This document shows, one piece after another, positions 1 through 64,000 of a stretch of 64,000 nucleotides of DNA. Position 1 is the stretch's first letter, and every line of letters starts with the position of its first letter. The stretch comes from an uncultured delta proteobacterium (GTDB lineage: Bacteria > Myxococcota_A > Polyangia > Polyangiales > Polyangiaceae): assembly GCA_963696385.1 (NCBI GenBank), contig CAVOKF010000005.1, positions 928,001 through 992,000 of the forward strand, given 5' to 3'. The position numbers and the translations under genes were made by a program. The notes beneath the pieces are model-generated. The model did not search any database. It had not been told where the DNA came from and saw only the letters and a list, made by a program, of their open reading frames with translations.

Positions 1-504
1 TTCGGAGGCGACGCCCTCTTGCATGCACCCGTCTCCGGCCAGGCACCAAACGGTGTGGTCGAAGAGTCGAGAGTTCGCAGCGTCGAAACGGGCCGACAAC
101 ATCTTGGCCGCGATGGCGTGGCCGACCGCGTTGCCCACGCCCTGACCAAGAGGACCGGTCGTCGCTTCGATCCCCTCGGCGGTTCGGAACTCCGGATGTC
201 CCGGGGTGCGCGATCGCCACTGCCGAAACTGCCGCAGATCGTCGAGCGAAATCGGGTAGCCGCTCAAGTGCAGCCACGCATAAAGAAACATGCTTCCGTG
301 GCCGGCCGACAGGACGAAGCGATCGCGGGCGATCCATTCCGGATCCCCGGGATCGATCCGTAAGAGATCGCCGAAAAGGGCCGCTCCGATCTCGGCGTCT
401 CCCAAGGGGAGGCCGAGGTGTCCGGAGGCGGCCGCTTGAACGGCGTCCATGGCGAGGCCGCGCGCAATCGTGCACGCGGCGGCGAGCTTGTCGAAATCCG
501 GCAT
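1..504 (-). CDS. tkt: Transketolase, N-terminal part (runs off the window edge)
   Basis: Not in the ORF track. Manual translation from ATG at 504 gives [35 protein letters not shown]...[15 protein letters not shown]...TPGHPE...[10 protein letters not shown]...[12 protein letters not shown], the transketolase TPP-binding motifs. Confidence 0.95.
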
Positions 505-586
505 GGGAGTACCCCCGGTTAAAGCACTTTTTTTTGCGTCGCGGGCGAGTGACTGCGGACCCTAGCGCCGCTCGACGAGTGTGCCG

Positions 587-1276
587 CTACTGACCCGCGC
601 AGCAATAGAAGAGCACGCCCGCGGGCGTGGGCACGGACGCGACGGCGCATTCGAGCGACGGTGCCGGGGCGGCAATGGCTGAATCGGCCGGGTCGGGGCT
701 CGTGCAGGTGAACCCGTAGGGCTGACTTTCGCCGCACAATGCACCGCCGTTCGGGATGCAGCCACCGCCGTCCGCGACGGCCAAGCCCGGGGTGGCGTCT
801 GCATCCACCGGCTCGGATCGGTCGGCGACGACGTCCGGTGCTCCGGTGCCGAGAGCCGCGTCCGGGCCGGCCGACCCCGAATCGCTCGTCGCCCCGACGA
901 CGGCGTCGGTGGCGGCCGTGTCGGCGGCCGTCGATGCGGCCTCGGCAGGCGCGCCCGTCTCGCCGGCGTCGGGTGCCGTCGTTGCCGCGTCGGGGCCGGC
1001 GCCGGCGTCGGCGGTCGGACAACCACTTGGATCCCACGCCCACGCGAACGTGGTCGTCGTACAGTCCCCGGGGCCCGATGCGCAATTCGCGGTGCCGTCC
1101 GAGTTGAAGCACCAGCCACACCCGTTTACGGGCGTGCACGTTTCACACGAGCTGAATGCGCTGCACGCGGTGACGCCTTCGGGAACTTGGGGGTAGTCGT
1201 CCCCGGACGTATCGCAGGCGGCGGTGGCGAGCGCGATCGAGCAAGCGAGCACGGCGGTGGCGAGGCCCTTCATCAT
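587..1276 (-). CDS. Cys-rich lipoprotein with a PSI/plexin-like motif and Ala/Asp-rich linker
   Basis: Signal peptide ending ATAAC; SCETCTPVNGCGWC motif; low-complexity DAG linker; Cys-rich C-terminus. Confidence 0.7.
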   Translation of the reverse strand: MMKGLATAVLACSIALATAACDTSGDDYPQVPEGVTACSAFSSCETCTPVNGCGWCFNSDGTANCASGPGDCTTTTFAWAWDPSGCPTADAGAGPDAATTAPDAGETGAPAEAASTAADTAATDAVVGATSDSGSAGPDAALGTGAPDVVADRSEPVDADATPGLAVADGGGCIPNGGALCGESQPYGFTCTSPDPADSAIAAPAPSLECAVASVPTPAGVLFYCCAGQ

Positions 1277-1352
1277 GGCGGAGCTCAATGTAGCGCACCG
1301 CGGAGGGGCCGCATCCGGGACGCTGCCACGCCCACGTGGCGGGCCGAGCCGG

Positions 1353-2417
1353 CTACGGACGCTGCCCGCGCCGGGACATGGTGAGCACGGCGCGGAAGAC
1401 GTCGGCGACGCCCTCGACGTCGAGCTTCAATTCTTGCGCCCAGGTGCGGCGTGTGCCGAGGACTTCGGCCTCGCGCGCGCCATCGAGCACGGGCGCCCCG
1501 AGCGCGGCCTTTGCCCGGGCTGCACGCTCTTGCAGCTGCGATCGCTGCGCCAGAAGATTCACGATTGCGCGGTCCACCGCGTCGATGTGCTCGCGTGTTT
1601 GCTTCAGCTCGGGCGACCCCTCTCCGAGACCGGGGATCGCGAAGCTCGTCGCGTCCGTCGGTGCCGCGTCGCCTTCCGCGGCCCGCGCGTCGAGCGCGCG
1701 GTCGATCGCGCCCAGCGCCTGGACGAGCTCTTTGCGCGCCTCCGCCGCGAAGGGGTTGTCGCGCGCGATGGCCGCGAAGAGATGACCTCCATCGGAGCGG
1801 ACGGTCTCGATCGTGCGCGACAGCGCCTGAAAACTCGGGGGTGCGAACGGCACTTCCATTCCGGCTCCCGCATCGATCATGCCCTTGGCCACGAAAAACG
1901 TGAGCGCGTGAGTGTGCGCCATGACCCGATCGTGTCCTTCGGGCGTCTGCTCGATCACTTCGCACCCAATCCGTTCGTACAGCGCACGGACTCGTGCGGC
2001 CGCCGCAGGGTGCTGGCGGGCCGGGCAGATGACGACACGCAGCGGCCGCTCGGCCAACGCCAGGCTGACCGGCCCGAACAGCGGGTGGGTGGCGCACCAC
2101 GGGATCGCGTCGCCCAACACCTCGTCGAGCGCGTTTGCGGGACGCACCTTGACGCTCCCGACGTCGAGGACGACCTGACCGGGGTCGAGGTAAGGACGAA
2201 GATCGATCAGCGCTTGTCGCATGCGCGGCACGGGGACGGCGACAACCACGAACGACGCACCCTGCGTCAGGTGCTCCAGGGACAAGACCCGAACGGAGGA
2301 CGGCACCGGCGCGATGGGATCGTACGCGCGATACGGGACCCCGGCTTCGACCAGAACTTGGCCGAGCGCGCGTCCGAAACGGCCGTAGCCGAGCAGGGCG
2401 ACATCGTCGTGCGCCAT
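1353..2417 (-). CDS. tyrA: Prephenate/arogenate dehydrogenase fused to a C-terminal chorismate mutase (AroQ-type)
   Basis: GYGRFG Rossmann motif, DVGSVK, ATHPLFGP, HDRVMA; C-terminal REHIDAVDRAIVNLLAQR...DGAREAEVL. Alternative start at 2435. Confidence 0.88.
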   Translation of the reverse strand: MAHDDVALLGYGRFGRALGQVLVEAGVPYRAYDPIAPVPSSVRVLSLEHLTQGASFVVVAVPVPRMRQALIDLRPYLDPGQVVLDVGSVKVRPANALDEVLGDAIPWCATHPLFGPVSLALAERPLRVVICPARQHPAAAARVRALYERIGCEVIEQTPEGHDRVMAHTHALTFFVAKGMIDAGAGMEVPFAPPSFQALSRTIETVRSDGGHLFAAIARDNPFAAEARKELVQALGAIDRALDARAAEGDAAPTDATSFAIPGLGEGSPELKQTREHIDAVDRAIVNLLAQRSQLQERAARAKAALGAPVLDGAREAEVLGTRRTWAQELKLDVEGVADVFRAVLTMSRRGQRP

Positions 2418-2478
2418 GGGCCGCCACTGTATCATTCGCGCGGCGTGACACCGCGACGACGCATGCGATCATGAGCTC

Positions 2479-3636
2479 GTGGCCCGACGTTTCGCCTCGA
2501 TTCCGTGGACGGCCGGGGGGATCGCACTGCTCGGGGGCATGGCTTGCCGGCCGGCGCCCCTCGATCTCTCGCCCCTTGGCCCGCCTCCGCCGACCTGTCC
2601 GGTCGGGGGCTGTCGGCCGCCGGGCGCGGCTTCGGAGCGACAGTGCCCACCCCGGGACGCCTGCTCGACCGGTGGCGGCGCCCCGTGCGGGGGCGCGCCG
2701 GCCCAGGAGTGCACCGCGAGTGCCCTTTCGGCATGGGGCGCATGGCCAGACGATTGGCCCATCGACTGCGTGGCGGCGATGCTCTCGGAAGCGTGTGAGC
2801 TCGACGACCCTCGCGCGTGCGGTTTCGCCGGTCGGATATGGATCGACGGATGCCGCGTCCCGCGTGACGTGCAGCGCGGCCTGGGCATGCTGCTTCGAGC
2901 TTGCGACCGCGGCGACGCGCCGGCCTGCGTGTTCGGTGCGCGCCGTCTCGCGGACCCTCTGAACGAGGGCGTCCAGGACGGCGCGCAGCTGCGCAGCCGA
3001 CTCGAACTGGTGGGGTCGTGCTGGAGTGGACAAGCCGACGCTTGTTATCGGGCTGGGCTGCTTTTCTACTTCGGCCGTGAAGCGTTTCCGCGAGACCGCT
3101 CCCTCGCGGCCCGCGTCTACGGGCGCGGCTGCGATCTCGGCGACTCACGGGCGTGCAACAACCTGGGCGATGCGCTCGCGTACGGTGACGGCCTGGCGCG
3201 CGATGTGGCGCGAGCCGCGGCTCTTTTCGACAAGGCGTGCCACCTCGGAGAGGCTCTCGGGTGCGCGAACCTCGGTTACATGGTCGAGCATGGCGAAGGC
3301 GTTTCGCGCGACACGTCGCGGGCCCTGAGCCTTTACCGCGACGCGTGCACGACCGGAGACGTGTACGGCTGCCTGCACTCGGAGATGATCGTCGCGGCAG
3401 CCGGGGCCTTGCGCGATCCGTCTCGAGCGCTCGCGCAGTGGGCCCAGGCGTGCGAGCGCGCGCGAGACGCACGCGCCTGCGCGTTTGTGGGCGTGATGTA
3501 CGAAGACGGACCGGACGGGCTGGCGCGCGACGAAACCAAGAGCATGCAGGCGATGTCGCGCGCGTGCGATCTGGGCGATGTACGGGCGTGCGACTGGGTC
3601 AAGTCCCACAGCGGTAGCGGCGACGACGACGAGTGA
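2479..3636 (+). CDS. Sel1-like repeat lipoprotein (Cys-paired, Hcp-like)
   Basis: Repeated KAC(D/H)LG..GC.NLG..Y..G.G...D units; signal peptide with GMAC lipobox. Confidence 0.85.
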   Translation: MARRFASIPWTAGGIALLGGMACRPAPLDLSPLGPPPPTCPVGGCRPPGAASERQCPPRDACSTGGGAPCGGAPAQECTASALSAWGAWPDDWPIDCVAAMLSEACELDDPRACGFAGRIWIDGCRVPRDVQRGLGMLLRACDRGDAPACVFGARRLADPLNEGVQDGAQLRSRLELVGSCWSGQADACYRAGLLFYFGREAFPRDRSLAARVYGRGCDLGDSRACNNLGDALAYGDGLARDVARAAALFDKACHLGEALGCANLGYMVEHGEGVSRDTSRALSLYRDACTTGDVYGCLHSEMIVAAAGALRDPSRALAQWAQACERARDARACAFVGVMYEDGPDGLARDETKSMQAMSRACDLGDVRACDWVKSHSGSGDDDE

Positions 3637-3698
3637 TCGGTCGCGGACGCATCGCCCGACAGCGTGCTTGCAAGCCGGCGCGGCGGGCGGTGCCGCGA

Positions 3699-4502
3699 TT
3701 AGCTCGGCACACGCCTCCAATGAGGCGTGGGGCTGCGTTCGATGCGCAGAAGCGCACCGTCCTCGACGGTCGCCCAGGGTTCGTCGGTGACATGTTGGGA
3801 GGCCACAAATACGGCCGTCCGCTGGTCAGACCACGGAGTTTCGTACGTGGTGCCATCGCGACTCGTGCGGCTGGGGACGACGGCGTCGCCGGGCCCGCGC
3901 TCGAGCAAGAACATCGATCGGCCGAAGCGATGGGCGTAGGTCGTGGACCCGTCCGAGAGAAGGAAGTTGAACGCTCCGAAGTCGGGCCTTTCGCGCGCGG
4001 CACGCGCTGCCGACCCGATGGCGCGGTCTGTCTCGGGCGACGCGAGCGACGCGGTCGCCCCGATCTCGTCGAGGCGCGTGAGCAGCCACGCGAAGAGAAG
4101 CTCACTATCGGTCTCACCGGAGATCTCGGCGAGCTGATGCGACGAGGTATGGGCTCGAAGCCAGGCGGTGTCTTTGACCGTTCCGTTGTGCGCGAAGACC
4201 CAGCGGCCATGCTCGAACGGATGGGTGTTCGCGAGCGTCGATTCGCCGACCGTTTTTTGTCGAACGTGCGAGATGAGGATCTCGCCGCAACTTCCGACAG
4301 CCAGTTGGTGAAACCGCTCGTCTTCCCCGGCGCACTCGACGCCCTTGTCAATCTTCCAGCAATGGGCGTGTGCGTCGAAGACGGCGATGCCCCAGCCGTC
4401 GCGGTGTTCGCGTGAGAGAGCGGCGAGCGAGCGCGGGGCCTCGCGCAAGACGACTCGAAATTCCGTGGGCTCGTTCGACGCGATGCCCAACAAACGGCAC
4501 AT
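3699..4502 (-). CDS. Class II glutamine amidotransferase (YafJ/EgtC-like Ntn hydrolase)
   Basis: Starts MCRLLG (catalytic Cys1); DGWG, NTHPF, FAHNG, GETDSE motifs. Confidence 0.9.
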   Translation of the reverse strand: MCRLLGIASNEPTEFRVVLREAPRSLAALSREHRDGWGIAVFDAHAHCWKIDKGVECAGEDERFHQLAVGSCGEILISHVRQKTVGESTLANTHPFEHGRWVFAHNGTVKDTAWLRAHTSSHQLAEISGETDSELLFAWLLTRLDEIGATASLASPETDRAIGSAARAARERPDFGAFNFLLSDGSTTYAHRFGRSMFLLERGPGDAVVPSRTSRDGTTYETPWSDQRTAVFVASQHVTDEPWATVEDGALLRIERSPTPHWRRVPS

Positions 4503-4671
4503 GCTTACTGCAGCATAGCGCCATTCGGCCTTCGGTGGGATGGCGGCATCGTTTCCGGAAAGGACATGGCCTTCACCGGCGACAACTCGCGGCTCGCTCC
4601 CAGCAGGCCCGCGACGCACGCTCTCTTTGGAGTCTTGCCCCCGCCTTTTACGAGGGCTACGTCTGATTGCC

Positions 4672-7386
4672 ATGTCCGACACATCCGGCGCCAAGTCCAC
4701 TCTGTCCGTCGGTGCATCCAAGTTTTCCTATTTTCGACTCGCCTCCGTGTATGCCAAACACCCGCAAGCGGAACGGTTGCCGTTTTCGCTCAAGATTCTG
4801 CTCGAGAACCTGCTACGCACCGAGAACGGCGTCTCCGTTCGCGCCGAGGACATCGAAGCGCTCGCCACCGTCGATTTGAAGGCTCAGCCCGCCCGCGAAA
4901 TCGCGTTCACGCCCGCGCGGGTTCTGCTTCAGGACTTCACGGGCGTGCCGGCGGTCGTGGATCTGGCGGCCATGCGCGACGCGATGAAGCAGCTCGGGGG
5001 CGACCCGAAACGGATCAATCCATTGCAGCCTGTGGAGCTCGTCATCGATCACTCGGTGCAGGTCGACGCTTTCGGATCGAGCCAAGCCTTCGCGCTGAAC
5101 GCGCAGCTCGAGTTTGCGCGGAACAAGGAGCGTTACCAATTCTTGAAATGGGGGCAGAGCGCATTCCGCAACTTCAAAGTCGTCCCCCCGGACACGGGAA
5201 TCGTCCACCAAGTCAACCTCGAGTACCTCGCACGCGTCGTCATGAAGAGCGAGGACGGCACGACCGTCTATCCGGATACCCTGGTCGGCACCGACTCCCA
5301 CACGACCATGATCAACGGCCTGGGTGTTCTCGGCTGGGGTGTCGGCGGCATCGAGGCCGAGGCGGCCATGCTGGGCCAGCCCGTGTCGATGCTCATCCCG
5401 CAAGTAGTGGGGGTGAGGCTCACCGGGGCTTTGCCCGAAGGGGCGACCGCCACGGACCTGGTTCTCACCGTGACCGAGGTGCTGAGAAAGAAGGGTGTCG
5501 TCGGCAAGTTCGTGGAGTTCTTCGGCGACGGGCTCGCCCAGCTGTCGCTCGCCGATCGAAGCACGATCGCGAACATGGCCCCCGAGTACGGCGCGACGTG
5601 CGGCATCTTTCCGGTCGACGCCGAGACGCTTCGGTACCTGCGATTCACAGGCCGCGACGAGGCACACATCAAGCTCGTCGAGGCGTACTTCAAAGAGCAG
5701 GGGCTCTTCGTCGCGCCGGCGGCGAAGGATGCCGTGTACTCGGAAGCGATCGAGATCGACCTCGCGTCGATCGTTGCGAGCCTCGCCGGACCCACGCGCC
5801 CTCAGGACCGCGTCAAGCTCACCGAGTCGAAGGCGAGCTTCCGCGCCTCGCTCGAGAAGATGCTCGCCAAGGTGCCGAAGGCAGGTGCGGGGGACGCGAA
5901 GGGCGCCGCGGCCATCAACGGCGCGAGCACCGAGCTCGGGCACGGAGCGGTGGTCATCGCCGCGATCACGAGCTGCACGAATACATCGAACCCGAGCGTT
6001 CTCGTGGCGGCCGGTCTGCTTGCCAAGAAGGCCATCGAAAAGGGCCTTGCCCGAAAGCCGTGGGTGAAGACCAGCCTCGCGCCCGGATCGAAGGTCGTCA
6101 CCGAGTACCTCGTGAAGGCCGGTCTGGCCACGTACCTCGATCGCCTCGGTTTCCAGACCGTGGGCTACGGATGCACGACGTGCATCGGCAACAGCGGCCC
6201 GCTTCCCGAAGCCGTGTCCAAAGCGATCGAGCAAGGGGGGCTCGTTGCGGCCGCCGTGCTGAGCGGCAACCGCAATTTCGAAGGGCGCATTCATGCGGAG
6301 GTCCGCGCCAACTACCTGGCATCCCCACCGCTCGTCGTCGCGTACGCGATCGCCGGCACGGTCGACTTCGATCCGTACCGCGAGCCGCTCGGCACAGGGA
6401 CCGACGGCCAGCCGGTGTTTCTCAAAGACGTGTGGCCGTCGCGCGCCGAGGTTCAGGCGGCCATCGATCAGTCTATCGACCGAGCGATGTTCGAGCGCGT
6501 ATACGGACGGGTCTTCGACGGCGACGCATCCTGGCAGAAGCTACCGGTGTCGACTGGAGATCTGTACGCCTGGGATCCGCAGTCGACGTACGTGAAGAAC
6601 CCTCCCTACTTCGCCGGGATGACGCGCGATCCGGCACCCGTCGCCGATCTGGTCAGCGCCCGTGTCCTCGCCGTGCTGGGCGACAGCATCACGACCGATC
6701 ACATCTCGCCGGCCGGTTCGATCAAAAAGAGCGGTCCGGCGGGCCAGTACCTTCTTGAACGCGGGGTCGACGTCAAGGACTTCAACTCCTACGGGTCGCG
6801 GCGCGGCAACGACGAAGTCATGGTGCGCGGGACGTTTGCGAACGTGCGCTTGCGCAACCTCTTGGCGCCGGGAACCGAGGGCGGGGTGACGACCTACCTT
6901 GGTCCATCGAAGAGCAACGGAGTGAGTGTCGACACCCCGAGCGTCGTCAGCATTTTCGATGCGGCGATGCGATACGCGAAAGACGGCATTTCCCTCGTGA
7001 TTCTCGCCGGCAAGGAGTACGGCTCGGGTTCTTCGCGCGACTGGGCAGCAAAAGGCACCAAGCTGCTCGGCGTGCGCGCCGTCATCGCCGAGAGCTTCGA
7101 GCGCATCCATCGCAGTAACCTCGTCGGCATGGGGATCCTGCCGCTGGAGTTCGCATCGGGCGATACCGTGGCGTCACTCGGGCTCACCGGCCGCGAGACG
7201 TTCTCGATTTCCGGGGTCGAGCAGGCCATCGCGACGCGACGCGCGACGGTTCGGGTCCGACGTGCCGATGGGACACTGTTCGAGTTCTCCACCACGCTGC
7301 GAATCGACACGCCCCAAGAACGCGAATACTACCGGCACGGAGGTATCCTTCCGTACGTGCTCCGACAGCTCTTGAAATCGTCGTAG
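4672..7386 (+). CDS. acnA: Aconitate hydratase A
   Basis: [52 protein letters not shown] motifs. Confidence 0.98.
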
Positions 7387-7412
7387 CGGCGCGGTTGCCC
7401 GCGCCACGCGCG

Positions 7413-8498
7413 TCAGTTGCAGCCGATTCGGCCCGTCGCGGAGAGCGCGACGTCGTCGATCCAGAGGGTCATGAGGGGGCCGCTGAAGACAATCCAAGCA
7501 AAGCCGAGGCTGTCGAAGGTAAACGCTGGAAGTGTCGGGAGGCCCGCTTCCCACTGGTCGGTGACCATCGAGACCCCCGGCGGAAACGTCAGTCCGGTCA
7601 CTGGTTGCGACCCGACCCAGGTCTCGATGGACTTCGATGCGCCGGACGTATGGAACTCGACACACGTCCACGTAGAGGCCATAGGGTAGGTCGACTGCGC
7701 ACCGCCGCTAGTATTCTTGTCGGGCAACACATGACTGTCATCGGTCTGCCACATGAACACGTTCGTGGCATTTCCGGCCCCCTCGGAGGCGAGTTGCAGG
7801 AAGCTGCTTTGATCGCTGGAGGTAATGCCGCCGTCGCCGTCGGCCGAGAAGGCTAGTGTCATCAGGACGCTGTGGTCGAACGTCATGCTCGTGCTCGTCA
7901 GACGGAGGTAAAAGCGACCATAGACGTCGGTGGCGCTCGCGAGGTTCGAGAATGCGCTGCGACTGAGCATCACGGGTCCGCAGGAATCGCCGCCCGTGAT
8001 CTTCACGGAGTTCGGTGGGCTATGCGAAAACGCGTTGTCGACGACCACGGGATACTGCACCGCGCCTTGCCCGCTGCATCCCTGTGTCCCCACGACGGTC
8101 CAGACGCTTGCGGCCGGCACGCTGTTGACGGTGTCGGTGTCGAAGTCGTCGCAAAACGCGAGACCGCCGCTGCAGCCCAGGCCAGCGCTGGCGTCGCCGC
8201 CCCCCGAGTCCGCCGTCGTAGCGCCGCTGTCGGGTCCGTGTCCATTCGACTGCCCGCTCGCCGCGCTCGACCCCGTCGATGACGTGGAGCTCATCGCTCC
8301 CGCCCCGCTGTCGGGCACTGGGAGACTCGACCCCGAGCTGCCGCCGGTCAAGCCGGAGGCGATGCTGGCCGTCGACGACGTGGAGCTCATCGCTCCCGCC
8401 CCGCTGTCGGCGGCTCCCGGGGGGGGACCTGCGCTCGACGAGGTGCAGGCGTGAAGAAGAACAAGCGAGCCGTAAAACGCGACTCTGATTTGCGCCAT
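7413..8498 (-). CDS. Secreted lipoprotein with Ser/Gly-rich linker and concanavalin/Cip1-like beta-sandwich domain
   Basis: LLHAC lipobox; FCDDFD...YGRFYL...WTCVEF...LWIDDVALS..RIGC pattern. Confidence 0.7.
   Translation of the reverse strand: MAQIRVAFYGSLVLLHACTSSSAGPPPGAADSGAGAMSSTSSTASIASGLTGGSSGSSLPVPDSGAGAMSSTSSTGSSAASGQSNGHGPDSGATTADSGGGDASAGLGCSGGLAFCDDFDTDTVNSVPAASVWTVVGTQGCSGQGAVQYPVVVDNAFSHSPPNSVKITGGDSCGPVMLSRSAFSNLASATDVYGRFYLRLTSTSMTFDHSVLMTLAFSADGDGGITSSDQSSFLQLASEGAGNATNVFMWQTDDSHVLPDKNTSGGAQSTYPMASTWTCVEFHTSGASKSIETWVGSQPVTGLTFPPGVSMVTDQWEAGLPTLPAFTFDSLGFAWIVFSGPLMTLWIDDVALSATGRIGCN
8281..8410. repeat. Intragenic 34-nt direct repeat, two copies 96 nt apart
   Basis: GACGTGGAGCTCATCGCTCCCGCCCCGCTGTCGG at 8281-8314 and 8377-8410; encodes DSGAGAMSSTS twice. 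Confidence 0.9.
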
Positions 8499-8529
8499 GA
8501 TGGATGATGGAGCCCGGATCGATCGTCCG

Positions 8530-9204
8530 TCAAATCCCCGGTGGAGGCCGCGAACTCAGGGTGGACCTTTCGCCACCCTCGCCGCCGCCGAGCCGCAAGA
8601 ATTGTCCGGAGATCGGGTCGTAATCGAACACGTCGCCGGTCGCGATGCGAAAGACCCAACCGCTCATCTTGAGCCGTCCGGCGTCGAGCCGGCGCGCGAC
8701 GAAGTCGAACGATCGCAGGTTTTCGAGCTGCACGAGCACATTTTCCTGCACCGCGGCGGTCATGCGCGCCTCGCCCTCGAGGTGGCCGTATCGTTCTTCA
8801 ATGAGCTTCGGGATACGCGACGATTCGGCCAGCCACCGCGAGACGAACCGCAGATGGCCGACGCGATGGGGGTTGAGGATCGCATCGATGGCGCCACAGT
8901 TGGCGTGGCCGCAGACGATGACGTGGTCCACTTCGAGCACCTCGACCGCGTACTCGATGGCCGCCGAGACGCCGCCCAGAACGCCTCGTTCCACGGAGGG
9001 GACGATGTTGCCGACGTTGCGCACGATGAAGAGGTCACCCGGCGCCGCGCTGGTGATGAGGGTCGGCACGACGCGCGAATCGCAGCACGTGATGAAGAGC
9101 GTCTCGGGGCGCTGCCCCGTCTCGGAGAGACGTTCGAAGAGCCTGCGGTTCGAAGCAAAGTAGTTGGCCTGAAACTGATGGATCCCGGCTTCGAGCTTCT
9201 GCAC
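8530..9204 (-). CDS. Beta-class carbonic anhydrase
   Basis: ITCCDSR, RNVGN and GHANCGA zinc-ligand motifs. Confidence 0.95.
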   Translation of the reverse strand: MQKLEAGIHQFQANYFASNRRLFERLSETGQRPETLFITCCDSRVVPTLITSAAPGDLFIVRNVGNIVPSVERGVLGGVSAAIEYAVEVLEVDHVIVCGHANCGAIDAILNPHRVGHLRFVSRWLAESSRIPKLIEERYGHLEGEARMTAAVQENVLVQLENLRSFDFVARRLDAGRLKMSGWVFRIATGDVFDYDPISGQFLRLGGGEGGERSTLSSRPPPGI

Positions 9205-9315
9205 GGGCCGACTCTACCCGACCCTATGCCCGCAACGAAACAGGCCTGCGCGGTCGGCTGGGGCGGGGGCGCACCTTCCGAAGCGACCCGACTCGAAGGT
9301 TCGTGATGACGCCCT

Positions 9316-10473
9316 CTATACTAGGCTCCGCACGATGTCCGCGGTGTAGATGGCGCTTGGAATCACTTCGCATTCCGCCCAGCACCCCGGGCACGCGTCC
9401 ACCCACTCCCGCGCGCTGTCGGCTTGAGGGGAGCGCCAAACGTCGGCAAAAGCATCGGTGCTGAGGTTGCCGACGGTCTCGGTGTTGAATTGGCAGACAG
9501 GGACTCGGCCATCGGGCAGCAGACGCAAGTGGCTGCGAAGCGCGACGCAGCGCGGGTGCGGCTTCGGGTCCGTATCGCCTCGGAGGCGTGCGAGCAGGCC
9601 GCGCAGATAGTACCGCTTGCCGACGCGCTCTCGGAGACGCAAGCGTTCGGCGGCTACGAGTTCGCGTTCGACGAAGCCGACGACGTCGGCGCCCTGCAGG
9701 GCGGGGTGCAGCGGGTAGCCGTTGCGCACGATCAAGTGTTCGGCACGCTTGCCGCGAAGCTTGATCGAGTACATGGCTGAATCCGAGTACGCGAGAACGG
9801 AGTGGACGTCGACGCCGAGCGGTTCGACCGCGCGGCGGATGGCGGCGTTGTCGTCCATCGACTGCTTCGAGATGACCGTGTGGTTGACGGACACGCGCAC
9901 GCCCTGGGCGACGAGCACGCGCACGGTGTCGATCGCCCGGTCAAACGTCACGTCTTGGCCGCGGTTTTCGTCGTGCTCTGGGGGCATGCCATCGAGCGAC
10001 ACCATGAACGCCAGCCGGTCGATTTCGTGGATCTCGCCGAGTGCGTCGACGAACCGAGCGACCCGATCGGGAAACGATCCGTTGGTGGTGACGTGCAGCA
10101 CCATGGGCGCTGCGTGTTCAACGACGGCTCGCGCCACGTCGACCAGGTCTTCGCGGAGAAACGGCTCTCCCCCCGTGAGACGGACGACGTCGAGCTTGCC
10201 GATCTTGGCGAACAGGTCGGCGATCTGCTTGGCCGTGAGCTCGCGGCCGGGCTTCACTCGCCACGAATCGCACATCTTGCAGCGGGCGTTGCAGCGGTAC
10301 GTGACGAGAAATGTGCACCACGACGGCCGCGGGGGTGTGCTCCCCGTCCGGTTGTCGAGCACGGTCAGAGCGTAGCGGGCAGCTTGCGGCAGTCGGCGCA
10401 GGCTCGGCGGTTCGGGGGCTTCGAGCACCGGCGGCGGCAGGGTGCCCGCGAAGCCCGTCATGCCGGCCTCCAT
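9316..10473 (-). CDS. Radical SAM protein with SPASM/twitch domain
   Basis: CNARCKMC, TGGEP, TTNG; C-terminal C..LLPDGRVPVC...CPGCWAEC. Confidence 0.92.
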   Translation of the reverse strand: MEAGMTGFAGTLPPPVLEAPEPPSLRRLPQAARYALTVLDNRTGSTPPRPSWCTFLVTYRCNARCKMCDSWRVKPGRELTAKQIADLFAKIGKLDVVRLTGGEPFLREDLVDVARAVVEHAAPMVLHVTTNGSFPDRVARFVDALGEIHEIDRLAFMVSLDGMPPEHDENRGQDVTFDRAIDTVRVLVAQGVRVSVNHTVISKQSMDDNAAIRRAVEPLGVDVHSVLAYSDSAMYSIKLRGKRAEHLIVRNGYPLHPALQGADVVGFVERELVAAERLRLRERVGKRYYLRGLLARLRGDTDPKPHPRCVALRSHLRLLPDGRVPVCQFNTETVGNLSTDAFADVWRSPQADSAREWVDACPGCWAECEVIPSAIYTADIVRSLV

Positions 10474-11558
10474 GCGCCGAGCGGCGCGCTCTGACGCGCG
10501 CCGCCGAGATCGCGGGCGAACGTCTCGAGCGCCGCGATCGACGCCTCGCGCCCATCCCGACGCAGGGTGCGGGCCCGCTCGGCAAAGCGCCGCTCCTCCG
10601 CAAGAAACCGGCGGATCGCGCCTGCCGTGAACGATGAACGATCGATTCGCGCGCCGACCCCCAACCGCTCGACGGCGAGAGCGTTCATGCGCTGCTCGGG
10701 GGTGTTTTCGGGCGCTACCAGGATCGGTTTGCCCAGATGCATCGTCTCGCCGACCAGCTGGTTGCCGGCCGTGCTCAACACCGCGCGGCAGCTGGCGAGG
10801 TCGTCGAGGAACGCGGAGTCGCCCACGCGCTTATAGACCAGATTCGCGTCGGTGCCGCGGTGGCGCTTTCCGTAAATGATGACCGGCAGTCGAAGCGATC
10901 GGAGTTCCTCCATGACCCGGGCGGTGAGCTGGTGCTCGGACTGATTGAAGTAGACGAGCAGGTGATCGCCGGGGCGCGCGGTGGCACGGCGCACTTCGTC
11001 ACGCAGCAGGGGGCCCACGACACGGACGCCGGGTCCCGGCGATTCGGGATCGAAAAAGCTCGAAACGACGACGCGCTGGGGGCGTCCATTGAGCGCGCGG
11101 TACGCGAAGACGTCGCGAAACACCTGCACCGTATCGCGCCAGGCGACGGGGGGTCGGCACCAGGCCATGATGCCGAAGTGGTCGAACCCGATTCGCGGAA
11201 TCCCGAGCGCTGCGGCGGCGCGGTGCGTCCATGGGTCGGCGTCGCAAATCGCGACATCGGGCTTGAAGTCGCGAATCCGTCGGACGACGTTGCGGAAGGT
11301 CTCGCCGCCGAAGACGAGATCGGCAACCTTGCGGAAGTTGCGTTGGAACGTGAGCCGTACCGACCGCTCGCCACGCGCACCGTAGATGTAGCCGAGCGAC
11401 GGTATGCGCTCGACCGGGAATCGCGAACAAAGTGCGTCGTGGGCGTCTCCTCCGACCAGGATCAGAACGTCGTGCCGCTGCCGAATCTCCGAGAGGACCG
11501 CCTCGGCTCTCGTGGCGTGGCCGCGTCCGTAGCCGAAGATGCCGTAAACGATGCGCAT
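10458..11558 (-). CDS. GT-B glycosyltransferase (MJ1255/VC2487-like)
   Basis: YGIFGYGRGHATR, TAGNQLVGE, EQRMNA motifs. Confidence 0.88.
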   Translation of the reverse strand: MRIVYGIFGYGRGHATRAEAVLSEIRQRHDVLILVGGDAHDALCSRFPVERIPSLGYIYGARGERSVRLTFQRNFRKVADLVFGGETFRNVVRRIRDFKPDVAICDADPWTHRAAAALGIPRIGFDHFGIMAWCRPPVAWRDTVQVFRDVFAYRALNGRPQRVVVSSFFDPESPGPGVRVVGPLLRDEVRRATARPGDHLLVYFNQSEHQLTARVMEELRSLRLPVIIYGKRHRGTDANLVYKRVGDSAFLDDLASCRAVLSTAGNQLVGETMHLGKPILVAPENTPEQRMNALAVERLGVGARIDRSSFTAGAIRRFLAEERRFAERARTLRRDGREASIAALETFARDLGGARQSAPLGAWRPA

Positions 11559-11646
11559 GCCGCGCTCCTTTCGACCCGCAAGGCATCGAAGCCCATTTGA
11601 GTGTCAACCGCGTGACATTCGAACGGTTAATCGCGACGCGACCCGA

Positions 11647-12090
11647 TCAGTGGTTGCTGCGAATCGTCACGATGGGACGGCGCCCCGTTCGGACAACATG
11701 CTCGGCAACGCTTCCGAGCAAAGCTCGAGCGAGCCCGCGCCGGCCATGGGTCCCGATCACGACGAGATCCGCGTCGATCTCGTCGGCGACGGCGTTAATC
11801 TCCTCCCACGCCACCCCCTCGCGGAGCACACTATCGATGGGAATTCCTCGCCCAAGACGCTGGTCGACGGTCTTCTTCAGCGCATGCTGCGACGCGTCGG
11901 AGATGCGCGCCGCCATCTCCGGTGTTGCCACGATCGTGGCGTCCGGAAAGCCGGCGATCGGAATCTCGTACGAGTGCATGACGGTAATCGACGCGCCGAG
12001 TCGCTCGGCCAGCGTCATCGCCCACTCGAGCGCATGATCGGAGGTTTCTGTGAAGTCGGTCGGGACGAGGATTCGGCGGAGTTCGGCCAT
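11647..12090 (-). CDS. Universal stress protein
   Basis: RRILVPTDF...ADLVVIGTHGRRG...LGSVAEHVVR. Confidence 0.95.
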   Translation of the reverse strand: MAELRRILVPTDFTETSDHALEWAMTLAERLGASITVMHSYEIPIAGFPDATIVATPEMAARISDASQHALKKTVDQRLGRGIPIDSVLREGVAWEEINAVADEIDADLVVIGTHGRRGLARALLGSVAEHVVRTGRRPIVTIRSNH

Positions 12091-12146
12091 GCGGGTCCTC
12101 GCAGGGCTTCTACCACCTCGGCGCGTGCGCGCCGAAGCGGATCCAC

Positions 12147-13277
12147 CTATCCATCGGGATTGAGCCACCGCTCGGCCTCGGGCAAGCCGGCGGATGCGTT
12201 CTGCAGGGCTTCGAGCCATTGCGCGAGTGGAGCGGCCGGCCAGGCCGAAGCGGACTGGTTGAGCGATCGTCGCGCGACAGCCGCTCCGAGCGCGCGGGCG
12301 AAGGTCCGATCGGTTGCCGACCGCGTCGGCGCAGTCGCTTCGGCGGGTATCGGATCGGTCGGCGGACCGCCGCCCATCACTCGCGCGAGTGCGCGCTCCG
12401 CGAGGATGTCGAGGATCGCGGTCGCGGGCGGAAGCGATTGGAGGCTCAAGAGTTCGCGAGTGGCTCGCCCGAGCGCCGCGTCGACGTCGGCGGGCGGGCC
12501 TCGATCGAGGGCGCGCAGGCCGAGGGTTCGACCCGCAGGCTCGCCAATCAGGGCGAGCACGGCCTCGTTCCAGGCGAAAGCGGGTGCCTTGCGGCCGCAG
12601 GTGGCCAGATCGGTCAGGGGCGATCGCGTCAGTAGCGAGCCAATCGTCGCTGCCCAGATGGCCCGGTCGACGGCGATGGGAGCGAGATCGACAAGCGCGG
12701 GTCGCGTGCGAAGAACCGTGACCCGTCGCAGGGCGGGCCAGGCCTGGACCCGAGCCGGAGGGTCGCGCCCCAAAAAGCGACGGGTCTCCGACCACCAGGA
12801 GACTTGGGTGTCGGTGCGCCGAACATCCAGAACGCGGGCGAACCAACTGTGGCGGGACAAAGCCTGCTTGGCGTTGGCCGGGACGGGTACGCTTTCCAGG
12901 ACCGCGATGGCGCTCTTCAGAATCCGTCGCGCGGCGCCTCGCCGAAGCAGCGTCGAAAAGCCCGGGTTCGCGGAATGCAAGAGGTCGTGAAGCGCAGCGG
13001 CGAGGAGCCAGTCGGCGGCAGCCAGATCGGGCACGGTGTCGACGGGCGCGAGACTGCGTGCGCGACGCACGCGAGCCAGGGTGACTTCACGGACGAGAAG
13101 CCCATCGCTTACGAGCCGCGCGTCGCGCAGGGCGCCGGCGGCGCGCGGTCCGATCGCAGCCGAGGGTACGACCTCGCCGCCCAGCACGAGCGGGGCAACG
13201 ACTGCGGAGAACAATCGGTCGGCGAGGGCTGATGCAGGCACGTCGCGCCGGTCAGGATCGGGGGGAACGACCGCCAC
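12147..13277 (-). CDS. Hypothetical protein (possibly FtsH-ternary-system X6-like); start uncertain
   Basis: Long helical ORF co-oriented with and overlapping the upstream gene; block RTDTQVSWWS...PPARVQAWPALRRV. The family link is recollection only. Confidence 0.6.
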   Translation of the reverse strand: MAVVPPDPDRRDVPASALADRLFSAVVAPLVLGGEVVPSAAIGPRAAGALRDARLVSDGLLVREVTLARVRRARSLAPVDTVPDLAAADWLLAAALHDLLHSANPGFSTLLRRGAARRILKSAIAVLESVPVPANAKQALSRHSWFARVLDVRRTDTQVSWWSETRRFLGRDPPARVQAWPALRRVTVLRTRPALVDLAPIAVDRAIWAATIGSLLTRSPLTDLATCGRKAPAFAWNEAVLALIGEPAGRTLGLRALDRGPPADVDAALGRATRELLSLQSLPPATAILDILAERALARVMGGGPPTDPIPAEATAPTRSATDRTFARALGAAVARRSLNQSASAWPAAPLAQWLEALQNASAGLPEAERWLNPDG

Positions 13278-14748
13278 CGTGGAACCTCGGGAGCCCGATC
13301 GACTCGACACGCAGATCGATGGGGCGATCATCGAGCGATTCGATCTCCTCCGCGGCGAGAGGCTGCCAGGGAGGCGCCTGGATCAGGGCCGCTTCCAGCG
13401 AAGCGAACGCCGCTCGTTCAAGCGTCACGGCACGTCCGTCGTGGCACAGGAACAAGACTTGCGACGGCGAAATATTCAACGCACGCGCCAGGACGTCGGC
13501 GGCGACGTCGGGGACCGACTCGTACCCAGCCGGCACGTAGATGTGCGGATGGACCTCGCTGAAAAATGTGCCGATGGGCAATCCCTCGATGCCGGCGCTC
13601 GACCGAACAATGGCCCCCTCTCGAGTGAGTGCGATCTGCATGCGTTCGAGGGTCGATCGGGGCAGCGCATACGCCACCTGGCGCAGAATGCCGAGCTGCT
13701 CGGGGGCGATCCATGTCGCGGTCACGCTGCGCCAAGGCCGTGTCGATGGGGCAAGCCGTAGGCGGACCCGCACTTCGTTGGGGGTGGCGTCGAGCGGTAT
13801 CGTTTGCGAGCCGTGTGCGGCGCCCCCGAGCTCGATTCGCGCAAGAGCGAGGACGTCCCCCATCGGGGGCAAGCGCTCGATGACCCATGGGTCGTCGCCC
13901 CGGCCGCGCCATAAAACCAGTCCCGCGGCGTCGAAGAGTGGGCAAGCCTTCAACTGGACCGGGTGGCGGAAGCCGACTTCGACCGCGACGCCGGGCGCGA
14001 CCGGCACGAAAGAAGTGACGCCAGGGGTCGAGTTGAGCAGCGATTGCATACGATGGGGAGGGGCGGGTACCCGTAGGACGAAACGGCGTCTCGACTCCTC
14101 GTCCAAGGCGCTTCGGGGTGGCCACTCCACGATGCAGACTTCTGCCCGCACGTCGGAGCGGACGAAGTAGTGGACGATCGCGGGGCCGAGTCCGGGTTCC
14201 GCGATCACGATTCGAGGACCGGGTTCGAGCCGCGTCGACGCGTCGGCACGGGGGAAGACCCGCAGCAGCACCGAACGCAGGTCGACAAGCTTATCCCGAT
14301 CGTACGTTTGGCAGAAGCGGTCGTGATAGAGCGCTAGCGCCGCGTCCGATCCGGACAGCTGGGGTGCGTCGTACCCGAAAGGGCCTGCCGCGTCGCGGTA
14401 CTGAACGAAGTGGCGCGTGGTTCCCGTGAACGTCAGACCGCCGACCAGCCGCCCGGTTTCGGCAATTCGGTCCATTCGCTCGGTTGATTCGGCCGCGAAT
14501 TCGAGGACAATCTCACGCTGACCGATCGCCGACCGGGCGACGTAGAGATCGAGGCTCGGCAGCAGGTCTTCGAGCGACCGATCGCGCGTGTAGACCGCAA
14601 GCAGCGCCACGAGCCGATCGATCGACGGCAGCAACACGAGACCCTTCGCGCCGAGCGCGACGCCCTTCGAGTCGAGGCTCAGCCCCGGCGTGTGAAGGCG
14701 CGGCTGGTAGAGAGCGATGCGTTCGAGCACGGACAGCGGTTGTCCCAC
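13252..14748 (-). CDS. Hypothetical protein (possibly FtsH-ternary-system X7-like)
   Basis: 498-aa ORF with protein-like composition directly after rsmE; HFVQYRDAAGPFGYD block. The family link is recollection only. Confidence 0.7.
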   Translation of the reverse strand: MGQPLSVLERIALYQPRLHTPGLSLDSKGVALGAKGLVLLPSIDRLVALLAVYTRDRSLEDLLPSLDLYVARSAIGQREIVLEFAAESTERMDRIAETGRLVGGLTFTGTTRHFVQYRDAAGPFGYDAPQLSGSDAALALYHDRFCQTYDRDKLVDLRSVLLRVFPRADASTRLEPGPRIVIAEPGLGPAIVHYFVRSDVRAEVCIVEWPPRSALDEESRRRFVLRVPAPPHRMQSLLNSTPGVTSFVPVAPGVAVEVGFRHPVQLKACPLFDAAGLVLWRGRGDDPWVIERLPPMGDVLALARIELGGAAHGSQTIPLDATPNEVRVRLRLAPSTRPWRSVTATWIAPEQLGILRQVAYALPRSTLERMQIALTREGAIVRSSAGIEGLPIGTFFSEVHPHIYVPAGYESVPDVAADVLARALNISPSQVLFLCHDGRAVTLERAAFASLEAALIQAPPWQPLAAEEIESLDDRPIDLRVESIGLPRFHGGGRSPRS

Positions 14749-14801
14749 TCAGCATAGCCGACCGCACAGACCTCGACGTTTGCCGCCTTCGGCCGGGGCC
14801 G

Positions 14802-15554
14802 TTACTCGGTCGCGTCTTCGAACCAGCGCGACCAGATCTCGACGGCGCCGAGAACCGCCGCCGCGACCGTTTCGGTGCGCAGAAGACGCGGGCCGAGCGA
14901 GACCGCGCGCCACCCATGTGCGAGGGCGAGTTCGACCTCGGCCTCGTCGAGGCCGCCTTCCGGTCCGCACGCGAAGGCGAGGTCCGCGCCGCGCGCGAGG
15001 CTTTCGAAGAGGGGGTGGGCAAGTGGAACGGTCGCGCCCTCCCAAAGGCAAAAACGTGCTTGTGCGGCATCGGCCCGCTCGATCGCCTCGCTCCAGCCCG
15101 CGGGGGATTCGATGAGCGGTGCATCGCTGCGCCCGCATTGCCGCGCAGCCTGTTGGGCGATGCGCGCCCAGCGGGCCGTACGCGATGCGGCGCGCGCGGC
15201 ATCGAGTCGTACGACGCTGCGCTCGGCAGCGGCGACGACGACATGCGTGGCCCCGAGCTCGGTCGCATCCCGCACGATGGCGTCGCATTTGTCCCCCTTG
15301 GCGATGGCCTGGACCCAGGTGAGACCCCGACGGACGATCGCGGCCCCTTGCCGCAGCTCGGCGATGCGAACGACCACCGAACCGCGTTCGACCCGGACTG
15401 TCCGCGCATCGCCTTCGCGGCCGGTTTTGGGGTCGAATGCGATGAAGGCGTCGCCGGCGCGCAATCGGAGGACCCGCGCGAGATAGTGCCCGACGGCTCC
15501 CTGGAGGCAACGTTCTCCCGGGGACAGCCCGACGATGGGAATGCGTCGATCCAT
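14802..15554 (-). CDS. rsmE: 16S rRNA m3U1498 methyltransferase
   Basis: HYLARVLRL, KGDK...ATELG, QAARQCGR, GPEGG, LGPRLLRTET; TAATG overlap with the prmA stop. Confidence 0.95.
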   Translation of the reverse strand: MDRRIPIVGLSPGERCLQGAVGHYLARVLRLRAGDAFIAFDPKTGREGDARTVRVERGSVVVRIAELRQGAAIVRRGLTWVQAIAKGDKCDAIVRDATELGATHVVVAAAERSVVRLDAARAASRTARWARIAQQAARQCGRSDAPLIESPAGWSEAIERADAAQARFCLWEGATVPLAHPLFESLARGADLAFACGPEGGLDEAEVELALAHGWRAVSLGPRLLRTETVAAAVLGAVEIWSRWFEDATE

Positions 15555-16432
15555 TACGAGCGCAGCACCGCGGCGATCCATTCGCCCTTCTGCGCGACCC
15601 GTTCCACGTGCAGATCGGGGTACGCGCGCCGGACGCCCTCCCATTGTGTCTGTGCGACGTCGGTTCCCAGAATGCCGCTCAGAACGAGGGTGCCGCCTCT
15701 CGTCAGTCGACTCGCAATCGGCGCCGCGAGGGCGATCAGCGTGGTGGCTTCGATGTTCGCCAGGACGATCGCGTAATGCTCCCGGAGCGCGTCGACCGGC
15801 GTGGAGTCGGCCAGAACACGGCCCGCCACGCCATTGCGATCCGCATTGTCGCGTGTGACGGCCACCGCCTCCGGATCCACGTCGATGGCGCGGACTGCGG
15901 CCGCCCCGAGCGCAACGGCGGCGACAGCCAAGATGCCGCTGCCGCAGCCGACGTCGAGGACCTGCGACCCGCGGACCCCCGCCCTTCGATCGGCGAGGGC
16001 TTCGGCAACGAGCCGGGTGGTCTCGTGAAGCCCCGTGCCGAACGCCCGGCCAGGTTCGAGGGTGATGACGCGTTCGTCCGCGACCGGAGAATACGTCCGC
16101 CATGGGGGGCGGACGACGACGCCTTCGCAGAGAAGAAACGGTTCAAAGTGCTTTTTCCATTCGTCACGCCAACCGTCGCCTACGACGTAGTCAATGCGCG
16201 GGGACCATTCGCGCGGCAGTGACGCCAAGGCGCATCGTGCCTGGTGCTCGGCTGGGAATGCGGCCGCGAGGATCACCTTGTCCCCTGCCGGCCGCACGAT
16301 CGTCGCTGCGTCGCGCTGCTCCACGCCAACCGCGCCCAGATCGAAGAGCAGCGCGCCGGCCTCATCGGCCTCGGATTCCGCGAGCTCGACCACGACGTAC
16401 GGGTAACGGGGCTGGTTCGCCGGCAAGATCAT
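15554..16432 (-). CDS. prmA: Ribosomal protein L11 methyltransferase
   Basis: EPGRAFGTGLHETT, LDVGCGSGIL, ANI, LSGIL. Confidence 0.95.
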   Translation of the reverse strand: MILPANQPRYPYVVVELAESEADEAGALLFDLGAVGVEQRDAATIVRPAGDKVILAAAFPAEHQARCALASLPREWSPRIDYVVGDGWRDEWKKHFEPFLLCEGVVVRPPWRTYSPVADERVITLEPGRAFGTGLHETTRLVAEALADRRAGVRGSQVLDVGCGSGILAVAAVALGAAAVRAIDVDPEAVAVTRDNADRNGVAGRVLADSTPVDALREHYAIVLANIEATTLIALAAPIASRLTRGGTLVLSGILGTDVAQTQWEGVRRAYPDLHVERVAQKGEWIAAVLRS

Positions 16433-16448
16433 CGGGGCTCAAGGGGGG

Positions 16449-17156
16449 CTAGCCAGGAAAATACCGCTCGCGAGCTTTTACGCTCGTGAGCTTGGTACGA
16501 ACCTTTCTTCCGCGCGGCACAGGCTCGCCTGCGTCGAGGACGATCGCGGTCAAACGGCCTCCGTAGACGCAGCCCGTGTCGATGCCCGTGGCCCAGTCGT
16601 GGAGCTGCGGCTCGGTGAGTGCGTTGTGCCCGAAGACGACATGAGGGGGCCCGACGTAGAGTTCGCCCCAAAGGGGCGACGCGTTCTTGTCGTCGGTCCA
16701 GCGCCCGTTCGCCTCGGCGGAGCGGATGCGCAAAAGCGCGTCTCTCGGCGTGCTCGAGATCTTGCGGCCGGGCACGACGCCCGCGTGGACGATGCGCGCA
16801 CCGTGCTCGGGGACGTCGAGCCAGAGGGGCATGGCCTCGAGAATGCGCCATTCGGCTTCCGACAGCGTCGCTGCGAGCCTCTGGTGCTCGCCCTTCAAAT
16901 CCGCGACGCCGTTGCGAGCGGAGAGAATCTTGTCTTCGTGGTTGCCGCGCACGACCGTTGCCCCCAACCGTTCGATCGCGGCCAGTACACCATGGGAGTC
17001 CGGGCCGCGCGCGATGACGTCGCCCACGAAGATCAGCCGGTCGGACCCTTGGGCGAACCGCACCGCCGTCAACAGACTCTCGAGCTCGGCGCGGCATCCA
17101 TGAACATCGCCGACGACAATCGTCCGAACGGTGGAACCCGATTCAAACGACGCCAT
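16449..17156 (-). CDS. Calcineurin-like metallophosphoesterase (ApaH/PrpE-like)
   Basis: GDVHG, GDVIARG, GNHE, HAG, FGH, IDTGC. Confidence 0.92.
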   Translation of the reverse strand: MASFESGSTVRTIVVGDVHGCRAELESLLTAVRFAQGSDRLIFVGDVIARGPDSHGVLAAIERLGATVVRGNHEDKILSARNGVADLKGEHQRLAATLSEAEWRILEAMPLWLDVPEHGARIVHAGVVPGRKISSTPRDALLRIRSAEANGRWTDDKNASPLWGELYVGPPHVVFGHNALTEPQLHDWATGIDTGCVYGGRLTAIVLDAGEPVPRGRKVRTKLTSVKARERYFPG

Positions 17157-18423
17157 CGAGCTTCGCGCGCTTCGGGATGACGACTGTCCCCCGTTCCGTG
17201 ACGAAGAAGCGCTGTCTGTCGGCTTCGCGGTCGAAGCCGATGACAGTCCCGGGCGGGATTTCGACGTCCTTGTCGATGATGGCGCGACGAATCTTGGCGT
17301 GGCGGCCCACCCGGACGCGCTCGAACAGCACGCTCTCCTCGACCTCGCTGAACGAGTTGACGCGGCAACCGACCCCCAGCACGCTGCGATGGATGCGACC
17401 GCCCGAGATGATGCACCCGTGGCTTACCATCGAGTCGGTTGCGATGCCGACGCGGGCCTGCGCCTCGTCGCGGAAGACGAACTTCGCCGGCGGGTCGTGC
17501 GTCGCGCCGGTTCGCAGAGGCCACCTGAAGTTGTAGAGGTTGAACTGCGGGTGGATCTCGATGAGGTCCATCTGCGCCTCCCAGTAAGCGTCGATGGTTC
17601 CGATATCGCGCCAGTATCCGAGGTTGGGTCCGTCTTCGCCGGGGACGACGTTCGTCGCGAAGTCGTACGCGTAAACGGCCGCACCTTTCGCGACGAGACG
17701 CGGCAGAATGTCGTGACCGAAGTCGTGCCGACTCTCTTCGAGGTTCTCGTCTTCCTGAAGCTCGCGCAGCAGCACCTCAGGGCCGAAGATGTAGTTGCCC
17801 ATCGACGCGAGGCACCGGCTCGGATCGCCCGGCATGGGCGGCGGTTCGGCAACTTTCTCATGGAAGGCTACGATGCGCCCCCCGGCGTCGACTTCGAGGA
17901 TACCCAGGTCGCCGGCCTCGTGGCGAGGCACGGGAATCGCGGCGACAGTCGCGTCGGCGCGGGCGTCCTGGTGAAACGCGACCATCTGGCGGACGTCCAT
18001 CTTGTAGACGTGGTCGCCGCCGAAGATGCATACGAGCTCCGGACGTTCGTCGTTGATGACGTGCTGGCACTGCCACACGGCGTCGGCCGATCCGCGATAC
18101 CACGTCTTGCCCGTCCGCTGCTGGGCCGGGATCGCCTCGATGAACTGATCGAGGATCGGGGCGAGTCGCCAGTTTCGAGCGATGTGCTCTTCCAGCGAGG
18201 CGCTCTTGTATTGTGTGAGCACCTTAATTTTGCCGAGCCCCGAGTTGACGAAGTTCGACAGGACGATGTCGATGATTCGATAACGTCCTGCGAACGGGAC
18301 CGCGGGTTTGGCCCGGTCCGCGGTGAGGGGTGCGAGACGCTTGCCTTCGCCTCCCGCAAGAACCATGACCAGCACCTGACTCTGGTCGAAACCGAGCGAG
18401 TGACGTTCCGCGGGTCCGGACAT
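17143..18423 (-). CDS. glgC: Glucose-1-phosphate adenylyltransferase
   Basis: LAGGEGKRL, RAKPAVPF, GDHVYKMD, FHEK, SMGNY, YWRDIGT. Confidence 0.97.
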   Translation of the reverse strand: MSGPAERHSLGFDQSQVLVMVLAGGEGKRLAPLTADRAKPAVPFAGRYRIIDIVLSNFVNSGLGKIKVLTQYKSASLEEHIARNWRLAPILDQFIEAIPAQQRTGKTWYRGSADAVWQCQHVINDERPELVCIFGGDHVYKMDVRQMVAFHQDARADATVAAIPVPRHEAGDLGILEVDAGGRIVAFHEKVAEPPPMPGDPSRCLASMGNYIFGPEVLLRELQEDENLEESRHDFGHDILPRLVAKGAAVYAYDFATNVVPGEDGPNLGYWRDIGTIDAYWEAQMDLIEIHPQFNLYNFRWPLRTGATHDPPAKFVFRDEAQARVGIATDSMVSHGCIISGGRIHRSVLGVGCRVNSFSEVEESVLFERVRVGRHAKIRRAIIDKDVEIPPGTVIGFDREADRQRFFVTERGTVVIPKRAKLDGVV

Positions 18424-18490
18424 CGGCGTGGCATCCTAGCGCGCGATCGCCGATGCGCGATCGCGTTTCGCCTTCATGGGTCGATCGTTT

Positions 18491-20222
18491 CTACGATGCG
18501 CTTGCCTCGAGGGCATGGAAGAGCGGGCCGAGATCCGGGCGCGCGCGAAGCGGCTCGCAAAAGCGGGTGGCCAGTTGCAACAAACGGCGCTCGTGGCGCT
18601 CGGATCGGGCATTCAGATCGACGAGCCGCGCCTGGGCGGCAGCCCGGCCGCGGTCGATGCCCTGCTCGTGGTTCGCGAGAGCCGTGCGCAGCTCGGCGAG
18701 CTGATACTCGAGGTCCTTTACGGTCCGTTCTCTGTCGTCGGCGGCCTCCAGGCCCGCGCGTTCCCGTGCGCGTGCGTCGAACCACCGAATCGACGGCCTC
18801 CGCGCAGGCCCGATGGGCCTGCGCGAGCTGGCGATAGGGCTCCTTTTGCGCAGACCGTCCCTCCCACGTCAGGAGCTCGCGGTGGGCGTCGGCGAACGCT
18901 TGTTGAGCACGCGCTGATTCCGCGGCCAGTCGCTCGACATCCGTTCGCGTCGAGCGAACGCCGTCCTTCGCTCGCGACGCGTCCAGCCCGAGCGCATCGA
19001 CCGCGAAACCGAGGCGCTGCCGGCCTTCGCGTCCCCGGGCGTCGATCTCCTCGAGAATCCGCTGCTCATCCGCGCACGCGGTTCTGGTCTCGTCGACTTC
19101 GTCGACGAGGCGCCGCAGCTCCGACAGCGTCCGCTCCGGGTCGCTCGGGGGCCGGCCACCGTAAGCTCTCGCAATCATTTGATCGAAGACGCCGACCCGG
19201 CGCCGCCATTGCTCGAGGGCAATCGCCGGACGGGTCCGCGCTGGCCCGGGCGACGAGCTTTGGGGATCGGCCTCCGGTTCGGGCGGTACCCGCGCGCCGA
19301 GGGAGCGTGCTAAGCTTACCAGGTCGCGCTCGATGCGGTGGGCGTCGACCGGTCGCAAACGAGGGTCCTTTTCGAGCAGCTGCAGGATGAGCGCGTCCAC
19401 CGGCTCCGGCACGCGGCGGTTGATGGATCGCGGGGATGGCGCGGGCTCTTTCATGTGCTTGATGAGAAAGCTGGCCGGATCGCTGGCCTCGAACGGAAGC
19501 CGCGCGGTCGCCATCTCGAAGAAGATGACTCCGACCGCGTAAAGGTCCACGCTCGGACCGGTTTCGCCACCCATCACGCGTTCGGGCGCCATGTACTGGG
19601 GGGTTCCGAATAGCTCTCCCGCATGGGTCAGACGCGTGTCGGATCGAGAGCGCGCGATTCCGAAGTCGAGAATCTTGACGAGGTCCGTACCGTCTTCGCG
19701 GCCACAAATGAAGATGTTGTCCGGTTTCAGATCGCGGTGGACGACTCCGAGGTCGTGCGCCCTCGCGATGCCACGCGCGATTTGGATCATGATGGGAATC
19801 GCACGGGCGGGCGCCACGGGCTCTTCGTCGATGAGCGCGGACAGGGTTTGGCCCTCGAGCAGCTCCATGATGATGTACGGCGTGCCATCGGAGGTTTCGC
19901 CCTGGTCGAAAATTTCGATGACGTTCGGATGCGCGAGCGACTGGGCGCTCTTCGCCTCGCGCCGGAACCGCTCGCGCACGTTGGGATCCGAAGCGAGCGC
20001 GGGCTTCATGACTTTGATGGCGCACGGGCGATCGACGAGCTTGTACCGGGCGCGATAAACCGTGGCCATCCCACCCTCGCCGAGGAGATCCTCGACGACG
20101 TACTGGCCCGCAATCGTCGTTCCGAGGAACGGGTCGCGAATGTCGACCAGTTGCGCGCCGTCGACGAAGCAGTAGACGGTGTCGGGCGGGTAGCGGATCT
20201 GGCAGTGCGGGCAGGCCTTCAT
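18491..20222 (-). CDS. Ser/Thr protein kinase with N-terminal Zn-ribbon and C-terminal coiled coil; one-base frameshift near 18787
   Basis: [36 protein letters not shown]. After AVDS the track frame becomes Arg/Pro-rich; the shifted frame reads WFDARARERAGLEAADDRERTVKDLEYQLAELR...LEASAS* (TAG at 18491-18493). Confidence 0.88.
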
Positions 20223-20372
20223 CGCGCGGCGCGGTCGAACGCGGCTCGCCACGAGCCCATCCCATCGGCCGCATTTGTGCAAGGGACTGTGCGCCGTCCC
20301 ACCCACGAATTGTGCCGGAGGCTGCCACATGGGAGACTCGCCCGAGTCGGCATCCACGGCGTAGGAGCATGC

Positions 20373-21389
20373 ATGCATTACCGATTGTTCGGGCGCACGG
20401 GCCTGTACGTCTCGCAGCTTTGCTTTGGGGCGATGACCTTCGGGGGCAAGGGGTTCTGGCAGGCCATCGGCCGAACGGCGCAAGAAGAGGCCGATCGGCT
20501 GGTCGGAATCGCTCTCGACGGCGGCATCAATTTTTTCGATACCGCCGACGTCTATTCCGAGGGCGAATCGGAAACGATCCTGGGCAAAGCGCTCGGGGCT
20601 CGGCGCCGCGACGTCATCGTGGCCACCAAGGTTCGCGGGCGCACGGGACCGGGTCCAAACGACGTGGGCCTGACACGAGGGCACATCCTGTCTTCCATCG
20701 ACGCCAGTCTGAAGCGGTTGGGGACCGACTGGGTCGACCTGTATCAGATCCACGGCTTCGACCCGGTGACGCCTCTCGACGAAACGCTGAGGGCGCTCGA
20801 TGACCTGGTCCGGGCGGGCAAGGTCCGCTACGTCGGCTGCTCGAACCTGGCCGCCTGGCAGATCGCCAAGGCCAATGGACTGGCGGCCCTCCACGAATGG
20901 GAGCGGTTCGAGTCGCTGCAAGCGTACTACACGATTGCCGGTCGCGACCTCGAACGGGAGATCGTGCCGCTGCTGAACGATCAGCACATGGGTCTCATGG
21001 TGTGGAGCCCGCTCGCCGGCGGACTGCTGAGCGGCAAGTTCACGCGCGACTCCAAGGGTCCGGCGGGCGCCCGACGCGCAACGTTCGACTTTCCGCCGGT
21101 CGATCGGGCGCGCGCCTTCAATTGCATCGATGCGATGAGGAAGGTCGGCGACGACCACCGCGTGAGCGTGGCGCGGGTCGCGCTCGCCTGGTTGCTCGCG
21201 AAGCCTCACGTGACGACGATTATCGTGGGTGCCAAAGACGAGCAGCAGCTTCGTGACAACCTCGCCGTCACCGATCTGCGACTCAGTTCCGACGAAATCG
21301 CGGAGCTTGACACGATCAGCGCCCTGCCTGTGGAGTATCCCGGTTGGATGCTCGAGCGGCAGGGAAGCGATCGCGCGCTGAAGGGTTGA
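20373..21389 (+). CDS. Aldo/keto reductase
   Basis: FGAMTFG, DTADVYS, ATKV, DLYQIH, WSPLAGG; AGGAG RBS upstream. Confidence 0.95.
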   Translation: MHYRLFGRTGLYVSQLCFGAMTFGGKGFWQAIGRTAQEEADRLVGIALDGGINFFDTADVYSEGESETILGKALGARRRDVIVATKVRGRTGPGPNDVGLTRGHILSSIDASLKRLGTDWVDLYQIHGFDPVTPLDETLRALDDLVRAGKVRYVGCSNLAAWQIAKANGLAALHEWERFESLQAYYTIAGRDLEREIVPLLNDQHMGLMVWSPLAGGLLSGKFTRDSKGPAGARRATFDFPPVDRARAFNCIDAMRKVGDDHRVSVARVALAWLLAKPHVTTIIVGAKDEQQLRDNLAVTDLRLSSDEIAELDTISALPVEYPGWMLERQGSDRALKG

Positions 21390-21494
21390 TCCGGGGTCGG
21401 TCGGGGTCGGCTCGCTCGCCGTTGCCTGCGAATTTGACCGCCCCGGCGCCGCGTGCGAGCGTTTTGCCCAATGCTGAGACCGTCCGCGTGCCGA

Positions 21495-23520
21495 ATGATC
21501 CGCGCCGCGGGGGTATGGGCCATTTTCGTCGCCGCGACGGCGCGCGGCGGGGAGGCCCCTCGGGCCGCGACGGCCGCGACGAAGGACGCGCCGCCCAAGA
21601 CTCGGAGCTCGGCGAACGGCTCGAAGCCCGGACGTGGCGTCGATTCGAACGCACGTCGAGCCATCGCGGGGGGACCGACGAGCGACGACGTGGCCATGGG
21701 CGCCGAGAGCGCCGAGAATCCGCGCTCTTCGCGAGGCGGAGCGAGAGCTCTTTCCGGGGGCTTCGCCCGCCGTCGGAAGCGCCTGGCCGACTGAGCTCCG
21801 GGCCGTGCCAATCGATGGCTTGCCGAGGGTCAACGCGACCGGGCTGCCGGCGAGCGTGCCGCCGCCGCCGCCGCCCTCGTCGGACGACACGGCTCTCGGC
21901 TGGCTCGACCGTCTCGAGTTGCCGGATCTGCCGGTCCGGTGGGACGAACGCGTCGTGCGGTACTTGCAGTTCTTTCGCGACGACCCGCGCGGTCACGCGA
22001 CGTTCGCCAACTTGTACCGGCACTCGGGGCGGTGGCGCGATCTGATGCGCAGCGTGCTCCGACAGAAATCGCTTCCCGAGGACCTCGTGTGGGTCGCGAT
22101 GATCGAAAGCGGGTTCGACTCGACGGCCCACTCCTGGGCCGGCGCCGCCGGACTCTGGCAATTCATGCCCGAGACAGCCAAGATCTACGGTCTCGTTCTC
22201 GATCGCTGGGTCGATCAACGCCTGGACGCGTCGGTTGCGACGCAGGCGGCCGCGGATTTCTTGAGCGACCTGCATCGTCGCTTCGGAAGCTGGGAGCTCG
22301 CCTTGGCTGCATTCAACATGGGGTATGCGGGCCTTTCCTCGGTCGTGCGGCGGTACAACACCAATGACTTCTGGGCTTTGGCGCGAACGGAGGGCACCCT
22401 TCCATGGGAGACCACGCTTTACGTGCCGAAGGTCCTCGCGGCGGCCGTCGTCGCGCACAACCTGGCCGCGTTCGGGTTCGGCGAGATCGCCCTCGACCCT
22501 GCCGTCGATTCGGACAGTGTCACGGCTGGACCCGGAACCGCGCTTTCGACCGTCGCCCAGATCGCCGGATGCTCTGTGAAGGAGGTGGAGTCGCTCAATC
22601 CCGAGTTGCGCTCGGGTCGCACCCCACCTGCCGTCGAGGGCGCCGCCGCCTACGTCGTGAAGGTGCCGCCGGGCAAGGGGGCCAGTGTCGCGCAGGGCCT
22701 TGCACGCATCCACAAGGACCCGCCGATCCTCGAGCGCTACGTCGTGCGTTTCGGCGAAACGCTCGATCAGATCGCGGCGGCCCGCAAGACGACGACACAA
22801 CGGCTCGTCGAACTGAACGCCATCTCTCCCGGCGAGGCCGTTCGCGGCGGCAACGTCCTGCTCGTGCCTCGATTGGACCATGTCGGTTGCGCGGCGGACG
22901 CTGCTCCTCTGGGTCCGTCCGCCGGCGCGTCATCGCCCTCCGGTCAAAGGCCGACCGTCGTCGTGCCGGCGGAGGGATCCTCGTATCCGGATCGCAAGCG
23001 CGTCTTCTACCGAGTCATCGTCGGCGACACGCTCAGGGCGATTGCGAGCGCGATGCACGTGTCGCAGGACGACCTGCGGCGCTGGAACGGCCTGGATCCA
23101 AGCGCCCGGTTGCAAGAGGGCATGACGCTGCAAGCCTACGTGCTCGCGAGCACCGATCTCTCGAACGTGGTCGTCGCGTCCGAGGCCGACGTTCAGGTGC
23201 TGACAGTGGGGACGGACGAGTTCTTCGCGGCGCTCGAGCGGGAAAAAGGCTTCAAGCGGGTGACGGTCGTAGCGAAGCCAGGCGATACGATCGAATCGAT
23301 TGGACGACATTTCGACGCGTCGGCGCGCACGATGGAACGGATCAATCGGCGCGGGCGGGCAGAGGTGCTGAGGGGCGGCGAGGCCATTGTGGTGTACGTC
23401 CCCACGCGCATCGCCGATCGGCAAGACGGCAAGACGGGGGGGCGCGTGGCGGCCTGGGTAGCAGAGCCGGCCCCGAACGGGCCGCTGCCGGCGCCGCCGG
23501 TCCCTGACTTGATGCCCTAG
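21495..23520 (+). CDS. MltD-like lytic transglycosylase with LysM repeats; one-base frameshift near 21717
   Basis: MIESGF, AAGLWQF, AAFNMG, ETTLYVPK, several LysM segments. The signal peptide MIRAAGVWAIFVAATARG lies in another frame and joins the main ORF if one A of GAGAATC is removed. Confidence 0.88.
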
Positions 23521-23611
23521 AGCGACCGCGACTTCGAGCTCGGGTCGACAGCGAGCTTACAGCGAGCTCGACCTCGACGGCGCCGTGCTAAACCATGGGT
23601 GCACGGCGGAT

Positions 23612-25030
23612 ATGTTGACGACGACAGCCATCGTGCTTGCCGCGGGGCACGGTACCCGCATGAAGAGTGCGATGCCCAAGGTGCTGCATCGCGTATGCGG
23701 ACTCCCGATCGTCCACTTCGTGGTGCAGGCGGCGCTCGACGCGGGTTGCGGCGAGGTGATCGTCGTGGTCGGGCACCGGCGCGAGCAGGTGGAGGAGTAC
23801 CTCGCGCAGACCTTCGGCGGCCGCGTGCGTACGGCGGTGCAGGCGCGGCAGCGGGGGACCGGCGACGCCGCGGGTGTCGGGCTCGCCGCTACGAGCGATC
23901 GCGCGGAGCGCGTTCTGGTCGTGAACGGCGATGTGCCGCTCGTCCGCGGTGAAGACTTGCGCGCGGTCGCTCGGCCACTCGACGAGGGCCAAGCCTCCGC
24001 CGGTCTGTCGCTGGCTACGTGCAAAGTCGACGATTCGACCGGTTACGGGCGCGTACTGCGCCGAGACGGCAAGGTCGTGGCGATTCGGGAGCACCCCGAT
24101 TTGCGCAATGACGATGAGCGGAGTGTGCGCGAGATCAACGCCGGCATTTACGCGGGTTCGGTCGCCCTGTTTCGAGCCGCGCTTGAGTCGCTCGTGCCCG
24201 ACAACGCGCAAGGAGAGCTTTATCTCACCGATATCGTTGCGTTTGCATCTCGCGCCGGAGAGAACGTGGCCACGGTGACGCTCGGCGCCGACGTGCTTTC
24301 GGGGGTCAATGATCGCGAACAGCTCGTGCAGATCGAGCGGGCCATGCACGCGCGCATGCTGCGTGGCTTTCGGCTGGCCGGTGCGACGATCCGCGATGGC
24401 GTCCGCCTCGACGCCCGGGTCGTCATCGAGCCCGACGCGACCATCGAGGCCGGCGCTGTCCTGCGCGGCACGACGAAGGTGGAGCGCGGCGCGCTGGTCG
24501 ACGTCGGTTGCGTGCTCACGAACGTTCTTGTGGGGGCCGACGCCGTGGTCAGGCCGTACACCGTCGGCACGGACGCTCGCATCGGCGCTCGCGCGCACGT
24601 GGGTCCCTTTGCTCATATTCGGCCGGACAGCGACCTCGGGGAGGAAGCCCACGTCGGCAATTTCGTGGAGACCAAGAAGACAAAAATGGGTCGGGGCGCG
24701 AAGGCCAACCACCTCGCCTACCTGGGAGACGGCGTGATCGGCGACGGCGCAAACATTGGAGCCGGGACGATATTTTGCAATTACGACGGCGTGCAAAAGC
24801 ACACGACGACGATCGGCCCCGGCGCCTTCATCGGGAGCGATTCGCAGCTCGTGGCTCCGGTGACGGTCGGCGCGGGGGCCTACGTGGCGACCGGCACGAC
24901 GGTCACCCGAGACGTCCCGCCCGATGCGTTGTCGATCGGCCGTACCAAGCAGGTCAACAAGGAAGGGTACGCTTCGCGGATCCGAGCACGCTTCAAGGCC
25001 GAGAAAGAGGCGAAGGGTCGGGTCAAGTAG
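23612..25030 (+). CDS. glmU: Bifunctional UDP-GlcNAc pyrophosphorylase / GlcN-1-P acetyltransferase
   Basis: LAAGHGTRMKS, GDVP, EINAG, YLTD, GNFVETK, NYDG. Confidence 0.98.
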   Translation: MLTTTAIVLAAGHGTRMKSAMPKVLHRVCGLPIVHFVVQAALDAGCGEVIVVVGHRREQVEEYLAQTFGGRVRTAVQARQRGTGDAAGVGLAATSDRAERVLVVNGDVPLVRGEDLRAVARPLDEGQASAGLSLATCKVDDSTGYGRVLRRDGKVVAIREHPDLRNDDERSVREINAGIYAGSVALFRAALESLVPDNAQGELYLTDIVAFASRAGENVATVTLGADVLSGVNDREQLVQIERAMHARMLRGFRLAGATIRDGVRLDARVVIEPDATIEAGAVLRGTTKVERGALVDVGCVLTNVLVGADAVVRPYTVGTDARIGARAHVGPFAHIRPDSDLGEEAHVGNFVETKKTKMGRGAKANHLAYLGDGVIGDGANIGAGTIFCNYDGVQKHTTTIGPGAFIGSDSQLVAPVTVGAGAYVATGTTVTRDVPPDALSIGRTKQVNKEGYASRIRARFKAEKEAKGRVK

Positions 25031-25090
25031 GCGGCCGATCTCGCCAACGGGTGCTATCCCACCAACCTGACTTCGGACCCATAACAACGA

Positions 25091-26374
25091 ATGGACGCCA
25101 TCGTCATCCGGGGGGGGGGACCGCTCTGCGGCTCCGTTCGAATCAGCGGAGCCAAGAACGCCGCGTTGCCGATTCTGTGCGCGACACTGCTTTCGGACGG
25201 TGCGAGCCGGCTGCGAAACGTCCCCGCGCTGCGCGACATCGAGACGACGGCCGCCCTTCTGCGATTCTTGGGGCGCCAGGTGGTCGTCGCGACTCCGGAG
25301 GTCGACGTGGCCGCAGGATCCAGCGTTCGCCCCGAGGCGCCGTACGAGCTCGTGAAGCAGATGCGCGCAAGCGTTCTGGTGCTCGGCCCGCTCGTGGCTC
25401 GATTTGGTCATGCGAAGGTCTCGTTGCCCGGAGGCTGCGCGATTGGCGCGCGGCCGATCGATCAGCACCTGAAGGGGCTGGAAGCGATGGGATGCGCCAT
25501 TCGCCTCGAGCAGGGGTACGTCGTGGCGGAGGGCCCGGGCGGTCGCGGGCGTCTGCGCGGCAGCGAGATTTGCTTCGATATTCCAACGGTGACCGGCACC
25601 GAGAACCTGATGATGGCGGCGGCGCTGGCCAAGGGGCGAACGACGCTGGTCAATTGCGCTCGAGAGCCGGAGGTCGAAGAGCTCGGTCGCGTGCTCAACA
25701 AGATGGGTGCCGAAGTGGACGGGGCCGGGACCGACGTCATCCACATTCGCGGTTCGGAGCGGGGCGAGCTTGCCCCGTTCGACCATGCGATCATCTCGGA
25801 CCGGATCGAGGCGGGCACCTACATGATCGCCGCGGCCATCTCCGCAGGGAGCGACGTCATCGTCGAGCGGGCGGAGCTCGGTGACCTGGAGGCCCTGGTG
25901 GTCAAGTTGCGTGCGGCCGGCGTCGAGGTCGCCAGCGAAGGACTGAACGTTCGTGTTCGGCGCGTGGGACCGCTCCGCGCCGTCAACGTGACGACGGCGC
26001 CCCATCCCGGTTTCCCGACCGACATGCAGGCGCAGTTCCTCGTGTTGATGTGCTGCGCCCGCGGCGAGAGCGTCATCAGCGAGACCATCTTCGAGAACCG
26101 GTTCATGCACGTGCCCGAGCTGCAGCGCATGGGAGCGAGTATCGCGTTGCGTAGCAACACCGCGGTCGTTCAGGGCGTAGGCAAGCTATACGGAGCGAGC
26201 GTCATGGCCACGGACTTGCGGGCGAGCGCTTCTTTGGTCATTGCGGGCCTCGTCGCCGACGCCGAGACCGAGGTGAGGCGCGTGTATCACATCGACCGAG
26301 GCTACGAGCGAATCGAGGAAAAGCTGCGCGGGTTGGGAGCTCGCATCGAGCGCGTCAAAGGCGCGGAGTCATGA
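25091..26374 (+). CDS. murA: UDP-GlcNAc 1-carboxyvinyltransferase
   Basis: [43 protein letters not shown]. Confidence 0.98.
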
Positions 26375-27063
26375 GCGTGCTGACGGTTGCGTTGCCCAAA
26401 GGCCGTGTGCTTCGCGCGGTGGCCCCGCTGTTCGCTCGAGCTGGAGCCGACTCCACGGTGCTGCTCGCCGACGATCGGACCCTCGTTCGGGAGTCGCCCT
26501 CCGCCGGACTGCGCTTTCTTTTGCTCAAGCCCGACGATGTGCCCACGTACGTCGAGTACGGCGCCGCGGACGTGGGGGTTTGCGGGCGCGACGTGCTGCT
26601 CGAACGGGCCTGCGAGGTCTATCAACCGCTCGATTTGGGGGTCGGTCGGTGCCGAATGGTGGTTGCGGGCATTGCCGGACGCGCAGAGCCCATGGGCGTT
26701 CCGCGGGTCGCGACCAAGTACCCACGGTGCGCGGCGCAGCATTTCGCCCGTCGCGGCGTGCAGGCCGAAGTCATCTACGTTCAGGGATCGGTCGAGTTGG
26801 CCCCGATCACGGGGCTTTCCGATCTCATCGTCGACCTCGTCGAGACGGGGGCGACTCTCGCGCAGAACGGACTCGAAGAACGCGAGGACGTCGCGGTCAT
26901 CTCGAGCGTTCTCATCGCCAATCGGGCCGCCTTCAAGCTTCGGCACGACCGAGTGCGGTTGCTGATCGACGCGTTGGCGGACGCCGTCCTGTCCCAGGCG
27001 CTCGCGTCGAGCGATAAGGGCAGGAGGCCACAGGAAGACGCAAAGGCGGCAAACACGGACTGA
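26371..27063 (+). CDS. hisG: ATP phosphoribosyltransferase, short form
   Basis: [40 protein letters not shown] overlap with murA. Confidence 0.96.
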
Positions 27064-27143
27064 GTTGTGCACTCGAGGCGCGCTTTCCGTGACCGTCCTC
27101 CTGTGATCCTCTCGCTGTCGGTGTCGGGGGACGAGGACCCGCG

Positions 27144-27407
27144 CTAGCCTTCGAGCAGCGCGTCGGATGCCGAGTCGCGCGTCGCCGATCGCGCGCGGAT
27201 CGGTGGGTCGGCGATTTCGGGCCGGCGTTCGTACGGCTCCCATTCGCGGACCTGAAGCGTTCCGTTGACCGGAACGGCGTCCAGCCGGATGTTGAGCGAA
27301 CCATCGCGGTTGGTGAAGCCGACGCCGACGCGAACCCAGTAGGATTTGCCTTGGCCTCGGTCGATGATGGTGTAGACGGATTTCATATTCTTCGAATTGT
27401 CTTCCAT
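27144..27407 (-). CDS. Small hypothetical protein (87 aa), predicted beta-rich, possibly nucleic-acid binding
   Basis: KSYWVRVGVGFTNRDGSLNIRLDAVPVNGTLQVRE; GGAG RBS upstream. Confidence 0.75.
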   Translation of the reverse strand: MEDNSKNMKSVYTIIDRGQGKSYWVRVGVGFTNRDGSLNIRLDAVPVNGTLQVREWEPYERRPEIADPPIRARSATRDSASDALLEG

Positions 27408-27618
27408 AGCGATCTCCATTCGGATCCATCGGGAATGCGCCCGAGTGCGCATCGCGGCAGATTCCGTTTGCGAGCCCCGTGCCGCGCCGATGCGGCCAAA
27501 ATTCGCGGTCCCCTGGCGATGGCGTCCCGTCCCGGACGGACCGGAACCGTCCCGGGCCGTGTGCTCGGATGGCCGGACGTCGCGGGCCGCTGGGCTCCCC
27601 GGGGCGCGCCGAGACGGT

Positions 27619-28443
27619 CTAGCCCAGGAGCTTCGCGACCAGGGCGCGCCAGCCGGTCGCGGCGCGAAGAGGCTCGGCCGACGCGATGCATAGGAGGGCG
27701 GCGGTGAGGTTGTCCGGCGTGCGCCGCGCGTTGGCTCGCTCGATGAGCGCGGAGCATGCTGCGTCCGAATCCGTGCCGCTCGCGATCTCGAGCAACTCTC
27801 GGTCGGAAAGAACGTTGTAGAGCCCGTCGCTGCAGACCAGCAGCTTGTCGCCACTCGTGACCGGGAACGAAATCCGGTCGACAGCGGCGATGAGCTCCCG
27901 CCCGAGACTGCGCGTGAGCGTGGAACGGTCGGGGTGATCCTTCATGCGGTCGGCGCGCACGAGGCCCATGCGCCGCTTGTCGGCCGCGACGGTGTGGTCC
28001 TTCGTTTTCTGAACGATGCGGCCGGCGCGAATCAAATACAGGCGTGAATCGCCGACATGCGCGGCGTGCGCGAAGCTGCCGTCGACGACGACCGCCGTGA
28101 GCGTCGTCGACATGCCACGCAGTTCGGTGACGATCAGCGCGCGGTCGTGGACCTCGATGTTGGCCTTCTGCACGGCGCGGGAAAGGCGCTTGGCTGGCCC
28201 CCACGACGCCGGGCTCTGCCGGTACGCGCGGAGAGTCACGTCGATCGCGGTTTGGCTGGCGATCTCGCCCCCTTCGAGACCGCTCACGCCGTCGGCCACG
28301 GCGACGAGAACGTGCCTTTCGCTTTCGATGTGGACGCCGCACGCGTCCTCGTTGTGAGGGCGCTCGGTGCCCGTGTCCGAGCGCGTCGCGAAACGGACCG
28401 CGCCTTGGGCGCGGTCGTCTTGAGTCACGGTGGCCATCGCCAT
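27619..28443 (-). CDS. PP2C-family Ser/Thr phosphatase
   Basis: RPHNED, VADGVSG, HVGDSR, CSDGL, DNLT. Confidence 0.95.
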   Translation of the reverse strand: MAMATVTQDDRAQGAVRFATRSDTGTERPHNEDACGVHIESERHVLVAVADGVSGLEGGEIASQTAIDVTLRAYRQSPASWGPAKRLSRAVQKANIEVHDRALIVTELRGMSTTLTAVVVDGSFAHAAHVGDSRLYLIRAGRIVQKTKDHTVAADKRRMGLVRADRMKDHPDRSTLTRSLGRELIAAVDRISFPVTSGDKLLVCSDGLYNVLSDRELLEIASGTDSDAACSALIERANARRTPDNLTAALLCIASAEPLRAATGWRALVAKLLG

Positions 28444-28659
28444 CTCGAGATGACTATTCCACATTCGGCCCCACGGCGAGAGTCATGTAAAAGAAACGTA
28501 GCGCGGACGAGGTCGCCCGACGGGATCTTCGATTGGAAACGCATCCGAAACAGACAGAGAAGATTCGCGTTGCGAATAAACTGAATCGCCCGCGCAATTG
28601 TCCGGAAACATCCGGGAGGTAGGCTCGCGCGTCGTCGTCACCAACCAGGGGACAGCAAC

Positions 28660-30549
28660 ATGCCGGACATAACGAAACCAGCGGACTCTGGACCGTCCAC
28701 GAGCCGCGCTACGCTCGGTCTGACCGGGCTCACCATCAACGCAATGGCCCTGATCGCGCCTGGCGCGTTTCTGTGGCTTACTTTCCAGATTCAGGCGCTG
28801 TACGGGGCGCCCATGGCCGGAAGCGCCATGTGGTTCGGAATCGTGTTTGCGCTCCTTCTCTGCCTCGCTACGGCAATCAGTTACGCCGAGCTCTCGAAGC
28901 TCTATCCGGGCGCCGGCTCTTCGTACTTCTTCGCCGAGCAGGCCTTCCTATCGAAAACCCACGCGTACAAGTTCGCGCGGCTGGCCAAGTTCATGACCGG
29001 CTGGGCGAGCCACCTGTACTACTGGGTTTACCCGGGGTGCATGGTCGGGGTGACCGCCCTGATCAGCGGATACCTGTTGAACCAGTTTTTCCCGGACACG
29101 TTTAGCGGCAGCTTCAACAGCCCGCTTTTCATGTACCTGTTCTGTTGGGTGTTCGCGATCGGCGTCGCCTATATCGCATTCCGTGGCGTCTCCGGGACGA
29201 CGACGGTCAACATGGCAATCAATGCCATTCAGATTTCGGCCCTCATCGTATTTGCGATCATCGCCATCGCCTATCGAGTCCAGCACCCCGAAGGTTCGCA
29301 AGGCTTTCAGCTGAAGAACGGCACCCCCATCGACTACGTGGTGGCTCAGGAGCCGGTCGTCGTCGACGGTAAGCCGAAGCTCGACGACTCTGGACATCCG
29401 GTCTTGCAGGACAAGATGGACGAAAAGACGGGCGACCCGGTGCCTGAAATGAAGGGCGGCAAGCCCGTCCCGTTCATCCTGAGCTACGCGCCCGACCAAG
29501 CGACCACGATGGATCCGGTCGACGCCGACCATCCGAAGGACCTCACCCCGCACTTCCAGTTCCACACCGGTGCGGCGTCGGTGGTCGCGCCCCACGGGTT
29601 CTCGTTCATGTTCATTCAGGCGTGCGTCGCCATTCTGATTCTGGTCGGCTTCGAGTCGGTCACGTCGATGGGCGAAGAGGCGAAAAACGCCAAGCGTGAC
29701 ATCCCAAGAGCGGTCATCCTGTCGCTGCTCATTCAGGGGCTCGTCTGTTACCTGTTCGAATACTTCGCCGCGAACTACATGCTGAACTCGGGTTACACGC
29801 TGACCAACGCTGGCGCATCCGGCGCCCCGATCGGCGACCTGATGGTGATCGCGGGCACATGGCTCTTCGGCTCCTATTCGGCCGGTCGAGCGTTCATGCT
29901 GATCCAGGCGTTCACCGTCTTTCTAGCGCTCATCGGCACGACGCTCTCCTGCTTGTCCACCGGCGCTCGCGTGACGTATGCCATGGGGCGCGACGAAGAA
30001 GTCCCGTCTCACTTCGGCATGCTCCACGGCACGACCCTGACGCCGCATCGCGCCATCTGGACGCTGGCCATCCTGTCCGCGGTGCTCGGCATGATCACCG
30101 TCACCGTCTACCTCGGCGGAACGACGCCCGCGCCGCTCGACGCGAAGTACCACAACCTTTGGTACGCCGTCGGCCTCTTCAACCCGGACGTCATCGCAAA
30201 GCTGCCGAACACGCTGGTCATCATCACGCTCATCAGCAACTTCGGGACGTTTCTCCTCTACATGATGACGTGCATCATCTGCATCGTGGCGTTCCAAGAG
30301 CACCACATGTTCCATGGCTTCAAACACATGGTGGTCCCGATCTTCGGGCTCATCGCGAATCTCGCTTGCATGCTCTTTTATCTCGTCGGCCCGTTCATGG
30401 TCAGCGGGATGAGCCTGAAGGAGCCGTACATCGCGCTCGGCATCTGCGCGATCTGGGGCGTCTTCGGCGCCATCTATTTCCTCCGGGCGAGTAAATCCAA
30501 AGCCAAGCCGGTGATTCTTTCGGAGAAGCCTGTGGCTGTCTCGTCTTAG
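28660..30549 (+). CDS. APC-family amino acid/polyamine permease with a large hydrophilic insertion
   Basis: About 12 hydrophobic segments; YAELSKLYPGAGSSY, GFESVTSMGEEAKN, ARVTYAMGRD. Confidence 0.92.
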   Translation: MPDITKPADSGPSTSRATLGLTGLTINAMALIAPGAFLWLTFQIQALYGAPMAGSAMWFGIVFALLLCLATAISYAELSKLYPGAGSSYFFAEQAFLSKTHAYKFARLAKFMTGWASHLYYWVYPGCMVGVTALISGYLLNQFFPDTFSGSFNSPLFMYLFCWVFAIGVAYIAFRGVSGTTTVNMAINAIQISALIVFAIIAIAYRVQHPEGSQGFQLKNGTPIDYVVAQEPVVVDGKPKLDDSGHPVLQDKMDEKTGDPVPEMKGGKPVPFILSYAPDQATTMDPVDADHPKDLTPHFQFHTGAASVVAPHGFSFMFIQACVAILILVGFESVTSMGEEAKNAKRDIPRAVILSLLIQGLVCYLFEYFAANYMLNSGYTLTNAGASGAPIGDLMVIAGTWLFGSYSAGRAFMLIQAFTVFLALIGTTLSCLSTGARVTYAMGRDEEVPSHFGMLHGTTLTPHRAIWTLAILSAVLGMITVTVYLGGTTPAPLDAKYHNLWYAVGLFNPDVIAKLPNTLVIITLISNFGTFLLYMMTCIICIVAFQEHHMFHGFKHMVVPIFGLIANLACMLFYLVGPFMVSGMSLKEPYIALGICAIWGVFGAIYFLRASKSKAKPVILSEKPVAVSS

Positions 30550-30552
30550 GGA

Positions 30553-30679
30553 CCCGATCACCCCGAGCGCTCGCTCCGCCTCGACTCGCTTCGCTCGCTA
30601 GGCTCCGCTCTCGCCGAACCGGTACGTGCGACCCGTCGAGGGGAGCGAATGCCGCTCCCCTCGAGCTCCTCAGCAGGAG
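30553..30679 (+). repeat. REP/MITE-like intergenic element, copy 1 (partial extra copy at about 30726-30761)
   Basis: GATCACCC.GAGCGC..CGCTCCGCCTCG...GGCTCCGCTCTCGC followed by the perfect 12-bp hairpin TCGAGGGGAGCG-AATGC-CGCTCCCCTCGA; matches 39722-39853 and 63238-63398. Confidence 0.85.
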
Positions 30680-30802
30680 CTGTGGGGAACTTTGTCGGGC
30701 TGGGGACCCCGGTGTGGGAACCTTTATCACCCTGAGCGCCTCGACTCGCTTCGCTCGCTCGTTGGGGGGGCCTGGCGCTCGATTGGACGGACCGTGATAG
30801 AG

Positions 30803-31846
30803 ATGCGCTCGCGCATGCGCGAGATCATCCAGGGCGACCGTCTCGACCAGTACGAGCTGACCGAGCTTCTCGCCCGAAGCGGCATGGCCTCCATTTTCAA
30901 GGCCATCGACCAGCGGACGGGATCGACCGTCGCCGTGAAGGTGCCGCACATGCAGTACGAGAGCGACGTCGCGTTCTTCGAACGGTTCCGTCGAGAGGAG
31001 CAAATCGGTCAGAAGCTCGAGCATCCGAACATCGTTCGGGTGCTGTCGCCGGAAAAAAAGAGCCGCATGTATCTGGTGATGGAGTTCGCCGAAGGGCGTT
31101 CCCTTCGGGCCGTCACCAAGGGGCAGCGCCGCTTACCGGTGTCCGAAGCGCTCGACATCGCAGCCCAGATTGGTCGCGCACTCGTCTACATGCACGCCCA
31201 GGGCGTCGTGCATCGCGATCTCAAACCCGACAACGTTCTCTTGGGAGCCGACGGCCAGATCAAGCTTCTCGACTTCGGGATCGCGATGGACGAGGCCGCG
31301 CGGCGCCTCACATGGTTCGGGCTTTCGCCGCCGATGGGTACCCCCGACTACATGGCACCCGAGCAGGTCAGGGGTCGGCGGGGCGACGCGCGGACCGATG
31401 TCTACGCACTCGGCACGCTGCTCTACGAAATGATCGCCGGTGAGCTGCCGTACACCGCCGGCAACATCCACGCGATGATGCGCGCGAAACTCAACGAGGA
31501 CCCCCGACCCCTTCGGGACCTCGTGCACGACGTGGATCCCAAGGTGGAAGAAATCGTCATGCGCGCGATCGCGCGGTCGCCTCGCGAGCGTTATCCGTCG
31601 GCCAAGGACATGCTCGTCGACCTCGAGAACCCTTCGCAGGTCATTCCGCAGGACCGTTCGGCTCACGAAGTGCCTCACTTGATCGATCGGCTTCGCTTTC
31701 CACGTCGGATCGTTGCGCCCATGGTCTTGGCGCTCGTGATTGGCACGTTGCTCGTGCTCACGTGGGCCAGCGGTCATTCTTCGCGGCGTCGCGATCCGCC
31801 GGCCCCGGCGACGATCGCGCCCCCGAGCGCGAGCGCAAGCCCGTGA
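30803..31846 (+). CDS. Ser/Thr protein kinase with C-terminal TM helix
   Basis: [31 protein letters not shown]; hydrophobic [19 protein letters not shown]. Confidence 0.93.
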
Positions 31847-33177
31847 TCACTGCCCAGTCGCTGAACCTCGCGTGGACTCTGCTCTGCGCTTTTCTAGTGA
31901 TGTTCATGCAGCTCGGCTTCGCGATGGTCGAGACGGGGTTTACGCGCGCAAAGAACGCCGTGCACACGATGGCGATGAACTTCGTCATCTATCCCATCGG
32001 CATCATGGGCTTCTGGCTCTTCGGTTACGGCTTCGCGATGGGAGGGGTGCCGGGATGGAGCAGTCTGGGGCTCGAAAGCGCGCCGCACCTGGAGATCGGC
32101 TGTCACGTCGGGACCCGTTTTTTTGGCTTGATCGGCGGTACCAAGTTCGCTCTCGCGAGCGTGGCCCACGATCCGTCGAATCTCGCGATGTTTCTCTTCT
32201 CGGCCGTCTTCATGGACACGGCCGCTACCGTTCCAACCGGCGCTTTGGCCGAACGTTGGAAGTTTTCCGCGTTCGTCGTCTACGGCCTTTTCATGTCGAT
32301 GTTTCTGTATCCGCTCTTCGCCAATTGGACGTGGGGAGGGGGCTTTCTCTCGTCTCTCGGGCAAAACTTCGGTCTGGGGCACGGCCACGTCGACTTCGCA
32401 GGCTCTTCCGTCGTCCACATGACCGGCGGTGTCACGGCCCTCGCCGGGGCCGTGGTCATTGGACCCCGCATCGGCAAGTTCCGGAAAGACGGGACGGTGG
32501 CGATGATGGAGGGGCACAACCTGCCGATGGCGATCATGGGGACGATCGTGCTGGCGTTCGGATGGTTCGGTTTCAATGCCGGCTCGACGCTCGCCGCCAC
32601 CGAGTCGCACATTGCCGAGATTGCCGCGAACACCGCGATTTCGTCGGCGTCGGGGGCGCTCACGGCGCTCTTTTATGTCTGGCAGCGGCACAAGCGCCCG
32701 GATGTCGCCATGGCGTGCAACGGTATGCTCGGGGGTCTCGTCGCCGTGACGGCCCCGTGTGCGTTCGTCGCTCCGCCCGCCGCGGCTCTCATCGGCGTGG
32801 TCGCCGGATTGGTGGTGGCGTGGTCGGTCGGGGCGCTCGAGAGCAAGCTTCGCGTCGACGACCCCGTCGGCGCCATTGCCGTGCACGGCGCGGGCGGGGC
32901 TTGGGGCACCCTTTCGGTGGGGCTTTTCGCGGACGGAAGCTTTGGGGAGGGGTGGAACGGCGTCAAGGGACCCGTGCGCGGACTGCTCTTCGGCGACGCA
33001 GGCCAGCTCGCGGCTCAGAGCATCGGGGTGGTCACGAACGCGCTCGTGGTCTTTACAATCGCGTTCGGGTTCTTTTACGGACTCGACCGGCTCATGGGCA
33101 TCCGGGTGGCCGCCGAAGTCGAGTGGGCGGGACTCGACGAGATGGAAATGGGTTCCCAGGCGTACACACGCGACTGA
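31843..33177 (+). CDS. amt: Ammonium transporter (Amt family)
   Basis: [44 protein letters not shown] overlap with the kinase stop. Confidence 0.96.
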
Positions 33178-33248
33178 AATCCGAGCGACCCCCCGCGCGA
33201 TTGAAACCCGTGCGAAACGAACTGTTTGGTAGCTATCATCCGTCGCGA

Positions 33249-34715
33249 ATGGATCTGTCACGGTACGACGCGAGTCCGTTCTACGACGAAATGTTCGACC
33301 CCGAGCACCGACCGCGAGTCGGCTGCGAATTGCTCGCTCGCACGCTGTCGTCGCTGCCCGACGCCGACTTGGCAAGGCGCCAGCGCGCGGCCGAGCGGTC
33401 CCTGCTGCACGCCGGCATCACGTTCAACGTGTACGGCCACGAAAAGGGTACGGAGAAGATCCTGCCCTTCGACCTCGTGCCGCGCGTGGTGCCCGCGCGC
33501 GAATGGGCGATTATCGAGCGGGGACTTGCGCAGCGAACGCGCGCGCTCAATCTGTTCATCGACGATGTGTACCACTCGCGGCGGATCGTCGCGGACGGCA
33601 TCGTGCCCAGCGAGATCATCGAGAGCGCGACGTCCTACTTGCCCGGCTGTCGCGGGCTCGACCCGCCGCACGGCGTCTGGTGCCACATCACCGGCACCGA
33701 CCTCGTTCGCGACGGCGACGGCCAGTACTACGTCCTCGAAGACAACCTGCGCTGCCCCTCCGGGGTGTCGTACGTGCTGCACAACCGTACGATGATGAAG
33801 CGCACCTTCCCGCGGGTCTTCCAAGAGTCGCGCGTGCGCCCGGTCGACGCGTACCCGAGCGAGTTGCTGCGGGTGCTCCAGAACGTGCGTCCGCGGGGGA
33901 TCGCCACGCCGACCGTCGTGGTCCTCACGCCGGGCCCGTACAATTCCGCCTATTCCGAGCATTCCTTTCTTGCCCAGCAGATGGGAGTCGAGCTGGTCGA
34001 ATCCCGCGACTTGACGATTCGAGATGGGTTCGTCTGGATGCGGACGACGCGTGGAATGGCGCGAGTCGACGTCATCTACCGCCGCTTGGACGACACGTTT
34101 CTCGATCCCACCGTGTTTCGCCGCGACTCGATGCTCGGCATTCCAGGCATCATGGGTGTCGTGCGCGCGGGTCGGGTGACGCTCGCCAACGCTCCCGGAA
34201 CGGGTGTCGCCGACGACAAGGTCGTCTACGCCTACGTCCCCGCTATCATTCGGTACTATCTCGGCGAGAACCCGATCCTGCCGAATGTCCCGACGTACCT
34301 GTGCTTCGACGAGAAGCAACGCGACCACGTCCTGTCCAATTTGCACAAGCTCGTCGTCAAAGCGGCCAACGAATCGGGCGGATACGGAATGCTCATCGGA
34401 CCCCAAGCCTCGTCCGCGGAGCGCGCGGCGTTCGCCGACCACATTCGCGCCAATCCGCGCAATTACATCGCTCAGCCGCTGCTCGCGCTCTCGCGCGTGC
34501 CGACCTTGGTCGGTGATTTTCTCGAAGGTCGTCACGTCGACCTGCGCCCGTACATCCTGCACGGTGGCGACGACATCTTCGTACTGCCGGGCGGGCTCAC
34601 GCGAGTGGCCCTCAAAAAAGGGTCGTACGTCGTGAATTCGTCTCAGGGAGGGGGCAGCAAGGACACCTGGGTCCTAGCCGATGACGTTTCGCACAAGGAC
34701 GGGCAGGCATGCTGA
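33249..34715 (+). CDS. Circularly permuted type 2 ATP-grasp protein
   Basis: [65 protein letters not shown]. Confidence 0.95.
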
Positions 34716-35701
34716 GTCGCGCCGCCGACGCGCTGTACTGGATGTGCCGCTACGCCGAGCGGGCCGAGAACGTCGCTCGCTTCCTCGACGTGAGCCTGCA
34801 GGTCATGCTCGATCTGCCGGACACCCACGACGACCCGTGGGAAGGTGTCATCGCCGCCACCGGGGAGGCGGCGTTTTTTACCGAGCGGTACGGCGCGGCG
34901 ACGCGCGACGCGATCGTGCGGTTTCTCACGATCGACGCCGAATCGCCGTATTCGATCGTGTCCTGCGTGCGGCAGGCGCGCGACAACGCGAGGTCGATTC
35001 GCGAGGCCATTTCTTCGGAAACCTGGGAGCAGATCAACAAGTGGTATCTGCTCGTGCGGGACGCGGCGACGCTCGACGCCGTCGTCGACGACCCCCATGA
35101 CTTTCTCGCGGCGGTCAAAGAGGCGTCGCACCTGTTCGTCGGCGTGACGTACTTGACGATGACGCACGGCGAGGGATGGCACTTCGGCCGTCTTGGTCGG
35201 CTGCTCGAGCGCGCTGATCAGACAAGCCGAATCGTGGATGCGAAGCAGCAGCTGCTCCTCGCGCGTCCCGCCGACATCGGAGCGAGTCTCGACGAAATTC
35301 ATCTTTCGGCGCTTCTCCGTTCGGTGAGCGCGCTCGAGATGTACCGAAAACGATACGGCCGTTTCGAGCACGTCGACGTCGTCGAGTTCCTCGTGCTCGA
35401 CAAGCTTTTCCCGAGGTCGATTCGACACTGCCTGAGCAAGGCGCAGCACTCGCTCCAAGCGATCACCGGGACGCCGGTCGATGCCAGCGGAACGAAGCCC
35501 GAGCGGCTTCTGGGGCGGCTCAGCGCCGACTACGAGTTTGCGATTGTTTCCGAGATCCTCGAGCAGGGCTTGCACGAGCACCTGGACGGTTTGCAATCGA
35601 AGCTGAACGAGGTGGGGTACGCGATCTACGACACGTTCTTTGCTTCCCGATCGGATCCGCTCGTCGAACTGGCCCGAGCCGAAGCGGCGCAAATCCAGTG
35701 A
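34709..35701 (+). CDS. Alpha-E domain protein (DUF403)
   Basis: [47 protein letters not shown]. Confidence 0.95.
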
Positions 35702-35746
35702 GCGGCGGGGGGGGCCGGCCCGCGCGATCGATGCCGCTTCGGAGGC

Positions 35747-37498
35747 TCATTGCATCCGATCGACTCGAACCTCGACGTCGAGCGTTTCGCCCCCTCCGCC
35801 CACGTAGATCGTGCCGGAAGTGGGCGTCGCGTCGAGATAATTGCGCCCCACGGCCAGCCGCACGTGATGGGTGCTCGTCACGGTGCCGTTCGTGGGATCG
35901 AGGCCGCGCCAGCCGACCTCCGGCAGGTAGACCTGCACCCACGCATGAGACGCCTCGGCTTGCCGCTGATTCGTGTCCGTTGGCTTCGTGAGAATGTACC
36001 CGCAGACGTAACGGGCCGGGACGCCCATGAGGCGCGCAAGGCAAATGTAGAGGTTCGTGAAGTCTTGGCAGACCCCACGGCGCCGGGTGTACACGTCGAA
36101 CGCCGTCGTCCCGAGGGTCGTTGCGCCCTGGACATAGGTGTACTCGCGGTGGATGGCGTCGTTCAGATCGAGCAAGGTATCGAGCAGGTCGCCCTGGTTA
36201 CGACTGACGAAGCGCATCGCGTAGTCCAGTAGCTCCATGAGTTCGCTCTCCGGAAGCTCGGGCGGCTGCAGGAAGGGCTGCAGCATGTGCCTTTGCCACG
36301 GCATCCAGACGAGCGGAATCGCCGATCGCACGTGCCGGAGGTCGAAGGCGAGCGGATCGCTGTCGAGGGTCTCCACCGAGGAGCGCGCGATGATCGTGAG
36401 TTCGCGGTACGGGGTTTCGATCACCACACGGCGCGCTCGATTTCCGAAGACGTCGTCGAAGTCATGGGCACGGCCTTCGACGGATACGGACACGTCGCAC
36501 TCCATCAATCGCTGAAGGCGATCCTGCATCGGAAAGAGCCGAAGCAGGTGGGTGCTCCGCTCGACCGGAAGCGCATACCGGTAGCGCGTCTGATGCGTGG
36601 TCGACAGCCGCGTTCGGGGCTTGCGGGCGCCCTCGCGACGCTCCGGCCGGGTTGGTGGGAGGCTGACGGCGGGCGCGGGAGCCGTGCCTGGGGTCTCGTC
36701 GGCAAGCAGGTCGCCGACCACCGCCCCCTGTCGCAACGAAACGAGCTCGCCGGGAGCGAGGCGCCGCCAGGACAAGGGCGCGCCGGAGCCTTCGTTGTTC
36801 AAGGGCGACGACGAGATCACACACCCTTTTCGAGGCTTGCTCCCCCGCCGGGTGAGGTCGATACGCACGTCGGCGTCGCCGAACGCGACGCCCACGTACG
36901 GCGGTCGGAGCTCCGCGAGAAGCAGCCGCCGCGGGCTGTAGCGATCCGCGTACGCAATGAGATCGCTGCCGTCGCACAGGACCAGGTCGAGGCCCCCGCG
37001 TGTGTTCAGATCGAGCAGCCATCGATGCAAGATGCGCGGATCGGCTTCGGCGAGCGAGCGCCAGCCGCGCGCCGCGATGCGGGTGAGCAGGCCGCAAAAC
37101 ACGATCTCCGTATCGGTCGCGCCGACCGGCTCGAAGGCCGGCTCGAACTTCTCGTCGAGGCTCGACGTCAAGCTGCCGGCGTGACCGATCATCCACTCGC
37201 GGCCCGCCCAACAGCGGACGAACGGCTGCGTGTTCGCGTCCGTGTTGGGGCCCCACATGGCCGTTCGCACGTGAAGCACGAAGAGCGACGACTCGAGGTG
37301 CTCCCAGGCCTTCACGAGCTCGCCTCGGATGCTGCCGCGAGGCGGCGCGGGCTCCTTGAGTACGGACGCCGAGGGTTCACCCGCGGGGTAGTAACCGAGG
37401 CCCCAACCGTCGGGTAACGACTGTCCCGGCTGAAGACAACGTAGGTCGAACGATGGGGCGAGTTCCCCCTCGAACGACATTGCAAGCAGGTTCGGCAT
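35747..37498 (-). CDS. Fusion of a class II GATase-like domain (no Cys1) and a bacterial transglutaminase-like domain
   Basis: N-terminal DGWGLGYY, ANTQPF, GATDTE, but starts MPNLLAM; C-terminal HQTRYRY, GVCQDF, ARYVCGY, HAW, DPTN (C-H-D triad). Confidence 0.9.
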   Translation of the reverse strand: MPNLLAMSFEGELAPSFDLRCLQPGQSLPDGWGLGYYPAGEPSASVLKEPAPPRGSIRGELVKAWEHLESSLFVLHVRTAMWGPNTDANTQPFVRCWAGREWMIGHAGSLTSSLDEKFEPAFEPVGATDTEIVFCGLLTRIAARGWRSLAEADPRILHRWLLDLNTRGGLDLVLCDGSDLIAYADRYSPRRLLLAELRPPYVGVAFGDADVRIDLTRRGSKPRKGCVISSSPLNNEGSGAPLSWRRLAPGELVSLRQGAVVGDLLADETPGTAPAPAVSLPPTRPERREGARKPRTRLSTTHQTRYRYALPVERSTHLLRLFPMQDRLQRLMECDVSVSVEGRAHDFDDVFGNRARRVVIETPYRELTIIARSSVETLDSDPLAFDLRHVRSAIPLVWMPWQRHMLQPFLQPPELPESELMELLDYAMRFVSRNQGDLLDTLLDLNDAIHREYTYVQGATTLGTTAFDVYTRRRGVCQDFTNLYICLARLMGVPARYVCGYILTKPTDTNQRQAEASHAWVQVYLPEVGWRGLDPTNGTVTSTHHVRLAVGRNYLDATPTSGTIYVGGGGETLDVEVRVDRMQ

Positions 37499-37615
37499 TG
37501 AGTCGTAACGTGGCCGGGTCGATCGCTCGCGTCAACGCCCATCCGCGCATCCGGCTTGGCCGTATTCGCGCGCTCGTGATACGTGCTATCTGTTTGATTT
37601 GCGCGGAGGCTTGCG

Positions 37616-38713
37616 ATGGACCCGCACGAACTGAGCAAAGAGCTCCAGACATACGCCCGAATCGATGGCGACACAGACCCAACGCGTCGAGCGTTCTTGG
37701 GCGGTGCCGCAGCCGTGAGCGCTGCGGCGGTTCTGCTCGGGGCTTCGACTGCGACGGCGCGGACGCCCGCGGGGCTTCCGGCCCAGCCGCCTGCGGGCTT
37801 CGTTCCCTTGTCCGCTCCTGGGCAAGTGGTGCGAGTCAAAAAATCCGGCTGCCTCGAAGCGAACCACATCTTTCCGAAAGTCGATGACGCGAAAGAGATG
37901 CTCCAGCGGGCACTCGCGGAGCTGACGGGCCGGGCTGAACTTGCAGACGCCGTGAAGGCGTTCGTGCACCCGCAAGACAAGGTGTGCGTGAAGGTCAACG
38001 GAATCGCGCTTCAGAATATGGCGACGAACAAGGAGCTCGTGCTGCCCTTCATCGAGGCCATGGTCGCGTCGGGTGTGCCCGCGACCAACATCACCGTACT
38101 CGAGCAATACCCGGGCTTCATGGCCGGGACGCGCATCACGGCCAGGAACGTTCCGGCCGGCGTCACCGTCGCCTGGCATGCGAACAACGACGCGACGATG
38201 GACTGGCGCGACATTCCCGGAACGCAGCGGCACACGAAATTCGTGCGCGCCCTGACGGAGTCGACCGCGCTCATCAACTTCGCGCTGGTCAAAGATCACT
38301 CGATATGCGGCTACACCGGGGCGCTCAAGAACATGACGCACGGCTGCAGCGTCAACCCACAGGATTTCCACGATCATCACGCCAGCCCCCAGATTGCGAT
38401 CTTGGCGGCCCAGGACGTGTTGCGAACGCGTCTGCGTCTCTGCGTGATCGACGGCTTCAAGCTGATGGCGCACGGCGGTCCGCTCTACAAGCACCCCGAA
38501 TACGTAACGGCTCACGAGTCGGTCTACGCCTCTACGGATCCCGTTAGTTTGGACTCGATCGGATGGGCAGAAGTGGAGGACGCTCGGGCCAAATTCGGCC
38601 TGAAGTCTCTCACGGACGAAGGCCGGCCGCCGGCATACATCCAGGCAGCCGCCGATCTCGGCGTCGGAATCGCCGATCGGGCGAAAATCACGCTCCGAGA
38701 AGTGACGCTCTGA
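37616..38713 (+). CDS. Tat-exported DUF362 protein
   Basis: TRRAFL twin-Arg motif; VKVN, KDHSICGYTGALKN, DPVSLD. Confidence 0.85.
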   Translation: MDPHELSKELQTYARIDGDTDPTRRAFLGGAAAVSAAAVLLGASTATARTPAGLPAQPPAGFVPLSAPGQVVRVKKSGCLEANHIFPKVDDAKEMLQRALAELTGRAELADAVKAFVHPQDKVCVKVNGIALQNMATNKELVLPFIEAMVASGVPATNITVLEQYPGFMAGTRITARNVPAGVTVAWHANNDATMDWRDIPGTQRHTKFVRALTESTALINFALVKDHSICGYTGALKNMTHGCSVNPQDFHDHHASPQIAILAAQDVLRTRLRLCVIDGFKLMAHGGPLYKHPEYVTAHESVYASTDPVSLDSIGWAEVEDARAKFGLKSLTDEGRPPAYIQAAADLGVGIADRAKITLREVTL

Positions 38714-38769
38714 CGGGCGGAATAGTCCATAGTTTCGCGCTCCGGAGCGAGCTCCTGTAGGATCGCTCG

Positions 38770-39657
38770 GTGGCGTCCGACTCCGAGCGAACTCGCGTCA
38801 CCCGACTGAAGGAGGTCGCTGGTTCGACGAGTGGGCCTTCCGGCGCCGCCTGCGTCGTGGTCATTTACGGTCCGGAGCTCGGCAAGCGCGTGCAGCTCGG
38901 GACCGCGCCGTTCGGCATCGGGCGATCGGCGCGAAACGATTTGGCGATCGATCAAGAGAGCGTCAGTCGCCACCACGCCCGCATCACGTTCGATGGGGCG
39001 GACTACTGGCTGCACGATCTGAATTCGACCAACGGCACGTACGTGAACGACGGCTTGGTGCGGGAACAACGTCTCACCGACGGAGACCAAATTCACATCG
39101 GACGGTCGATTCTCAAGTTCATGACCGGCGAGAACGTTGAAGCTCAGTACCACGAGGAGATTTACCGTCTCATGACCGTGGATGGCCTCACGCAGGCGTT
39201 CAACCGGCGCTATTTCAACGAAGTCTTCGAACGCGAGTTCAACCGATCGGGGCGCTATCAGCGCGCGCTCTCGCTGATTCTCTTCGATATCGATTTTTTC
39301 AAGCGGGTCAACGACACGTTCGGCCATCTGGCGGGCGACAGCGTGCTTCGTCAGATCGCGGCAGCCGTGAAGCCCCGCCTACGCCGCGAAGACGTATTCG
39401 CCCGCGCCGGCGGCGAGGAGTTCGCCATTTTGCTGCCGGAGATTGCGCTCGAGGGCGCGCGCATCACGGCCGACAAGGTGAGGCGCATCGTCGAGGCGTC
39501 GCGTTTCAAGCACGAGCAACAGGTGATCGCCTGCACGATCAGTTTGGGCGTGGCGTCCTTTCAGCCTGCCATGGCCGACGCCACGACTCTTTACAAGGCC
39601 GCGGACGATTGGCTGTACCAGGCCAAGCAACGCGGCCGTAACCGAGTCGAGGGCTAG
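38770..39657 (+). CDS. FHA-domain diguanylate cyclase
   Basis: IGRS..SVSRHHA..STNGT FHA domain; DGLT, RRED I-site, GGEEF. Confidence 0.95.
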   Translation: MASDSERTRVTRLKEVAGSTSGPSGAACVVVIYGPELGKRVQLGTAPFGIGRSARNDLAIDQESVSRHHARITFDGADYWLHDLNSTNGTYVNDGLVREQRLTDGDQIHIGRSILKFMTGENVEAQYHEEIYRLMTVDGLTQAFNRRYFNEVFEREFNRSGRYQRALSLILFDIDFFKRVNDTFGHLAGDSVLRQIAAAVKPRLRREDVFARAGGEEFAILLPEIALEGARITADKVRRIVEASRFKHEQQVIACTISLGVASFQPAMADATTLYKAADDWLYQAKQRGRNRVEG

Positions 39658-39721
39658 GCGAAAAGCTAGGTCGGCGGGAAGCTCGACCCCGCTGAGCGCT
39701 TCGCACTGGCCCATCGTCTCG

Positions 39722-39853
39722 TCTCCTGCTGGGGTGCTCGAGGGGAGCGGCATTCGCTCCCCTCGACGTGTCGTGGAGTCTGTACGGCGAGAGCGGAGCC
39801 GAGAGAGCGAAGCGAGGCGGAGCGAAGCGCTCAGGGGTGATCGGGGTTTCGCC
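39722..39853 (-). repeat. REP/MITE-like intergenic element, copy 2 (inverted)
   Basis: Reverse complement aligns with copies 1 and 3, including the TCGAGGGGAGCG/CGCTCCCCTCGA hairpin; lies between convergent genes. Confidence 0.85.
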
Positions 39854-39875
39854 AAGCGATTTGCCGTCCTCCAGT

Positions 39876-41021
39876 CTAAGGGCACGCGATCGGCACGGGG
39901 GCGCCGGCCGCGATCCACGAGCTGACGATTTCGAGCTCGGGCACGGTGAGCGCCTGCGGGTTCGGCGCGGTGGACGTCGGGTCGGCGGGGTAGGGCATCT
40001 CCCGCCCTGGAATGAGCGCGGCGAGACGCGTACGTTCGGCAGTGGATAGCGCGATCGGGCAAAGATCCCCGTCGGCATCGCAGGCGACCGAGTACACGCG
40101 GGCCTGATTCGGGGCAGCCGCGTCGGCATCCACGGGGGCGCCGGCGTCACACGGCGAGGACGACGCACTCGACGAGCACGGTAGCGATGGCGCCGCCATC
40201 AGAAGCTTGTACATGAGCCAGCTGTGCGCTGGATTGCCGGAGGTCGGCTCAGCGACTCCGCCGCCGAGCTCGGGCGCCGCGCCGTCGACCCCGGAATCCA
40301 CGAACAGCAGTTCGGGTTGGGGCCCGGGATCGATGATCGGCACGTCTTGTGTGAAAGCGAGCGTCGGCGCCTCTGCGACGCCGGCCAAAGGGCCCGTGTT
40401 GGACTCTTCCGCCACACGCCCGATTGCCGTAGCCATAACGCCTTGCGGATCGGTCAATTCCAAACCCATGGCGGGCAGCGCGGGCGCTGCGCCGTGACAC
40501 CCGGCGCCGCCGCACTTGCTCGCGAAGATAGGCAGGACCAGGCCGCAGAAGTCGGGCGGCGATGTCAGCGGCCCCTCGGCGGTCCCCGCGTCGGGCTCGA
40601 TGAGAAATGTCAGCGAGGAGGGTGAGGACTGTGAAAGCGTCGCTCCGTCGATGGTACGCAAACCGAAGGTGTCCGTCGGTCCGCTGGGCGACACGATCGT
40701 CAGCTGGTAGGCCTGCCCAGGAACAAAGGCTTCGTCCGGCAGCGGCGTGATCGTCACGACCCGCGCCACCGGGTCGTACGTGATGGTCGGCACCAGCGCT
40801 GCCGCGCTGTTGCCCACGAGTTCTGCCAGAACAAACGTCTGACGGGCGATGCTGAGAGGCAGGAGCAAGCGATCGAACGACAGCTCGATCGAGTCGCTCG
40901 GAGCGAGAAATCCACCGCGCACGTTCGAGTCCACAAGGTGCACGGCAGGCCCCACCGGGACCGATTCGTTGCTCGCCTTGCCTTGATCGCAGGCGGCCGG
41001 AAATAGGGCTAGACCGATCAG
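39876..41021 (-). CDS. Probable lipoprotein with an Ig-like (Big_5-type) domain and a cytochrome-c-like CX4CH segment; start uncertain
   Basis: FPAAC lipobox-like; IELSFDRLL...YDPVARVVTITP..GQAYQLTI; PIFASKCGGAGCHG...EMP...WIAAGA. Confidence 0.65.
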   Translation of the reverse strand: MIGLALFPAACDQGKASNESVPVGPAVHLVDSNVRGGFLAPSDSIELSFDRLLLPLSIARQTFVLAELVGNSAAALVPTITYDPVARVVTITPLPDEAFVPGQAYQLTIVSPSGPTDTFGLRTIDGATLSQSSPSSLTFLIEPDAGTAEGPLTSPPDFCGLVLPIFASKCGGAGCHGAAPALPAMGLELTDPQGVMATAIGRVAEESNTGPLAGVAEAPTLAFTQDVPIIDPGPQPELLFVDSGVDGAAPELGGGVAEPTSGNPAHSWLMYKLLMAAPSLPCSSSASSSPCDAGAPVDADAAAPNQARVYSVACDADGDLCPIALSTAERTRLAALIPGREMPYPADPTSTAPNPQALTVPELEIVSSWIAAGAPVPIACP

Positions 41022-41275
41022 CTCTCCGAGTAGAGCTGCAGCTGCTCGCGCACGACTTCTTCGCTGACGCCGGTTCTTAGATGGTCCTTCAGGACGTCGG
41101 CGAGAGTGAGCAAGAGTTCGTCCACCCCCTTGTCTTCGATGAGCTTCTGCAGCAGCTGCCGCGCTTCGCGACTCTCGTCGTTGCGCAAGAACTGACGGAC
41201 GGTCTCGAGAGAGATCTCGCCCTGAAAATCCAGGTACATATTCTCTAAGAGGTAGCGAACGAGTTCTTTCACCAT
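41018..41275 (-). CDS. Small helical hypothetical protein (85 aa)
   Basis: GAGGAGG RBS; MVKELVRYLLENMYLDFQGEIS... has protein-like amphipathic composition. Confidence 0.8.
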   Translation of the reverse strand: MVKELVRYLLENMYLDFQGEISLETVRQFLRNDESREARQLLQKLIEDKGVDELLLTLADVLKDHLRTGVSEEVVREQLQLYSES

Positions 41276-41446
41276 CGTCCTCCTCGGCCGCAGGCATGGG
41301 GGGGGGTGTGCAAGGGATAGACTCATATCCCTCGCGGTACGGCGGGTGCAAGGCCGTTTTCGTCTTGTCGCAGTCTTTCCGCAATCCGTCGTCCCCCAAA
41401 ACGGGATGCGTCACCTTTTCTTCGCAGCCCGCAATCGACGAATGGC

Positions 41447-42781
41447 TCATCGGCATTGAGAAAGGACCGCGTCTGCCGGCTCGTGACAAACGAAGCACGG
41501 ACGCGGGTTTCGGTTGAACTGGGTAGCGCAGCGGCCTACGAACCCCGACGTGTGTGGATCGAATCCGCCGCCGATGCCGAGGGCTCCGTGGCACGCGACG
41601 CAGTCGCGCTCGGTGTGACAGCTCACGCAGACGTTCAGGTTGCGTTCGGCTTCGAAGCCGTGACTTCCGGGTTTGCGCGGCGGATCGCTCCAGATGCTCT
41701 TCGGCGGATGGAAGCGCCCGCTGTCCTTGGCGTTCGCTGGACTCGATTCTGCAACTCCAACGCGCAAATGGCAGTCGAGACAGAAGCTTTGCTGCTGGTG
41801 GCAGCTGGTGCACCGCTCGGTGTTCATGCGCGCCTCGATCGCGTGCATGTTCAGATAATCGTTCGGGTGAATGTCGCGCGGCCGGGTGCGCCCGTCGTGG
41901 CAGTCGGTGCAAAAGTCCTCTTTGTGGCAGTTCGCGCAGAACTCCGAGTCGTCCGCAGCGACCGACTTGTGCCGCTCGATGAAGTCCGGGGTGTGCTCGG
42001 CGTTGTGCAACCAGCGAGGCGGGCGCAGCGTTCCGCTTGGGAACATCGTCTGGATCCGGGCCGTTCCGTTCGGCCCCGCCAAGTGGCACGTTTCGCAAGC
42101 GCTTTTTGCGTCGCCCAAGGACGCCGGGTCTGGAGCCTGGTGGCAGCGCAAGCAGCCGCTCATTCGCGGAAGCTGGTCGCGCGTGGCCAGTTCGATCTCG
42201 CGGACGGCGCCGTGGCACTGCGGGCATGCGATGTTCCGATCGGCGTGGGATTTGTGATCGAAAACGAGATTCGCCCTCGGAAGTTCGAGAGGCGCGACGC
42301 GGTTCCCGTCCTCCGGGCGGTACCCTTGATGGCACGTGGCGCACCGGCCCATGGCAGCGTCGCCGGACCTTACGAGTGCCAGATTGGAGTGATCCGTGGC
42401 GTGGCAGCGGTCGCAGACTTCGCCGACCGGCGTGAGCCGATCGGAGGCGCGTCGGCTGGTGGTCGCGCCGGGATGGCACGTCATGCAGGTGGCGCCAATC
42501 TCGCGTCCGAGATGTTTCGCGTGATCGAAGCGGATCGTGATGTGTTGGGCCGGGTAAATGACCTGGCTCGGGCCCGTGTCCGGGTTGGGCGCCCCGGGAG
42601 GAAGCAAGCCGTGGGGCACGGGGCGGTCGTCGGGCAACGGGGCGACGCCGTGGACCGTGGGGCCTTCGCTCTGGGCGAGAGCGATCGGCACGATCACGAG
42701 CAGGGCGAACAGGGGCATGAGCGCCCCGACGAGGCCGAGCGCGACGAAAGACCGAAGCGGCCGGAAGACCTGGCTCCTCAT
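41447..42781 (-). CDS. Periplasmic multiheme cytochrome c (13 CxxCH)
   Basis: CMTCH, CDRCH, CATCH, CPQCH, CLRCH, CETCH, CANCH, CTDCH, CTSCH, CLDCH, CVSCH, CVACH, CFVCH; signal peptide; ATGA overlap with the upstream gene. Confidence 0.93.
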   Translation of the reverse strand: MRSQVFRPLRSFVALGLVGALMPLFALLVIVPIALAQSEGPTVHGVAPLPDDRPVPHGLLPPGAPNPDTGPSQVIYPAQHITIRFDHAKHLGREIGATCMTCHPGATTSRRASDRLTPVGEVCDRCHATDHSNLALVRSGDAAMGRCATCHQGYRPEDGNRVAPLELPRANLVFDHKSHADRNIACPQCHGAVREIELATRDQLPRMSGCLRCHQAPDPASLGDAKSACETCHLAGPNGTARIQTMFPSGTLRPPRWLHNAEHTPDFIERHKSVAADDSEFCANCHKEDFCTDCHDGRTRPRDIHPNDYLNMHAIEARMNTERCTSCHQQQSFCLDCHLRVGVAESSPANAKDSGRFHPPKSIWSDPPRKPGSHGFEAERNLNVCVSCHTERDCVACHGALGIGGGFDPHTSGFVGRCATQFNRNPRPCFVCHEPADAVLSQCR

Positions 42782-44337
42782 TGTTGCGCGGTCTCCCGGG
42801 TGTGCTGCGGCAGCTTGCCCATGTCGAGCGAGAGCAGGAACATGAACCGAAAGCGCTGCCCGACCAGAGCGTTGAAATCGTGCTCCCACTCGAACGAGCC
42901 TCGGCACCGCGGGTCGAAGCGGTACCCCACGTTCGCGACGTATTGGAATCCCGTGGCCGACCGATCCGGACGCAAGTCGTCCTTCCACTGCCAAAGCCCC
43001 GCGCGGCCGCCGACCATGTAACGAGTCTCGATCACCTGTTCGGCCGACACGTCGCCGCCCACCCGATCTCCTTCCGACCCAAAGTCGCCGCTCGCGTGGG
43101 CGGCGATGCGCGTCTCGCCGGTGTGCCAGCGTGCCGACACGTTGCCTCCCTCGTCGAACGGATGACCGTTGGTGGGGTAGTAGCCTCCGGCGCTGTTGGG
43201 CGAGGGCGACGAGACGAAGCCTGCACCGGGGTCGAACGGCGCCGTTTGCACGGTGGAGACCCGTGCATGCGCATTGCCGGCGACCGAGAGGCGTCGATCG
43301 ATGTCGACGTTCGCACGGATACCCAGATCATTTCTCGGCTCCCCCGCGAAGAAGTTCCAGATGCTGTCCCCGTCGAACGCGGGGACGTAGTAATCGTAGT
43401 CGGCGCTGACGGTGAGACGTTGACCGAGGTACCCGTCGAGCGACGCGTAGGCCGACGTGATCCCGGCCCGGTAGAAGTCGTAGACGATCCCGGCCTTGAC
43501 GGCCCCGATCGCGGCAAGATTCGCATCGACCGCGTAGCCCAACCGATCGGACGAAATGCGCGTTCGGTCGTAGACCGCGGGGCTGCTGCCGTCGGGGAAC
43601 TCGGACACGGTCGACGGTCCGGTGTCGTACACCCGCCGGTACGTCAGTCGCCCATGAATCCAGGTTAGTCCGACCGACTCCAGCGCGACGCCGAGCGCCG
43701 GGGCCATTTCGGCAGGCTGGAACTCGGGGTAAAGAAGCGGCTCGAAGCCGGTACGGTCTCCGCGCCAGACCCCGTCGGCCTCGAATCGCGAGGTGCTGAG
43801 CGACATCCCGCCGCGTTGCTCGAGCCCGCCGTAGGCTTCGGCCTTGACGTGGTACGGCGTTGTCACACTGACTTCGCCGCCGTCGAAGGACCACCAGCCG
43901 AGCACGTCGGTCACGTACTGTCGACCCACTTTGAAGCCGAGCCAGCCTCGCGCGAACCGGCGCCCTTCGAGGTAGAAGTACATCAGGTCGACCGCTTGCG
44001 GCGTGAACCCCGGCACGACGCTGCCGAAGATCGTCGGGTCGGATGTCGCGCTCGGCGCACCGTAATCGGCGTCGTAGCGTACGCGCAGCCGGATGCTGAG
44101 ATCAGCCGCGTGCGGGTCGCCCTCGGCGGTGCCCAATAGGTCGTACGCACCCAGACCAAGGGTCGCGGTGAGACGCCGGCGCTCGAGCAGAACTTGGCCA
44201 GTCGGCGAGGTGACGTCGTAGAACTGCGCCGCGCTGTTGGCGGTGACGTCTCCGTCCAGCGCGCGAGCGTCCATGCCAACCAGCATCGCGCCGAACGCCG
44301 CCGTACCGGCTGCGCGCTGCACGAAGCGGATCGTCAT
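42778..44337 (-). CDS. Probable outer-membrane beta-barrel protein
   Basis: Signal peptide ending ARA; alternating Tyr/Gly/Asp-rich strands (KVGRQYV, FDGGEV, QYVANVGYRF, RFMFLLSL). Confidence 0.75.
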   Translation of the reverse strand: MTIRFVQRAAGTAAFGAMLVGMDARALDGDVTANSAAQFYDVTSPTGQVLLERRRLTATLGLGAYDLLGTAEGDPHAADLSIRLRVRYDADYGAPSATSDPTIFGSVVPGFTPQAVDLMYFYLEGRRFARGWLGFKVGRQYVTDVLGWWSFDGGEVSVTTPYHVKAEAYGGLEQRGGMSLSTSRFEADGVWRGDRTGFEPLLYPEFQPAEMAPALGVALESVGLTWIHGRLTYRRVYDTGPSTVSEFPDGSSPAVYDRTRISSDRLGYAVDANLAAIGAVKAGIVYDFYRAGITSAYASLDGYLGQRLTVSADYDYYVPAFDGDSIWNFFAGEPRNDLGIRANVDIDRRLSVAGNAHARVSTVQTAPFDPGAGFVSSPSPNSAGGYYPTNGHPFDEGGNVSARWHTGETRIAAHASGDFGSEGDRVGGDVSAEQVIETRYMVGGRAGLWQWKDDLRPDRSATGFQYVANVGYRFDPRCRGSFEWEHDFNALVGQRFRFMFLLSLDMGKLPQHTRETAQQ

Positions 44338-44341
44338 GTCC

Positions 44342-44791
44342 CTAGGCCTTGGTGGCGCCGAACTCTTTCTCGAACCGATCGTCGAAACTGTCCGCCACGG
44401 CGGCGAGATGCCGGACCGTTTGCTCGACCTCCTCGGCCCCGAGGCCGGCGGCAGTCCGTTCGCTCACGGCCACGACGCGATCTCCGACGAGGCCGAACGC
44501 GGCGTTCGCCAGGCCGCCCGCGTTGAGCTCGAGCACTCTGCGGATGAGCGCCGCCTGGTTGCCCGCATGGGTGGGCAATGTGACGACGGGCGACACCACG
44601 CGCAGGTAGGTGACATCCTCGCTCTCCTGAAAAGTCACCGTCAGCAAAACGGAAGCACTGCCGCGCTTGAGCGTCCAAACCGCTTGGCTGTCGCTCGCAG
44701 ACCGCCCGCGCGTCGTCGTCGGATCCAGTCCCAGTTTGCGGATGGTTGCCTCGACGAGCTCCTTCGCCGCTTCGAACTCTGTGTCCACCAT
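44342..44791 (-). CDS. YbjN/CesT-like (T3SS-chaperone fold) protein
   Basis: WTLKRGSA..., RRVLELNA..AAFGL, ADSFDD pattern. Confidence 0.8.
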   Translation of the reverse strand: MVDTEFEAAKELVEATIRKLGLDPTTTRGRSASDSQAVWTLKRGSASVLLTVTFQESEDVTYLRVVSPVVTLPTHAGNQAALIRRVLELNAGGLANAAFGLVGDRVVAVSERTAAGLGAEEVEQTVRHLAAVADSFDDRFEKEFGATKA

Positions 44792-45022
44792 GCCTCCCGC
44801 GACGGCTTTCCCGTCCGTTTCGTCCGAGTGTTAGTGTTTTCGCGCTTCGGCGAGCTGCCGACAATCGTTCCGCCGACGACGGGTGTCAACGAACATCGCG
44901 GCACCAGGGTACCGGCAACGGCGCCGGCGGGCCACCCACGAGTCACCTTTCCAGGGGACTAGCTTGACCCCTCGCATGTGCGGGTGGCACTTTAACCGTC
45001 GAGGCGGAGGCCCTCCGAGAGT

Positions 45023-46507
45023 ATGTCCGACAGCCAGCAGCGCTATCGCGTCATCGAACGGCTCGAATCGGGCGGCATGGCGGAAGTCTTTCGGGCTGAA
45101 AGCGAGGGGCTTCAGGGCTTTCGCAAGCAAGTCGCGATCAAGCGCGTCCTGCCGCATTTGTCTTCGAAGAAGAAATTCATCTCGATGTTTCTCGACGAGG
45201 CTCGCCTTTCGGCGCAGCTGTCGCATTCGAACTGCGTCCAGGTGTTCGACATCGGCGTCGGAGACTCGGCGTTCTTCATCGTCATGGAGTTCGTCGACGG
45301 CGCGAACCTGAAGGCGATCATCGAGCACCTGAGGAAGACGGGCCGAGACTTCCCCGTCGAGGCCGCCGTCTTCATCAGCCTCGAGCTTTGCAAGGGCCTC
45401 GCCTACGCGCACGAGCTCACGGACTCGAACGGGGTTCCGCTGTTCATCGTCCACAGGGACATGTCGCCGCCCAATGTCCTCGTCACGAAGTACGGCGAGG
45501 TAAAGATCGTCGATTTCGGTCTCGCCAAGGCCAACAGCCAACTCGAGAAAAGCGAGCCGGGCATCATCAAAGGCAAGTTTTCGTATCTGTCCCCCGAGGC
45601 TGCGATGGGGCAGGACGTCGACGCGCGCACGGACATCTTCGCCGTCGGCATCATTCTCTGGGAGCTCCTGGCGGCTCAGCGCCTGTTTCTCGGCGATACC
45701 GACTTTCAGACCGTCAAGAAGGTCCAGGCCTCGAGCGTTCCGAGCATCTCGCAGATCAACAAAAAGGTGCCCCAGGACCTCGAACGGATCATCGTTCGCG
45801 CGCTCGCGCGCGATCCGGCGCAGCGTTACACGACGGCGCGTGCGCTCGGACAGGACCTGTCGAAGTTCATGTTCCGGTACGGCGTGCCTGTCAGTACGTT
45901 CGACATTCAACAGCTGGTCCAAGGCGCGATGAAGGAGCGCCAGCGGTATCGTCCGCAACAGACGAGCATCATCGACAAGCTGATCGAGGAGGCGCTGCTC
46001 GAGTTCACATCGCTGACCGACGATCCCGCAGGCGCCTCGGTCCCGGTGGCCGCTTCCCGGTCGAGGTCGAGCGACGTGCCACTCCTGCAAACCGGCTCGA
46101 AGGTCGCTACGGCGGGCGGCGGCTACCTCGACATGGGTTCGTGGATCGAAGAGATTTCGGTGAGCCAGAAGCGGCAGCCCATCGAAACCGCTCCCTCGAC
46201 AATCCCGCCCGCCGTCACCGCGGGCAATCTGGCCGCCCTCGAGGAGGACTTCGCGGGCATGCTGTTGCGTTCGCAGCCTCCGGCCGCTCGCCGGGTCGTC
46301 GGCACGCCGAGCCCATCGGGCGTGGCCTTGGCCGTCCCCGCGCCGCGGCCTGCCCTTACGCAACCCGATCCGACGCCGGCCCCGGTGAACTTGCCGGCGC
46401 TCGCCCGCCGATCGAATGCGGGAACGAAGGTCGGCGTCGCCGTGGCGCTCGTCGTGGTCATGGCGGCGGGCGCGGCCGCATGGCTCACCCACGTGATGCA
46501 TCCCTAG
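45023..46507 (+). CDS. Ser/Thr protein kinase with C-terminal TM helix
   Basis: GGMAEVF, AIKR, HRDMSPPN, DFGLAK, GKFSYLSPE. Confidence 0.95.
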   Translation: MSDSQQRYRVIERLESGGMAEVFRAESEGLQGFRKQVAIKRVLPHLSSKKKFISMFLDEARLSAQLSHSNCVQVFDIGVGDSAFFIVMEFVDGANLKAIIEHLRKTGRDFPVEAAVFISLELCKGLAYAHELTDSNGVPLFIVHRDMSPPNVLVTKYGEVKIVDFGLAKANSQLEKSEPGIIKGKFSYLSPEAAMGQDVDARTDIFAVGIILWELLAAQRLFLGDTDFQTVKKVQASSVPSISQINKKVPQDLERIIVRALARDPAQRYTTARALGQDLSKFMFRYGVPVSTFDIQQLVQGAMKERQRYRPQQTSIIDKLIEEALLEFTSLTDDPAGASVPVAASRSRSSDVPLLQTGSKVATAGGGYLDMGSWIEEISVSQKRQPIETAPSTIPPAVTAGNLAALEEDFAGMLLRSQPPAARRVVGTPSPSGVALAVPAPRPALTQPDPTPAPVNLPALARRSNAGTKVGVAVALVVVMAAGAAAWLTHVMHP

Positions 46508-46563
46508 GGCGCGGGTCCTAGCGCACGGTATGGATGCGATCCGGAAGCCGCTAGTCCTACTCC

Positions 46564-48024
46564 CTAGCCTTTCGAAACGTGGTCCCCTTGGGGTCGCGCG
46601 ATGGCCATTTTTCCGCTGCTCGGCGGACGGTGATCGCGCTCGCGGACCGACTTTTCGAGCCCCCCGTAGGATTCGCGAACGCGGTCGAGCTTCCGATACA
46701 GCGTGCGGCGATCGAAACCGAGCACTTGCGCGGCGAGGGTCTTGTTGCCGCCGACGGCTTCGAGCACTTTGACGATGTAGCGCCGCTCGACCTCGTCCAT
46801 GGTCAGCAGTTCGGCGGGATCGTTCGACTCGACGGCGATGGTCGCCGTCTTGTAGTCGCGGATTTTCTCGGGCAGGTCGTCGACGCCGATTTGCTCGAAT
46901 TGCGCGAGTGCCACCGCGCGTTCGATGCAGTTTTGCAGTTCGCGGACGTTGCCTGGCCAGGGGTAGGAAATGAGCTTGTCGGCCGTCGCGCTCATCATTC
47001 CAAGAACGGGCCGGCGACTCTGCGCCGCGTACCGCTCGAGGAAGTGCTGGGCGAGCAAAAGGATGTCGCTGCCACGCGATCGCAGAGGCGGGACGTGAAC
47101 GCGTACGACGTTGATGCGATAGAAAAGGTCCTCGCGAAAGCGCTTCTCTTCGACCTCGGTCTCGAGGTCTCGATTGGTCGCAGCGATGATGCGTGCGTCG
47201 AACGGCTGCTCTTGCTCGCCGCCGACGGGCCGGACGGTGCGTTCTTGCAGGGCCCGCAGCAACTTGGCCTGCATTCCAGGAGGCATTTCGCCGATTTCGT
47301 CCAGAAACAGAGTGCCCTTACTGCCCTTGATGAAAAGGCCCGGACGCGCGTTGCGGGCATCCGTGAACGCGCCTTTGACGTGTCCAAAGAGTTCGCTCTC
47401 CAGAAGATTTTCGGGCATGGCCGCGCAGTTGATGGCGACAAAGGGCCCGTCCCTGCGCCCGCTTTTCGCGTGCAGAGCCTTCGCGACGAGCTCTTTGCCA
47501 GTCCCGCTCTCTCCGGTGATGAGCACGGTCGTCTCCGTGTCGGCCACCCGCGCGACGAGCTCGCACATTTTCGTGACCGCCGCGCTCGTGCCCAGAATGC
47601 CATTGAAGCGCCGTGTGCCATCGACCGCTTGCCGCAGCCGCTTCACTTCCTCACGAAGCGCGCGATGCCGAAGCGCCCGATCGATCGTCAAGGCGAGCTC
47701 GTCCATGTCGCACGGCTTGGTCACGAAGTCGTACGCACCCGCTCGGATTGCGGCGACGGCCGTCTCCATGTTCGCGCAGCCGGTGATGACGATGACGGGA
47801 ATGTCTTCGCGCCGCGCAACGAGCTGCTTGCAGAGCTCGACCCCACTCATCCCGACCAGATTCACATCCGTGATGATCAGGCCGAAGTCATCCCGCTCGA
47901 AGCTCGCAAGCGCTTCGACGGGCGTGGGGACCGACGTGACCTGGAACCCGCGCTGACGGAGCTCGCTTTCGAGCACCGTGCACATGCTTCGATCGTCGTC
48001 GATAAGGAGAATGGCTCGGGTCAT
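46564..48024 (-). CDS. NtrC-family sigma54-dependent response regulator
   Basis: Receiver (LIDDD, ITD, KP); GESGTGKE, GAFTDA, FLDEIG, WPGNVREL; Fis-type HTH. Confidence 0.96.
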   Translation of the reverse strand: MTRAILLIDDDRSMCTVLESELRQRGFQVTSVPTPVEALASFERDDFGLIITDVNLVGMSGVELCKQLVARREDIPVIVITGCANMETAVAAIRAGAYDFVTKPCDMDELALTIDRALRHRALREEVKRLRQAVDGTRRFNGILGTSAAVTKMCELVARVADTETTVLITGESGTGKELVAKALHAKSGRRDGPFVAINCAAMPENLLESELFGHVKGAFTDARNARPGLFIKGSKGTLFLDEIGEMPPGMQAKLLRALQERTVRPVGGEQEQPFDARIIAATNRDLETEVEEKRFREDLFYRINVVRVHVPPLRSRGSDILLLAQHFLERYAAQSRRPVLGMMSATADKLISYPWPGNVRELQNCIERAVALAQFEQIGVDDLPEKIRDYKTATIAVESNDPAELLTMDEVERRYIVKVLEAVGGNKTLAAQVLGFDRRTLYRKLDRVRESYGGLEKSVRERDHRPPSSGKMAIARPQGDHVSKG

Positions 48025-48230
48025 TGCCTCGGCCCTTGGTCGCCACTCTATGGCGGGCGGGACGATTGCGCTACCGCTTCGCTCGCTCCGGGGCTCGGAC
48101 GATGGGCGTGGGCGCAGCGCCCTCGGGCCGCCCCGAGGCATCGTCGCGCTCCCGGTCGCGCGTCCAAGCGAACCGGACGCGGCCGTCGTCTCAGGCCAAG
48201 TCTTGACGCACCGGCCCTCGATGCGGATAA

Positions 48231-49220
48231 GTGGACACGTTGGCATCCGGCGACCGGCGCGTGCGTGGGCTCGCAGCGGGCGATGACCCGGAACACGATG
48301 GATATTTGGCCGGACCCTCGCGCATGCCCAGCCCCTTCGTCCTCGCTCTCCGGGACGCGCGATCCCGGATCGCGTCGGCCGCGGATGCGTGCGCGACTGC
48401 CTCGGAACGCGTCGCGGCTCGTCGGCTTGCTCGCGAGATCGATCAGACCCTCGGGCGTCTCGAGGGAACCGACGCCGATCGGGACCTCATCTCCGTCGTC
48501 TGCCACGACCTAAAGGATCCGCTGGCTTCGATTGTCATGGGGGCGGGGTTTCTCAAGCGGACGGTCGCGCCCGATGAGGGACCCGTCCGTCGGGTCGTCG
48601 ATGCGATCGCCCGTTCGGCCGCCCGCATGAACCAAGTCGTCGGCGATTTCCACGACCTCGCGAAGATCGACTCTGGGATGATCGAGGCGGACCGGCGGCC
48701 CTGCGACGTGGGGTCCGCATTGCGGGCGGCTGCAGCGCCGTTCGAGGATCTGGCGAGTGCGCAAGAGGTGCGATTCGAACTCGACGTCCCCGTGGCGCCG
48801 CTCGTGGCGATCTGCGATCGCGGGCGGCTATTGCAGATCGTATCCAAGCTCGTGGGCAATGCCGTGCGCTTCACGCCCCCGGGGGGCCGGGTCGCCCTAT
48901 CGGCCTCATACGCGAGCGCAGAAGTCGGGCCATCGGCCGACGGCGAAGCGGCGAACGGCGGGACTCTCGAAGCGCGCGACCCGCAGCGAATCGTTCGGTT
49001 CTCCGTCGCCGACACCGGCCGTGGCATCGCGGCCGACCGACTGGCCACCATCTTCGATCATGCCGCGAACGCGCGGCGAACGCCCCGTGACGGCCCCGGG
49101 CTCGGGTTGGCCATCGTGCGGGGCCTCGTCGAGCTGCAGGGCGGCGCCGTCCGCGTCGAGAGTCGAATCGACCAGGGAAGTATCTTCTCGTTCACGCTCC
49201 CGGCGGCTGCCGTGTCTTGA
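48231..49220 (+). CDS. Cytoplasmic histidine kinase (HisKA + HATPase); start uncertain
   Basis: CHDLKDPL H-box, LVGNAVRF, DTGRG, GPGLGLAI; no TM segment. Confidence 0.9.
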   Translation: MDTLASGDRRVRGLAAGDDPEHDGYLAGPSRMPSPFVLALRDARSRIASAADACATASERVAARRLAREIDQTLGRLEGTDADRDLISVVCHDLKDPLASIVMGAGFLKRTVAPDEGPVRRVVDAIARSAARMNQVVGDFHDLAKIDSGMIEADRRPCDVGSALRAAAAPFEDLASAQEVRFELDVPVAPLVAICDRGRLLQIVSKLVGNAVRFTPPGGRVALSASYASAEVGPSADGEAANGGTLEARDPQRIVRFSVADTGRGIAADRLATIFDHAANARRTPRDGPGLGLAIVRGLVELQGGAVRVESRIDQGSIFSFTLPAAAVS

Positions 49221-49339
49221 GAGCCCGAGCCGGCCCCGGCGCGCGGTTCGAGTGCGTCCCGGTCGTGCCGCTCCCCGGGTGGGCGGAAGTCCGTCATCCG
49301 CCTGGAACTCCCGCGCAAAACGCTCTATGAGCGCGGGCC

Positions 49340-50731
<1,392 letters not shown>

Positions 50732-51185
50732 GGCGAAGCGCGCTCGCTCGAAGGAGCGCCGGGGTGGCGCATTTCGAGGAGGCCGAGAATTTGCAACAAC
50801 GTTGCATCCTCGATGCTCGACCGAGCAAGGCAGGGCCGGTGCTTTGAACTCTTGAAGTCGGGCGCCTACGCAGTTCCGGGGCATCCTTCGCGATGCGCCA
50901 CGGATTCCGCCTAGTACCCCGATTCCATGAAACGGAGGGGTGAGACCACCCGATCCCGTCGGGAATATCGCGGAAAACGACCCTTCCATTCCGCGGAATC
51001 GAGGTACTAGCGCCGCAGGCCGAACCTTCGGAGTCCGAATCGGCGCGCGCGGCGTCGATGGTCATGCGGCTGAGGGGGGAGGGACCCCTTAAGCATTCGG
51101 CTGAATGGTCCGTAGCACCATGCGCAGGAGTTAACCGGCCAAAGCGCGGCATCAAGGCTTCTTTGGCCAGACCTTTCGCGACGGC

Positions 51186-52910
51186 ATGGAGCGTCGAAGT
51201 ATGAAGCCGGCCCCTCGCAACGATACGGTCCATCGTACTGTATTTGACACTGGCGCGAGTCGACTGCGAAGCCTCTGCGGGGCAATCGGGCTTGGCAATC
51301 GGTCGGAGTCGATCGTCGATGTCTTCGGGCGTTTGATTGATCCTTGGGGCCATAGAACCCTTGGAGACTGCCCCGTCTGGCCGTCGTACATCGGCGATGA
51401 TCACACTCCGATCGAGTTCTCGCTGACCTTTGGGGCCAAACCCGAAGTGCGCATCTTGTTGGAGCCACTCGGCGACTCTCCCTCGCTGGTCTCGAACCGG
51501 GACGCGGCCGTCGCTCTTCTCGAATCCATGGCGTCGGAGTTTGCCATTGACCTGATGCGTTTCGAACGGATCCAGAACTTGTTCTGCCCGGCCACGCCCT
51601 CCGGCCTTTTCAGCGTCTGGATTGCCGTGGCCTTTTCGGGCGACTCGCGTCCCGATTTCAAAATATACCTGAACCCGGCCGCCCAGGGACAAAAGCTCGC
51701 GCCGGCGCTTGTTGAGGAAGCCCTCGTGCGCCTCGGGTTCCCCGGCGCGTGGCCAACCGTCAGCCGCAGTCTCTTGCGACGCGGGCCCGAGTGGGACGAA
51801 CTTAACTATCTCGCGCTCGACCTGAGCGAGTCCCCCGACGCACGGGTCAAAGTCTACGCGCGCCATTTCGGCTGCTCGGTGACCGATCTCGAGGCGGTTG
51901 CAAGTGCGTCACGCTCGTACGATCCGGGCGACTTGAAAGCGTTCTTGGGGCTTGTCGCTCCCGACGCGGAGAACGATGTCTTCGAAGGTCGCTCACCATG
52001 CACCTGCTACTCGTTCGTGGGCGGCCAAGGAGATATTCCGGTGGCCGCGACCACGCACTTTCCCATCAATAGCTACGCTCCAAACGACGGTGCGGTGCGA
52101 CATCGCGTTTTGGCTTGCCTTGAGCGTTTCGGGATTGCGTCGGACTCGTACGCTCGCTCAATAGGGGCCTTCGCCAATCGGCCTCTCGACGAAGACATGG
52201 GTATGCACAGTTACGTATCGTTCCGCCGCTATCGTGGCGAGGCACGTCTGACGACGTATCTCGCGGTCGAGGCTTACAGGCCTGGTACGGTGGAAGCGGG
52301 CTCGAACGGGCGAGCCAGTGGCGTGGTCGAGGTCGCCAAGTGCTTCGGCCAGTTCGACGCCATCAGCGAGCATCCGTTTTGCCGCCGCATGGAGCGCGAG
52401 CCAATAGACGCGCGGACCCTTTGGATCCTTCTCGCCAACCTGGATGCGGTAGACCGTGGGTCTGGGGCTTGCGAGAAGCTCCGCATGCTCCCGCAACCGA
52501 GCGAGAGCGCCGCGACCTTCAAAGGACCGCCCGATTCGACCCTCGACGCGTGGCTCAGGCCGGGGCGCTCGCTCGACTCTCGACTCGCCGCGATTGCCGG
52601 TCCGTCGAACGCCGACGAATTCGCGACCGCCTCCATGGCGGTCGAGTTCATGCAAGGCCAGCTTGAGCGTTTCGCGAGCAGTGCACTCCGGCGCTGGCTG
52701 CGCTCGGCCGGACCAGCCGGATGCGCAAACGCGGGTCGTGTCGCAGTTGACCCGCAGGGGCTTGACACGAGAGAATTCTCGGCGGGACTCGGGGCGTTTG
52801 GGCCCGAGAGCGCAGTCGCGCGCGCCGCGTGGCAATTTCTCGATGATCTTTACTCGCTTTGCTACGGCTGCGAGTCGCCTTCGCGCGATCCCTTCGAAGC
52901 GCAGCCCTAG
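51186..52910 (+). CDS. DMATS-family (tryptophan dimethylallyltransferase-like) aromatic prenyltransferase with an extra helical C-terminal domain
   Basis: SYIGDDHTPIEFSL, EVRIL, DFKIYLNP, YLALDL, ARVKVY, YVSFRR, TTYL match the ABBA/DMATS indole-binding Glu and diphosphate-binding R/K/Y pattern. Confidence 0.85.
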   Translation: MERRSMKPAPRNDTVHRTVFDTGASRLRSLCGAIGLGNRSESIVDVFGRLIDPWGHRTLGDCPVWPSYIGDDHTPIEFSLTFGAKPEVRILLEPLGDSPSLVSNRDAAVALLESMASEFAIDLMRFERIQNLFCPATPSGLFSVWIAVAFSGDSRPDFKIYLNPAAQGQKLAPALVEEALVRLGFPGAWPTVSRSLLRRGPEWDELNYLALDLSESPDARVKVYARHFGCSVTDLEAVASASRSYDPGDLKAFLGLVAPDAENDVFEGRSPCTCYSFVGGQGDIPVAATTHFPINSYAPNDGAVRHRVLACLERFGIASDSYARSIGAFANRPLDEDMGMHSYVSFRRYRGEARLTTYLAVEAYRPGTVEAGSNGRASGVVEVAKCFGQFDAISEHPFCRRMEREPIDARTLWILLANLDAVDRGSGACEKLRMLPQPSESAATFKGPPDSTLDAWLRPGRSLDSRLAAIAGPSNADEFATASMAVEFMQGQLERFASSALRRWLRSAGPAGCANAGRVAVDPQGLDTREFSAGLGAFGPESAVARAAWQFLDDLYSLCYGCESPSRDPFEAQP

Positions 52911-52955
52911 AATAGCCATTCGCTTGCGTCACTTCCTCGACACATTCACGAAACT

Positions 52956-53137
52956 AAGTACACCGCCCCAGAACAAAGGGATCAGCCGGGCGGTGTACTT
53001 CGATCGCCGGGAGGCGATTGGGGGTTTGGGGCGAAGCTGCAAGGAAATCAACTTAACACTACTGCGAGGGGTACAGCGCCAGCTCGCAACGCGGACCTAC
53101 CCAGCGACGCTGGGTACCGTTTAACGGGGCGCTGTAC
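52956..53137. other. Cluster of perfect inverted repeats (candidate structured RNA or operator region)
   Basis: 13-bp IR 52956-52968/52988-53000; 10-bp IR 53071-53080/53128-53137 enclosing TACCCAGCG-A-CGCTGGGTA and CCGTT-T-AACGG. Confidence 0.6.
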
Positions 53138-53418
53138 TGAAGGACGTTACGCCGAAGGGCGGGCCAACGCGCGCTCACGATGGCCCAGGCTCACTGCCCG
53201 CGGGCGGCGCCCGGTCCGCCGCATCAACGCAATCGTCGATGCTGGTCTCTTTCATCACGGTCTACGCGCCCGTGTAGGCCGGTGGGCGCAATCCCCATTG
53301 CAGAAGAGCACGCGAGACGATGAGCGGGTAAGCGAGTCGTAGGCATCGCGCCGGGGGCAACAAAATAACGCCATTGCGAACTTGTGCGAGCTGTTGGATC
53401 ATGTGTCGAGGTTTCCAC

Positions 53419-54876
53419 ATGCTCGATAGGCGCCATTTTCTTGCAGGATTGGCATCGACTACGGTTCTTGGTTTTAGCCCTACCGCTCGCCTGTGGGTGA
53501 GCGTCGCGCACGCAGAGTCCACGTTCGAGTCGGTCCCCCCACTCGATGGCGTCCTCCTCACTGACCCCGCGTCTCGAGCCGCCGACGCGGTCGACGTCGG
53601 CAACATCGTTCACCTGACCCCGATCGCCGTGTTGAGACCCGGCTCTGTCGAAGACATCAAGAAGATGGTGCGATTCTGCCGTCGGTTTCACATTCGAATT
53701 GCGGCGCGCGGACAGGGACACACGACGTTCGGTCAGGCCCAGGTCGAAGGCGGTCTGGTCATCGAGATGAGTGCCCTCGATACCATTCACTCCATCGGCC
53801 CCGACACAGCGGACGTGGACGCCGGTGTGCTCTGGAGGGATCTTGTGGAGGCCAGTGTCCCACTTGGCCTGACTCCTCCGGCGCTGACAGGCTTCACAGG
53901 CCTCTCGATTGGCGGCACGCTTTCCGTCGGCGGGATTTCGCCGTCGTACGCGCAGGGCGCGCTAATCAATAACGTGCGGGAGATCGAAGTCGTAACCGGC
54001 GCGGGCGACGTGATGCGCTGCTCTCCCCAACTCAACACCGACCTGTTCGCGGTGGTACGCGCGGGGCTTGGTCAGTGCGCCGTGATCACACGCGCGGTAG
54101 TCGACCTCGTGCCGGCCAAGACGTTCGTGCGCGTCTTCCAGCCGAGTTACACCGACAACGCGACGTTTTTCGCCGATCTGCGAACTCTCGTCGCGAGAGA
54201 AGAGCTTCGCGACATCCTCACGATGTGGGTTCTCAACGGTAGCGGAGGCTGGATCTATGGCCTCAGCGCGGTCGCCTACTTCGACCCGGCGACACCGCCC
54301 GACGCGGCTTTTTTGCTTCGCGGTCTGAGCGTCGCCCCGGCCAACGTGCCTTTCGTGGACGTTCCGTATTTGCCGTACGTGCTTAGTGTCGATACACAGA
54401 TCGAGGAGTTTATGCGGGAGGGGTTGTGGGACGGCGTTGTGCACCCTTGGTTCGACGTCTTTCTTCCAGAGTCGGCCGTCGAGCGCTATGTCGGCGACGT
54501 CATTCCAACTCTTGCCCCCGACGATGTGGGAGCGACGGGCTTTCTCTTGCTTTTCCCGCACAAGAAGCGGAGGTCCACGAGTTCGTTCCTGCGTCTGCCG
54601 GAAGGCGACGTGGTTTATTTGTTCGATATTCTGACCGCGGCCGCTGCGCCCGGCCCGGACCCGGCCTTTGCGACTCGGATGCTCCGTCGGAACCGCGCCT
54701 TGTTCGAGAAGGCCCGCGTCGTCGGCGGGACTCGCTACCCCATCGGTTCGATCCCCTTCGACGAAACGGACTGGGTGGAACAGTACGGCGCGCAATGGAG
54801 TGAATTGATGTTGCTCAAACAGCGATTCGACCCGGATGACCTTTTGGCGCCGGGGCCCGGAATTTTTGGGAAATAG
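53419..54876 (+). CDS. Tat-exported FAD-linked oxidoreductase, cytokinin-dehydrogenase-like (VAO/PCMH family)
   Basis: DRRHFL Tat motif; ARGQGHT covalent-FAD His motif; GGTLSVGGI, HPWFDVF, FDPDDLLAPGPGIF. Confidence 0.9.
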   Translation: MLDRRHFLAGLASTTVLGFSPTARLWVSVAHAESTFESVPPLDGVLLTDPASRAADAVDVGNIVHLTPIAVLRPGSVEDIKKMVRFCRRFHIRIAARGQGHTTFGQAQVEGGLVIEMSALDTIHSIGPDTADVDAGVLWRDLVEASVPLGLTPPALTGFTGLSIGGTLSVGGISPSYAQGALINNVREIEVVTGAGDVMRCSPQLNTDLFAVVRAGLGQCAVITRAVVDLVPAKTFVRVFQPSYTDNATFFADLRTLVAREELRDILTMWVLNGSGGWIYGLSAVAYFDPATPPDAAFLLRGLSVAPANVPFVDVPYLPYVLSVDTQIEEFMREGLWDGVVHPWFDVFLPESAVERYVGDVIPTLAPDDVGATGFLLLFPHKKRRSTSSFLRLPEGDVVYLFDILTAAAAPGPDPAFATRMLRRNRALFEKARVVGGTRYPIGSIPFDETDWVEQYGAQWSELMLLKQRFDPDDLLAPGPGIFGK

Positions 54877-54921
54877 TTTCGGAGTGCACACCGACCGGGT
54901 GACGCCTATCGGTTAAATCCA

Positions 54922-56316
54922 ATGGTAGACCTGGCAAAGGACATGTTCCTCCGTTCCCTCGCCGAACCGTTCAAGACGAAGGTGGTGGAGAGGGTTCGCC
55001 TGCCGGATCGCGCCGATCGCACGCGGGTGCTTGCGGAGGCCTTCTATTCGCCCGCTTACATGAATTCCGCCGACGTTTGTATCGACTTGGTCACGGATAG
55101 TGGAACGGGAGCTATGAGCGATGAGCAATGGTCGGCGCTCATGCGCGGTGATGAAGCCTACGTGCGCTCGAAGAGTTTCTTGGCGTTCGAGAGGACGGTC
55201 CAAGAAGTTTGTGGATTTGCGCATGTGATTCCGACGCACCAAGGACGTGCGGCCGAGAACATCGTCATGGAGCTGCTTCTGAAGCCGGGCGATATCGTGC
55301 TGAGCAACACCCACTTCGATACGACCAAAGCGCACGTCGAGCATCGGGGCGCGACACCCATCGATCTCGTATGCGAGCGCCTATGGCGGTTTCAAGAGCC
55401 GCATCCGTTCAAGGGCAATGTGGATCTTGAGCGGTTGGAAGTGGCACTGAAGCGTTACCACGACCGCGTCCGGCTCATCGTGGTCACCGTCCTCAATAAC
55501 ATGGCGTGTTCGTCTCCAGTCTCAATGGAAAATATTCGCGAGACGCGGTCACTGGCGAAGCAATATAATATACCACTATTTTTGGACGCCTGCCGATTCG
55601 CGGAAAATGCTCATTTCATAAAAGCTCGCGAGACCGGTTACGAGAGCAAGAGCATTCCCGATATCGTATCGGAGATGATGTCCTATGCCGACGGCTGTTG
55701 GATGAGCGCGAAGAAAGATGCACTCGTCAATATCGGTGGATTCATCGCCACCAACGATCAGGATTTTGCGCGACGTTGCCAGGAAAAATTGGTGCTCTAC
55801 GAAGGGTTTTATACGTATGGGGGTCTTGCCCGACGCGATCTAGAGGCAATAGCGGTCGGGCTTCGGGAGGGCACGGACGAGGACTACTTGGCGCATAGAA
55901 CCTCGTTGGTTGCGTACTTGGGTGAGCGAATGGAGGAGGCAGGTCTCGTTGTAAGTAAGCCGATCGGAGGCTCTGGCGTCTTTGTGGATGTCCAAGCTCT
56001 GTATCCCCATCTGGGTCCAGAAAAATTGCCTGGAATTGCGCTATTCTCTGACTTCTATATCGAAGGTGGCATTCGGGTCGGGGCGGCACCATTCTCGATG
56101 TTCACACTGTCGTCGCAGGGCGAAATTACCGAGCGAATCTTTCAGTTTGCGCGGTTTGCGATCCCGCGGAGGGTGTACGGCAAGGCGCACATGGATTATG
56201 TCGCGGAAGTGGCCCGCGTTGTAAAAGCGAAGGCATTGTTGAATGCTGGGTATCGACTTGTCGAAAAGCCGTCGGTACTTGGTCATTTTTTTGCCAAGTT
56301 TGCTCCACTTGGCTGA
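54922..56316 (+). CDS. tnaA: Tryptophanase-like PLP-dependent beta-eliminating lyase
   Basis: IDLVTDSGT, GDEAY, HQGRAAE, HFDTT, FKGN, DACRFAEN, MSAKKD (PLP Lys), AIPRRVY, GHFF. Asp in FDTT and His in HFF point to Trpase rather than tyrosine phenol-lyase. Confidence 0.85.
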   Translation: MVDLAKDMFLRSLAEPFKTKVVERVRLPDRADRTRVLAEAFYSPAYMNSADVCIDLVTDSGTGAMSDEQWSALMRGDEAYVRSKSFLAFERTVQEVCGFAHVIPTHQGRAAENIVMELLLKPGDIVLSNTHFDTTKAHVEHRGATPIDLVCERLWRFQEPHPFKGNVDLERLEVALKRYHDRVRLIVVTVLNNMACSSPVSMENIRETRSLAKQYNIPLFLDACRFAENAHFIKARETGYESKSIPDIVSEMMSYADGCWMSAKKDALVNIGGFIATNDQDFARRCQEKLVLYEGFYTYGGLARRDLEAIAVGLREGTDEDYLAHRTSLVAYLGERMEEAGLVVSKPIGGSGVFVDVQALYPHLGPEKLPGIALFSDFYIEGGIRVGAAPFSMFTLSSQGEITERIFQFARFAIPRRVYGKAHMDYVAEVARVVKAKALLNAGYRLVEKPSVLGHFFAKFAPLG

Positions 56317-56331
56317 TCGCGAAGCAAATCA

Positions 56332-56754
56332 ATGACTGTTCGTAATAAAACTCTGACTTTCGAATTTGTGTCGGATGTTTTGCTGGTCCTTCGCGAAAAT
56401 GCCGTGACGCCTCGCGACGAAGATTGGGACGCCTTTCTGAAGGTGCTTGTCGAGAATCGTGAAAACTTCGAAAAACTTAGGATTCTTGTTCGGACGGAAG
56501 GCGGTGGACCCAACGTGCTGCAACGCAAGCGACTTCAGAAGGCCCTTGGCGGTAGACCGATACGAGTCGCGGTGGTGACGAACAGCATTCCGGTCCGCTT
56601 CCTCGTTTCATCGATCGCCTTGCTGAACCGGGCCATTCGATCTTTTGCCATTGATGAGATCAAAGGCGCATATGAACATCTGAGCTTGACACCCGCCGAG
56701 ATCCGGCTTGCAGACGAAGCGATCGTGAAAATGAACGAAGTCGTCGAATTCTAA
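56332..56754 (+). CDS. Small STAS/SEC14-like alpha/beta protein
   Basis: EDWDAFL...ILVRTEGGGPN..QRK..VAVVTNS..R pattern; 15 nt downstream of the lyase gene. Confidence 0.65.
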   Translation: MTVRNKTLTFEFVSDVLLVLRENAVTPRDEDWDAFLKVLVENRENFEKLRILVRTEGGGPNVLQRKRLQKALGGRPIRVAVVTNSIPVRFLVSSIALLNRAIRSFAIDEIKGAYEHLSLTPAEIRLADEAIVKMNEVVEF

Positions 56755-56900
56755 CTGGTTGGCGGGGCGGGCCCGGCAAGAGTGTCGCGCTTTCGAAGTT
56801 CGGACTCGCTCGAAGCGCGGTCAGCGGTCTCCCCCGGGCGCGGCAGAATCAGGCGTCGCGACGCCGCACGAAGCGGTCGCCCGGAGAGAACGCACGGCGC

Positions 56901-57281
56901 TCACTTCGAGTCGGAGGAGTCGGGGCCCGGCTCGGGCGGCGAAACCAGCGTGTCGGCCCGGGACGCTGCGGCGTCGACCGGTTCGGCCCGGAGCAGAAGA
57001 GCGCCGATGCGAAATTCGTGACCCACCGTGGCCAGATCGATCGGCTGGTGGCGCTCGAGCCGCCGTGTGCCCTCGCGGACCCAGGTGCCCTGACGGCTGC
57101 CCTCGTCGGTCAACAGGAGCTGGCCTTCGCGCAGGTCGATGCGTGCGTGGCGACGCGAAACAAATCGGAACTCCAGCCTGCAATCGTTCGACAGATCCCG
57201 ACCGATGCGGATCGGAGTCGTGTTGAACACGATGACGTTTTTGTGTCCGGAATACTCGACACACAAGCGGATGAGGGTCAC
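56901..57281 (-). CDS. Stand-alone FHA-domain protein
   Basis: IRIGRD, FVSRRHA, DEGSRQGT. Confidence 0.8.
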   Translation of the reverse strand: MTLIRLCVEYSGHKNVIVFNTTPIRIGRDLSNDCRLEFRFVSRRHARIDLREGQLLLTDEGSRQGTWVREGTRRLERHQPIDLATVGHEFRIGALLLRAEPVDAAASRADTLVSPPEPGPDSSDSK

Positions 57282-57440
57282 CGGCGCCTCAGTACGGCAG
57301 CGTGCACGCTAGTGGGATAGCTCAGGAGGTCACGGGTTGGCGACCGAAAGCGACCGAAATTCGGTGTCTTCGCGGCCCGTGCGGCCGAGCCCGGCGGCCA
57401 GCAACGACGCAAACTGCCCGAGGTCATCGACCTCGAAAGG

Positions 57441-58121
57441 TCACGCCTGCCCAACCCGTCGCCCGAGCCACGCTCCCACGGCTCCCGCGACGATCATCAT
57501 CGCTCCGTGACCGACGAGCACGTGGTAGGCGCTGTCGTCGGGGCACACGAGGTTCATCATCACGGCAGCGAGCGCGCCGCATGCGACGCCGAGGGCCGAG
57601 ACTTTCAGAGCGGACCCCGTGGCGAAAGCGTGCCGGAATGCCCATGCCGCGAGGGCGAGCGGGCCGCCGGCAAAAATGGCGCTCCGCACCAGGCAGTTTG
57701 CGGTGCCGAGCCAGAAGCTCTCGCTCCACTCGACCGGAAAGGCGGCCGCTGTCGCCGACACGAACAGGCCGACAGCGCCGACGGTCAGGGCGACGATGCG
57801 GCCGGGCGTCTCGCCGAGGCCGCGCGATCCTTGTCGGGTGGCGGCGGCCAGGGCGATCGCCGCGGCAGCGAGCGGGATCAGGACGCCGAGCACAACGATA
57901 CCGCTAGGGCGTCCGCCGCCGTGGATTCGGAAGACGGCAAGCCAGCACGCGTCGTATGCGAGCGCGGCCGCGAGAGCACCCGCACGCATTGCCCGCACGC
58001 GCGATCGGGTCGGCGAGACAGGGCGTGCCGGCACGCCGAACGAGGGCAACGGCGGCCGCGCGCCGTCCGCAAAGGGATCGGGAATATCCCGGAGAAGCTG
58101 AAGGTCGAGGTCGGGTTTCAC
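57441..58121 (-). CDS. NrsF-like (DUF1109) membrane anti-sigma factor
   Basis: About 6 TM segments; conserved Cys (ANC) and LVCP....HVLVGH motif; directly downstream of the ECF sigma gene. Confidence 0.8.
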   Translation of the reverse strand: MKPDLDLQLLRDIPDPFADGARPPLPSFGVPARPVSPTRSRVRAMRAGALAAALAYDACWLAVFRIHGGGRPSGIVVLGVLIPLAAAAIALAAATRQGSRGLGETPGRIVALTVGAVGLFVSATAAAFPVEWSESFWLGTANCLVRSAIFAGGPLALAAWAFRHAFATGSALKVSALGVACGALAAVMMNLVCPDDSAYHVLVGHGAMMIVAGAVGAWLGRRVGQA

Positions 58122-58125
58122 GACG

Positions 58126-58776
58126 TCAACGCCCCGCCCCGGCGGCACGATCGAGTGCAGCGCGCAGCGCCTCGTAGGCACGGAACGCTCGGATCTTGAC
58201 GGCGCCGACGCTAGCACCAACCACCTGTGCGGCCTCGCTCACGCTCAAGCCCTCGAAGCGCAGCAAGAGGAACGCTTCGCGCTGCAGGGTGGGCAGCTCG
58301 CTCAGCGTGCGCCGGACCACGTCGAGCATTTCCTGTGCGGCGAGCGCTTCGTCTCCGCGCGTGTCCACGGCGGCCTCGGGCTGCTGCGCGTGATCGTCCT
58401 CGGCCGTCGATCCCGCCGTCGTCGCGGGTCGCGCCCGCACTCGTCGGACATGATCACGAAAAACGTTGCGCCCGATCGCGAGAATCCACGGAACGGCCGG
58501 CGCGCCGGCGCCGAAGCTTCCGCGGGCGCGGTGCACCCGAAGAAACGCCTCCTGAATCAGGTCCTCGGCGAGCGCGCGATCTCCGCAGAGGCGGATGAGG
58601 AAGCCGCGCAAACGCGGCGCGCCTCGCCGGTAGAGCTCGTCGAACGCAGCGTCATCACCGCGGGCGTAGCGATCCATCGCCTCGTCGAGCGCTCGGTCCG
58701 ACGGATCCGCGCCCCGGCTTCGCTCGCCGGGGATGAGCGGCAAGGGCCGCGAGAGGTTGTCGGTCGGCTCGACCAT
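58126..58776 (-). CDS. ECF RNA polymerase sigma factor (SigF/ECF16-like)
   Basis: GDDAAFDELY, AEDLIQEAFL, WILAIGRN, EGLSVSEAA, VKIRAFRA. Confidence 0.93.
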   Translation of the reverse strand: MVEPTDNLSRPLPLIPGERSRGADPSDRALDEAMDRYARGDDAAFDELYRRGAPRLRGFLIRLCGDRALAEDLIQEAFLRVHRARGSFGAGAPAVPWILAIGRNVFRDHVRRVRARPATTAGSTAEDDHAQQPEAAVDTRGDEALAAQEMLDVVRRTLSELPTLQREAFLLLRFEGLSVSEAAQVVGASVGAVKIRAFRAYEALRAALDRAAGAGR

Positions 58777-58899
58777 GGACCGTGCCCGGAAAGGATTGGC
58801 ACTCTCCCCGATAGGCACCCACATCGTCAACAGTCCCCGCACGCAACCTGGGACGGTGATCGCAGTCGCGACAGAAGGCACGCCCAGCACGCTCGGGTT

Positions 58900-58925
58900 T
58901 ACGCACGCGCAGGCGCAACGTTATC
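58900..58925 (-). promoter_or_regulatory. Putative ECF promoter for the sigma/anti-sigma genes
   Basis: The minus strand reads GATAAC-N16-CGTA. Confidence 0.55.
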
Positions 58926-59862
58926 CGAACGACACGCCGGAGAAGAGCCCGCTCGAGACCCACTCGCGAAACCAGGCCATCACGCGCGCCACGGCGACCT
59001 CCTCGCTGAGGTCGCCGAAGCCCGCCGCTGCCCGCTCCAAGGAGGTGCCGAGGGTGGCACCGCCCCAAAGACCGTTCAAGAGGTCGAACATCGGGTCCGA
59101 CAGATCCATGCGCCAGACCGTGGGTCCGGAGCGGTACACGGCGGCAGCGGAAGCGCAACGATCCGGGATCGCTTGGCTTTTGCCCTCGCGAAACGCCTGA
59201 AAGTATGTGTTTACGGGGTATACGAATCGCAGGAGCCGAAATGCGGGCGTCGTCGTCATTCGGGCGTCTACCCACCGCTCGACGGGCACGTCGCGCAGCC
59301 CCGACAGCGTCAGGGGTTCGGTGCTTGCAGCGTGGATCACTTCGACGATCGCCCATTCGAGCGTGGCGAGGTCCGCGAGGAACGCGCGAGGCGCGATCGA
59401 TTCGAACGACTCCTGCACCCGACACCATTCCGACATCCGGCGGCCATAGGCGTTCAGATTCGGGGAGGTGGACGGGTACAGCGCGATGTACGCGCGGGCC
59501 ATTCGGTCGAACGCCGGCTCGCCCACCGCCGCCTGCAGCGCGGGATAGTCGTCCGCGAGACATTCGATCAGCCGCAGGTGGTAGGCGTGCCGGTAGACTT
59601 CGAGACGTTCGAGGCAAGACAGCCGCGGTCCAGGCGTCAGCACCCGGTCGGCGTCGGAGGCCGACGGAGCCGCCGCCGTCTCGGGCGACATCACCGCGCG
59701 CGCAAACCACTCCTGCCGAGCACGCAGCGAGCCGTCGTCGGGCGGCGCGTCCGGGGCAATCGCCGGTGCGCTCGTGGTGCCGGGCAGGCGCCATCGAACG
59801 ACAGGGGTCGCACTGGCGCGCTCGCGTTCGACGACGGTTTCGACGATCGCGCGGCGAGTCAC
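58921..59862 (-). CDS. DUF2063 / BufC-like RiPP partner protein
   Basis: ERLEVYRHAYHLRLIECLADDYPAL, YPSTSPNLNAYG, DLATLEWA; GTGA overlap with DUF692. Confidence 0.9.
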   Translation of the reverse strand: MTRRAIVETVVERERASATPVVRWRLPGTTSAPAIAPDAPPDDGSLRARQEWFARAVMSPETAAAPSASDADRVLTPGPRLSCLERLEVYRHAYHLRLIECLADDYPALQAAVGEPAFDRMARAYIALYPSTSPNLNAYGRRMSEWCRVQESFESIAPRAFLADLATLEWAIVEVIHAASTEPLTLSGLRDVPVERWVDARMTTTPAFRLLRFVYPVNTYFQAFREGKSQAIPDRCASAAAVYRSGPTVWRMDLSDPMFDLLNGLWGGATLGTSLERAAAGFGDLSEEVAVARVMAWFREWVSSGLFSGVSFG

Positions 59863-60689
59863 GATCCGCCTCCCATGAAATGCCGGGCACGGAGCGCTTC
59901 GGCGTGGGTCTCGTCGAACGACGGAATCTCCGCGTCCCACTCGAGCAGAACGGAAGTGCCGCCCCCGAGCCGATAGGCATCGCCGAAGAGACGCCACACG
60001 TCGTCCACGACGGGACCGATATGCGAATCGATGACGTGGGTTCCGTGATTCGTATGTCCGGCCACGTGCATTTGCACGACGCGATCGAAGGGGACCGCCG
60101 CCAAGTAGACGCGCGGGTCGAACCCGTGATTGAAGGCGGAGACGTAGATATTATTGACGTCGAGCAGAATGGCGCAATCGGATTCTTCCGCCAGTCGGCC
60201 CAAAAATTCCCACTCGCGCATGGATGCGCCCGCGAACTCGACGTACGTCGACGGGTTCTCGAGCGCCAAGGGAGCGCCGAGGAAGTCTTGCACGTAACGG
60301 ACTCGCGCCGAGACGTGCGCCAGCGCCTCTTCGGTGTACGGCATCGGCAGCAGGTCGTGCGTGTTTTTGCCCGAGACACCCGTCCAGCACAGATGATCGG
60401 AGACCCAGCGAGCGCCTGTGCGGTCGCGAAGGACGCGGAGATCGGCCAGGTAGCCGCGGTCGATGGGATCGGTCGATCCGATCGACAGCGACACGCCGTG
60501 CATCACAATCGGGTATCGCCCGGCGATCGCATCCAGGTAATCGAGCGGCCGTCCGGACGTCTGCAGGTAGTTGTCGCTGATGATTTCGAACCAGTCGACG
60601 TCGGGCTGATGCTCGAGAATGTGACGATAATGCGCGGTACGCAACCCGAGGCCAATTCCGAGATTCGCAAGGCCGAAACGGTTGGCCAT
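59859..60689 (-). CDS. DUF692 multinuclear non-heme iron oxidase (BufB-like)
   Basis: GLGLR, MHGVSLSIG, SDHLCW, ENPSTY, LLDVNNIYV, HVAGH, IDSH, LEWD. Confidence 0.96.
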   Translation of the reverse strand: MANRFGLANLGIGLGLRTAHYRHILEHQPDVDWFEIISDNYLQTSGRPLDYLDAIAGRYPIVMHGVSLSIGSTDPIDRGYLADLRVLRDRTGARWVSDHLCWTGVSGKNTHDLLPMPYTEEALAHVSARVRYVQDFLGAPLALENPSTYVEFAGASMREWEFLGRLAEESDCAILLDVNNIYVSAFNHGFDPRVYLAAVPFDRVVQMHVAGHTNHGTHVIDSHIGPVVDDVWRLFGDAYRLGGGTSVLLEWDAEIPSFDETHAEALRARHFMGGGS

Positions 60690-60775
60690 GATCACCCCAT
60701 GCTCCTCGCGGCGGCCGACGTCCAATGAGGCGCGGTGCGCCGGCGCGTGCATCGCCGGCGCCCTCGAGCGTCGAC

Positions 60776-61048
60776 TCAAGCCGTCTTGCAGCCTCCTTGA
60801 CCCTTGCAGTCGTTCTGGGCCTTGCAGCCGTGCTTGTCGGTCTTGCAGCCGCCCTGACCCTTGCAATCGTTCTGGCCCTTGCAGGCGTGTTTCGCCGGAG
60901 CCGCCGCCGTTTGGGGCGCGGCGCTGCCCGACGCGGCAGGCGCCGCCGCGGCCGGCTGCTGCGCCGGGGGCGTTTCACCGGCACAGCCGGCGGCGCCAAA
61001 GAGAATTCCACCCACAGCCGCTGCAATCAACGAATGCGATATTTTCAT
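60776..61048 (-). CDS. Bufferin-type (BufA2-like) Cys-rich RiPP precursor, predicted lipoprotein
   Basis: 90 aa: signal peptide ending AAGC, Ala/Pro linker, then two tandem KH(A/G)CK(G/A)QNDCKGQGGCKT units; GAGGA RBS. Confidence 0.9.
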   Translation of the reverse strand: MKISHSLIAAAVGGILFGAAGCAGETPPAQQPAAAAPAASGSAAPQTAAAPAKHACKGQNDCKGQGGCKTDKHGCKAQNDCKGQGGCKTA

Positions 61049-61109
61049 GATATTCCTCGTGAGTTGACGGTGTTTGATCGTGCCCCGCCTCGCTGGGCCG
61101 CGATTCGAA

Positions 61110-61134
61110 TACGTGCCCGGTGCTTTTTCGTTTC
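61110..61134 (-). promoter_or_regulatory. Putative ECF promoter for the precursor-DUF692-DUF2063 operon
   Basis: The minus strand reads GAAAC-N16-CGTA, about 60 nt upstream of the precursor ATG. Confidence 0.55.
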
Positions 61135-61194
61135 GCTCGTTCTTCTCCCAGGCGGGCGGCGGCGAGGGTTGCCCCATCCGGCCGCGCCCGTCAA

Positions 61195-62625
61195 TCACAT
61201 CGAGGTGGGGGGCGTCGTGATCGCTCTGCGAATCGAAGCTCGCGGAGCGTGGTCGTCGAAGGTGATCGCCGTGCTCGCGACCCGGACGCCAAGATCGGAC
61301 CATAGCGCGGCCAGATCGACCGAGCCGGGCGCAAGAGCCAGAGCCCGGTACAGTTCGGAGACCACGGTCGTGCCCGTCGCGCGGTCGGCGGCTTCGAGAA
61401 AGCGCGCGATGTCGACGGTCGCCGCGGCGTCATCCCGGGCGCCGATCAAGCCGCGGAGCACGTCATCGAAGGACCGGTCCCCGCGCGTCGCTTCGCGGAT
61501 CCGAACGTCGGCGACGAAGCAGAAGAGGGCTCCGCCCCAATACGTACGGCCCCAGGTTCGGGTTCGATCGAGACCCCGGTCGCCCGCCTCGGGCAGCCCC
61601 TGGGGGAGGCCTTGCGCGAGCTCCCGCCAGTATCGTTCGGCGGTCACCAGCCCGGCGCGCGCCCGCACGATCGGCTCGACGTATGTCGCAATCCCCTCGT
61701 CCAACCAGGCGTGCGCGTGCCCGAGCGACGGCAAGGTGGCGTGGATCAGTTCGTGCGTAACGACCCAGTCGTCTCGCGCGGCCTCGGCCGTCAGTCCGTC
61801 GGCCGGTCGAATTACGACCGCCGGGCCGCCCTCGGTGATCGTTTCGCCGCGGGTGCTTTGGCCCAACCCCGGCACGATGATCACGAGCACTCTCGGCACC
61901 GGCAAGGCGCCGTAATAGGCGGCCAGGCTCGAGGCTCCGCGGGCGACCCAAGCCGTCAATTCGGGGGGGGTGAGCGGCAGGCCACGGGGTGCAAGTGCCA
62001 CGTCGATCCGCGCGGCGCCAACGGGGATCGTGTCGAGTCGAAAGGAGCCGAACACGGCGAAGCTCGCATTGGCCATGTCGGCCGTGGCAGCCTCGAACGT
62101 ATCGGCGGAACCACCAACCGCACGGATGCCGGTCGCGAAGTGCGTCGTGCCCTTCGTGGTCACTCGAAATCGAAAACGATTGCGGCCAACCGGTTCGGTG
62201 GGGCGGAGCAGCCACGTGGAGGGTGGCGCGACGATCGAATCGCCGGCAGCCAGCGCCGACTCCGCGTCGTTCAGACGGTGCGCCGCCTCGTCGAGCGCAA
62301 ACCCGTAACGGATCCGGCATCCCCCGCGGCATGGCGCGACCCACGTAGTGCCGTCGCTCGGCAGCGGCTTCCAGCCGCCGTCCACGGCGTATTGGGGGTC
62401 GCGTACGAATGGGGCGCCGTCCGGGTCGACTTCGAGAGCCTGCGCTTCGGTGGGCGCAAAGTCGGCGGCAATGCGTAGAACGTTTGCCGCGGGGCCGACC
62501 GCTTCGACGGCGTACGTCCAGACGAGAGGCGGGCCGGAAGGGGGCGCATGAAGCGCGCGAGCGCCGCCGGGGGTCTCGGGCATCGAACCCGCACAACCGG
62601 CCAAGGCCAACGCCGAGGCGAGCAT
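61195..62625 (-). CDS. Gluzincin (M1/M61-like) zinc metallopeptidase lipoprotein; start uncertain
   Basis: LAGC lipobox; HELIH followed by WLDEGIATY (downstream Glu ligand); RTYWGGA. Confidence 0.85.
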   Translation of the reverse strand: MLASALALAGCAGSMPETPGGARALHAPPSGPPLVWTYAVEAVGPAANVLRIAADFAPTEAQALEVDPDGAPFVRDPQYAVDGGWKPLPSDGTTWVAPCRGGCRIRYGFALDEAAHRLNDAESALAAGDSIVAPPSTWLLRPTEPVGRNRFRFRVTTKGTTHFATGIRAVGGSADTFEAATADMANASFAVFGSFRLDTIPVGAARIDVALAPRGLPLTPPELTAWVARGASSLAAYYGALPVPRVLVIIVPGLGQSTRGETITEGGPAVVIRPADGLTAEAARDDWVVTHELIHATLPSLGHAHAWLDEGIATYVEPIVRARAGLVTAERYWRELAQGLPQGLPEAGDRGLDRTRTWGRTYWGGALFCFVADVRIREATRGDRSFDDVLRGLIGARDDAAATVDIARFLEAADRATGTTVVSELYRALALAPGSVDLAALWSDLGVRVASTAITFDDHAPRASIRRAITTPPTSM

Positions 62626-62653
62626 CCAGGCGGACCCCGCATGCGAGCCGCGC

Positions 62654-62679
62654 TGTAACCGGGCCGGTGTTTTGCCGTA
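62654..62679 (+). promoter_or_regulatory. Putative ECF promoter for the DoxX gene
   Basis: TGTAAC-N16-CGTA, 43 nt upstream of the ATG at 62723. Confidence 0.7.
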
Positions 62680-62722
62680 CGCTGGAACGGAAAGCACCAC
62701 CTCGGTCTTGGAGGGCTGTTCG

Positions 62723-63253
62723 ATGACGAACGCTTCGACCTTCATTCTGTCTTTGCGCACGCGCTGGCTCGACGCGATCGAGCCTATTCGATGGTTGGCA
62801 CCTTTGCTCGGTCGGCTCGCCGTCGGCCTTTTGTTCATGAGCACCGGGTGGGGAAAAGTTCATGACCTGGCCAAAGTCGCGGCTTTCTTCGAGAAGCTCG
62901 GGATCCCCGCTCCTGGTTTCAATGCGGTTCTCGTCGGCACCAGTGAACTCGTCTGCGGCACGCTGCTCGTGATCGGTCTGCTGACCCGGTTGGCGACGAT
63001 TCCGCTCGTCGTCAGCATGGTCGTCGCCATCGCGACGGCGAAGAGCAGCGAGATCCATGGGCTGTTCGATCTGGTGGGCGCAGACGAGTTCACGTACCTT
63101 GTCGTTCTGATCATGATCGCGATCCTCGGGCCGGGCTCGGTGGCGCTCGATCGGCTGCTGGTAGAGGGATTAACACGTAGCGAAGCGAAACCCGGGGTTG
63201 GTGGCGAAGCGAGACCCGGGGTTGGTGGCGAAGCGAGACCCGGATCACCCTGA
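62723..63253 (+). CDS. DoxX-family membrane protein (BufD-like)
   Basis: RLAVGLLFMSTGWGK, ELVCG..L.IGLLTR, GPGSVALD; GGAGG RBS. Confidence 0.93.
   Translation: MTNASTFILSLRTRWLDAIEPIRWLAPLLGRLAVGLLFMSTGWGKVHDLAKVAAFFEKLGIPAPGFNAVLVGTSELVCGTLLVIGLLTRLATIPLVVSMVVAIATAKSSEIHGLFDLVGADEFTYLVVLIMIAILGPGSVALDRLLVEGLTRSEAKPGVGGEARPGVGGEARPGSP
63182..63243 (+). repeat. 24-nt tandem repeat (about 2.6 copies) at the 3' end of the DoxX gene
   Basis: GAAGCGA(A/G)ACCCGGGGTTGGTGGC twice plus GAAGCGAGACCCGG; encodes EA(K/R)PGVGG. Confidence 0.85.
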
Positions 63254-63398
63254 GCGCTTCGCTCCGCCTCGACTCGCTTCGCTCGCTCGGCTCCGCTCTC
63301 GCGGAACCGGGCGGCGCGACACGTCGAGGGGAGCGCCGCTCCCCTCGAGCTCCCCAGCGCTCCCCAGCGCTCCCCTCGAGCTCCCCAGCCGGAGGAGC
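63238..63398 (+). repeat. REP/MITE-like element, copy 3
   Basis: Aligns with 30553-30679; same hairpin with a shortened loop, plus duplicated GCTCCCCAGC units. Confidence 0.85.
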
Positions 63399-63605
63399 CG
63401 TCGAGAGCCGTGACCGGCCCGGATTGGTTGGGAAGCCAACGATGCGCGAGGGGCCGCGAAAAATTCATTCGCATGACAAATAGCCGTTGTAAGTGAATCG
63501 TCTGGGGGGTATGGTCTGGGCGTTTCGATGCGAAGGTCGGCGCGTGCTCTGCACCCCGACGCCGCGATGGGCGTCGCGCGGCCGCGCCGCGCCCGCGAGG
63601 AGGCC

Positions 63606-63827
63606 ATGAACATGTCGAACGCCACGAAAGCGCGCCGAATGGCGGACTCCGACGAACGACGCACGTCTTCCGTGCGCGCACAGACAGCCATCGTTCGGAC
63701 GCTCGCCGACGCATTGAGGCATCACACCGCCTCAGGTGAGGCGGCGCAGAGTCTGCGGCAACAGCTGGTCGAAGAGGTTTCCCGGCTGCGGCTGAACTTG
63801 GTGACCCCCGCGTTCCGCGGGCGCTGA
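63606..63827 (+). CDS. Small hypothetical protein (73 aa)
   Basis: GAGGAGG RBS; helical amphipathic composition (LRQQLVEEVSRL). Confidence 0.55.
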   Translation: MNMSNATKARRMADSDERRTSSVRAQTAIVRTLADALRHHTASGEAAQSLRQQLVEEVSRLRLNLVTPAFRGR

Positions 63828-64000
63828 TCCCCTGCGCGCAGGACGGCGCGTGGCTGGCGGCGGGGCGGAATTGAACTCACACCCAGTCTCACGTGCGTCA
63901 CACGAAACGCGGCGGACACGATTTGATGAGCCGATGCGGCCTGCTTGTGTCAGTGATGCAGACGTGCGTCATCCGACGTCATCCGACGACCGGGCCGATG

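Follow-up and report, generated by a model that had tools for sequence, protein, structure and literature searches.

Clusters that combine a DMATS-type prenyltransferase with a tryptophanase are known from actinomycetes, where the Type A (IptA/PriB) systems lead to prenylindole, 6-prenylindole and 6-DMAI-3-carbaldehyde being among the products reported (Ozaki et al. 2013, PMC3617294). The core of the cassette described here is therefore not new, and the route from DMATS and tryptophanase to a prenylindole suggested in the initial annotation matches the Type A logic. Cytokinin dehydrogenases (CKX), such as ZmCKX1 and Rhodococcus FasE, hold the isoprenoid chain over the flavin, Asp169 polarising the substrate nitrogen (PMC9340367). 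They need a Tyr for covalent flavinylation, and a CKX-like protein from Nostoc lacking the Asp is inactive on cytokinins (PMC8234997); many bacterial CKX homologues are of uncertain function, according to a review on hormone-like molecules. The heme-oxygenase-like diiron (HDO) proteins include CADD, BesC and UndA, as well as AetD and SktA, which cut the side chain of substituted (halogenated) Trp (PMC13108848). Among indoles with an oxidised prenyl chain, indiacen B, belonging to the indiacens of the myxobacterium Sandaracinus, was made from 4-iodoindole (PMC4660955).

The locus studied here lies in a window of 64,000 nucleotides and consists of four co-oriented plus-strand ORFs situated 3' of fumC (49340-50731), with the same ends as in the initial annotation (Table 1). 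The gene assignments made there were borne out by the Trp_DMAT, FAD_binding_4/Cytokin-bind and Beta_elim_lyase profiles, all of which match. Each ORF has a single close match in genome G000, and dN/dS against contig L158 is 0.06-0.22 across the four enzymes/domains. These ORFs are genuine genes that evolve under purifying selection and make up a conserved cassette.

Table 1. Features of the locus (positions in the window).
Feature	Position	Strand	Remarks
DMATS-type aromatic prenyltransferase domain	51186..52280	+	residues 1-365 of 574-aa protein; Trp_DMAT, 6ZRX model match
Decayed heme-oxygenase-like (HDO, PF14518-type) domain fused to DMATS	52281..52910	+	diiron ligands lost
Dispersed repeat (~185 bp), MITE-like, in the gap between genes 1 and 2	52954..53138	no strand	outside the pathway
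FAD oxidoreductase, cytokinin-dehydrogenase fold, predicted Tat export	53419..54876	+	485 aa; catalytic Asp replaced by Gly
Tryptophanase of DMATS-linked myxobacterial clade, rebuilt ring-binding pocket	54922..56316	+	464 aa
SpoIIAA/STAS-fold protein standing alone, predicted to bind or sense a small molecule	56332..56754	+	140 aa; model and fold match

The gap between genes 1 and 2 is 508 bp long and contains the dispersed repeat, the other gaps being 45 and 15 bp. The repeat has 27 matches in G000 covering at least 80% of its length with 71-100% identity (itself included), and forms hairpins at 52956-53000 and 53071-53137; in the related locus L023 this gap is 116 bp. The repeat-filled gap separates the DMATS gene from genes 2-4, which counts against the pathway preferred below. 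An alternative start of the first ORF is possible at 51201 (P0005, 569 aa), with GGAG upstream. The promoter/terminator scan of the locus gave a result at chance level. The stretch is present in four soil DNA runs from one study, and no RNA run is listed among those that contain it.

In the first ORF, the Trp_DMAT domain is matched at residues 58-322 (E 2e-17), and TIGR03429 scores 130.5 bits, under its cut-off of 163.85. The closest solved relatives, 6ZRX (the best, E 7e-58), IptA 7W8U and PriB 5INJ, belong to the Type A group, and the model has the ABBA barrel fold (TM(target) 0.92 and rmsd 2.1 against 6ZRX). Residues E77, R89, K159, Y161, R220, K222, Y224 and Y358 are invariant in all 35 aligned relatives; they correspond to the indole-binding Glu, the diphosphate-binding Arg/Lys and the Tyr shield. 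H291 aligns with H312 of PriB, the His linked to C6 selectivity, and is replaced by Tyr in 12 of the 35 relatives. The enzyme is most likely C6-type, since it is structurally closest to Trp C6-prenyltransferases and has the C6-linked His, with the reservation that regiochemistry is not safely readable at ~35% identity. The DMATS tree is a quick tree.

The final ~200 amino acids of the same ORF are a decayed HDO domain, missed in the initial annotation together with the HDO/tryptophanase exchange described below. PF14518 is carried by 20 of 59 homologues, and all six E-H-E-H-E-H ligands are kept in 22 of 40 DMATS-HDO fusions; L070, L072 and Polyangium L085 provide intact examples. The profile of the intact domains, which have the set of three His and three carboxylates, matches CADD (1RCW, E 1.6e-5) and also 7TWA; AetD and SktA are not matched by it. 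Unlike the described HDOs, these relatives are fused to a prenyltransferase, and in the window the dimetal set is missing, with one of six ligands left and the helix bearing the first ligand pair gone. The dN/dS ratio is 0.48 in the HDO part versus 0.22 in the DMATS part. An assembly artefact was rejected as the cause, since the independent contig L158 shows this loss too. As far as the sequence tells, the domain is dead, its metal ligands being lost; its fold, too, is assigned from the sequence, because Foldseek with the full fusion model gave DMATS matches only, among the matches listed.

The second gene encodes a protein that, like CKX, matches FAD_binding_4 (E 3e-25) and Cytokin-bind (E 4e-25) over the full length. 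Among solved structures, plant cytokinin dehydrogenases come closest to it (E 2e-57), while the BBE match is weak (E 0.08); orthology with EasE/BBE was rejected, and the analogy with EasE made in the initial annotation is not supported by these matches. The twin-Arg leader, with Arg-Arg at positions 4-5 in 115 of the best 120 relatives, agrees with the export proposed there; this leader and the neighbouring DMATS gene distinguish the oxidase from CKX. The FAD-attachment His is present (GHT for GHS; H101 in 120 of the best 120 relatives), as is the HPW motif, and T157, D325, W344, D346, D403 and Y440 are found in all of these 120. However, both the catalytic Asp169 of maize and the adjacent Tyr are absent (G158, F159), and the CKX motifs DFG, PHPWLN and HFG are changed to DVG, VHPWFD and QYG. 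Gly occupies the Asp position in 116 of the best 120 relatives and Asp in none; the flavinylation-Tyr position, Phe in this oxidase, holds Tyr in 66 and Phe in 54 of them. True CKX identity was rejected. Action on a C-prenyl substrate would fit the loss of the catalytic Asp, since in CKX the Asp polarises the substrate nitrogen. Several more distant DMATS-linked oxidases (L078, L087, L107, L112, L115) keep the Asp, which weakens this argument.

The third gene product matches Beta_elim_lyase (E 7e-70) and the tryptophanase model PRK13238 (565.6 bits, cut-off 285), and stays under the TnaA equivalog cut-offs (TIGR02617, 407 of 826 bits; NF053783, 464 of 750). It has the PLP Lys K265, the catalytic Tyr Y80, the Trpase-type D133 and the C-terminal H455, and Y80, R109, D133, N193, D222, R225, K265 and R411 are kept in all 120 listed clade members. 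The tyrosine phenol-lyase (TPL) model TIGR02618 comes near the tryptophanase models with 462 bits; TPL identity was rejected, as Asp133, Ala389 and His455 stand where TPL has its specific Thr124, Arg381 and Phe448. The canonical ring pocket of tryptophanases is absent, the F36, E380 and G382 positions being altered. In particular, the position of TPL F36 is non-Phe in 114 of the 120 listed clade members and Phe in 9/9 unlinked controls, and the E380 position is Ala or Gly in all 120 and Glu in 21/21 controls. This rebuilding is confined to the DMATS-linked myxobacterial clade, while actinomycete DMATS-linked tryptophanases retain the normal Phe/Glu pocket, so it is not required for 6-prenyl-Trp. 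Judging from these residues, it is a substituted Trp that the clade has apparently been remodelled to accept, and the pocket may point to another prenyl position or substrate. The tryptophanase is accessory, since the clade is present in 2 of 11 same-genus genomes having DMATS.

The fourth gene product gave a weak match to the SpoIIAA-like profile (E 0.06), and the sequence alignment search found no solved relative. Its model (pLDDT 90) has the STAS fold, the best match being the SpoIIAA-like 2Q3L (Z 10.1, rmsd 3.9, 111 aligned), and the best Foldseek E is 2e-3, in line with the small STAS-like protein of the initial annotation. Of 60 relatives, seven gave strong profile matches (E<1e-45), and each of these is also DMATS-positive. 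The modelled fold and this linkage suggest a binder, carrier or sensor of a hydrophobic product.

All four genes occur together in 13 loci and in five gene orders, confirming that they co-occur elsewhere; recurrence of the set in other genomes in other orders places the co-occurrence beyond chance. The linkage was reached from three independent starting points, with loci selected by the DMATS, the lyase or the oxidase. The lyase clade is present in 12 of 400 genomes of the order, and the stretches fetched from these 12 contain DMATS in 10, the oxidase in 10 and the STAS gene in 11. Among metagenome loci selected by the oxidase, DMATS is present in 10/10 of those with at least 50% identity and 2.5 kb of sequence on both sides, and in 5/17 of those with lower identity. 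The oxidase is the steadiest DMATS partner; DMATS and the clade tryptophanase occur without it in L089, L101, L143 and L150.

The most informative feature of the locus family is the exchange of HDO and tryptophanase. The 67 loci with DMATS and oxidase comprise 18 with tryptophanase, 42 with intact HDO and 7 with neither, and the two are mutually exclusive (both in 0 loci). The motif regex missed intact HDOs with a differently spaced first motif, as well as L024 and L115 (read by eye), and the comparison was repeated with a profile, in which 42/42 holds by construction. The side-chain modules beside the constant oxidase vary (tryptophanase, HDO, HDO with kynureninase, ALDH), and what such changing partners leave in common as a target for the oxidase is the prenyl group. 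The dead HDO domain would be a remnant of an earlier side-chain-cutting enzyme, its step having been taken over by the tryptophanase. HMG-CoA reductase and type 2 IPP isomerase genes are found in G000 and also beside related DMATS genes. Cultured strains with sub-versions of the cassette are Hyalangium versicolor (L101), Minicystis rosea (L115), Polyangium (L085/L132/L141) and Calothrix NIES-267 (L107).

Our preferred reading, which we hold at an even chance, is that the cassette makes an oxidised prenyl-indole via prenyl-Trp, prenylindole and extracytoplasmic chain oxidation; we infer all its substrates, products and compartments. Besides the repeat-filled gap, it has against it the accessory tryptophanase, the Phe at the flavinylation position together with the inactive Nostoc protein, the Asp-bearing distant oxidases, the normal pocket of the actinomycete lyases, and the loci with DMATS and clade tryptophanase but no oxidase. 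The DMATS would prenylate the benzene ring of L-tryptophan, most likely at C6, and the specialised tryptophanase would split the prenyl-Trp into prenylindole, releasing pyruvate and ammonia. Oxidation of the prenyl chain is predicted to follow outside the cytoplasm (in the periplasm), carried out by the Tat-exported flavoprotein; its FAD would take up a hydride from the benzylic carbon of the chain, and the likely product is either 3-methylbutadienyl-indole or an allylic alcohol/enal. As a carrier or sensor, the SpoIIAA-fold protein would bind this hydrophobic compound, and for this reason a signal is favoured over a bulk antibiotic.

The cassette resembles Type A in the DMATS adjoining a tryptophanase and in the sensor genes nearby. 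It differs by the additional Tat CKX-fold oxidase and STAS protein, by the dead HDO fused to the DMATS and by its lyase, which forms part of a distinct clade and has the rebuilt pocket. The four-gene conservon of actinomycetes (kinase, two hypothetical genes, ATP/GTP-binding protein) is also missing: conservon clusters 8, 9, 11 and 12 were seen in actinomycete loci only, and none at 43001-64000 of the window. The predicted product is similar to indiacens, both being indoles of myxobacteria whose benzene ring bears an oxidised prenyl chain, and a flavoprotein-made diene is postulated for EasE as well. Still, indiacen B is C4-substituted and chlorinated, while the locus has no halogenase and its DMATS is C6-like, and the oxidase, unlike EasE, is CKX-like. 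The indiacen analogy of the initial annotation is conjectural; no Sandaracinus name occurs among the 79 named loci or among the 120 listed lyase relatives, a minority of which are named, both lists being capped.

It is possible, if doubtful, that prenylindole itself is the end product and signal, and that the exported oxidase is its off-switch or a self-protection enzyme, removing or hydroxylating the chain as CKX does for cytokinins. The nearest characterised relatives of the oxidase do degrade an isoprenoid signal, its predicted export sets it apart from the synthesis steps, relatives without a DMATS match occur in G033, G059 and 12 of the 17 loci below 50% identity, and related loci contain sensor-type genes (STAS, FIST, V4R/DUF2378-like, kinases). 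However, no Asp remains at the catalytic position in any of the best 120 relatives, and the imine hydrolysis of CKX is easier chemistry than cleaving a prenyl group off an aryl carbon. We consider it unlikely that the same genes act in another order or on another substrate, the lyase making plain indole or taking oxidised prenyl-Trp or C4/C5/C7- or geranyl-Trp, and the DMATS prenylating elsewhere or later, with indiacen-type 4-dienylindoles as one case. The closeness of the DMATS to Trp C6-prenyltransferases, its C6-selectivity His and the lack of a Sandaracinus name among the listed loci and lyase relatives speak against this, while the normal pocket of actinomycete lyases adjoining C6/C5-type DMATS genes, the unsafe regiochemistry, the Tyr variants at His291, the existence of a myxobacterial C4 dienylindole (indiacen B) and the diene step postulated for EasE (PMC4280535) speak for it.

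The residues of the lyase at the TPL-specific positions, together with kynureninase neighbours in related loci, which point to Trp, make it very improbable that tyrosine or some other aromatic accepts the prenyl group and that the lyase is a TPL variant, even though the TPL model scores close to the tryptophanase ones and a bacterial Tyr O-prenyltransferase exists (PMC11727010). Decay of the cassette here, or chance assembly of unrelated genes, is hardly credible: the dead HDO domain, the repeat insertion and the low GC3 of genes 3 and 4 (0.63 and 0.57, in the lowest 3% of 762 long ORFs) could be read in this way, but stops and frameshifts are absent, and the low dN/dS and the conservation of the four genes in differing orders contradict it.

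The initial annotation regarded the combination as uncharacterised, which holds for the whole set, not described in the open literature searched (with few subscription papers), and fails for its DMATS-tryptophanase core; the 46 tested prenyltransferases of PMC11727010 could include a myxobacterial member. The open literature searched yielded no indiacen gene cluster, no paper joining cytokinin dehydrogenase, myxobacteria and prenyltransferase, and none joining Sandaracinus, dimethylallyl and indole; prenyl-linked or fused HDOs are not mentioned in the 2026 HDO review. New here are the DMATS-fused dead HDO, the DMATS-linked lyase clade, the Asp-less Tat CKX-fold partner and the HDO/tryptophanase exclusion.

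The locus family offers three candidate new enzymes, namely a CKX-fold oxidase unable to be a cytokinin dehydrogenase, an apparently rebuilt tryptophanase clade and the DMATS-fused HDOs, and it presents a PLP lyase that has repeatedly taken the place of a diiron oxidase, the dead domain of which persists here. We tentatively suggest, as a broader possibility, that DMATS and the CKX-fold oxidase are the fixed core of undescribed, widespread myxobacterial prenyl-indole signalling modules, in which a many-times-swapped plug-in cutter (an uncharacterised HDO, HDO with kynureninase, or a newly specialised prenyl-tryptophanase) would set the molecule made. The CKX-fold enzyme would then be a C-prenyl desaturase, which could explain dienyl indoles such as indiacens and the role of Asp-less bacterial CKX homologues. 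For myxobacterial prenyl-indoles no gene cluster was found in the open literature searched, and this locus may supply their genetic basis.

The initial annotation had placed the four ORFs downstream of fumC correctly, and family matches were obtained for each of them. In G000, the genome to which the window belongs, each gene is represented by one close copy only, and the closest named relatives of the DMATS, among the named loci listed and according to a quick tree, are Polyangiaceae records. The intergenic gaps are 45 bp (genes 2-3), 15 bp (genes 3-4) and 508 bp (genes 1-2). About 185 bp of the last gap is a repeat with two hairpins, which has 67 matches in G000, 27 of them near-full-length (71-100% identity). 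A separate 100-bp element has imperfect 31-nt terminal inverted repeats with CTAG ends and shows 30 near-full-length matches in G000 (93-100% identity, itself counted). The latter is a young MITE-like family; the 185-bp family is older and could represent a MITE or a structured RNA.

Coordinates of features in the window and in compared loci (L numbers)
Feature	Location	Strand	Remark
100-bp element	window 50911-51010
Gene 1, DMATS with decayed C-terminal HDO domain	window 51186-52910	+
185-bp repeat	window 52954-53138
Gene 2, CKX-fold oxidase	window 53419-54876	+
Gene 3, tryptophanase	window 54922-56316	+
Gene 4, STAS protein	window 56332-56754	+
NrsF-type anti-sigma gene (PF06532)	within window 57441-61303	-	family match
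Multiheme cytochrome c ORF	window 41447-42994, within 39876-44337	-	many CxxCH motifs; beta-barrel-like ORF adjoins
Kynureninase-like gene	L072:9674-10888		directly after intact DMATS-HDO fusion
Kynureninase-like gene	L081:2323-3468		directly after intact DMATS-HDO fusion

Searches from three different starting genes agree on the cassette. Starting from DMATS, it was present in 11 of 30 same-genus genomes, 10 of which also have the oxidase; among the 79 named DMATS loci listed, the oxidase occurs in 27, tryptophanase in 20 and the STAS gene in 6. Starting from the lyase, 400 genomes of the order were searched and 12 scored E<1e-160; the selected stretches contain DMATS in 10, the oxidase in 10 and the STAS gene in 11 of 12 cases. 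Of the two loci lacking DMATS, one is a contig of just 6 kb and the other lies where its contig begins. Starting from the oxidase, DMATS was found in 31 of 80 metagenome loci, and in the 27 loci with 2.5 kb on both sides it stands beside the oxidase in 10 of 10 cases at identity of at least 50%, versus 5 of 17 below 50%. Complete four-gene sets, in five gene orders, occur in 13 loci (the window, L023, L071, L073, L074, L075, L077, L147, L149, L158, L167, L170, L181), with close kin among them (L075/L077, L071/L181, window/L158).

In comparison with the close contig L158, dN/dS is 0.22 for the DMATS domain, 0.16 for the oxidase, 0.06 for the lyase, 0.11 for the STAS gene and 0.48 for the C-terminal domain of gene 1, with the same ranking against L023. 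GC3 of the lyase-STAS pair (0.63 and 0.57, genome median near 0.78) suggests later acquisition or low expression.

For residues 1-365 of gene 1 the model is an ABBA barrel whose nearest structures are those of 6-DMATS enzymes, and the catalytic residues are all in place. His291 aligns with PriB His312, which we take to be the C6-selectivity histidine. PMC11727010 describes an active-site His as important for C6 selectivity in prenyltransferases. The C-terminal domain, overlooked by the initial annotation, matches PF14518 in 20 of 59 homologues. The profile of intact domains matches CADD and the BesC entry 7TWA, and HDOs are defined, according to PMC13108848, by a 3-His/3-carboxylate set. All six ligands are retained in 22 of 40 DMATS-HDO fusions, while the window domain has one left and lacks the helix bearing the first pair. 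The window belongs to a 15-row clade (quick DMATS tree, SH-aLRT 97). None of the 13 full fusions in this clade has every ligand, and its sister group is two intact fusions.

An intact HDO and a tryptophanase exclude each other in the loci compared. In 67 DMATS+oxidase loci (71 minus 4 duplicates), tryptophanase occurs in 18, HDO with the H-x3-E/D-x2-H motif in 42, both in none and neither in seven (six short or cut contigs and L208). Profile searches of 26 tryptophanase loci, none actinomycete and several being short contigs, found motif-bearing HDO in none and decayed HDO in 13; that of L089, L101 and L217 is of a different, N-terminal type. The oxidase tree shows 14 changes of tryptophanase state, versus a shuffled mean of 16; among 12 independent pairs, about 10 join loss of HDO with presence of tryptophanase and none shows the opposite (median p 0.002). 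Since AetD and SktA are HDOs capable of cutting the side chain of ring-substituted Trp, we infer that HDO and lyase are alternatives for one step. Kynureninase, often downstream of intact HDO (L032, L072, L081, L096, L171, L185, L190), hints at ring opening in these versions, with a possible route to prenyl-anthranilate where HDO is the ring-opening oxygenase.

The lyase carries tryptophanase-type Asp133 and His455. The 11 myxobacterial-type DMATS-linked lyases form a single clade (FastTree, support 100), separate from 9 unlinked and 12 linked actinomycete/cyanobacterial lyases. The best 120 clade members, Hyalangium versicolor, H. minutum and Enhygromyxa salina among them, retain all catalytic residues. 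The residues of the ring pocket differ, however: the TPL Phe36 position is non-Phe in 114 members, and there is Ala or Gly at the Glu380 position in 120, Pro at that of Gly382 in 106 and Phe at that of Thr450 in 120. Such changes fit adaptation to substituted Trp, a reading weakened by their absence from actinomycete linked lyases.

Plant CKXs are the nearest solved relatives of the oxidase, matching over the full length, and the FAD His is retained. Asp169 is essential in CKX, as PMC9340367, PMC10610038 and PMC8234997 state. Of 120 near oxidase relatives, 116 have Gly at this position and none has Asp; Asp325, Asp346 and Asp403 are retained instead. Gene 2, with Gly here, was thus rejected as a true CKX; still, it could act in a CKX-like manner, taking hydride from an isoprenoid carbon over the flavin. 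As the oxidase stays while the side-chain module changes, its probable target is the prenyl chain; EasE is postulated to form a diene by oxidising a benzylic carbon (PMC4280535). Against this reading of gene 2, the oxidase has Phe where flavinylation needs Tyr, and Asp is kept in more distant DMATS-linked oxidases.

Gene 4 is modelled with a SpoIIAA/STAS fold (Atlas lead 0.88, with 29% of members carrying PF11964). Of 60 relatives, seven have a strong member and all seven are DMATS-positive; weaker paralogues are found elsewhere too. In other loci its slot is taken by a different small protein that, by eye, resembles STAS (cluster 6), or by one of DUF2378/V4R-like type, suggesting that gene 4 encodes a binder or sensor.

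L089, L101 (Hyalangium versicolor) and L217 combine decayed N-terminal HDO-DMATS, a clade tryptophanase and a styrene/indole-monooxygenase-like gene (plus P450 in L089 and L101), a candidate prenyl-oxindole/isatin pathway, one in a cultured strain. Cyanobacterial DMATS loci contain HDO, P450 and CKX-like genes (L107, Calothrix parasitica NIES-267), tryptophanase and CKX-like genes (L112), or tryptophanase and IPP isomerase (L095). In L078, L087, L104, L109, L123, L125, L128, L130 and L131, DMATS-HDO is flanked by FIST-domain proteins and by a multiheme-cytochrome-like gene, which may serve as electron acceptor or sensor partner. Upstream of the NrsF-type gene, sigma-factor-like, DUF692-like and Cys-rich small ORFs were read by eye, and L023, L024 and L027 have genes resembling this set close to the cassette.

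The DMATS/tryptophanase pairing proposed initially follows known actinomycete logic, the Type A cluster (PMC3617294). As to the suggested indiacen link, indiacen B is a C4 compound (PMC4660955), and passages of PMC9306752 name no indiacen genes. The open literature searched describes neither the oxidase and STAS partner nor the HDO fusion and dedicated lyase clade. The cassette is genuine and conserved, an uncharacterised variant within a known type of cluster. It is likely to form a prenylindole, while the whole predicted chain, including prenyl oxidation, stands at even chances.
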